Assembly: GCF_001194135.2 (NCBI RefSeq) | Contig: NC_069004.1 | Location: 20,191,029 to 20,255,028 of the forward strand | Source: Octopus bimaculoides | Taxonomy: Eukaryota | Direction of reading: 5' to 3' | DNA length: 64,000 nucleotides | Part shown: positions 1 to 64,000 of the stretch, one piece after another | Numbering within the stretch: the first letter of the stretch is position 1 | Layout: each line of letters starts with the position of its first letter | Position numbers and translations under genes: made by a program | The notes under the pieces: generated by a model | What the model was told of the DNA's origin: nothing | The model's database searches: none | Seen by the model: only the letters and a program-made list of their open reading frames with translations

Positions 1-10821: not shown

Positions 10822-13800
10822 CTAAAAAATTAGGAAAGAAAAAAAAACACATTAAGTTTGCAGCCAGAATGATATCTTAAGTAGAATAAAAATTATTCAA
10901 AAATACATATGTTGTATGTCCTCTCCAAAAGTTACACTTCATATTACAATGCAAAATGCTATTCTTACACGATAATTCAAATTTACCTCTCTTGTCAATA
11001 ATAAAAAGATCCTAAATTGGTTTCATAATTTAGCAAGGTATTTTTCATCAAAATCACTCAAATATTATTAAGATCACAAATATTTGTGGCTGCAACAGAA
11101 GTCAATAGAGTGAAAATAGATGGAAAGAATTTGCCTCTGGTAAACATTACAAATGAAAAGCTATTTAACTAATTGTGAGGTATAAAACATTTATGGACAA
11201 CTGAAAATTCATAAATCTAAAGAAATCCATAGCACATATATAAAGATTTTCCCAAACCATCTGATCTGAAATTGCAAGATGAACATCAAGTACTTGACAA
11301 TAAGTAATTTGTTGGTCATCATTAAAGCCATTATGCAAATTGGTTCCTAGTTTCATAAGAGGTGACAGACTTATTTTATTCACATTCCAATATAGAGACA
11401 ATCCTGGTTAGTGATTCTACACAAACATCCCCCACAAATTAGAATTAGAGGTAATGGAATTCTGGATAGACAAATATCTACACATAATTCAAGATAGATT
11501 CTCAAAAGAATTTAAACTAGAAGTTTTAAATCTTAAAAATCTTCACTCTGATGCCATACATAGCGTACCTGTATGTATGTTTACATATTGGCATTTTTTA
11601 AATATCCAATATAAGCTAAAAAGCCCAACATAGTGGTTCAACAAGTGAAAACTACTGAAATAACATTCCTTGTTCAAAAACAAGTGTTGCCTTCAAGAAG
11701 GGCAACTAGTTATGGAATAATGCTTTAAGACTTGACCAACCTATGCTGGTATGGAAAAGCTGATATGAAAACACTGAAAATTTTAATGGATTAGTTCAGA
11801 TGAAGTGCAGCACCTACAACCTTTTACTGGGCCTGAGACTGGTGGAGCAAAGGAATGAAGAAATCACAACTAATTAGTTCTCAGAAGGAAGTAGCACAGA
11901 TCAGAAACTTGTCCTAATAATTGAAACAATAGACTCTATTTTAAAGTTACAAAAAGGACAGGTGGTGGCATTAAACTATGTAACTAACTGAATAAAGCAC
12001 TCAGTTTTGGGCTGTTCCTTCTCATCTTCAAGGATTAGTTTCCAGAGATTATCAAAAATACCTACCCAAGTTACTATGCAATGAGACAATGTGAAACATG
12101 GAATTCAGTCAATAAATTAAAAGAAACATTAACAACCATACATCAAAACAAAACTCAGATGCTAAAAACACAATGAAATACTTCAACTTTCAATGATGAT
12201 AATAGTAAAACATAAAAAAAAAAAAGTCACTAACGTTCTGATCAGTTCCACTGCATCTTCATATTTCATACCACATTCTGTCAATGCTAGAGCTACTAGT
12301 ACAGGAGCCCTGAAAGAAAATGCAAGTTTGAATAAAAATATGGAAATTTATAAGTAAAAGAGAGTGACTAAAAAACATTTAAGAGATAAACTTTCTATAA
12401 AATTAAATAAATAGGCTTTCAATTTCCTAGGAATTTATAAGCCTGAGAAATTAAAGTAATCATTTTAGCTTCAAGTATTCAGTCATCTGCAAGATAGGTA
12501 AAACGAAAAGGGCTTCTAAACACAGGTCTGTCCAGAAACGATTTCATTAACTTAGTATTTTGATATAAGTGTAGGAGGTGAATTAGTCTTTGGCTACTAT
12601 ATAGTACTTCAGTTCCTTTAAAACTGCTAAGTGGAGAATGAATGTCGACAAAGTTATTGGTAGGTAGGCATCACTAAGTGTACATTCAGCTAAGTAAAAC
12701 TGAGGCCATAAAGGTATGTCTATATTTCGCCCCACCCCCATCCCTGTGCACAACTGTCCCCTGGCAAATCTCTTCCCCACAACCCATCTTCCAACGTCTC
12801 CCACTCATTGTATTTCCTTCTTCCCTTTCTTCACAAACCTAACTGCACACAATTTGTCCCTGTTGAATTTCCTCCCATTCTACTAATGCCTCTTTCACTC
12901 TACATGTGCCTACTCATCACACTCCACCTCCCACTAATTCCCAGCCCACTTCACTTCCTTGTAACAGATATGCCCACCCCACCTGAGGCAGCCATAGTTC
13001 TTTTCTCTGTCCATCAATACTACCCCTGCCTCAGTTGAGGAAGTCTTGTCTTGCAAGTTACTTGGTGATCTCATTGCTATTGGTATGTAGAAAGCACCCA
13101 GTACACTGTAAAGTGGTTGGCATTAGGAAGGGCATCTGGCCATAGAAACCATGCCAAAGCAGACAGAAAATCTTGGGACATTACATGATATTTTGTGAAA
13201 GTCAGTATGTGGAAGAATGCAGCAGTTACCAACCCAATTATATAAGCAGCACTCCATTATAAGAAGTGTTTATGCCTAGTTCATGACTCTAGTATTCCAA
13301 GGATCTGAAGAAGAAACTTCTTTTACAAGGCAACTGTAGTACTAATTGTTGTACATGAAAAAGGAAAACCACCCATTATTGTCAGGCTTAAAATGTATGA
13401 TGTGTGTAGATTTCAATGTAAAAGTTTGAAATTCTTTTTTTATTTTGGTTCACAGTAACAGAGTATCATTTTTGCCGTTGTACTGTAGTTGCTGTTTTAC
13501 ACTAGTAGCCACAATAGTTACTAGCTACCATTGTATCTCTTCATACCAGAATAGTAATACACTAACTTGTTTTATTATTGCTGATAGATCCACAAGACAC
13601 CGACTAGAACTGTTGACTCTCAACCCTCTCTTGACAACCAGCTACTGGTCTATTTATAATGGCTGTTTCCTCCAACTTTTTACTGGGAGGGATATACAGT
13701 TTCACCATATCACACACACAAATGCTGGATGTTAAGGACAAACCTTAAAAGCTAGAAAAATTTAGAAAAACTATTACAGTGAAGGTGAAAATAGCTATGA

Positions 13801-16800
13801 CAAATGTAGACCAGAAAAGATAGATAGGGGATCAAAAAAGCATACCTTCCAAGTCCAGCTACACAGTGTACAGCAACGCAGCAGCCAGGATCTTCTCTGA
13901 AACGTGCTTTTAAAAGATTTAACCAATCATCAATCACATCCATAGGCGGGTGGCTCCCATCATCAAATTTCCAATCCTGTAAAAACAAAGAAATGTCATT
14001 TGTACACATTTTGAACTATTGGAAGGGAGGTAAGTTTGTTGGTTTTTGCATGAGCTGGAATGAAATTTGGTAAGATGCAACGATTGTTGGTGTTCATTCA
14101 GAGTGTGACTTTTAGTTATGTCACTATCACCTCCCCAGGTAGGATGAACACAACTAAGTTGATTACAGGTACATGTTGCTACACATATTTACAGGATATT
14201 GATTCCTGCTCATCAATTTCCTATCTCAGAACTGAATTTGTGCTCCACTGGAGCCCTATAACTTGGAGGTTACAAAGTATTACCAAAACTTTTTCTTGGT
14301 ATGACGAGGCTAGCATTAGCCTGTTGATAAGCATACCTTGTGATTTCACCTCTAATCCCCAACAAAAATTAAAGCAAATATAATGGGCTTTGATTTTAAG
14401 TTTAACAGTTCTATTGCTCAGAATCAATAAATGTCAATGTTTCTTTAGCTTAGAGATTATACTAAAATATCACTGATTATTTTCTCCAAATTCAAGCTCT
14501 CTCTCTCTAAATCATTGAGAATAAATAAATTATAGCAGAAAAAGAAAGTCAAATTTTATTGGATAAACAGCATATGATGTAAATAGGCCATTGTTTTTTT
14601 TTTTTATTAAAAAGTTTCACTTTATTTCTAACCCAGAAAAAAAAAAGTAATGTCCCTGTTTTGTAGGTAGAGGACCTTTGAGAACTGTGGTTACATGTAA
14701 TTCAGCAGCAGTTCAGGAAATGCATTATAAAAATCAATATTCTGCTAGTCTACACATGAAATTCTTTAACTGTGGAACAAAACTGAAGAAAATCTATTTT
14801 GAGTATACTTACATTTTATAGCTTGTAAGGTAAATTGAATGATAATTCTTTTTTAAATTGAATTTTTTTTCTGAGGTACAGAGGGTTTGTTGAAGATTTA
14901 TGAATGCAGTATTTTACAAACAGATATCCTTCCTATCATTAACTCATGTATTTTCCAAGGGATGGTTTCATGTTCAGGTCCACAGCATGGTACATTATGC
15001 AAATATCACCTACTACAGCCCCAGGCTGAACAAAGTCTAGTGGTAGGCAGAACCAGAACACCCAGTCTGTATGTGTGTCTCTTTGTTTTAACACATGACA
15101 AGTGTAAATGTATATCACTGTCATCCATTCCCAATATTGTGCAAGACATCTATGTCTGGCCACCGGGAAATATCTCACTCAGAAACTGGTGAGGTTTAAC
15201 AGAAAGGACATCTGGCCATAGAAAAGCTGGCTCAATAAATTCCACTCGACCTATACAAGAAGAGTAGATGCTAAAACAATGATATATGAGGTGGTATCAA
15301 AAAGTTCCTGGACTAGTTCTGTAGTGTGCCAACAGATGGCAGCATATAGTTGTATGCGCAGTGACCTTCACAAGGCAGTGTGCTGAATAACATCGCTGTC
15401 TTTACTTTGTAAGTTGCAAAATTTGTTTCTGTCTATGACAAAATCAGACTACAGCATATATGCAATCAAAGAGTTAATGTAAAATTTTGCGTTAAACTTG
15501 GAAAGTCTACTACAGAGACATTGAGCATGCTTCAGGGAGCTTACGGCAACAAGGCAAAAGGTTGTAAACAAGGTTTTGAGTGGCACAAACACTTCAAAAG
15601 TTAAAGAACTTCGCTGAAAGACCTGCTATGTGGAGAAAAATAATCAGATTGTACATGAGGATTGTTGGAAGACAATCAACAACATTGCTTATGTTGCTGG
15701 TCTGTTGTATGGGTCCATGCAGGCAATCCTAGCGTCTGAACTGAACATGAGGCATGTCTCTGCCAAGTTTGTCTCTCACCTGCTGACCACTGAGCAGGAA
15801 GAACATTGCGATGAAGTCTGTCAAGATCTTCAGCAGTGACAAGAGTTGGGTCTATGGGTACAACCCAGTGACAAAGCAGCAGTCGTCACAATAGAAGAGC
15901 CCTTCATCACCATGACCAAAGAAGGCATGACAGAGCCACAGCTCAATCAAGAGTATGCTCGTTGTTTTTTTTTTTACATCTATGGCATTGTGCATCAAGA
16001 ATTCATTCCCCCAGGACCAGACCATTGAGAGTTCTACTGCAACGTTTTGAGGGAGAACATTTGGTGAAAGCAACTGGATCTGTGGAGCATGAAGGATTGG
16101 ATTCCTCGTGATGACAATGCGTCCTGTCACTGAGCTCTCCTCACTTGTGAGGTTCTTGCCAAGAACAACATGGTATTGCTTCTGCACTCACCCTTTTTGT
16201 TAGATTTAGCACCTGTGGACTTCCATGTGTTCCCCAAGATAAAAATGCAGTGCAAAGGTTGCCATTTTAACACCGTTGTCAAGATCCTGAGTGAATCGCA
16301 GAAGGTCCTAGACTTGCTTACAGAAAACTACTTCCAGGCTGGATTCAAAAAGTGGCAGGAATGCTGGGACTGGTGTATTGCTATGCAAGATGACTATTTT
16401 GAAGGAGATGATGTTAAAACTTGGGTAAATAAGTTATTTTTTATTAAACATAACTAGCCTGGGAACTCCTTTGTACATCAACATATCTAGACAGAAGACA
16501 AAAAGCTATTAATGTTTGTCACTGCACAGGTCTAACATCACGTGTGCTCTTAATTTATTCCACATTCTTGTTTCTACTAACAATAATGGAAGATGTTTTC
16601 ATGGAATTTAAGTTACAACTTAGTTTGTGATATCCTTTTGTCACTTTGCCTATCCTACTGTCATTTGGTTGAAAGGGTTAAGTAAATCTTGAATAAATCT
16701 GTTTGTACATTCAATAACATGTCGTATAGTACTTCATAAATTTTCATTGATTTGCTTCTCAACAATGCACTTATCAATGTAAGATAATGTATGTTATGTA

Positions 16801-19800
16801 AATTACGTAAACTTTGGAATTATCAAATGTATTGATAATGTACCCAAATGGTACTTAGCTCCTTCTTATGGAAGAGGGAAACCTAGGAAGTCTTGGGAAT
16901 AAGTAGTGAAAGATGTTGAGATCCCTAGATGCGTAACAAAGGAGTGAGAATTTGTAATTTGCTGTGCTCAAGACCCATCCATAACAGCAAATAAGTTTTA
17001 AAAACATTTTGCTCATGCTTGTATGCACTGTCCCTATACTCATGCTGCTCCATCAAGCATTCCCCACATCTTACCTCCCTACCTACCCCTAACAACCATT
17101 CCACCTTCACACACATTACATTCCCTATTTCCTTGTGCTATTTGTTGCTGCCTTCACCCCACCACCACATGTATTCCTCATTCTCATTATTATCCCCTTC
17201 TTGTGCTTCCAGATATCCACCTCCCCATCCTCTGCCCTATCATTCCCTGCACCTTCTCATGTCCATTACTCCTATGCCTTGCTCATCTCTTCCCTGAACT
17301 ATCATTCCTGAGCCACTCCTGTCTTTCTCCACTTACACCTCATACATTTCACATGAAGCCATATCTACACTCCTGTTCATTATTCACTACATTCATCTCT
17401 AACAATCTGTTATTCTCCCCTCACACTCTTATAATTGCCCATATCATCTCTTAAAGGTTTTGCTCTGGCACCCTATCACTACAATCTTACACATCCCCAG
17501 ATACTCTTACCCACCCTTATACGAGTGCAGGGTAGCCATGTATTCTCATTAGCAAGACACCACTGTTTGTCCCTGATATAAAAATCACCTCTCCACTATC
17601 GTCGTGAGGGCCTTTTTTTCTTGTCTTTTCCTATCTTGCAAGTCGTTTGGCAATCCCAATAGTGCTGGGAGAGGAGGGGGAAAAGTAAGTACACACACCA
17701 AATACACACTGTAAAGTGGTTGATTAAAAAAAGTTCTCAGGCCATAGAACCCAAGCTAAAGCTAACATGTAGCATTATGCAACCATGTGGCTCACTGAAA
17801 GCTATCTAAATATTGGAAAAGAATTACTTGGACACACAGCTGCAATGGAGACTATGAAGCCGTGTCCAGCATGAAGGGATATAGCAAGCATTTTGACTAA
17901 GTCTGCATGCCAGAATTTATCTCCAAATCTTTGAACAGAGCTTTGGGCTCAATTAAGATAGCTATGTGATGCAGCTGGAAACTGTTCCTGGCTGGAGATG
18001 GTTGCTGCTGGAAGGAAGATTCAGCATTTTGCCATGCCTCCGGAAAGAGTCAGAAGTGGTTGTTGGAGAACTATGACTTCACCAGCCCCAATTTCTGGAC
18101 TCCTAATTCTCCCAGTTGTAATCCCATGTATTAAAAACACCAACTGCTCTACCTGCAATGCCAAAGTTGAGCTAGTGGCCAAGATCAAGGAGGTGTTCAA
18201 AGATCTTCCTGAGGACACAGCAAGGAACACATGCATCAGTTTGTGGAGCTGTTTTGAGTTGGTGGTAGAAGCTGAGGGTGGCTACATTGAGTAAACTGTT
18301 ATCTCCCAGCCATAACCTAGTTGATATTTAAAAAAAAATTTTAATATTTTTTGGATGGGATATTGTTTCCCCTATCTTTTGTATCAAATTTAGCATGAAC
18401 AAACTGTATATACATACAGGTGCATAGGGATGTGTGTAGGTATACATACATATAAAGATGTGTGTGTGTGCACCCTTGCCAAGCAGTATTGTTATTTTGA
18501 AAATAATGGAGGATTTCATAAAATTATCTTGTCATTATTAAACTGGTGCTAGGAACAAAAAATAATGTAAAATTTTGATGGACAGCTTTAATTTAAATCA
18601 TTTTAAACAGGAAGTTTGTATCAGAGCCAAGGGTGGTTTCAGATTGGTTGGTATCAAAAGGGTTAATATGGAAAAATTTTAAGTTCTCCACTTTCAACCT
18701 ACAAACAAACTGCAATTAGAATACACAAGACCCAAGAGGATCTGGGAATAAGCACGAGTAATGTGCAGGCAACTATTATTTTAATTCTAGCATATCACTA
18801 AAAGATATTCATCGTTTGAAGAGGAAAAAAAAAAAAAAACTATTTCATAAAACAAAACATTGCAGACAATAAATCATTACATATATTGACTGGAAGTTTC
18901 AAATTAACTTTCATACTTACATACACCTTGATTCCTTCTGAATTTAATTTCTCTGTTGAATATGTTGGTTCACATACTCTAACCACATCTTTGGCACCAC
19001 GAGATTTTAGTTCCTGCAACATAAAAAAATTTATTGATGCCAATAACATAACTACATAAGCACAATAGTGTTCCTTAAGTAAATCTAAAGTTTTAAGTTC
19101 CCATGACATTTTTTCAATACAAAGATTTTAAAAATACTCGATAAATTTTAGCAACAAGTTCTAAATTTTAGATTAGCATGTGTATACAAACTATCATAAA
19201 CTTAGAAGGTACTACTAATGAAATAAATGTAGTCAATAAAGTTGGTCAATGGTAATGAAATCATTATATAATGATTTAAATAAGAGTATTTAAAACCTAA
19301 AATCACGATAGAGATGGCAACAAAATCTAGAATCAAGGTAGATATGACAGCTAAACCAAGAATTAGGTCTTAGGGTAAACTTAGCAAAGACAATGGTTTT
19401 AGTAAGTAGGAAAGAAGATAAGCCCTTAGTACCTTCAAAGAAATGGCCTTGCATGATATGTAGAAAAGGAGTAGGTATAAACTCCAAACTCCATGCCCAA
19501 TGTTAGCAATGGGTACACAAGTGCTGTAATAGAATCATGGGCAGACCAACAAAGAAAGTAAGCTTCGTGTGTGATAGATGCACTGGGGCAATACATATAA
19601 TGAGCACACTGGAGACAGATTTTCTTCAAAGCCCAGATGGCTCACAAGAAGTAGTTGATAATTTTTGTTACTTTGGAAGGAAATGAAGTGAGCAAGTCCC
19701 ACTGGATGTGCAGTGTGAGTGTGCATGAATGACAGTACAAATGTACTGAGAGAAACAGGGCATAAGAGGAATCAGATGTAGTATGCAAGACTACACTGGT

Positions 19801-22523
19801 AGACATGTCATGCATATGAATGAAGACAGCAGCATAAAGTGCTGATCACTTAGATGTAGATGAATCTTGTGGTAGAGGGAGACATGGGATGAAATGGTGA
19901 TGGTTGATCTTGGGACCTTGAATCTCATACAGATGACAAAGAATATGGATGATTGGTGATATGCAGTTCTAAAGATCCACCCACTTTGCTCAAACTGAGT
20001 TCCGGAAGCACCACTTGCACATAAATATGCATGACTGAGTTATTCACTCAACTTCCTCCTCAAGATGTTCCCATTAACCATCCTGTCTAACTGCAGCTCA
20101 TCCTTGATAGCATTTCCACCACTACTATACATCTCTCATTCTACTCTTGCATTATGCTTGCCTCTCTGTCTTGCATTTTCTTTGATAAACTTCCCAACCA
20201 TTTCTTGTCCTTTCCATGTCGACTGTACCATCACAACTATTTCACTGCTCTCACCACTTCGTTTTGGCAGTCACTCATTCCCTACCCACTCCTATTCATG
20301 TATTATTAGTCATGCTCACCTTTTATCTACCATTCACTAGCCTCCCCCCCAACCCTACTCAATCTTTAAAGTTATTATCTACCTCTCACCCATTCTCAAT
20401 CCCCCCACCCCACCCCGATACACTCTTGCAACCTCCAAACACCTACATTCCTGGTTCTTCTAACTTCATTACTTCCACCCAGACACCTCATTACTACCAT
20501 TATCTCTTTCCAGCTCCACCTGATCACCCCAACTGCCTTTTCTAAAATATGAGAAGTCATGTAGTTCCTTTACAGCAAGAANNNNNNNNNNNNNNNNNNN
20601 NNNNNNNNNNNNNNNNNNNNNNNNNNNNNNNNNNNNNNNNNNNNNNNNNNNNNNNNNNNNNNNNNNNNNNNNNNNNNNNNNNNNNNCCAACTGCCTTTTC
20701 TAAAATATGAGAAGTCATGTAGTTCCTTTACAGCAAGAAACCTGTACTGCTCAGGTTTCTTCTTTCATACTTTAAACCTTCATCTTCTAGCACAACCCTT
20801 GCCCCTTGGGGTTAAGTCTTGTAAACTGTGTGGTGACCTTACTGGTGCTGATACCATGAAAAACTGCACCCTCTAAACACTGTAAAGTGGTTGGCATTAG
20901 GAAGGGCATCCACCTGTAGGAACCATGCCAAAGTTGACACCAGAGCATGATGCTGTCTTTGAACCCATTAGATCTTGTCAAACCAACCAGGTCATGCTAG
21001 CATAGAATATGGATGTTAAATGGTGTAAGTTTTAATCATAGATTATGAAATCAATTGAATATCACTTTAAATGCACACTTTTTCCAGCATATAATAAGTT
21101 GTAAATGAAGCTTCTCTCAAGTTAAATTCTTGAACAAACAGCCACATGGTTCAGAAATTTGCTTTCATTTTGACTAAGTAGCACTTTAGGCAAGTGTGTT
21201 TTTACTATAGTTGTAGACTACTCAATGCTTCATGTGTAACAGAAACTCTTCACAAGCCTTATGTGTACATATAGGCTTACTGGTGGTAAACCATACACTA
21301 GTTGATCCTTTTAGGCCAAAAGTTAAAACTCCACAATTTGTTCAGCCAGTGAGAGCTTTTATAGTTCTAGATAATGATGCCTGAAAACAAAGTGGGGTGG
21401 TCACAGATGACCACTTTCTTTAAATTGTATGTGATTCTCTTGACAGTTTCAATGATTATACTATAATTTGATTTCTGCTGATTTTTTCTAGATAGGAATA
21501 AAGAGAGAATTATAAAGTTGTAATGTTCACATCTTTTCCTCAAAAGAATATAAATGAAACAAAACAGCTTCAGCTTAGAATAATAAACAGGTTATTGAAC
21601 TGGATTTACAAAAAACTCCACATTTGTCAAGAACATGACTTGTTTATATCTTTTGTTTCAGTCATTAGACTGTGGCCATCACCTTGAATTTTTAATTTGA
21701 ATGAATGAATCAACCCCCAGTATTTTTTTTTTAAGCCTGGTACTTATTCTTCTTATTTTGTGTGTGTGCACACACACAAAATTTGGTGAAATATGTAGGT
21801 TGTTAGTTATGAAATGGAATGTACAGTGAGTAGCAAAAGTGCCAGTAGCATTGTTGACAATTATCCAACAAAACAATTCAGTAAAAGTAAGCAGCACCAA
21901 CTGTTTGTGGGGAAATCATATTTGTATATTTTTGCATAGTTAATTTGCAATGATGTGAGCCATATAACTTAAATGAATTGTTTCTTTAGTTTATGAAATA
22001 GCTCTTTTGGTTTATTGCATTTTCAATCTTTCTGAAGACTGGTTAAATCCAAAAACTCAGGTATTTAGAACTTTATAACTGAATGCTAACTTGTGAAGAT
22101 GGAGTAATGTCCCTTCTCATTCAGTATGCTATATTTGCACTTTGGTTTGATAATAAAAAGCCCATTTTATTGAGTTTGTTGTGAAATGGCAACATTTTTC
22201 TTTGATAATTTTTTGGTGATCTTGCACTGTTTTTTTTTCTTTTGATAGCTTTAATTTCGGTTATAACTTTCATATTTTGCTTCCATTAAAAAGTAAACCT
22301 ACTCAATCAGTGCATGTACAAAATTAAGGTATACTCATTTTCTCATTGAAAAAGCTTAGGTAGATATATAAACTTATGAAAAGACAAAAAGAAGAAAAGT
22401 TTAAAATCTTACTTCAATGAATTTATCCAAGGTCCCATCTGTTGGCCGGTCCATTATCAGAAACCTCATATGTTTGTGAGAAATTTCAGCAGGTTCAGGC
22501 TTTATGGCCCTTGTAGCTCTCAT
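10713..22523 (-). CDS. PTP4A1: PRL-family protein tyrosine phosphatase type IVA (PRL-1-like), 5 coding exons, 172 aa
   Basis: Spliced translation: [172 protein letters not shown]. Exons of 111+93+131+75+109 nt join in frame with GT-AG junctions. Hallmark PRL motifs are [18 protein letters not shown], polybasic tail and CCxx. The symbol denotes the family: an invertebrate PRL would be co-orthologous to PTP4A1/2/3. Confidence 0.96.
12235..12309 (-). CDS. PTP4A1: PRL coding exon 4: (R)[24 protein letters not shown](T)
   Basis: Acceptor TTTTCTTTCAG, donor GTTAGT, 75 nt, phase 2/2. Confidence 0.95.
12720..13170 (+). mobile_element. Pyrimidine-rich body plus RTE-type tail (non-autonomous composite repeat)
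   Basis: C/T-rich tract, then linker TTGTCTTGCAAGTTACTTGGTGA (13046-13068), then AAGCACCCAGTACAC...GGAAGGGCATC...AGAAACCATGCCAAAG. Confidence 0.55.
13846..13976 (-). CDS. PTP4A1: PRL coding exon 3 (catalytic): [43 protein letters not shown](R)
   Basis: Acceptor TTTGTTTTTACAG, donor GTATGC, 131 nt. Lies within the ORF 13752-14009. Confidence 0.97.
14950..15284 (+). mobile_element. Old SINE copy: dominant-family head and core joined to an RTE-like tail
   Basis: GGTTTCATGTTCAGGTCCACAGCATGGTAC...CTACTACAGCCCCAGGCTGAACAAAGTC aligns with the SINE core at 27420-27500. The 3' end AAAGGACATCTGGCCATAGAAA...GATGCTAAAACAATGAT resembles the RTE tail. Confidence 0.5.
15285..16485 (+). mobile_element. Mariner (Tc1/mariner) transposon, near full length, degenerate
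   Basis: Imperfect ~33-bp TIRs TATGAGGTGGTATCAAAAAGTTCCTGGACTAGT and ACTAGCCTGGGAACTCCTTTGTACATCAACATA. Transposase remnants [22 protein letters not shown] and [20 protein letters not shown]...[22 protein letters not shown]. Confidence 0.88.
17040..17790 (+). mobile_element. Pyrimidine-rich body plus decayed RTE-type tail (composite repeat)
   Basis: C/T-rich tract, motif GGGTAGCCATGTATTCTCATTAGCAAGACACC (17530-17561), linker TCTTGCAAGTCGTTTGGCA, then ACACTGTAAAGTGGTTG. Confidence 0.5.
17830..18408 (+). mobile_element. Tc1/mariner-superfamily (maT/DD37D-like) transposase 3' fragment
   Basis: [11 protein letters not shown] motif followed by [18 protein letters not shown]...[13 protein letters not shown]. 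Possible terminal ...ACTGTA|TA. Confidence 0.7.
18921..19013 (-). CDS. PTP4A1: PRL coding exon 2: [31 protein letters not shown]
   Basis: Acceptor TTTTTTATGTTGCAG, donor GTAAGT, 93 nt, phase 0/0. Confidence 0.96.
19345..19980 (+). mobile_element. Old RTE LINE fragment (RT C-terminus with PHD-like segment)
   Basis: [35 protein letters not shown]...SFVCDRC. Heavily decayed homolog of 30810-31690. Confidence 0.75.
20040..21025 (+). mobile_element. Pyrimidine-rich body plus RTE-type tail (composite repeat), interrupted by an N gap
   Basis: C/T-rich 20040-20580. Tail ACACTGTAAAGTGGTTGGCATTAGGAAGGGCATCC...CATAGAATATGGATGTTAAATG. Confidence 0.5.
22413..22523 (-). CDS. PTP4A1: PRL coding exon 1 (CDS part): [37 protein letters not shown]
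   Basis: ATG at 22523 in context ATTACCATGA. Donor GTAAGA. Homologous to the PRL N-terminus (RPAPVEV...MRFLI..NPT). Confidence 0.93.
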
Positions 22524-22719
22524 GGTAATTTATTGTTTGGTCGATGTATGGAATTGACAATAAGAAAAATAATTAGAGCAAACAGCTCTGCAATCCTGCC
22601 AAAATGGTGGTTACTGAAAGAAATCCACCACAAAAATTGGTGGATCAGTAAGAGCACCTGTTTTTGGTTTCTAAGCACCTAGTAGTGGTTAAGGATCGAC
22701 AGTTGGGTACGCTCCCCAG

Positions 22720-22806
22720 CTAGCTGCTGTCTAGCTGTACATCCACTGTAGTTATCCAGTAAAAAGAGAGAAGAGTGAGTACGTTGAAAGCACAAGCTAT
22801 CGCCAT
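22720..22806 (-). promoter_or_regulatory. uORF (28 aa, MAIACAFNVLTLLSFYWITTVDVQLDSS*) in the PRL leader
   Basis: Read directly from the sequence: ATG GCG ... TAG, G at +4. A nested out-of-frame micro-uORF MYS* starts at 22742. Confidence 0.55.
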
Positions 22807-22943
22807 CCAAAAACTCTTCTATCACAAACACTTCAACAGCAAACTTTACGTGATGGAAGGCGCAACAGATTCAAAACTGTCTCCAGTTGTTTTAGAAGTT
22901 TACTTGTTTTCACTTCAGTTGAAACACAGCACTAACACCACTA

Positions 22944-22994
22944 TTACACGTGTTGCGCCTGGCAGAAATCTCCACTGTTGGTCACAAACTCCAT
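22944..22994 (-). promoter_or_regulatory. uORF (16 aa, MEFVTNSGDFCQAQHV*) in the PRL leader
   Basis: Read directly from the sequence: ATG GAG ... TAA, 27 nt after the proximal acceptor. Confidence 0.5.
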
Positions 22995-24232
22995 AAATGT
23001 ATGACCGAATTCACCAAAGAACTGTAAAAAATAAAATCCACATAGAATTTTTCTCTCTCCAATTTTAAACAAACATATTTACAGTTAAAAAATAAGAAAC
23101 TTTACAGAAAATGTGGAAGGAAGAAATTTATTGAAGAAAGATTAGTAGAAATAGCCATGCATTCCATCCTGTGAAATACAAAAATTAGTATCAGTAAGAC
23201 ACCAATATTAATTCAGTGAACTGAATCCTTTCCCCGAAAACAAAACAGAGCCTTGTCAATTAAGAAATAATTAAAAAAAAAGATCAATTTTGTTATATAA
23301 ATTTGAAATAATAGCAATAACTTCCACACTGTATTTAAAAATAGAATTACAAAAATTCTCATTGTTGGAATGTGAAACAACAAGTATACATTGTTTTAAC
23401 TAAGAGCTTACCCAACAATAGTGTTTTAGATTCCATATGGCTGTAATTTGGCTACTGTTTGGTATTTAGAAGATAACAAGTAAGTAGCAAGATAGATTAG
23501 GATACAAAGAACTGAGTCAGTCTAGTAGATGCATCATGTAAGAAAGATAATGTCAAAAGAAGTTTGAAAAGTAATATTTTAGGTTTGGTCATTCACCCGT
23601 CAGATAACAAACAACCAGAGATCATCCAAGTTCTATGATACAATTCTACTTTTTGCTATATCTCAGGAGTGGTGGTCAAGAATTTTGCAAACCAAATATT
23701 TTAATATTCCAAATTCCAGTATTATAATTTATTAGTTATTGTAGTAACCTTCCAAAATATTTTAGAAGTGAAATATATGGACAATAATGGTAATAAAAGG
23801 GACAAAATATGCTCAGGTTTTAGGAGCAAAATGAATCAGATTTTCCAAGTATCTGCAAAGATTACTAAATTTTTTGGAAGGTAATTCAAATTCTACTACA
23901 CAAAGTTCATTTTTAATTTCACTATTTACTCAATTTGGTCACCTTGAAAGAAAAATTTATGACAACCATATCTGGCAAACTTCAACAAAAGGAAAAAAAA
24001 AAAAACTTGAATATAGATGCACTCACGCACTACATATTAACATCCACTTTTCCAATATTTTTCTTTTAATTAAATTTTATTCAAACTACTACTATTTCTT
24101 AGCTACATTATATATGCTATCAGGTGAATGAAAAATTACTGTTTCTCACAAATTTTTGTGAGAATATATATTAAAATATATTCTTACAGAATATATTATA
24201 AATTTTAAAAAAATTACAAAAATACAGAATTA

Positions 24233-25922
24233 CAGCTCTTCATGGTAGTGAATGCAGACAACATTGGAATGTTCTTGGCAAACATGGATAGTATGAATTT
24301 TCCTGTCTTTTTTGGGGCCACACAAAGAACATCTTCCTTTTTGCTTTGGCTGAAGAATCTCAAACGAGGTTGAAGATCATCTTTTCTTGTTTGAGTAATG
24401 TTAGCAGAACTAGATTGTTTGTCATGTTCTTGTTTAGCATTAACTCTAGCAAGTTCCTTTCCTAACCGAATTAGGCAATTAGGGACTGTCTTCTTTTATC
24501 CTGGAAACTTTGAAGTGAAACTGTTTAGGAACAAGGAAAGCATTCACTGCACGTATATCAATCATGTTGTAGAATATAACCATAGGCCATCTTCAAGTCA
24601 TTCTTTTGCAAGTGTATGCCCTTACCATCTTATCTAGGGTATCTACTCCTCCTTTTCTTTTGTTATAACGTAATAACTTCAGGTTTATTTTCAGCACTTT
24701 TTGAATCAATTGAAGGCTGAGAGTGCATTATACTCATAAGTGTGAATACATCATTTTTCCTAGAACAAATAAGGTAGAATCATAGAATCCTTTTGAAATC
24801 CAAATATTGTGCTGTTTGATTTATGTTTCTTTTCCACTTGTGAAAGCACTTGGAAGTTCTACTCTGTTCTTTCTAATTGTTCCAACTAAAGTAGTTTTCT
24901 TGCTAAACAACTTTTGAGCCAATCCTAGACTTGTAAAAAAATTACCACAAGTTAAATTGTGACCAGTATTTTCAAGTTCTTTTACTAGGACTTCAACAAC
25001 TCTTGAACCTTGATTTGTCACTTTCCCTTTTATTGGGTCTTTTCCAGTGTAGACTTGCATTTTCCAAACATAAGATATTTCACTGTCACATATTGCTGAA
25101 ATTTTAATTCCATATTTCTCTGGTTTTGAAGGAATATATACCCAGAATGGGCAGCACCCTCTGAATGAAACTAATTGTTCATCAAGTGTCATGCTTGAAC
25201 TTGGAACATATCCATATTGCAAATTCTGATTCCACATTTCAAATACTTCTCATATGGGCTCCAATTTATCATCACTTCTCTTTTTTCTTATTGCACTAGC
25301 ATCATCAAAATGCAACACTTGTAAAATCTGTTGAAATCTTCCCCAGCTCATAATTTTGTTGAATATTGGACAGTCATTTTCTTGACTCCATAACTGTGAG
25401 ACATTTTCAGTTGAGATTTATAAACACCTATAAGAATAATCAGTCCAATAAATTTCTTCAGTTCAAAGTGATCAATTTCCTTCCATTTATCTTTTTAAAC
25501 AACCTGACCTTCAACATTTGTCCATTTATGAATTACTTCAAGAAGATTCTGGTGCATAAAGATAGTAAAACATGTTTCAATGCTATCACAAGATCTTTTA
25601 GCAAAACAGGATGGTTCACATTCTTGGCACAATATTGCAAGATGAAATTCTTACTGCTGCTTGAGTAAGAGGATTAGAATGTCAAACTTATTGTGTTTCT
25701 AGAACCATATTGCTCATTCATAATTGAGTGGCTTGCAGATAATTGTTTTTGAGTATCTTCATCATCTGATGACACAGAACCTAAACTATCCAGCACACAA
25801 TCACTTTCACCATCATCTTCACAGTAATAGAAGGAATCACTACTATCTTCTTCCTATTATTCATCTAATTCCAATAACCTTTTCAATATTTGGTCTTCAC
25901 TCAAGTTTTCATGTCTAGGCAT
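24233..25922 (-). mobile_element. piggyBac transposase relic (DDE_Tnp_1_7 / PGBD4-like), disrupted
   Basis: TLDEQLVSFRGCCPFWVYIPSKPEKYGIK...YTGK...NLTCGNFFTSLGLA...TTLVGTIRKNR. C-terminal Cys-rich remnant KGRCSLCGPKKDRK...VCQEHSNVVC. Probable start MPRHENLSEDQI at 25922. Multiple stops and frameshifts; TTAA/TIR ends not identified. Confidence 0.88.
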
Positions 25923-27380
25923 ATTGGAAAGCACAACTGAACTATATGAAACTTGATAGCAGACTAAAGGCAGATATTGCTCTCTCTCATATTTAAACCC
26001 TCCTGAAAGATGATGCAATATATTCTAAGAATTGCGTCATCACATAGAAATATTGCATCGCCCAATAAACAAGCAGATTGAAGGTGATGCAATACCACAC
26101 AAATTTACTGGAATATCTTCATAATTTTTCCTATTTTATCTAAAATTCAGCAAATAAATTCAATACAATTTTATCTATTTTATATCTGATAAATATTTAG
26201 GAAAATAATATTTGAGACTGCTTTTATTCTGTTTAGAATGACAAGAGTATTGTCCGGATTTAATTCGAGGGTCCAATAGACCAATACGGTAATTAATGTA
26301 TAAAGCAAAATTTTCTAGCTTTTATAAATATATGGAAAAGTTCCCATTTGACAAATAAAAGATAGTCAAGAAAAAAGAAGTTACAAGAAATCAGCAGAAT
26401 CAAATAATATAAACAGTAGGAAGAAGCAACTGAGAAAAACTGAAATGGGTCCATTGAACCCATTGGTAGAAAGAAGGTTAATGATGTAAAAGGTATAATT
26501 TGTCTGAAAGACAATGGTATTGTCAAGCAATCCCTAATGGACAAAGAGCACTAAAAGCTACTGACTGACTCGTGTACAAACCTGATAAAAGTGGAAACAC
26601 TTATACATGGTGCTGAAGTTAGCTATGTCAGTATCTTTCTGTAATGACTAACTTTCCCTTAACTTTTAACATTGATACATGCCTGGTAAAGAATTGAATT
26701 ATCTTTGATAAATGTGAAGAAGCATCTATTTTACAGAACATCAACACATGGGATTAGTACTACATACACCATAGTTGGACAAAAAACTGACATCAAATAT
26801 TGCAAGTCATAGAACTGTCAAGGAAAATTTCAGACATCTAAGCTGAACCAATAACCCTACAAAAAGATTAGGAACGCGCCAAACAATTATGCCAACAAGC
26901 AATCTTCAAGAGAAAATCTGCAATCATCAAAATTGCACATCAAATTAAGTCATACCAGAACAGAGAATTCTTCTGAGAAGATCATAAACAACACAAACTA
27001 TAATTGATGTGATAATGCTAATAAAATTGATATGGACATGTTGCCATAACACAAACAAGTGGGAACAGATGATGGGACAAACAATAGAAACGAGGGAAGA
27101 AATAAAACAACTGACAACAAAATTCAAAATTTTACCATCAATAATAAATGGTGGTAAAATATTTCCCCTTATTCGATTCTTAATACCTCTGCCAAAAGGA
27201 TACGAATCTCAGAAGATGCTCAGATAAGAAGTTTTGCCTTTTCAACCTCATTCATCTACTCTTCTATTTTTGTGCAGATCATAAACCCCTTATTAGTTCT
27301 TTTCATTATTCTGTCTATTTCATTACCATGTAAACATGTAAATATAGTTTCAATAGTTTCGTCTTCCTCGTTGTTGCCTT

Positions 27381-27544
27381 GTGGCAGTGTGGTAAGTAGT
27401 TTGCTTACCAACCACATGGTTCTGGGTTCAGTCCCACTGTGTGATACCTTGGGCAAGTGTCTTCTACTATAGCCTCGGGCCAACCAAAGCCTTGTGAGTG
27501 GATTTGGAAGACGGAAACTGAAAGAAGCCTGTCGCATGTATGTG

Positions 27545-27592
<48 letters not shown>

Positions 27593-27794
27593 TCCCCCAA
27601 CATCACTTGACAACCGATGCTGGTGTGTTTACGTCACTGTAACTTAGCAGTTTGGCAAAAGAGATCGATAGAATAAGTACTAGGCTTACAAAGAATAAGT
27701 CCTGGGGTCGATTTGCTTGACTAAAGGCGGTGCTCCAGGATGGCCACAGTCAAATGACTGAAACAAGTAAAAGAGTAAAAGAGAAAGTAAAAAG
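27381..27794 (+). mobile_element. tRNA-derived SINE (dominant family), near full length, internal (TA)n(TG)n
   Basis: A-box-like GTGGCAGTGTGG, B-box-like GGTTCAGTCCC, core GATACCTTGGGCAAGTGTCTTCTACTATAGCC, tail CAAATGACTGAAACAAGTAAAAGAGTAAAAGAG. Homologs at 41263, 51782, 39678 and 63305. Confidence 0.88.
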
Positions 27795-28411
27795 TTAGTT
27801 CACGCATACCCTTAACCGCCACATATTCATTTATTCAAGTTCATCACACAGTCATTTATTTCTTTAATTTTGTCTTAGATTGGCTGACCGAAAACTCTCA
27901 GATTTTTCAATTCTATTTTACTATTATCGACATTTGCTCTTTCGTTAAATTATGCTACCCAAATCCCAAAAGAATATTTTTTCTCCCTCGTGTTCTGACC
28001 ACCCTAACTCTGGCACCTCCATCTCTCTCTCTTTTGATTACCACTTGCTTCACCAAGACTTCCTCCACCACCCTATATAAACTAGCGCACACACTCGAAT
28101 TCCCCTACTCGATTTTTAATACCTCCACCGAAAGAATATGTATCCAGAAGATCCTCTTGTCTAAATTTGCGAGTTTGCAGTACCCGCCCCGCTACCTGTA
28201 CCAGAAGTTCCTATCCTCTGTAATCCTTTGGTTGTCTCCTATGAACACTTCTAAAGGCTTTACGCCATCCCCACCCCTAGTTAGGGTTTATCTCCTATGT
28301 AAGGTAGTGATCATATAGTGCATAAATATGATGGTGTAGTGTATGCAGGTTGAATTGAAGGTTATTGTTTGTTTATGAATTCTGCCAAATGCCAGCTTTC
28401 TTTTCAGGTAC

Positions 28412-31400
28412 ATGACACTGCTGTCCCCCGTGTCACGGGCTCACACCTCCCACACTCTCAACATCGGCATATTGAAAGGTAGGTCTGGTGAGATTGTTGA
28501 GATGCTTGAACGGAGATGTGTAGATTTGTGCTGCCTCCAAGAAGTAAGGTGGAGAGAAGGTTCTGTTAGGTTCCACACAGGTACAACATTTTCTGGGCAG
28601 GGAACACTGACGGGGCCGGGGGCGTGGGTATACTTCTTGCGGAGAAATGGGTTGATAAGGTAATCGAGGTAGTCAGAGTATATGACAGAATACTTAAGAT
28701 TAGATTAGTGCTTCATCATGGGTTAGCAACCATTATCTCAGCCTATGCCCCTAAGCCGGGGCTACTTGATGGACAGAATAATTTTATGATACCCTCTTGC
28801 AGACTACCTCGTTGACGAATGACAGGGACCTTCTCTTTGTGGCTGGTGACTTCAATGGACATATTGGACAACATACAGGGGGCTTTCAAGGCCTATCTGG
28901 AGGCTACAGTTATGGTTCCCACAATGAGGAGGGAACCAGGCTGCTGGAGTTCTGCGATGCAAATGATCTTATGGTTTGCAATACTAACTTCAAGAAACCT
29001 GCCAGTCACCTAGTCACCTACCGATCTGGTAGACACACTAGCCAAATTGACTACATCCTCACCAGAAAAAGGGAAATATGGCTGCTTATAAATGCCAAAA
29101 ACCTTCCCAGGCGAAGAATGTACCCCACAACATAGACTGATAGTTAGCGACTTCAGGATCAGGACAAAATGGATGCCCAAAAGATGACCAGCATAGAGGA
29201 GAAGGGTCTAGAAGCTTAAAGATCCTGCAAATGGACAGAGATTTAGAGACGTATTACTCGAAGCCTTTGACAAAATAGAAGGGGATATAGTTTCACATGA
29301 TGTGGAAGAAGACAACTAGAGGTTTCTACGGGACAACCTGCTGAGGGCCACTGACCAGATCTGTGGATAGTGCAAAGTCCCCTCTCGACCCAAAATAACA
29401 TGGTGCTAGAACAATGTTGTTGACAGGGCTATTAGACAAAAGAAACAGGCTTGGAAGGACAGGAAGAACGGTGGTAGCAGGGAATTGCATCAGACTGCCA
29501 GAAGGGAAGCTAAGACGACAGGTTTATTTAGCCAGAGGGGAAGCAGATAAGAAAAAATTTGCCAATGTTTTGCACCGTGAGGACCAAAGACTTGAGGTAT
29601 TTTGTGTTGCAAGACAGTGTGTGAGAGAGAAATGTGTCCGCATGGATGATGGTTCACTTGCACTAAATGAGGCTGCAAAGAGAGAGGTTTGGAGTTGCCA
29701 CCATGAAAGGTTGCTCAATAAAGAGAATGAATGAGAGAAAGAGTGTCTGCTGAATGTCGACCCAACAGAGGGACCAGCTATCCGAATTGACAGTACCTTG
29801 GTAGATAAAGCAATTAAGAGTATGAAGACAGGGAAAGCCCCCAGCCCATCAGGAATCACTGCAGAGATGCTCAAAATATCTAGCAATGTTGGCTATAGCC
29901 TAGTCACCCATATAGTTAACCAGGTGATATATGAAGTCAACTGCTACAAAGGTAAAGGTGACGCTTTAGACAAACAATCACATAGGTATCCAGTTGTTGG
30001 ATCAGGTAATGAAAGTCATGGAGAGGGTCATAGCCCAACTAATTAGGGAGAGAGTTTAGATTTGTGCCTGGGAAAAGCACCACTGATGCTATATTTCTGG
30101 TAAGACAGCTGCAGGAGAACTACCTAGCCACAGATAAACCTCTGTANNNNNNNNNNAGGAATCACTGCAGAGATGCTCAAAATATCTAGCAATGTTGGCT
30201 ATAGCCTAGTCACCCATATAGTTAACCAGGTGATATATGAAGTCAACTGCTACAAAGGTAAAGGTGACGCTTTAGACAAACAATCACATAGGTATCCAGT
30301 TGTTGGATCAGGTAATGAAAGTCATGGAGAGGGTCATAGCCCAACTAATTAGGGAGAGAGTTTAGATTTGTGCCTGGGAAAAGCACCACTGATGCTATAT
30401 TTCTGGTAAGACAGCTGCAGGAGAACTACCTAGCCACAGATAAACCTCTGTACCTGGCTTTCGTTGACATGGAGAAAGCCTTTGACAGGGGCCCTCGATC
30501 CCTTATCTGGTGGTCAATGAGGAAACTAGGGATAGATGAATGGTTAGTGAGAGCCATGTACAGGTACGCTATCAGTAAGATGAGGGTTGGCAACGAGTAC
30601 AGTGAGGAATTCCAGGTAGAGGCAGGGGTCCATCAAGGTTCAGTCCTCAGGCGCCTCTTATTTATCATAGTTCTCCAGGCAATAACAGAGGAATTCAAGA
30701 CAGGATGCCCCTGGGAGCTCCTCTATGCTGATGACCTTGCTCTAAATGCTGAGTCACTATCAGAACTAGAGAAGTTTAAGGTGTGGAAGCAAGGATTAGA
30801 ATCGAAGGGCCTTAGAGCCAGCCTAGCTAAGACCTCAGTCCTAATAAGTAGGAAGGCAGATAAACCACAAATCCCTTCAGGTAGATGGCCCTGCTCAATC
30901 TGTAGAAAAGGCGTAGGTAGAAACTCCACAAGATGTACCCAGTGTAAGCTATGGACACATAAGAGGTGCAGCAATATCAAAGGAAGGCTAATTGGGAAGA
31001 CAGTTTTTGTATGTGGCAGATGCTCAGGAGCAATAAATACTAAAAATGTGCAGAGAACAACTTCTACAACATTCCAGGGAGAAAAACTCGAAGTAGTTGA
31101 TNNNNNNNNNNNNNNNNNNNNNNNNNNNNNNNNNNNNNNNNNNNNNNNNNNNNNNNNNNNNNNNNNNNNNNNNNNNNNNNNNNNNNNNNNNNNNNGGGCT
31201 GAAAGTGTAGCTGCCAGAATAAGAATAGTCTGGTCACAGTTCAGAGAGCTCTTACCTCTGCTGGTGACAAAGGGCTTCTCACTCTGAGTAAAAGGTACAC
31301 TGTATGACGCATGTGCATGAATAGCCATACTATATGGCAGTGAAACATGGGCCGTGACTGCTGAGGACATGCATAAGCTTGCAAGGAATGAAGCCAGTAT

Positions 31401-32117
31401 GCTCCACTGGATGCCTAATGTCAGTGTGCATACTTGACAGAGTGTAAGTACCTTGAGAGAAAAGTTGGACCCAAGAAGCATCAGATGTGGTGTGCAAGAG
31501 AGATGACTGCGCTGTTATGGTCATGGGGCGAGAATGGATGAGGATAGCTGTGTGAAAAAGTGCCACACCCTAGCAGTTGAGGGAACCTGTGGATGAGGTA
31601 GTGAAGCATGACCTTCAAACATTAGACTTCACCGAGGCAATGACTAGTGACTTAGGAAATATGCTGTATTTGAGAAGACCTGGCAAGTCAAGTGAGACCA
31701 TAACCCGTGGCCCATGCTAGCGGTGTAGCCAGTCCACTTATGCATACCTTTCCTAACTGCCTGCGAAGACCTGTTGAGGCAGGTGAAATCAAAATCAAAT
31801 TCCATGACTCGCATCTGTGCTAGTGGAGTGCTAAGAGCACCATCCGAGCGTGATCATTGCCAGAGCAGCGGACTAGCTTCTCTGCTGGTAGCATGTAAAA
31901 AGCACCATTCAAGCATGATCGTTACCAAGACCGCCTTACTGGCACGTGAAAAAATATTCAAGCGAGGTCGTTGCCAGTGCCGTTGGACTGGCTCCTGTGC
32001 AGGTGGCACGTAAAAGCACCCACTACACTCTCAGAGTGGTTGGCATTAGGAAGGGCATCCAGCTGTAGAAACTCTGCCAGATCAGATTGGAGCCTGGTGC
32101 AACGATCTGGTTTGCCA
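28412..32117 (+). mobile_element. Near full-length RTE-clade LINE (APE endonuclease + RT + PHD-like insert + 3'UTR), disrupted; 5' leader may start ~27830
   Basis: APE motifs TLNIG...CCLQEVRW, ISAYAP, VAGDFNGHIG, NTNFKK...SQIDYIL. RT motifs MPGKSTTDAIF, AFVDMEKAFDR, GVHQGS, LLYADDL, GLRASLAKT. Stops, frameshifts and deletions present. 29851-30146 is duplicated across a 10-N gap. Confidence 0.93.
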
Positions 32118-32329
32118 CATTCGCATTCGCCTCTATTTTCATTAATGATAATCTAATAATAGCTGTATAACTTTGATATGAGACACAATTTGATTTTGTG
32201 TTGAATATATGCATGCTATTACACAAAATAACAAAATACCAATATAATTTTTTTTTTATGAAGTGATTTTGTTGGTATGGCTACTTGGAACGCTATAAGC
32301 CTTACAATAATAACTATGTGATCAGTGCT

Positions 32330-33409
32330 ATATCTAGCACACTAAAAAGATAGTTTTTAATGAGCTTTCATTTATATATAATATGCAAATGAAAAAGAAA
32401 ATTTAGCAGCAAAGGCACAACAGCAGAGAGAAAAACGGGCAACTGAATCAGATAAAACCAAGGCAAAGCGATCGAAACAGATGCTTGAATATACACAGAG
32501 TCATAGACATGATTCTGTTACTGCTACACATGACCAACTGGTTAGGGTATCTTGAGAGGAGAATATTCTACTTCAAAATAATGGTGTCAGATAACAAATT
32601 ATTGATGCAACACTAAAGAGATCTTTTCTTTGCAATCATGTTGAAGTAGTGGAGTTGACAACCAGTCTAAGACTTCTTACAGAAGGTCATTCTGATGAAA
32701 GAGAGTTTGCTAATTACTTTCTTGATGTAGGAAATGGTAACGTATCTGTTGAACAAAGCCTAGGTGAATTTAAAATCAAACTNNNNNNNNNNNNNNNNNN
32801 NNNNNNNNNNNNNNNNNNNNNNNNNNNNNNNNNNNNNNNNNNNNNNNNNNNNNNNNNNNNNNNNNNNNNNNNNNNNNNNNNNNNNNNNGGCTTGCAAATA
32901 GAACCATCGTTACTCCAACAAAAGAAACGGCACAATTTGTGAATAATTTCTGTTGACCAGGATCCCTGGTGAACTAAAAAATATACAGAAGCTCAGATAC
33001 AGTTGACAATGAAACACTGTGCCCAATCGAGTTCATCAACAAACTTACACCATCAGGGTTTCCACCACATTCTCAAACTGAAGAAAAAATGATGCATAAT
33101 GCTTCTGAGAAATTTAGATGCTACTAATGGACATTGCAATGGTACACACTACATCATTGTCAGTTTACATTATTATGTTATTGAGGCTGAGGTTGCTTCT
33201 TGTCCGTATGCAGGATCAACTCTGCTAATCCCAAGAATACCACATGCATCTCAAGAAATGGAATTTCCATTTACATGCAAACAATTTGTCAAGCCAGCTT
33301 TTGCCTTGACATGCAACAAGGCAACAGGGACAGACTTTTGAACAAATTGGAATATAACTTCCGACACAATTCTTCTCACATGGTCAGCTGTATGTTGCAT
33401 TATCTAGAG
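32330..33409 (+). mobile_element. Helitron Rep/helicase remnant (Pif1-like helicase C-terminus), internally deleted
   Basis: DEREFANYFLDVGNG; MLLRNLDATNGHCNGT...LLIPRIP...AFALTCNK; FSHGQLYVALSR. These are Pif1/Helitron helicase motifs. Confidence 0.85.
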
Positions 33410-34150
33410 CAGTGGTTCCCAACCTTTTTCAGTCCAGGGACCATTTTTTACTTGAAAAAATTTCTAGAGACCACTTCAACTTTTACTTTATGCTGCATAT
33501 CATAATCAATTTTAATGAACTCATTTAGCCTTAGTCTGATATTTCCTCTGCTGCTGACATTTAATTTATTTCTTTTTCTACTTAAAATATCTACAACAGC
33601 TGAAAATGCATATTCCATCATCCATGTGGTAGGGAAAGAAATGATGCTTGCTTCTACATGGCGAAAAATATTTGGGTGTGAGTTCTTTATCGATATGTAG
33701 GCAGACACCTCTTCTGACCCTTCTTCTTAGTTTCATATTTTCTTCAAATCCAACTTTTCAGCCAACTCAAAAATTTTATCTCCTGGAGTGGATACTCTAT
33801 CTTCAATAAATTATTGTATCTTCTCTCAAAGTCTACATGAAGACCTTTAAGATGGGCAATGCATTCTAATGTAGGAACAGTGGTGTTAAAATTTCGAAAT
33901 GATGCCAATTTTTTTTCAAACTGTTTTTTTCCAAAATTTTAATTTCCCCATATACCCATTTATCTTCTGAGAACAGGTGACCAAATCTGATTTTCTACAT
34001 TGCAGCTCTAAGTTAAGCAGATTCATTGTTTTAAAAAGATCACTCCAGTAGAATATTTTTGATTTAAACTCAGAAAGTCTTTCCAAAATTTTCTTAGCTT
34101 TATCAGCTTGCTCCTTGGAGTTGTAATGAGTCATCTGACTCGAGAACATG
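33410..34150 (-). mobile_element. hAT (Charlie/Buster-type) transposon terminus with transposase C-terminal remnant
   Basis: TIR CAGTGGTTCCCAACC at 33410, preceded by ATCTAGAG (NTCTAGAN target). Translations FPTTWMMEYAFSAVVDILSRKRNKL...RGNIRLRL and WSDLFKTMNLLNLELQ...GYMGKLKFWK. Confidence 0.8.
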
Positions 34151-34159
34151 AGAATGTCT

Positions 34160-34690
34160 GAGTAAAGAAGTATTGCTCAGGATATGTTCTTCTCTCACAT
34201 CAGAAAGCTCATTTAAGTTCACTAGATGGCTTGGAGCATTGTCTAAAAGGAACAATGCTTTGTTGGAATTATGTCATTTCTACAAAAGGTGAAAATGTAA
34301 ACCACTCTTCTTATCTGAATGCCAAATAAGAGTTAGATTAAATTGTGTAACCCTTGAAAGCCCATGGATTTTCAGTGATACATGAGCAGGGCTTTAATTT
34401 CATATCACCAGTGTCACTTCCTCAAAGATGAATCAGGCTTCTTTGAAGCTTTAAATTGTAGTGTTGATTTTTCTTCAAGAAATAAAACGTTCTAGCAGTG
34501 TATGATTCCAGAAAAGTGCAGCTTGTTTCAGCAATCATTTTCTTCAGCTGTTTAGCATAATTAGTAGCAGTATCTGTATCAACATAGAAAGTCTTGTCAT
34601 TGTGTGTTGTGCAAATTCAAGTACTGGTTAAACCTTTCAAACCAGCTTTCATCAGAAATCTAGTTGTAGAAAGTTAAATGACAAACATAT
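34160..34690 (-). mobile_element. Tigger/pogo (DDE_1) transposase fragment
   Basis: Minus-strand remnants SWFERFNQYLNLHN, GDMKLKP...ENPWAFKG and FLLDNAPSHL...NTSLL match the Tigger DDE_1 region. Confidence 0.7.
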
Positions 34691-35182
34691 TTAAGGAAAA
34701 AAGATATTGAGTAGGCTTGCTAACATTCTACACCAGATTACTGTTACATGTAATATTTATTTATTCATGCTTTGATTTAAGTATGCATTACCTTGTAGCT
34801 TTGAGATGTTGATGATGTGATTGCATATTTTAGAATGACATTGTAGGTAGGTGAGAGAGGCCAAATTCAGCCAGTTTGAACATAAAACAGGCAGACTATT
34901 TGGCCTGGATATAGCCAGTTTAAATGCTAAAGGGCTAGATTTGTAACATATAGCACTGTGTCTTCTTTTTTGTTCCCTAATGCTGGTATCACAATAAAAT
35001 GTATCCACTTCACTGTATAGAACTTGAGATGATAGGAAGGGAATCTAGCTGAAGAAACCAAAATGTGGTCCTCTGTTCCACTTGGGACAGCAGCAACTCA
35101 AAAATAAGAACCAACTCAGACTGTGAGGATTCAGAGGTAAAGTGATGGATAATACTGCTAATTTCTAAGTCTAATGAGTAAA

Positions 35183-36300
35183 TCATCATCATCAAACACT
35201 GCTTTCATGTTGGCATGGGTTGGACAGCTTGACTAGAGCTGGTTTGCTGAAGAGCTTCCCAGGCTCCATGTTTGTTTTGGCATGGTTTCTATAGCTGGAT
35301 GTGCTTCCAAATGCCAACTACTTTACAGAGTGTACTGGGTGCACCAACACCTACAAGCCTGCAAGATGAGGAATGTTCAGCTGGAGAGGGATCCAGGGGT
35401 CAAGCTTGTATGCAAGGACAGCCATGCTTTTACTTAACTTGACATGTCTTACAGCAAATCACCAGGTGTCTTGGTCCCCTATCATCCTCTCTGTGAGTCC
35501 CAAGTCTTCCTGGGTCTACCCCTTCAACATGTTCCCTTTAAAATTTGAGATTGGCACCTCTTGATGCAGCTGTCTTCATTCATACACATTACATGGCCAT
35601 ACCAATTCAGTCTTCTCTCTTCAGCAATAAGAACAAGGTCATTGGTGTAGAGGAGCTCCCAAAGCCAGCCAGTCTTAAATTTTTCAGTTATAGCTTAGAG
35701 GGCCATGATAAATAAAAGGGGAGCTAAGAACCGAATCCTGGTGGACTCCTACTTGTACACTAAACCCTTCGCTATACTCCTTGGTGACTCTCACCTTACT
35801 AACAACATCCCTGTACAGTTCTCAGCTTTCACATTGCCTACCAACCGCTTTCTCCATGTCAACAAAAGCCAGATACAGGGGTTTATTTTGGGCTAAGTAT
35901 TTCTCCTGCAGTTGCCTCATCAGTGGTACTTCTCCCCAGTACAAATCCAAACTGCACTTCATCTATGCTAACTCTTCATAATTAATTGAGCTACGACCCT
36001 CTCTGCAACTTTCATCACCTGATCCAGCAATTTGATGCTTCTGTAATTATTTCTGTCTAGGGCACCACCCTTGCCTTTGTAGCAGTTGCTGCTACATCAA
36101 ACATTGGATATGACTCTTGTGGACAACTTGATTGACTACACAGGTGACCAGGTCATATCCCCCACTCCACTAGATATTTTAAGCATCTCAGTGGTGATCC
36201 CTGATGGTCTGGAAGCTTTCCTCGTCTTCATATCTTTAATTGCTTTATTTACTAAGCTACTGTTGATTCAGATAGCTGGCCCCTCTGTTGGGTCCACAGA
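35183..36300 (-). mobile_element. RTE LINE, multiply deleted RT fragments plus (GAT)n tail
   Basis: CATCATCATC tail at 35183. Reverse-complement homology to 29760-31600 (GPTEGPAI, KTRKASRPSGITTEMLK, QLQEKYLAQNKPL). Confidence 0.8.
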
Positions 36301-36629
36301 CGTAGTATCTAAAATAGCAAACCATCAATCTGATAATTTCTTAGTTTCAAATATATGATTAAATATAGCTTAATTGGATATCTACAAAGTATTCAGAAGT
36401 AAGGTTGCCAGATCAATGTCATAAAATTACAAAATTTTCAAAGGGTAGCAGATTGTTTTAATAGTCCAAAATGAAAATTTTGCAAGTAACTTAAAACCCC
36501 TGTGGAGTAAATATTTTAACAGTGGTGCATGGCTGCAGTCAAATGACTGAAACAAAAAGAATACATATAAAAATTATTTGTAAGTTGGGACTAATTTATG
36601 TAGTTGTAAATGGGATTTCTTGACATTTA

Positions 36630-36990
36630 AAAAATTAAAAATCTGAAGGGAATTTGGGGGAAGGGGCAGACCCAGGAAGACACAGGACAAAACACTGAAG
36701 TCAAAACGCTGAGCCTTACAAAGGAGCTGACAGAGGACTGAGATATGTACATCATAACAGAATTGATATCCTAAAACCAAGGTGCCATGTAAAAGAGTAT
36801 TGGTGTGGGTGCTGGTGCCAGGTAAAATACACCCAGTACACTCTGTAATATGGTTGGCATTAGGAAGGGCATTCAGCTGTAGAAACCAAGCTGAAACAGA
36901 CTATGGAACCTGGTGTGGCATCTGGTCTAGCCAGCTTCTGTCAAGCTGTTCAACCCATGTCAGCATGGAAAATGGATGTTAAATGATGTT
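36630..36990 (+). mobile_element. RTE LINE 3' end fragment
   Basis: GAAGGGGCAGACCCAGGAAGACA...CACCCAGTACACTCTG...CATGGAAAATGGATGTTAAATGATG. Confidence 0.75.
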
Positions 36991-37240
36991 GATAGTAGAA
37001 TATACAAAGAAAAGAGAAAAGTGACATGCAGTCCTGAAAAATAGTGTCATCTGTATTTCATTCTAGCAGCCCTAATCATAAGTACTGGGAATAAATGAGG
37101 TACATAGCTTGCACTATTTGCTCAGCTAACTGAATAATGTTGTATAAAGGGTTTTCTCAAGCCAGCCTTGATCAGGCAAGCCTATGAGTAAAGGTATTTC
37201 AACTGTACCTCTCCCCTCTCTCTTTAGGGATACACAAGAT

Positions 37241-37883
37241 TACCATAAAAACCAATGTAATTTACGCATATTTTTGCAAAAATAAAAAGACTTTAAGGGT
37301 GCGTAAATTACATGAGATCATTTCCAGAATTTTTTTTAGAAATTTTTTTGTTGTTGAAAAAAAGATGCACAAAACGTAAACATTCGTACCTGAAGTTGAC
37401 TCATTTAATGTCAGAATAGGTTTTTACAGGAAAAATAAGGGCTTAAATATAAATAACTTGACTTTTATTTGTGCTGGACGGTATAATGCTTACTTTTTCT
37501 GTATAAATTTAATTCTTAACTTTCCCTGAGATCGTGATTTGAGAAGACAAAGATCGGACATAATTTCTTGTGGATAAGAAATGTAAAATAGAGTTTATTA
37601 TAAACAGCACAAACACTTTGTAATTTAATAGCTTTTAATGTGATGCTTGTTAAACAGAAATTATTTTTATTTAATGAAAATTTAATAATATCTAATCATA
37701 AGTAAGTGAAATTATGCTAAATACAACTAAATTGAAAACCGTTTCCCCCTGGCCATATTGGCAATTCTGAAAACTTTTGAGTATGAATTTTACATGAACA
37801 GAAGCTTTTTTAATACAAATTTTATCCTGAAAATCATCTGCATAAATTACACAAGTGCACAAATTACATGGGTTTTTACAGTA
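37241..37883. mobile_element. MITE-like non-autonomous DNA transposon (643 bp) with 28-bp imperfect TIRs
   Basis: Left TACCATAAAAACCAATGTAATTTACGCA (37241-37268) versus reverse complement of 37856-37883, TACTGTAAAAACCCATGTAATTTGTGCA: 23/28 identical. AT-rich non-coding interior. Confidence 0.7.
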
Positions 37884-38929
37884 CATTATCCACTGTCTTT
37901 TGTCCAAAGATGGAAGACGGTATGATGCAATTTGAGAGAAATTTGTGTTATTTCAAGCAGGCTGAGCAACCATGCAAGCTCCTCCATTTATCCATGGCAG
38001 AATGTATAGAACCACAGTAGAATAGAATTAGGTTGAACAGAAGCAATATGAAATGGATAAGAAACAAACAAAATAAATTGCTTTTGGTATATATCTAGAC
38101 TGTCATTACCTTATTAATACAAAAGCACTATAAAAATTAGGTCAGGATGGCTAATAAACATAAACAGGTGGGTATCCAAAAGCCTACCTATTGGCAACTG
38201 CAAGGAAGTTGGGAACATAATGCATTGTTTATGCTGAAGACCTTGTTCTCAGTACACATTTCATTGAGCAGTAGTGAATTGAAATTTAAATGTAAACTGG
38301 ATAGAGTCAGTGAACAAAATCAGGATTTAAGTACAAATTAATATTGAGAACCATAAAACTGCAGAGATGGGTATCAGGGAGATGATATAGTTCAATAAAT
38401 AAGGACAGAGTAGACAAGAAGTACTAGAGCAAACTCTCAAGGTACAAGAAGGAGAGCATGAGAGGATATGGACACTTCTCTTTTCCATTGTCTTTGTTGT
38501 GTAGCAGGCTGTGTGTGTGTGCGTGCACGCACACACAACAGGTACTCTATCCCAAATATCGCAGAATGCACTTATGCATTGAATAAAGTCAAGAGCTAAA
38601 TAATTTCCAGACCTGAAGTGAAAACTCAAACATTTTTGATTGAATGCATTGATCTTCAGAATTCCAGTTACCTTTACACAAACACTGCAACTAAACAGAA
38701 TAATCTATGGAAAGGCAATTATTTGCATTGTAACTAAATGCTTCTATTTCACAGTAAAACTATGAAACCTTGTTCTGCAACAAAACAGCATGTTAAACAT
38801 CTTAATTTTCGTTTCGTTATGGCCTTTACTACTATTACTGGATATCAATTTCAAATTTATCATTATAAAAAAAAATTAAGATCAACTAATGGTTCATACC
38901 ATACTACCTAATTTATCATTATTTAAAAA

Positions 38930-39230
38930 AATATTTTTACAAGCCTGCTCCAACTTAATTCTCTTTGTTCATATAAAAACTTTGTTATCTATCAGTACCC
39001 ATAAACATTTTAAGAATCACAAGAAAAATATTTCTGCTCTGTTTTTGTCCCCTCATCCTTGAAAATATCATGCTTCCTTTAGTACATTAGTCAAGAACTG
39101 TGGCTAATCTCTAAAATACATCTTAGCAATCTATCTTGGAATTCCACCAACATGTTCTTGGTGTGTAGAAGCTTTGCTTCAATAACAAATTTGTACTGCT
39201 CAGCTGGCTTCAAGTGTTAAATGTCATCTG
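38930..39230 (-). mobile_element. Possible ancient LINE C-terminal remnant
   Basis: Weak resemblance of minus-strand MLVEFQDRLLRCILEISH...RELSWSRLV to the RTE post-RT region. Confidence 0.3.
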
Positions 39231-39677
39231 CGATATTGAAATGCATTAAGGAACTGAAATGGCCTTGACTAAAAATTCCTCCTAACTGCTCGCTTCCTCT
39301 TACAGTTGTCATAGTTAGGTCATAAACCATTAATCTAAATACTATTCAAATAATCTGAGAAATATTCTTGCACTTTTCTTACAAACCAGTATAAAAAAAA
39401 TTAAAAAAAACACCCTAAATGTTTCTCAGTGTTAGAATATAACATTTGCAATATAAGTGACAAAGATACGCTAAAAATAATTTCCAAATTTAATGCTCAT
39501 TCAAAAGCAAATAACTACATTAAAAGGACAACTTAGAATACTTGTATTGATATGCTCTAAAGATTTTAATTTACAAATAATTGTAATTGAAGGTCATTAT
39601 GTTTATATAGAGTAATATAAATGTAGAGTAAAAATGCTTAAAAAATTTGTATTGGATATTTTTGGAAAACATTTGCC

Positions 39678-39836
39678 AGGCATAGCTGTGTGTGTTAAGA
39701 AGCTTGCTTCCCAACCACATGGTTCTATGTTCAGTAACACTGCATGGCACCTTTGGCAAATGTCTTCTACTATAGCCTTGCGCCGACCAAAGCAGATATG
39801 GTAGACGGAGACTGAAAGAATCCCATTGTATGTGTT
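39678..39836 (+). mobile_element. SINE (dominant family), 5' half
   Basis: AGGCATAGCTGTGTG...CCAACCACATGGTTCTATGTTCAGT...GCACCTTTGGCAAATGTCTTCTACTATAGCC. Confidence 0.8.
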
Positions 39837-39865
39837 TCTTTCCCTCTCCCCTACCTCCTTTTCCC

Positions 39866-41045
39866 AGGTGCTAGGTGTTGGGCCATCGGCAACTGAACCA
39901 GCAATCCCACAGAGCTTGCTTTGTGAGGAGGGTACTTTTCTTGCTATTTGGTCACCCTGCAGGATTAAATATAAGGCCTGTCAAAGGGTGGATGAACTCT
40001 GAAGAGTCAACAGCCACCCAAATAAGCAACTCTCATTACTAGTTATGCTGCTTATTAAGCCCTTACCCATTTAAGACAGCAGTGATAACAACTCTACTGC
40101 ATTTTGGCAATACTCACTTAAGGGAAAGGCTTCAGAAGTAAATCTCAAGGATAAAACAGGAGCTGGAGTCCCTAAGGCAGTTTGATGTTGTAAACTATCT
40201 CATTCTGGCAACTCCCACAGGCCCATTGGTGCCAAGTCATATTGGGACCTTCCCTTCCCTTGGATAACAATGGTGGCAGTGCTGTCCCATCACAGCCTAC
40301 CTGCTCCACTGGGTGTGTAGGGCTTAAGGAAACTAACATCTTGAATTGTGAGCTGTAAACATTGCACCAAGAAAAATGAACAGACAAGCAAACAACACAA
40401 AAAAAAAAAACAGTATTCAGACTGTTGGGACATAAGGACCATGACAACTGGTCTGTCAGAGGACCTTCAAAAAGATCAGTAACACACATAAGACAACAGT
40501 GATCAACAGCAAACTTCTACAATTCCAAGTGGACATTGTAGCACTCCAGGAAATGAGGCTCCCAAATTCAGGGACCCTTCATGAAAGTGAGTATACCTTT
40601 ATCTGGCAAAGGAAAGGCATAGATGAAGTCAGAGAGCATGGTATTGGCTTTGCCATGAAGAACTCTCTACTGAAGTTGGTAGAATTCAACAATGATGGCT
40701 CAGAGCAGATACTCTCATTTTGATTGCTTATGTCTGGTGGGCTTGTCACCCTTATCAGTGCTTATGCTCCAACCCTCTATTCCTCACAAGACGCCAAGAA
40801 TAAGTTTTACAATCAGCTCTCTAGAAAAACACAGGTGATCCCAAATGGAGAACAGCTGGTGCTACTTAGCAATTTCAACGCCAGAGTGGGAGCTGATCAC
40901 AACTCCTGGCCAGGGTGTCTGGGTCAGTAGGGGGTTAGCAACATGAATGAAAATGGGCAATGGCTGCTTGAGCTCTGCATGCTCCATGGACTATGTGCCA
41001 CCAACACCTACTTCCAGGCCAAAGCTCAACACAGGGTCTCCTGAC
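39866..41045 (+). mobile_element. Second RTE-clade LINE family: 5'UTR plus APE endonuclease, RT missing
   Basis: WDIRTMTTGLSEDL...VDIVALQEMRL...HGIGFAMKN...LISAYAPT...LLSNFNARVGADHNSWP...MNENGQWLLELC...TNTYF. Clearly divergent from the APE at 28440-29060. Confidence 0.85.
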
Positions 41046-41262
41046 ATCAACCCTTGCTCAGGGCACTGACACCACCAAGATTTGAAAACCAGTAGGGCCA
41101 GCAGAGACGTGATTTCTTTGGGAGCAGATCGATAACCTCTCGAGATTGATGGATGCCTACTACTATGTGTATGTATGTATGTATAAAAAACACATTTGGT
41201 CAAATTTGGACATACAACAGTTTAACATAATAGCAACAATATATATATATACATATATATAT

Positions 41263-41460
41263 AGGCGCAGGAGTGGCTGTGTGGTAAGTAGCTTGCTTAC
41301 CAACCACATGGTTCCGGGTTCAGTCCTACTGCGTGGCACCTTGGGCAAGTGTCTTCTACTATAGCCTCGGGCCGACCAAAGCCTTGTGAGTGGATTTGGT
41401 AGACGGAAACTGAAAAGAAGCCCGTCGTATATATGTATGTATATATATATATATATATAT
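41263..41460 (+). mobile_element. SINE (dominant family), young copy cut by an N gap in its internal microsatellite
   Basis: AGGCGCAGGAGTGGCTGTGTGGTAAG...GGTTCCGGGTTCAGTCC...GGCACCTTGGGCAAGTG. CpGs retained. Confidence 0.9.
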
Positions 41461-41869
41461 NNNNNNNNNNNNNNNNNNNNNNNNNNNNNNNNNNNNNNNN
41501 NNNNNNNNNNNNNNNNNNNNNNNNNNNNNNNNNNNNNNNNNNNNNNNNNNNNNNNNNNNNNNNNNNNNNNNNNNNNNNNNNNNNNNNNNNNNNNNNNNNN
41601 NNNNNNNNNNNNNNNNNNNNNNNNNNNNNNNNNNNNNNNNNNNNNNNNNNNNNNNNNNNNNNNNNNNNNNNNNNNNNNNNNNNNNNNNNNNNNNNNNNNN
41701 NNNNNNNNNNNNNNNNNNNNNNNNNNNNNNNNNNNNNNNNNNNNNNNNNNNNNNNNNNNNNNNNNNNNNNNNNNNNNNNNNNNNNNNNNNNNNNNNNNNN
41801 NNNNNNNNNNNNNNNNNNNNNNNNNNNNNNNNNNNNNNNNNNNNNNNNNNNNNNNNNNNNNNNNNNNNT

Positions 41870-42392
41870 ATTTACCAAAATTACATAAAAATATCTTGAA
41901 ATTACTAATGAGTAAATTTATTCAACAAAATCGCCATTGGCTTCAACCAAGCCCTCCAGACGACTGGAATCTCCTGCAATTCTTCTTGTTTAAGTTGTTG
42001 AATGCTGCCATAATACTTGCCTTCAGTTCATTGTTGGTGTTACAAGGAGTTTTCTTGGTCTCTCACTCAAGCCACACATAATAATTGTTGTCTGGGGAGT
42101 TAGGCAGCCATATGTTAGGGGTGATGTGGTTGCAGAAATTGTCTGACAGCCATGGCTAGGTTCTCCTGCTTGTGTGGCATGGAACAGAGTCCTATTGCCA
42201 GGCATAGGATCTTCCAACAGCCACCCTCTTTCTTGACCCAGAGCAGTACCACCTCCTCCAGGCACTTGATGTAGGCCTCCATGTTGAGTCTGAGGCCATG
42301 TGGGAAGATGAATGGAGGCATAACATTGCCATCACTAGTTATCACTCCAAACACCATGATGTTGACTGGATGTTTGATTTTTATCACTCTCA
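41870..42392 (-). mobile_element. Tc1/mariner-superfamily (maT/DD37D-like) transposase 3' part
   Basis: KHPVNIMVFGVITSDGNVMPPFIFPHGLRLNMEAYIKCLEEVV...RRFQSRLEGLVEANGDFVE*. Confidence 0.8.
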
Positions 42393-42419
42393 GTACATGT
42401 CCTTAGATTGCACTGTCCT

Positions 42420-44263
42420 TAGATTAACAGTATGCTCCGATGGATGTGTAATGTCAGTGTGCATACTAGACAGAGTATCAGTACCTTGAGAGAAAAGTTG
42501 AATTTACGAAGCATCAGTTGTGGTGTGCAAGAGAGACGATTGCGCTGGTGTGGTCATGTAGTGAGAATGGATGAGGATAGCTGTGTGAAAAAGTGCCACA
42601 CTTTAGCAGTTGAGGGAACCTGCGGAAGAGGTAGGCCCAGAAAGACCTGGGATGAGGTGGTGAGGCACGACCTTCGAACATTGGGCCTCACCGAGGCGAT
42701 GACTTCTGACAGAGACCTTTGGAAATATGCTGTGTGTGAGAAGACCCGGCAAGCCAAGTGAGACCTAAAATCTATGGCCTCAGCCAGTCCACTTATACGT
42801 ACCTTCCTTCATTGGACACCAAACTCCACTTGCGAAGACCTGTTGAGGCAAGTGAAATCAAAATCGAGTTAAATTGGATACTAAGCTCCACTTGCGAAGA
42901 CCTGTTGAGGCAAGTGNNNNNNNNNNNNNNNNNNNNNNNNNNNNNNNNNNNNNNNNNNNNNNNNNNNNNNNNNNNNNNNNNNNNNNNNNNNNNNNNNNNN
43001 NNNNNNNNNNNNNNNNNNNNNNNNNNNNNNNNNNNNNNNNNNNNNNNNNNNNNNNNNNNNNNNNNNNNNNNNNNNNNNNNNNNNNNNNNNNNNNNNNNNN
43101 NNNNNNNNNNNNNNNNNNNNNNNNNNNNNNNNNNNNNNNNNNNNNNNNNNNNNNNNNNNNNNNNNNNNNNNNNNNNNNNNNNNNNNNNNNNNNNNNNNNN
43201 NNNNNNNNNNNNNNNNNNNNNNNNNNNNNNNNNNNNNNNNNNNNNNNNNNNNNNNNNNNNNNNNNNNNNNNNNNNNNNNNNNNNNNNNNNNNNNNNNNNN
43301 NNNNNNNNNNNNNNNNNNNNNNNNNNNNNNNNNNNNNNNNNNNNNNNNNNNNNNNNNNNNNNNNNNNNNNNNNNNNNNNNNNNNNNNNNNNNNNNNNNNN
43401 NNNNNNNNNNNNNNNNNNNNNNNNNNNNNNNNNNNNNNNNNNNNNNNNNNNNNNNNNNNNNNNNNNNNNNNNNNNNNNNNNNNNNNNNNNNNNNNNNNNN
43501 NNNNNNNNNNNNNNNNNNNNNNNNNNNNNNNNNNNNNNNNNNNNNNNNNNNNNNNNNNNNNNNNNNNNNNNNNNNNNNNNNNNNNNNNNNNNNNNNNNNN
43601 NNNNNNNNNNNNNNNNNNNNNNNNNNNNNNNNNNNNNNNNNNNNNNNNNNNNNNNNNNNNNNNNNNNNNNNNNNNNNNNNNNNNNNNNNNNNNNNNNNNN
43701 NNNNNNNNNNNNNNNNNNNNNNNNNNNNNNNNNNNNNNNNNNNNNNNNNNNNNNNNNNNNNNNNNNNNNNNNNNNNNNNNNNNNNNNNNNNNNNNNNNNN
43801 NNNNNNNNNNNNNNNNNNNNNNNNNNNNNNNNNNNNNNNNNNNNNNNNNNNNNNNNNNNNNNNNNNNNNNNNNNNNNNNNNNNNNNNNNNNNNNNNNNNN
43901 NNNNNNNNAGGATTTTCAAGCGAGATCATTGCCAGTGCTACTGGACTGGCTCATGTGCGGGTGACATGAAATTTTTCGAGCAAGATCGTTACCAGTGCCC
44001 CTGGACTGGCTCTTGTTTGGGTGGCACATAAAATGCATCATTTTGAGTGTGGCTGTTGCCAGTACCGCCTGACTGGCCTTCGTGCGGGTGACACGTAAAA
44101 GCACCCACTACACTCTGTGTGGTTGGCGTTGGGAAGGGCATCCAGCTGTAGAAACTCTGCCAAATCAGATTGGAGCCTGGTGTAACCATCTGGTTTCACC
44201 AGTCCTCAGTCAAATCATCCAACCCATGCTAGCATGGAAAGCGGACGTTAAACGATGATGATG
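42420..44263 (+). mobile_element. RTE LINE 3' portion (post-RT ORF end plus 3'UTR), spanning a ~1 kb N gap
   Basis: MLRWMCNVSVHTRQS...RLRWCGHVVRMDEDSCVKKC...GRGRPRKTWDEVV. Complete tail GCATGGAAAGCGGACGTTAAACGATGATGATG. Confidence 0.9.
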
Positions 44264-44767
44264 AATGAAGGAAAATTGATTTAGCAGAAATCTTTATTCA
44301 GCACAGTGATCAATTAGACCCATCTAGCATGTCTAGTTGTGTTGCAGCCATTGATAGATGCAACACAACTTGATGTACAATATCTCACCCATAAGCAAGA
44401 GATGCAGGATAGGTCAAAATGATTGTTGTGCTGAATAAAGATTCATGCTAAATCCATTTTCCATTTCCCTCATTCATTATAAACTCAATGAACACTGGAA
44501 TTCCTGATGTAGATCCAGTGACAGTTATATCGTAACTGTGGATGTCACCAGGTAGCCTAAACGGTGAATATGATCTAATCGGCATACTACTAGACATATA
44601 CCCAAAGTCCAAATAATTACTTTACATATATATACACATACACAATGGTAGTGTCCAAGCATGACTACAGCTTTAAAGTTGAAACTAGTTAAAGAGTTAT
44701 GTGTGCGTATGTGTATATATATATATGTACATATACATACACATATATATATCTTTGTTTCCCTACT

Positions 44768-44960
44768 GGGGTAGTCAAGTATATCCTCAATAGTAAGACA
44801 CCCGCCTCTATCCTTCTATTCTAGTTTAACAATCTGCTGGCACACAACTACCTCCTCCAGTACTACTCCCCATCCCACCCAAAGGTCTTTGTCCTGCAAG
44901 TTACCTGGCAACCTTGTTGGTACCAGCTAAAAAGCACCCAGTACACTCTGTAAGGTGGTT
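44768..44960 (+). mobile_element. Short composite repeat (shared motif + linker + RTE tail)
   Basis: GGGGTAGTCAAGTATATCCTCAATAGTAAGACACC, then TTGTCCTGCAAGTTACCTGGCA, then AAGCACCCAGTACACTCTG. Confidence 0.55.
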
Positions 44961-45684
44961 GGTTTTAGGGAGGACAGCCTAGTGCATCTCTGTGTAGAGC
45001 TGTAGAGGTGAAGAACTCAGGCATAGCTATTAGCAAGTGTTGCAACAGAGTTGTGATTCAGTAATTCACTTATCCTCTGAGAGTCTGAAGTCAGTGACCC
45101 ATTTTCTTCAAACAGTGGGCCTATCTTGTACCATACTAAAGCAGACTCTTTTTTGAGATCACTTTCAATCTCAAGCAGTGTTCACTTGAGATAGGATTCT
45201 TCACTATCCTTTAGTCGCCCTTTTAGATGATTTGAAATCTTTGCTTGTTGTCTCATGAGAATCTGCCTATCGCTGGGAATTCTGTCAGTTTGACATTCTC
45301 TCTGGAAATAGCTTACTGCATATGTTATGCATGATTGTCACAAGATGCAGTAGACTTATGTCAATATCTTACATAGAGAGATTGGCAGACCAGTTTTGTT
45401 CCACGATCTTTCCAATCAGCTTTATGGAAGTCCAGGCTGGAAAAGGAGCTGGGTGCTTCTAATAGCCTCTTTGTGTGTGTGTGTATGCTGGTTTCTTTTT
45501 CCATCCCACATACTTTCTAAGTTAAATGTTATTATTAACCAAATAACAAACCTTCTAATGGGGCCACTGTATTGGCTATCAGGAAGTCATTCTATTCTGT
45601 TTATGTAGTGTTCTATTTCGTCATATACCCAAAGTTCAAATGCTTTATATATTATATACACACACACAATGGTAGTGTCCCACC

Positions 45685-46040
45685 TCTGGGGTCTCTCTAT
45701 TGTATATCTAGGATGAATATATAACTGGCTCTCCATCAGTTATGACAATGAGGGTTCCAGTTAATCTGATCAACAGAACAGCCTGCTTGTCAAATTAATA
45801 TACAAGTAGTCGAGCACTCTACAGATATGTGTACCCTTAATGTAGTTCTCAGGGAGAATTGGCATGCCACAAAATGAGACAAGTTTGGGTCTTTGAATAA
45901 CAGGTACAACTAATTTTTGCCAGCTGAGTGGACTGGAGCAATGTGAAAAAGTGTCTTGCACATGAACTTTATGATTGTGAACTTATAGCTTTATGATTGT
46001 CAGCTGAATACCCCTAACCATTAAGTCACAGGCATTCATA
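45685..46040 (-). mobile_element. tRNA-head SINE of a different family, decayed
   Basis: Minus-strand head TGCCTGTGACTTAATGGTTAGGGGTATTCAGC, core CAAGACACTTTTTCACATTGCTCCAGTCCACTCAGCTGGCAAAAAT. Confidence 0.55.
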
Positions 46041-46329
46041 ATTGTATATATAAGTTAGTTTTAATATATCTTTAACCCTTTCATCACCATATTTCTTTTG
46101 AAACACACTGCCTTTGTTTCAATTAATTTTGTTTGGAACAAAAAATTATAATGGAAAGTTTTATCTCGGGTCACCTGAAAGTAGGAAGTTTGCATCATAA
46201 AACCAGAAGTGGTCTCTGGTAGGTATTAAGTGTTATAGTTGTGTATTTATTTTATAAGTTAATGTTAAAATGTTTTAAATACATAACTGTGTGTATGTAG
46301 TAACTCCCACTTAGATGCATAATGGCTGC

Positions 46330-46900
46330 CTCTTTCCCCTCCCTCCACAGACCACCTAACAATCATATTGTCCTTCCCCACCCTTCAGCAACTCATTTTT
46401 TACTACTACTTATCCCCCTCCCACTCCTCTGCATCACCAGTTTATAGCAGGTTTCATCCACCCTTCAAGCATACCTATTTTGGCAGTCTGTCTCCCCACC
46501 CCTCTTTCATCTCCCTATACAATCTTGCCAACCAGCCACCCACTTCTACTTAGCTTGCGTTTTGTGGGGCCATCTGGATACCTTAATCACCATTATCTAC
46601 AGCTCCTGCTGATCATTTTTTCCTTTCCCCGACGAGATGTGTGTAGCCATGCAGATCAATCTGCAGAAATCTGCTCTACCTCCCTCCACTTGCAGTAGTC
46701 CCCTCATCTCCTAGTACCCATAGTCCTGCAAATTGCATTCCAACCTCAATAGTGGACATAGCCCCAAAAAGGAAACCAGCCTATGTTGTAAAGTGGTTGG
46801 TGTCAGGAAGAGCATCCAGCTGTATAGATCATGCCAAAATAAACAGAGACTGGCAGCTCAGTAAACCACCCAGCCCAGGACAGTATAGAAAGCAGACAAA
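46330..46900 (+). mobile_element. Pyrimidine-rich body plus decayed RTE-type tail
   Basis: C/T-rich tract followed by GTAAAGTGGTTGGTGTCAGGAAGAGCATCCAGCTGTA. Confidence 0.4.
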
Positions 46901-49127
46901 CGATTGCATATACCTACACATACAAATTGGAGATAATTTTTCCTTGATATATATATATATATATATATACATACACACACACACACATATAAAATTCAGA
47001 ACTGAAAGATGAAATCAAGATCCCAAGTAAGGAAACTAATTGTTACTTTACAAAATAAGAAAGTGTAACAGTAAACTAAACTGGAGAATCTATATTGAAA
47101 AAGTAAACTGTTTTATTTTTATGCAATATATGAATTTACAAATCTTTATCAACCATTTTTCCATACTGGCATCAGTTACTTTCAATACACTAGATCTTCT
47201 GTGGGGATCAGTATCTTGTGACCAGCCCTTACCACTTCCATCTGCAGTTTATTTTCTATAGGTACCTTCTAGTTGTATCATGTGACAAGTTTTCACTTGT
47301 TTTTAAATAGCCAAGAAATAACAATAAACACAACATATACAACATGCTCACATCATTCACATTCTTGTACACTATAACAGACTAGTGACCATGTAGAGCT
47401 TCCTCATTTCATTTCTTTCCGCCCTTTGCATTATCCCTGCTCAGCTCCAATGTCTCACTGCCTTACAATATTGAGCTTTATGCACATGCAACCTAAATTT
47501 CATTTATACAAACAAGCCTTTTGTTACCAATACTCCCAGAATTTTTTCCATACCAAGGGATTACAAGAGGTAGAAATCACTAGAATTTTGAAGTAAATAA
47601 CCAAATTTATAAAAGCCTTTTGCTGTTTCCATCCACCTATCATATCAAGGGTTTCAGTAATGTTTATGGCCAAAATCAAACTTCATGCAAGACTGTCAAT
47701 TCAGTATGAGGGTATACCAATTTGAAAATATGGCTAGAATTGAGTTAATTGTTAGAGCCAAGCTCATCTAATAAAAACTAACATTAAATGAAATTGACTT
47801 GTATAGGCTCAAGGCTAGAAATTTGTACGGAGGAACTGTTGATTATGTTAACTTCAATACATAACTGGTGCTTTATTGAAAGAATGAATGACAAAGTTGA
47901 CCAAGCCACAACATGAACTTGCTAAAATAACAATACATGTCAATAAACTGTTTTATGGTATCCAACTATTTTACATTACATTCTTTATGGAGGATACACC
48001 AATGGGAGAGGTATGCCGGAAGAAAGTTTAAGAACTCTACTTTCAACAAAGCAGCAGCAAACCTCAGCAATTGAAAGGGTTTGTTTCATGAGTACTCTTG
48101 CTGCTAATTATGAGCATCTATTGTTTAAAATCCTGTCAACCTGCCTCAAATTCCACTACACCATTTGCATATCTACTGGGTACACAAAATAGAGTTCTTA
48201 AGTACTCTATATCAGCATATCAAGTATGGTCACTTACCTTTGGTATTCATAACACAGGCAAGTGCTACTTCAATCGATTGACTAATAAAGATAGATATTT
48301 GCAATTGCTTGTGCTAACTCAAGATTCAGAGTGAAAAAAAAAAAAAATCTCACTGTTTCTACTATATGAATGGGAAGTGGCAACTATCTGAAAAATTTTA
48401 ATTAAAACCTGTGAGTTTCAACTAATGAATACAAGCTGTTAAATACATGAAGATGTAACAGAAAGATTAAAATATTAGTCCAGTTTATATTTGTAACATG
48501 AGCAATTATTTTCGAAGGTATTCCTCCAGCTAATCATTCTCTTGAAATGAGAAAGAACTCATCATCAGCCAGTGAAAATCATGTTGAAATCTGTACAGTG
48601 TCTAAAGAAACAAGAGTGTTCATAAAGATGAACTGATGATTGCTCACAAAAAGTTATGTAATTTCACCACTTCACAGTTAGCTACAATAAATATGTTAAT
48701 TCCAGCAAAAGTAGACCAAAGAAGACTTTCAATGAAGTACATCGTCTCAGAAAACTAAGCCTTACAAAGACAAGTCAAACACAAAATATCACACACTCCT
48801 TCCCACAATCCACTGACCAAGCCTGTGTATGATCTTGTACTGTGAGAATTTGCTCGGACACCCTATCACTACCGTCTTTATCTTCTTCCCAGCTACTACA
48901 GCTCACGTCATGTGGGGTAGGCATGAATCTCTTCTGTAGCAAGACACCTGTGTTGCCCCTCTACCATACTTTAGCTTTTCAACACCTGTATAACACCCAC
49001 CCCACCTCTCATTTAGTCATGGGGGCTTTTCCCCCTTTTCCATTCGTTTTTGAATGATGATTTAATAAGAACATGGTAATTTAACAAAGAAATAATCTAT
49101 TAACCAAATCAGTGCATAATTTGTAAA

Positions 49128-50900
49128 TCATCAACATGCAACGTCCGTTTTCCATGCTGACATGAGTTGGACAGCTTGACAGGAACAGGCAAGGCCAGGG
49201 ACTGCACTGGGTTCCACAATTTGTTCTGGCTTGGTTTCTATGGCTGGCTGCCCTTCCTAACACCGGCCACTACAGAATGTACTGGGTGTTTTTTACGTGG
49301 CACCTTGGTTTTAGGATTTCAATTCTGTTGTGGTGGACACATCTCAAGTACAGCAATGTGCCACATATCTCAGCCTCTGTCATTTTTCTCCCATATCTTC
49401 CTGGGTTTTCCCACAACTTCTTTCCACTTTAAGTAGTTGAAACTTCTTTATGCAACTGTCCCTATCCATATCACATGACCAAACTAGCAGTCTCCTCTCT
49501 TGCACACTGCATATGATTCTGTACAACTTCCTCTACTGCTAATTAGGTTATCTAGGTTGCAAAACTTATCTACAACTTCCAGAGAGCCACCAGGACATTT
49601 AAGGAAATCAGTTTCCTGTGTACCTGTGGTCAATATGGCTCCTATACATCTTCAACATACAAACACTACTTTCTATTAACCTTCCTACTATTCCACTGCA
49701 CTTCTTGCATGACCATAGCTTGCACTAGGTAGACTGAATGGAATTTCTGCCTACACCCTTCCTACATATCGAATAGGGCCATTTACTGGAAGGGTGAAGG
49801 TTCCTGTCTAATTTTTTGCTTACTAGGATCTTGGTCTTTGCTAAGTTTACTTTAAGACCCTTTGATTCCAAGTTAAGTTTCCACACCTGGAATTTCTTTT
49901 CTGATTCTGTGAGGGCAGATCATCAACATATAGTTCTCATGGGCTTCCAGTCTTAATTCCTGTTACAGCTTAGAGGATGATGAATAGGAGGAGGCTGAGG
50001 TCTGACCTTCGATGAACACCTCCTTGTATACTAAATTCATCATTGTACCCATGATCAACTCTTACCTTTCTAAAAGCAATCCTGTACATGGCATGTACTG
50101 TTTCCACAAGCCATTCATCTATCTCCAGCTTCCTTAGAGATCACTATATCAGAGAGTGAGGCACTCTGTTGAAAATTTTCTCTAGATCAACAAATGCCAA
50201 GTACAACAGCTTGTTCTTAGATAAATGCTTTTCTTGCAGTTGCCTGACTATGAATATAACATTTGTGGTGCTTCTCCCCAAGACAGAACCAAATTGCATT
50301 TCATCCTGTCAAATTCTGTTTCCTAATTAATTGGAAACCTTCTCTGCAACTTTCATCACCTGGTCCAGGAATCTGATGCCTCTATAATTACTTCTGTCTA
50401 AAGCATCTCTCTTACCCTTGTAGCAGCTATGATGCTGTTGCACCAGTCACTAAGGATTACACTTTGCTGAATAACCTGATTAACTATGCAGGTAACTGGA
50501 CTGTATTCAACTCTACTAGATATCTTAAGCATCTTGGCAGCAACTCCTAATCAACCAGAGACCTTCCCCGTCTTCATATCTATAATTGCCTTATCTATTA
50601 TGCTGCTGTCAACTAGGATAGCTAATCCTTCTGTTGAGTTCATGAGGAAGATTCTCTTTTTCCCATTCATTCTCCACATTTAAAAGCCTTTTCTAGTAGT
50701 TCTTCCACACCTCTTCTTTTTAGGATCTAAAAGCAAGCATATCTGTTTGTACACACTTCTCTCCCACATCTTGATTCTCTATAACACACTGTCTGACACT
50801 GTAAGACATTGGCAAACCGCTTCTTTTCTACTTCTACCCTAGTTAGATAAGCCTCACACCTAGCTTCTCTTTCAGCTATCTGATATGGTTCTTTGCTACC
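49128..50900 (-). mobile_element. Old RTE LINE, deleted and decayed, with tail
   Basis: Tail CATCAACATGCAACGTCCGTTTTCCATGCTG. Reverse-complement homology to the RT region (VEKKRFANV, KTGKVSG, QLQEKHL, GLKVNLAKTKI). Confidence 0.8.
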
Positions 50901-51781
50901 TCGGACAGCTGGAATAACAAAAGTCAACTTTTGCTGTATTTGAAATCTGAATAACTAGACATGGAATTATATAAACCTGCTCAGCATACACTCCCTGTTT
51001 AGATTAGCCCACTACTGACACAAATTGAAAATGATAAGAGGGTAGGCTGAAATGTTCATAGGCCAAAAATGGGGTGGTGCTAGAGCTGTGAAACTTGCAT
51101 GCATTTTCCTAACTAATAACTGCATTGTTTCTTTCCAAGTAAACTGACATTTAACTGTTCAAAGAAGACTTCAAAAGTAACTAGTAGTAGGTATCACTAT
51201 AAGGTGCCATAGAAAGTATACAAGCAGTTTGGCCATGCAAAAGCACACATTTTGCTTGATCATTTTCATATCAATATACATTTTTCCATGTATAAAATTA
51301 TATATAATTTTATGTGAACTTTCTTCTCATATAGTTTTAATAAAAATCTGTTACATGTCAGAATCCTTCAATCAACCTAGTATTTCCACCCATTCACAAA
51401 GTTTTTCTTCTTATTTTTTTGACTGCTGAATACTAGGCCTTTTTTTTTTATTTCAATGCAGTGGAGCACTGCAGCTCAATTTATTTTGAAAATCATAATC
51501 TTGAAGAGGACTGTTTTTACTTCATTTTGATTCAAAAAAAACAAAAAAACCCTCTCAAAGTGGGTAGGTTAGTTAATCATGAAATATAAAAATATAAATT
51601 TTATTGTCACTGCCACATCTGGATATGGTGAAAAAGTGCAGTCAATAAAGTGGGTGGTATAATGAAGCTATTTGTCAAACCGATGTATTCCTGCATGCCA
51701 CGAGGTCAAACAGAACAAAAACCCAGTGCTTCAAATATTGAGTTTGAACCAGAATTTCAAGAAATGGACAAACTAATTAAT

Positions 51782-51947
51782 AGGCATAGGAGTGGTTGTG
51801 TGGGAAGTAGCTTGCTTACCAACCACATGGTTCTGGGTTCAGTCCCACTGCGTGGCACCTTGGGCAAGTGTCTTGTACAATAGCCTCGGACCAACCAAAG
51901 ACTTGTGAGTGGATTTGGTAGACGGAAACTGAAAGAAGCCCATGTGC

Positions 51948-52015
<68 letters not shown>

Positions 52016-52202
52016 TTGTTTGTCCCAACAACATCGCTTGGCAACTGAAGCTGGTGTATTTACGTCCCGGTAAGTTAGCAGTTCGTCAAAAGAGACCATT
52101 ACAATAAGTACTAGGCTTACCAAGTCCTGGGGTTGATTTGCTCGACTAAAGGCAGTGCTCCAGCAAGGTCACAGTCAAATGATTGAAACAAATAAAAGAA
52201 TA
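51782..52202 (+). mobile_element. SINE (dominant family), full length with internal (TA)n(TG)n
   Basis: Same head, core and tail as 27381-27794. Confidence 0.9.
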
Positions 52203-52707
52203 TTTCTATGAAAAAAGAAAGGAAACAAAAAACCACTAAATGAAACTACATAAGTTTTCTAGAGCCCAAAATTAGCATGGAATCATATTGAGAATGTTTA
52301 TCTCCTCACATTGCTTTAAGAAAGTGGTGAGCAATGGCTGAATTTTACATATTGGATATTCTTGTAGATGCAAATAGTGTAAAAATGAAAACAAAATTTG
52401 ACTAAAAAGTTGGAAACATCCCACTAAAATATAGAATATCCAACTTATGTGAGAGTCCTGATCTGAAACTACCATTTATAGCTATTTTTAATGGTCCTTT
52501 GAAACTTTATTGAAATATCAGTTCTCAAAATCTCAGGATTTATTTAGTTCTATACCAACTAAAAATTACCAGAACCCAAACCCTTGTGGTTTGTACTTTT
52601 GGATTTAGCTAGGCTGAAAACACTGCGAAATTGCTATTGTTACATGTAACAAACTAGGCCTAGATAGATATTTTTAAAAAATTGCAAAAACAATTTTCCA
52701 GAACCTG

Positions 52708-52740
<33 letters not shown>
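52708..52740 (+). repeat. Poly(A) run, 33 nt
   Basis: Directly visible. Confidence 0.9.
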
Positions 52741-52742
<2 letters not shown>

Positions 52743-53019
52743 AAAAGAAAAAAGACAACTGCTATACCACAGACACTTTTAATTTCTGTAATGTGAAGAT
52801 GATTATCATCTCAGTTTCAAAGATATGTCATCACAAATATGGTTAATTATTCACTTAGGCCAATCAGTCAACATTTTAACCAATTCACTGATCATTCAAA
52901 TTGTCATATTTCCTCAAATATTCATCCAAATTTCACAAATGAGGTATCAAAGTGTTTCTTATTGGATGCTCTCCAAGAAAAAATTCAATAGAAATTACAA
53001 TTAAACATTTTTTTGAAAT

Positions 53020-54001
53020 TCAGTGATACCTACTAGCAGTGATTTCTCTCGAAAATGGACAAAATTTGGCATTGTGGTGTTATTAAGTACCTGCAGAAAA
53101 AGGGTTTAGCCCCCAAGGACATGCTGACATGGGCAGTTGACCCAAGGTCTGGACAACTTGTAAGTGCTACCACCAAGAAAAGTTTGACTATACATCAAAT
53201 AGCCAATGCTATTAGCATATCCCGCGAGAGAGTTGACAATTCTCTGCACAATGAACTTGACATAACAAAGGTTTTTGCTGAATGAGTGTCAGGTCTTCTG
53301 ACAACTGATCACATTATGGGAAAATCTGACATTGTTTGAGGTAAATCTGGTTTCCTCTAACATTTCAAAGCCAGGATGAGTGTTGGGTTCATGAGAGCTA
53401 GAGACAATCCATGCAGTGGAAACACCCCTCCTCAACTGCTCCAAAGAAGGCCAAGGTTATTTCATCTGCAGGGAAGGAGAAGGCCTCAGGTTTTGGAATG
53501 CAAAAAGCACTGTGTTTATTGACTATTTTTAAAAGGGTCACACCATCAATGGTAAGTACTGTGCCAACTTGCGGAGGTAATTACAAAAGGAAATCAAGAC
53601 CAAACACCCAGCAAAAACTGACGAAAGGCGTTTTGTTCTATCAAGACAATTCTCCAGCACACAAGTCCTTCGTTTCAATATCTGTATATACGACTGTGGC
53701 TTTGAACTGGTTGATCGTCGTCTCTATTCTCCTGATTTAGCCCCATCTGACTCATCTGTTCCTCAACATAAAAAGACACTTAGCTGGGAATCTGTATTGC
53801 AGTGATGATGATGCCATATCTGCAGTTGATGACTTTTGTGACCAATAGCGTGAAAGCTTTTTTACCAATGAGATCCAAGCACTGCAACACCAAATGAAGT
53901 ATGTGGATCGCAAAGGGGACCGTGTTGAAAATAAACTTCATTTAGTAACATTCCATGAGAGTATCTTGGTCAGTCTATTAACTTTTCAGCAGACCCTCAT
54001 A
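53020..54001 (+). mobile_element. Mariner transposon, internally deleted, 3' TIR present
   Basis: MDKIWHCGVIKYLQKKGLAPKDM; QWKHPSSTAPKKAKVISSAGK; GVLFYQDNSPAHKS; YSPDLAPSD. 3' TIR CAGTCTATTAACTTTTCAGCAGACCCTCATA. 5' TIR not found. Confidence 0.87.
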
Positions 54002-54510
54002 TAAGTTTTAGCTTTTTTACATCTTTAAAAATGAATTTTATGTTAAAAAAGCATTAAAGCTTTAAAAGTATTTGAATGTAAATGGATAAAAGTATATAGT
54101 TGTAAAAAGGGTGGATCTTTCTAGAATAAAAATGGCAGCTTTGATGTTTCAGCCCTATAGCTTCAAGAAGCTCTAAGTCAATTTTAATGTGGCACTGACA
54201 ATATATTTCTATCAATTTCAAAGATAACTTTTGATGCAAATACAGAAAGATCCAATAAATTTCATAGGCATCAACAAATATTTTCATTACTCGTTTTATA
54301 ACTTTTCAAAATGCCAAAAACTCAATCTTAAAGAAAAAGTAGTACATATACAAATGTTTCTCTCTCTCTGCCTGTGTGTGTGCGCGCACACACACACATA
54401 CATGTAAATATCTAAATTATAATGAAATTCTAATTTAATCAGAAACAAAATTTCTTGGAATCGGCATTTCCAAGAGAATAATTGATTGGAGAAAAAAATT
54501 GTGTACACAC

Positions 54511-54591
54511 CTTAATTGATCTGCAAAGATGGTGAGGCCATGCTAGTGTAGAGGGGCTGTCTGTCTTTTCGACAATACCTCCCAGCAAATC
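54511..54591 (-). other. Candidate 81-nt upstream (5'UTR) exon of the PRL gene
   Basis: Acceptor TTTTTACTCCCTCCTACTCAACAG|G, donor AAG|GTGTGT, GC-rich island within very AT-rich unique DNA. No transcript support available. Confidence 0.35.
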
Positions 54592-55544
54592 CTGTTGAGT
54601 AGGAGGGAGTAAAAATTTGCACTTTAAACTTTATCAGATGTTAAATTCTGAGCAATGTTAATTCTCAGTTTTTAAGTTCTTAGGTACAACAAATATCAAT
54701 ACAACCTAAAACATAGATAAAGTATTTAATAAAAAATCTTTAACAGTAATCATACACTATAATACTTTTCAAATAAGTAGATAATGAAATCAAACATTTT
54801 TTAATGCAGACACTGCCCCACACTTTTTTTTTATATATTTTGAAATTTAATATTCAAGGATAAATTTTAAATCACATATTGAACTTTAAATATTCACTCA
54901 TACAAGTAATGCTTTATTCCTTTAATTGTTTTTGTAAAGTTAAAAGTCACCAATATATATGCAGATTTTAATAGTCTCTTCTTGAATTTTCATTATTTAG
55001 AATTAAAAAAAGAATTAAACCTCTGCCACTGCACCAAAAAGTTCAGAAATTGCAAACAATGCTTTCAGTGTTGCTTTTTGCTTTTGTATTTTAAAGTAAA
55101 ATAAAGTTCAGAAAAGCATGAAACATCACTTAATGTTGAAATTTACTAATTTATCAAGCACGGATTAAAAAAGATAGAGGGGGAGAGGGTAACTATCCTT
55201 ATTAGACTCACAAGAGCAATGGTTAAATAATTTAAGGGGATGATATAGGGAATGCTATGTGCAAAGACAACTGGAATCCCCTCACAGTTGGAGAGAGAAA
55301 GCCAGCCATGTCACCATCCTTAGCTATTGCTTGCGCTTCTTTTCCATCTCTCATGGTTTCCTTGACTTCACCTGTTTCCTTACCATTCCTACTGACTTCT
55401 GCATGCAACCCTTCTTTCCACACACCAGACTTTCTCCTTCCCCCAACTTGTAACTATCCTTGCACACTCCATCACTAAAAAACATATAGTGTAACAGATG
55501 TAAAAAAATGTGTAGGAAATGAATATGAAAACAAAAAGGGGAAA

Positions 55545-58500
55545 GCAATAGGGGTGGGAAATTTCACAAGATCTGGGTTTTTCCTTCATAACTTATAGGA
55601 AATTTTGTTTTTTTTTTTAAATTAAATTTTATATAATTACCTTTCAACCGGCATAGATTATGATTATGAAGAAGTTTGTGGGAAAATATTTTCCAAGGTG
55701 TAAGGAGAAGACTTCGGAAAATTTACAAGATCCAAGTTTTTCGCCCATAACTTGCTGACAGTTTATCATGGATAGCAGGTATAAATCCAAATTTTAAATA
55801 TTCCTCTGAATATTGACAAACTTTTTTACTTGTACTACTCGTTTTATGTATTTTTGAATTGGCATAACTATAGATTTCTGTGCCCCTGACTTTGGATGAT
55901 CATAACTTTCAGAAAAATGGAAATTTTTTAATGAAATTGTCTATGAATATGTGTTATGTAGATTGTAGATTCCAAAAAAAGCTCAAACGTGGAATTATTC
56001 CATTCAATATCATGTTTATTATAGAGATTATGCAACAAATTATGCTTTACACTTCTATATTTAACTGTGCATGTATATTCCTTATTTTTGCTTCTGGTGT
56101 CGGAAAGATTTCCTCCCACCCCACCCCATTTTCTCGCAAAGTATTGTTCTTTGCATTTTTTTTTTTGCCAAAAATCCACCTTTTCGGATAGATTCTGGAA
56201 AATTGCCAGAAATCGGAATTTTTAAATTGGACGATTTGACTGGGGACTGGCGAACCAGATGGCTACACCAGGCTCCAATCTGATTTGGCAGAATTTCTAC
56301 AGCTGGATGCCCTTCCTAACACCAACTCCGAGAGTGTAGTGGGTGCTTTTACATGCCACCGGCACTAAGGCCAGTCAGGCGGTACTGGCAACGGCCACGC
56401 TCAAAATGGTGTATTTTACGTGCCACCTGCACAGGAGTCAGTCCAGTGGCACTGGCAACGATCTCGCTCGAATGTTTTTTCACGTGCCACTGGCACAAGT
56501 GCCAGTAAGGCGACGCTGGTAACGATCACGCTCAAATGGTGCTATTTACGTGCCAATGGCATGGAAACCAGACAGCTGCTCTGGCAATGATCATACTCGG
56601 ACGGTGCTCTTAGCACTCCACTGGCACAGATGCCCCAACAGGTCTTCGCAAGCTGAGTTTAGTGTCCAATGAAGGAGAGGTTGGTATGAGTGTCAGTCAT
56701 CGAATTTGGTTCGATTTCGATTTCACTTGCCTCAACAGGTTTTTGCAAGTGGAGTTTAGTGTCCAATGAAGGAAAGGTACACATAAGTGGGCTGGCTACA
56801 CCCCTGGCAGAGGCCTCGGATTATGGTCTCACTTGACTTGCCGGGTCTTCTCATGTACAGCATATTTCCAAAGGTCTTGGTCACAAGTCATTGCCTCGGT
56901 GAGGCCTAATCTTCGAAGGTCATGCTTCATCACCTCATCCTAGGTCTTCATGGGTCTACCTCTTCCACAAGTTCCTTCAACCGCTAGGGTGTGGAAATTT
57001 TTCACACAGCTATCCTCATCCATTCTCGCCACATGACCATACCAGCACAATCGTCTCTCTTGCACACCACAACTGATGCTTTTTAGGTTCAACTTTTCTC
57101 TCAAGGGATTACACACTGTCGAGTATGCACACTGACATTACACATCCATCAGAGCATACTGGTATCATTCCTTGCTAGCTTACGCATGTCCTCAGCTGTC
57201 ACGGCCCATGTTTCACTGCCATGTAGCATGGCTGTTCGTACACATGCATCATACAGTCTGCCTTTTACTCTGAGCGAGAGGCCCTTTGTCACCAGCAGAG
57301 GTAAGAGCTCTCTGAACTTTGCCCAGGCTATTCTTATTCTAGCAGCTACACTTTCAGCACCCCCCCCCTACTAATTTGGTCACCTAGATAATGGAAGCTA
57401 TCAACTGCATCTAGTTTTTCTCTCTGGAATGTGGCAGAAGTTGTTTTCTGCACATTTTCAGTGTTTATTGCTCCTGAACATACAAAAACTAACTTCCCAG
57501 TTAGCCTTCCTTTGAAATTGCTGCACCTCTTATGTGTCCAGCAGGGCCATTTACCTGAAGGGGTTTGTGTTTTGTTTACCTCCCTACTTATTAGGACTTT
57601 GGTTTTAGCTAGGTTGACTCTAAGGCCCTTCGATTCTAGTCCTTGCTTCCTCACCTGAAACTTCTCTAGTTCTGATAGTGACTCAGCAATTAGCGCAAGG
57701 TCATCAGCATAGAGGAGCCCCCAGAGGCATCCTGTCTTGAATTCCTGTGTTATTGACTGGAGGACTATGATAAATAGGAGGGGGCTGAGGACTGAACCTT
57801 GGTGGACCCCTACCTCTACCCAGAATTCTTCACTGTACTTGTCTTCAACCCTCACCTTACTGACAGCGTCTCTGTACATGGCTCACACAGCTCTCACTAA
57901 CCATTCTTCTATCCCTAGTTTCCTCATTGACCACCAGATAAGGAATCAGGGGACCCTGACAAAAGCTTTCTCCATGTCAATGAAAGCCAGATACAGAGGT
58001 TTATCTTTGGCTAGGTATTTCTCCTGCAGCTGTCTTACCAGAAATATAGCATCAGTGGTGCTTTTCCCTGGCACAAACCCAAACTGCATCTCATCTACAC
58101 TGACTCTCTCCCTAATTAGTTGGGATATGACCCTCTCCTTGACCTTCATTACTTGGTCCATCAACTTGATACCTCTGTAATTATTTGTATCTAAAGTGTC
58201 ACCTTTACCTTTGTAGCAATTGACTATGGTGCTGCTACACTAGTCATTGGGTATGACTCCTTCGTGTATCACCTGGTTAACAATACGAGTGACTAGGCTA
58301 TAGCCGACACTGCCAGATATTTTGAGCATCTCTGCAGTGATTCCTGATGGGCTGGGGACTTTCCCTGTCTTCATACTCTTAGTTGCTTTATCTACCACGG
58401 TACTGTCAACTTGGATAGCTGGTCCCTCTGTTGGGTCGATATTCGGCAGACTCTTTTTCTCCCATTCATTCTCTTTATTGAGCAAACTTTCATAGTGGCG

Positions 58501-59180
58501 TCTCCAAACCTCTCTCTTTGCGGCCTTGTTTAGAGCAAGTGTACCATCATCCATGTGGACACATTTCTCTCCTACAACACCACGATTCTCTCTCACACAC
58601 TGTCTTGCAACATGAAATTCCTCAAGTCTTTGGTCCTCACAGCACAGAACACTGACAATTTTTTTTCTTATCTGCTTCCCCTCTGGCTAAATAAACCTGT
58701 CATCTAGCTTCCCTTCTGGCAGTCTGATACAATTCCCTGCTACCACCGTTCTTCCAGTCCTTCCAGGCCTGTTTCTTTTGTCTAATAGCCCTGTCAACAA
58801 CATTGTACCACTACCACATTATTTTGGTCGTGAGGAGACTTTGCACCATCCACAGATCTGGTCAGTGGCCCTCAGTTCTCTAAATTAGCCCCTAATTGTT
58901 TTCCCCTAAAATTCCCATATCCTCGGAATCTACATAGTCCGAGGTATATTTGTAGAGAATTTCATTAAAAAATATCCATTTTCTTGAAAGTTAAGATGAA
59001 TTAGACTCCAGTGAATTTTCTGAAATTCCCCACCCTAACTCCTCCTAAAACACCAAATTTTGTATATTCGGAACCTACATGATATAACACATATTCATAG
59101 ACAATTTCTCTTTAAAAATATCTATTTTTTTGAAAGTTATGATCATCAAAAGGCAGTGTGTACATGTGCGCGCGAAAATT
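55545..59180. mobile_element. Non-autonomous DNA element with internal inverted repeats (foldback/MITE-like), split by an RTE insertion at 56227-58885
   Basis: 55891-55957 matches the reverse complement of 59084-59150, with a second inverted copy at ~58955-59000. CATAACT recurs at ~55587, 55747, 55863 and 55901. Right end lost in an N gap. Confidence 0.5.
56227..58885 (-). mobile_element. RTE LINE, 5'-truncated, RT plus 3'UTR, lacking the terminal (GAT)n tail
   Basis: MQFGFVPGKSTTDAIFLVRQLQEKYLAKDKPLYLAFIDMEKAF; GVHQGSVLSPLLF; LLYADDL. Deletions inside the PHD segment. Confidence 0.93.
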
Positions 59181-59805
59181 NNNNNNNNNNNNNNNNNNNN
59201 NNNNNNNNNNNNNNNNNNNNNNNNNNNNNNNNNNNNNNNNNNNNNNNNNNNNNNNNNNNNNNNNNNNNNNNNNNNNNNNNNNNNNNNNNNNNNNNNNNNN
59301 NNNNNNNNNNNNNNNNNNNNNNNNNNNNNNNNNNNNNNNNNNNNNNNNNNNNNNNNNNNNNNNNNNNNNNNNNNNNNNNNNNNNNNNNNNNNNNNNNNNN
59401 NNNNNNNNNNNNNNNNNNNNNNNNNNNNNNNNNNNNNNNNNNNNNNNNNNNNNNNNNNNNNNNNNNNNNNNNNNNNNNNNNNNNNNNNNNNNNNNNNNNN
59501 NNNNNNNNNNNNNNNNNNNNNNNNNNNNNNNNNNNNNNNNNNNNNNNNNNNNNNNNNNNNNNNNNNNNNNNNNNNNNNNNNNNNNNNNNNNNNNNNNNNN
59601 NNNNNNNNNNNNNNNNNNNNNNNNNNNNNNNNNNNNNNNNNNNNNNNNNNNNNNNNNNNNNNNNNNNNNNNNNNNNNNNNNNNNNNNNNNNNNNNNNNNN
59701 NNNNNNNNNNNNNNNNNNNNNNNNNNNNNNNNNNNNNNNNNNNNNNNNNNNNNNNNNNNNNNNNNNNNNNNNNNNNNNNNNNNNNNNNNNNNNNNNNNNN
59801 NNNNN

Positions 59806-60250
59806 TGGCCACGCTCAAAATGGTGTATTTTGTGTGCCACTCGCACAAGAGCCAGTCCAGGGGCACTGGCAACGATCTCGCTCGAAAGTCCTTAGACATG
59901 CCGCGGGCACAAGTGCCAGAAAGGCGATGCTGGGCACAGGTGCCATCACAATTTCGCTTTCGCTTGCCCCAATAAGTCTTTGTATCCAATGAAGGAGACG
60001 ATGTTGGCATGGGTGCCAGTCGTCGAATTTAACTCGATTTCGATTTCACTTGCCTCAACAGGTCTTCGCAAGTGGAGTTTCGTGGACTGGCTGAGGCCTC
60101 AGATTTAGATCTCACTTGGCTTGCTGGGTTTTCTCACACACAGCATTTGGCAGAGTTTCTACAGCTGGATGCCCTTCCTAAACGCCAAACACTCAGAAAG
60201 TGTAGTGGGTGCTTTTACGTGCCATCGGCATGAAGGCCAGTCAGGCGGTA
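59806..60250 (-). mobile_element. RTE LINE 3'UTR pieces, rearranged, followed by (TG)n
   Basis: Homologous to 56290-56860 with internal deletions. Confidence 0.8.
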
Positions 60251-61009
60251 TACGTGTGTGTGTGTGTGTGTGTGTGTTTGTTTGCGTTATGAGTTCCATA
60301 AATCTCTCTCTCTGTCCTCTCTTCCTTCACTGATGCTACCCCTCACTTCCACTCCATTTCAACCCATTCAATTCTTTCNNNNNNNNNNTGAGTTCCATAA
60401 ATCTCTCTCTCTGTCCTCTCTTCCTTCACTGATGCTACCCCTCACTTCCACTCCATTTCAACCCATTCAATTCTTTCATCCCTCACTGTTGCCAGAGAGA
60501 CACATCCGCACACATATGTGTCTCCAGTTTATTTCTTCATAGGGAATTAAGATGGCATTGACCGACTAGTTCTATACTACATACACACACGCACACACCA
60601 CACCACACACGCATTTGTAATTACCTTCTCACACACCACTGAATCGAAGGAGATAATATTCCCTCTTTAGTGACATCAGATCTTATGAATATGATGAAAA
60701 CGACCTGTTGTCTCTAAAGTATCCAAAATTTGATTAAAATTGTCCACAGAAGGGATGTAAAGACTCATTCTCAAATTTCCCCTTTCTATATTGGTGTACT
60801 AAACTGTGTACAAGAGGTATAAAAATTCAGCATAACTACACATGCCTCACCAAAATGTTACCATGCTACATGTTGCTATACATGCACAACATATTATTGG
60901 CTATTGTAATACTGACATCATCCTCGCAAACCTATTATGTTATCAAAAAAATATAACAACCATATATATATGTATAATAGTTACCACGTGAACTGCAATG
61001 AAAAAATAT

Positions 61010-61103
61010 GAGAAAGATATGGTATAATTTTTTTCTGCAGGGGTTCCTTGAGACATAATTTATTTTAAGGGTTACGCATGGATAAAAAGGTTGAGAAACT
61101 CTG
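61010..61103. mobile_element. Possible hAT-type MITE terminus
   Basis: AAAAAGGTTGAGAAACTCTG is the reverse complement of CAGAGTTTCTCAACCTTTTT, a hAT TIR-like sequence. Partner end unclear. Confidence 0.35.
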
Positions 61104-62339
61104 CTCTACACACTCCAATCTCATTTTCATCATGGCTATCAATTCTTTAAATAACGTCATCCCTTATGATGTATCCAGAACCCAACCAACTGCATCAACT
61201 TTTTAATGACATTATAAATTACATAAATCTTTACATGTGTTTCATTAGTGTATCCTAGTACAACATGCAATAATTGTTACAGACAATTGCATATTGTGCT
61301 TAGAATACCAGATCATCAGAAGTAATATGTAATTTAATCAATTGTTGGTTATCTACTTTAGTTGATAGGCATAGCAAAACTGAAAATTGTGTATAATCTG
61401 AAAGTTATACTATAAGGAAAGGAATGTTATTTTTATTAGTGAGATAAAGAAAGAAGGTGAGAAAGAATGCAGTCAGGATTCCAAAGAAGAGAAGAAATTG
61501 ACTCCTAAACTATTTGGATCATAGAAAGTATAAAGTTAACAACAAATGGCTAAGCATTTGGTGGTAGAAAAGTTTGGACAGTACATGCCTATTCATTCAT
61601 ATGTGCTCATGCATACAAAAGGTAGTACAAATACTCACTTACATGCATACATGCACACTTCATTTTTTATTACTGTACCATTACCTAGCTCAAGGAGAGA
61701 AGAAAATAAGAGCTCAATCTCATTTGTGACAGTAAACAATTTTGTTCATATATCTAGAATTGGGGTGTATGCTAGTCACCTACTGGTCAGGTTCATAAGG
61801 TCAGGTTATAAGTGTGTGCCCTTATCTCATGTGAAAAGTCATAAATGAGGGTCACTGTAATACCAACAGTGTCATTCATTTCCAGTGTTCTGGAAACAGA
61901 AAGAGTACCCCAAAATTTAAAAAAATCTGCCTCAATACACATGCACAGATATAGGAAGGTTTCTACACAGATCCTACCCAAATGTCATTTACAAAGTATT
62001 GATCAACAAAGAGCAACAGTAGAAGACACCAACCCAGTACATTGTGCAGAAGAAATCTAGAACACATTGTGAAACAACCATGTCCATTTTTCCTTTTCTA
62101 TCCACCAGTTTGGAAGCACTATAAAAAGATTATGGATGCCATGCTACTTCTTAGAATGCACTCAGTGTTGAATCCCCAATTAATGATAATAGAGATTAAT
62201 AAAGTTTAACCCTTTTGACACCAACCCACCAGAGACAAACTTTCTGTTTAAAGTGATTTGTATTAAAACTCCAAATTTCTATATCAGTTTACATTTTAAT
62301 AATGACAAAACTATTTTATTAAATTCTTCATTATTTTAA

Positions 62340-62885
62340 CTATTCTTCCTTACACTTTTGCCGTCTCCTACTCTTTCCCTCCAGCTGGGTAGCCATATAT
62401 CTCCTCTACAACAGCACACCTATTTCTGTCCTTATTCTTGGTCACTCTCTCTCACTGGTTAACTATGTACCTCCTCTATAGCAAGACACCTATTCTGTCA
62501 CACTAACCTTTCATCATCTGACATGAGTACCCCTCCTCAAATGCCTCTGCCCATCTCATAATTCCTTGTCTTGCAAGTTACATGGTGACCCTGCCAGTGC
62601 TGGTGCCATGCAAAAAGCATCCAGTCCACACTGTAAAGTGGTTGGCATTTGGAAGGGCATCCAGCTGTAAAAATCATACCAAAACTAACCTTGTCTGTGC
62701 TAGTGCCACGTAAAAAGCATTGAGTCCACTCTGCAGAATGGCTGGTGTTAGGAAGGACATCCAGCCATAAAAACCCTGCCAAAACACAGTAGCATAGGGA
62801 ATTTTTCTACTTGGCCAGCTCCTGTGAACTGTCCTATCCATGCATGCATGGGAAATGGACAGTAAATGATGATGATGATGATAAA
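62340..62885 (+). mobile_element. Composite repeat: pyrimidine-rich body, linker and double-unit RTE tail ending (GAT)n
   Basis: GGGTAGCCATATATCTCC and TAGCAAGACACC motifs, linker TTGTCTTGCAAGTTACATGGTGACC, tail GGAAATGGACAGTAAATGATGATGATGATGAT. Confidence 0.7.
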
Positions 62886-63304
62886 TATGCTAATGAAAGG
62901 TTTAAAGAGCTAAATATTAAGTAACAGCAAAAGATTTTCTCATGTTATAAAACCTCAAACTTTTATAACATGAACAAATTAGTTCCATTAGTTAGGGAAG
63001 ATGAAAGATCAAGACCAGGATATTTTGCACAAACTACAAAAAAGAGTTTATTACTTCACAGGACTCAAAATTTCATGTGGAACAGAAAGAATTACTTATC
63101 AATCCTGCAGCACAAATAGGCAGGAGAGATGAGGCATTTGTGATGATATAACTACTGTTTCTTTGGCAATCCAAACATTACTAAAGTCTTCATTTTGTCA
63201 TAGTATTGTAGCCTAGATTTGCAGCTCTTGTGAAGTGATATGTAGCTACAAAAAATAAATTAAAAATTTTTTTAAATCTCAAAATATTATTGAAACATTA
63301 TTAT

Positions 63305-63626
63305 AAGCATGGCTGTGTGGTAAGAAGCTTGCTTCTGAAGTACATGGATTTGGATTCAGTCCCACTGCATGGCACCTTGGGCAAGTGTCTACTATAGCCC
63401 TAGGCCTTTTGAATGGATGTGGTAGACAAACTGAAAAATGTTTGTCATGTATATGTGTTTGTCCCAACAAATGGTGTTAGGTTGTTTATATCCTTGTAAC
63501 TTAGTGGTTTGGTAAAGGAGCCTGGTAGAACAAGTACCAGGCTTAAATGTTCTGGGGTTGATTTGTTTGACTAAATCCTTCAAGGTAGTGGCCCAGCCTG
63601 GCCACAGTCCAACAACTGAAACAAGT
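63305..63626 (+). mobile_element. SINE (dominant family), older full-length copy
   Basis: GCATGGCTGTGTGGTAAGAAGC...GGCACCTTGGGCAAGTG...GGCCACAGTCCAACAACTGAAACAAG. Confidence 0.82.
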
Positions 63627-64000
63627 TAACACATATATATGAAGTCTTAGTATAAGCTATATATTGTAAATTTGAATAAGCTTGAGAAGAAGCTCAGTTT
63701 TATTTGTGACTTAATACAACTGGCATAGGGTATTACAATGTTTCGCCTCCCTAAATGTCTTGCAAAAATACACAAGTATCTTCTATAGTCCTACTGTGTG
63801 GTACATTGGGAAGTGTCTTCTACAATGCAGTAATCCCTCGCCATATCATAGTTCATTATTTAAGCTTATGTTGATTCCTGTGGTGTAGTTTTGCATTTAT
63901 AACAAAATAAATACATACAAATTATAAAAATAGAAAAAATATACAGTACAGTAGTTTCTACTTCATAGATTTTCATTTATCGGTGGGGATGGGGTGGAAC

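Follow-up and report, generated by a model that had tools for sequence, protein, structure and literature searches.

PRLs are oncogenic phosphatases that, with CNNM proteins, form an axis central to the regulation of cellular Mg2+. The human PRL-1 and PRL-2 leaders are described in PMC11855589 and PMC10083557 as repressing translation at abundant Mg2+ and releasing it on depletion, and the response of the human element is specific to Mg2+ among the divalent cations tested (Hardy 2023, PMC10083557). A uORF is required for this control: as recounted in PMC11855589 (section 5.1) and PMC10083557, rearranging its coding sequence while keeping the start and stop abolished Mg2+ sensitivity. The same two papers credit the Mg2+-sensitive uORF to Hardy et al. 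2019. We equate the uORF mutated in that study with the human PTP4A1 peptide P0310 (QFCGVLGHTFMEFLKGSGDYCQAQH) from these later papers and from annotation. For PTP4A1, PMC7530721 reports that a frameshift in the conserved-peptide uORF (CPuORF) raised reporter expression, relieving repression. The human PTP4A1 uORFs are translated, the mRNA resists eIF2 inhibition and the leader cuts reporter output about sevenfold (PMC4383229). Published conservation of the PRL uORF spans human to fish (PMC3914846), and PMC10083557 calls the element "evolutionarily conserved". Both the uORF family and its Mg2+ role are already known. Our literature search found no description of the uORF in molluscs or insects, though one may be listed in the supplementary tables of ESUCA (PMC7530721), which used a Lophotrochozoa category; the search also found none of a shared intron position, a cephalopod cassette exon or extra cephalopod uORFs, and the peptide strings gave no full-text literature match.

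The PTP4A leader in the mature mRNA

We analyzed a window of 64,000 nt from Octopus bimaculoides, whose minus strand carries the PTP4A (PRL) gene; all features below are on that strand. Using tblastn with human PRL-1 as the query, we found five coding segments: segment 1 (22523..22413, 37 aa), segment 2 (19013-18921), segment 3 (13976-13846), segment 4 (12309-12235) and segment 5 (10821-10713, stop included), delimited by GT-AG boundaries and aligned by transcripts. Their joined translation and XP_014788637 (O. bimaculoides protein tyrosine phosphatase type IVA 2) are identical. The main PRL AUG is at 22523 in the context ACCATGA, with the leader in the same exon. This exon opens after an AG acceptor, tattttttacag|TTCTTTGG, and since its first base is 23021, its leader portion measures 498 nt (23021-22524), close to the roughly 500 nt proposed in an earlier note on this DNA. 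The leader contains the three uATGs and ORFs described there, at 22994-22944 (MEFVTNSGDFCQAQHV), 22806-22720 (MAIACAFNVLTLLSFYWITTVDVQLDSS) and 22742 (MYS*). First-order Markov simulations with matched dinucleotide transitions predict 7.4 ATGs in a leader of this kind (P about 0.05 for the three observed), and the flanking introns contain 7-11 per 498 nt.

To place the leader in mRNA, RNA-seq-derived contigs were retrieved through the 90%-identity cluster of the octopus PRL protein. One of them, L023 (Logan SRR3401912), is an octopod transcript from an Octopus that is ~97% identical to the O. bimaculoides leader. Its nt 204-815 align without interruption to 23023-22412 at 97% identity, and its nt 124-205 match 54592-54511 at 100% identity; nt 1-123 have no match within the 64-kb window. 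Because L023 is continuous across the leader, all three uATGs are in the mature mRNA, and the possibility that the mRNA starts downstream of the uORFs is set aside. Transcripts of two decapodiform species match 23026-22691 (73-76% identity) and the PRL coding exons, with no alignment to introns or 3' UTR in the window, and the protein of one of them agrees with the Acanthosepion pharaonis model across their common stretch. Thus, transcription includes the leader, which is spliced onto upstream exons and shows unusual conservation from octopods to decapodiforms. A candidate acceptor, tttctttcag|TAACC (~22616), which would make the uORFs intronic, was ruled out by the octopod and decapodiform transcripts that run continuously through it.

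We compared the leaders of six cephalopods: O. bimaculoides, O. sinensis, the L023 octopod, Argonauta hians, and two decapodiforms. All six retain uATG1 and uATG2, and five retain uATG3, which Argonauta lacks; conservation among octopods, on which the earlier note had staked its proposal, is borne out for the first two.

uORF1 and its relation to the vertebrate PRL uORF

The 16-aa ORF at 22994-22944 is present as the earlier note described it, yet it is not a complete uORF. It is the portion of a longer frame, which we call uORF1, downstream of an invariant internal Met: reading back from MEFVTNSGDFCQAQHV, all octopod and decapodiform transcripts keep the frame open to the exon start and on into upstream exons. 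The exon-2 part of uORF1 (22944..23021) consists of 25 codons, FFGEFGHTFMEFVTNSGDFCQAQHV, followed by TAA. In the transcripts, the upstream exon provides ATG-TGC-AGA-AAT-AT[TA]-CTG, that is, MCRNIL, as the first six codons, with the start AUG lying in a weak context (ATCAATGT) within this otherwise non-coding exon. uORF1 comes in a short splice form of 31 aa, MCRNIL|FFGEFGHTFMEFVTNSGDFCQAQHV, and a long form of 58 aa that includes an 81-nt in-frame cassette (27 codons). It ends 420 nt before the PRL AUG (stop at 22944), in the same exon and with no overlap with the PRL ORF.

The alternative cassette exon is located at 54591-54511, with AG and GT flanks, and encodes DLLGGIVEKTDSPSTLAWPHHLCRSIK in frame with uORF1. 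It matches L023 nt 124-205 at 100% and the decapodiform exon at 90.6% identity, and its peptide is also found in the Argonauta model P0126. The exon sits 31.5 kb upstream of the first coding exon and carries an out-of-frame AUG (MASPSLQIN*). The scallop uORF has a longer cassette at the same place as the octopus one.

Searching the window for exon 1, which holds the uORF1 AUG, with a 25-nt pattern and up to 3 mismatches gave no match. A 12-nt BLAST match at 57456 was rejected as exon 1, as it falls in a LINE reverse-transcriptase fragment. Either a run of N conceals exon 1 or it lies beyond the upstream edge of the window, and we therefore infer the O. bimaculoides uORF1 start from L023, the 97%-identical congeneric transcript. 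The LINE-type fragment (~57380-57800) lies within the long first intron region of PRL and reads LSPLLFIIVLQSI ... LLYADDLALIAE. Assembly gaps at 41461-41868, 42917-43908, and 59181-59805, plus six shorter runs (2,467 N in total), break up the sequence on the upstream side of the cassette exon; small exons could be hidden in them. Outside the window, a small hairpin, TCGCT-N5-AGCGA, just upstream of the uORF1 AUG is common to cephalopods and scallop, with a C-G pair added in scallop, as is a nearly identical stretch, GCGATCAATGTG[CT]AGAAATAT[AT]CTG, near the same AUG (both at L023 nt 68-90, in exon 1 of L003 and L012, and at ~9960-9985 of L033).

A word-index search with the 58-aa uORF1 peptide matched three proteins: an Argonauta "hypothetical protein", a scallop protein MCRNIL...FFGELGHTFMEFVTNSGDYCQAQHAL, and P0128, a 43-aa protein from a Logan assembly with the same core. 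A profile built from these three was searched exhaustively against 1.84 billion representative proteins and returned 60 matches at E <= 1e-3. Most are vertebrate peptides of the form ...MSKHIPQFCGVLGHTFMEFLKGSGDYCQAQHDLYADK, with E values down to about 1e-9, and the cluster of one match contains the human 44-aa LOC128125822 / UniProt A0A3F2YNX1, annotated as "Protein tyrosine phosphatase 4A1". By BLASTP, the octopus 31-mer and the human peptide P0310 are identical at 17/24 positions (E 9e-13), and octopus uORF1 carries the core F.G..G.TFMEF...SGD.CQAQH.

The position and exon structure of the uORF are shared as well. In eight mammalian genomes, two exons separated by 3.9-6.4 kb encode the peptide, which ends ~350 nt before the 173-aa PRL-1 coding sequence; the chimpanzee uORF is split as MIRPQSSMSKHIP|gtgagt...aaacag|QFCGVLGH. 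A phase-0 intron follows the sixth codon in chimpanzee (MSKHIP|QFCG), in the octopod transcript (MCRNIL|(cassette)|FFGE), and in scallop (MCRNIL|gtaagt); in octopus, the acceptor side (23021) and the cassette are seen in the window and the rest in the octopod transcript. Molluscs and chimpanzee also share the weak start context TCAATG. Upstream of a PRL first coding exon, the motif is found in the scallop genome, where the uORF occupies three exons over 34.6 kb with the PRL AUG 1.2 kb beyond; in a marine metatranscriptome contig taken as gastropod, its PRL being most similar to those of land snails; in Elysia crispata, under the annotation "hypothetical protein"; in metagenome contigs assigned to an insect because their PRL exon is 91% identical to leafhopper PRL-1; and in two further invertebrate contigs.

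Given the sequence homology, the same leader position, and the same intron position, the reading of uORF1 as an orthologue of the vertebrate PTP4A1/2 CPuORF, homologous and not convergent, is well supported. The earlier note had left homology and convergence side by side, and its idea of a mammalian-like PRL uORF in a mollusc holds in the first sense. As a uORF shared by human and octopus PRL mRNA, the control element is, judged by this distribution, at least as old as bilaterian animals, and its presence in molluscs and an insect would make the control older than vertebrates. Recognizing uORF1 also corrects existing models that fuse the uORF to PRL or label it a hypothetical protein.

Public gene models fuse the uORF to PRL, in frame or frameshifted, creating spurious N-terminal extensions (P0028 of Acanthosepion pharaonis; P0141 of the shark Chiloscyllium punctatum, onto PRL-1; P0145 and P0159 of teleosts). 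In heterobranch-like gastropods, gene models and a transcript have no stop after CQAQH, and the uORF runs on to 142-234 aa (L039 nt 91-795; proteins P0253, P0254, and P0249).

The pattern of substitutions points to the peptide as the object of selection. The exon-2 peptide of uORF1 is identical in 6/6 cephalopods, and its 25 codons contain 11 variable sites, all at third positions and all synonymous, an outcome with a probability of order 1e-7 if about 1/4 of random single-base changes are synonymous. Synonymous changes at 11/11 sites are the signature of a translated, peptide-constrained ORF, and this synonymous-only variation is indirect evidence for translation of uORF1. Across 11 taxa, 12/24 core positions are invariant (G3, T8, M10, E11, F12, S16, G17, C20, Q21, A22, Q23, and H24). 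Judged from these alignments, the core F.G....T[FY]MEF...SG[DE].CQAQH is shown to be under strong amino-acid-level purifying selection.

A second signal lies in the codons themselves. Between octopus and gastropod, synonymous-site codon identity is 11/20 in the uORF core vs 33/110 in the PRL coding sequence (P 0.03); between octopus and decapodiform B, codon identity is 22/24 vs 108/151 (P 0.025). Ser16 is AGT and Gly17 is GGA in most cephalopods and in 5/5 non-cephalopod sequences, namely scallop, gastropod, insect, an invertebrate contig, and chimpanzee (L032, L033, L035, L038, and L039). This likeness at synonymous sites across phyla hints at a constraint on codons or RNA besides the peptide. 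The leader also folds somewhat better than its shuffles (z -1.95), but a predicted hairpin over the internal AUG lacks compensatory changes in Argonauta or chimpanzee, and Rfam covariance models, including those of bacterial Mg2+ leaders, gave only two chance-level matches in 22300-23200, far below gathering scores.

uORF2, uORF3, and the spacer

The 28-aa ORF, uORF2 (MAIACAFNVLTLLSFYWITTVDVQLDSS, 22720..22806), begins 135 nt past the uORF1 stop and does not overlap the PRL ORF. Its AUG is in a strong context (GGATGG), and this AUG, its context, and the segment MAI[AI]CAFN are kept in 6/6 cephalopod leaders. In the block VDVQLDS, octopus and decapodiform A differ by 5 synonymous and 0 non-synonymous changes; Argonauta uORF2 diverges past the eighth codon, with large low-complexity insertions. 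The earlier note had singled out the MAIxxAF segment of this ORF for comparison with the mammalian uORF. No counterpart is present in the chimpanzee, scallop, or gastropod leaders: tblastn for uORF2 homologues in scallop, gastropod, insect, and other loci gave chance-level matches only, and the corresponding interval of the chimpanzee leader has only a two-codon uORF. The alignment with the human uORF that the note proposed thus succeeds for uORF1 and leaves the 28-aa uORF without a partner. As uORF2 is found in cephalopods alone, we regard it as a cephalopod addition and not as the shared sensor.

uORF3 (22731..22742) is nested in uORF2 in another frame and is reduced to the remnant MYS* in O. 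bimaculoides. It is intact in decapodiforms and L023, where it encodes 19-20 aa of the form M[YF][SN]W...PTVDP..Y. Codon 4 is TAG in O. bimaculoides and O. sinensis vs TGG in L023, and the AUG is absent in Argonauta. Past the TAG, the block coding for "PTVDP" is still conserved at the nucleotide level (window 22731-22742 vs L023 nt 485-547).

From the uORF2 stop to the PRL AUG, the leader is free of AUGs, as the earlier note had it; this spacer (22524..22719) is 196 nt long where the note counted 197, and the distance is 216 nt when measured from the last uATG. Within the spacer, ~100 nt before the PRL AUG, lies a hairpin (22646-22622) of 9 bp with a loop of 7 nt. In the window the stem is CACC/GGTG, whereas O. 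sinensis has TGCC/GGTG with wobbles and L023 has TGCC/GGCA; pairing survives changes on both sides among these three Octopus sequences, with predicted energies of -8.8 to -12.9 kcal/mol.

A model for the octopus leader and its comparison with known systems

Taking these observations together, we think it probable that the octopus PRL leader carries a vertebrate-type CPuORF gating PRL translation by Mg2+, to which cephalopods have added uORFs. Mg2+ responsiveness of octopus uORF1 is inferred by analogy with the human element: the nascent uORF1 peptide would act in cis to hold ribosomes back, such that few ribosomes would reach the PRL AUG when Mg2+ is plentiful. A drop in intracellular Mg2+ would relieve the block and allow PRL to be made; PRL would then bind CNNM proteins and raise Mg2+, closing a feedback loop. 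In cephalopods, uORF2 with its strong Kozak context and the overlapping uORF3, truncated in O. bimaculoides, may form a second barrier, catching ribosomes that re-initiate or scan leakily, and re-initiation at the PRL AUG would be allowed by the 196-nt stretch free of AUGs. CQAQH lies 1-2 codons from the stop in most of the invertebrate sequences compared, 6 codons from it in vertebrates, and hundreds of codons from it in some gastropods, and such variation argues against a strictly termination-coupled stall.

The uORFs could instead repress PRL in response to a signal other than Mg2+, as part of general or stress control through eIF2-alpha phosphorylation or re-initiation efficiency. The resistance of human PTP4A1 mRNA, with its translated uORFs, to eIF2 inhibition and its ~sevenfold repressive leader (PMC4383229) are in keeping with such control, and the placement of a strong-context uORF2 135 nt past the uORF1 stop, followed by the 196-nt spacer, is a layout that suits it. 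However, simple re-initiation needs no amino-acid-level conservation of uORF1, uORF2 does not overlap the main ORF as the inhibitory ATF4 uORF does, and the response of the human orthologue, as noted above, is to Mg2+ specifically and not to the other divalent cations tested (PMC10083557). We consider this reading unlikely.

uORF1 might also encode a free-standing micropeptide that acts in trans from a bicistronic mRNA and is conserved for that function. Peptide-level conservation across Bilateria would be expected of such a product; annotation treats the human ORF as a protein-coding locus, the ORF reaches 166-234 aa in some gastropods, and the frame-preserving cassette exon changes its N-terminal part. 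Yet in every taxon examined the ORF and PRL remain physically linked, with the ORF ahead of PRL on one transcript, the conserved block of the ORF is only ~24 residues, near the capacity of the exit tunnel, and human reporters show peptide-dependent repression in cis (PMC7530721; PMC11855589). We find this reading quite unlikely, and the micropeptide and cis-control roles are compatible, not mutually exclusive. That the conserved feature is an RNA element (a structure or binding site) with an incidental reading frame seems very improbable despite the codon-level likeness and folding described above, since 11 third-position sites vary freely in cephalopods with the amino acids unchanged, no Rfam family matches, and, in human reporters, a PTP4A1 uORF frameshift relieved repression (PMC7530721) and loss of Mg2+ sensitivity followed when the uORF coding sequence was rearranged between an unchanged start and stop (PMC11855589).

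Beyond Mg2+ gating by uORF1, a more ambitious reading, which we hold to be rather unlikely as a whole, is that the PRL uORF is an ancestral bilaterian Mg2+ sensor with an intron fixed for >550 My, on which cephalopods have built a three-layer switch of cassette, extra uORFs, and codons or RNA. If so, inclusion of the 90%-conserved cassette would alter the sensing peptide (31 or 58 aa) in its N-terminal part, two more peptide-conserved uORFs would gate re-initiation, and the codon-level conservation (AGT-GGA-GAT...TGC-CAG) would mean that codons or RNA contribute to sensing. Tissues could then differ, through splicing, in the Mg2+ set-point of PRL translation. For work on the mechanism of the PRL uORF itself, the 12 invariant residues, the fixed intron position, and the weak start context narrow the set of residues worth mutating, and invertebrates offer new models and natural variants: tail-less uORFs, gastropod read-on, and the cassette exon.

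Among known systems, the human PTP4A1/PTP4A2 CPuORF (LOC128125822, MIRPQSSMSKHIPQFCGVLGHTFMEFLKGSGDYCQAQHDLYADK) is closest to octopus uORF1. The two reside in the same host gene family, stop 350-420 nt before the main AUG, have a phase-0 intron after the sixth codon (counting from the Met of MSKHIP or MCRNIL), and start in the weak context TCAATG; the human core agrees with octopus at 17/24 positions and has all the pan-bilaterian invariant residues. They differ in that the mollusc peptide ends 1-2 residues past CQAQH and lacks the vertebrate C-terminal tail DLYADK, that cephalopods and scallop have an extra in-frame cassette exon, and that cephalopods have two additional conserved uORFs downstream of uORF1. 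The TRPM7 uORFs (Nikonorova et al. 2014, PMC4227784) likewise control a Mg2+ homeostasis gene and are induced at low Mg2+, but the gene is different and, in the summary given in PMC11855589, competition between uORF and main ORF is described.

Peptide-dependent ribosome-arrest uORFs include AMD1 MAGDIS, the fungal arginine attenuator peptide, and the plant sucrose-control bZIP11 uORF2, in which a conserved nascent peptide reads the level of a small molecule or ion through a block of about exit-tunnel length near the C-terminus. Their sequences are unrelated to octopus uORF1, for which stalling is putative. The ATF4 and GCN4 leaders also have serial uORFs with spacers long enough for re-initiation. 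In contrast to their short permissive uORFs, octopus uORF1 has 31 or 58 codons and is conserved as a peptide. The octopus leader has neither the overlapping inhibitory uORF nor the very short series that mark the ATF4/GCN4 type: unlike in ATF4, no uORF overlaps the PRL ORF, and uORF2 ends 196 nt before the PRL AUG.
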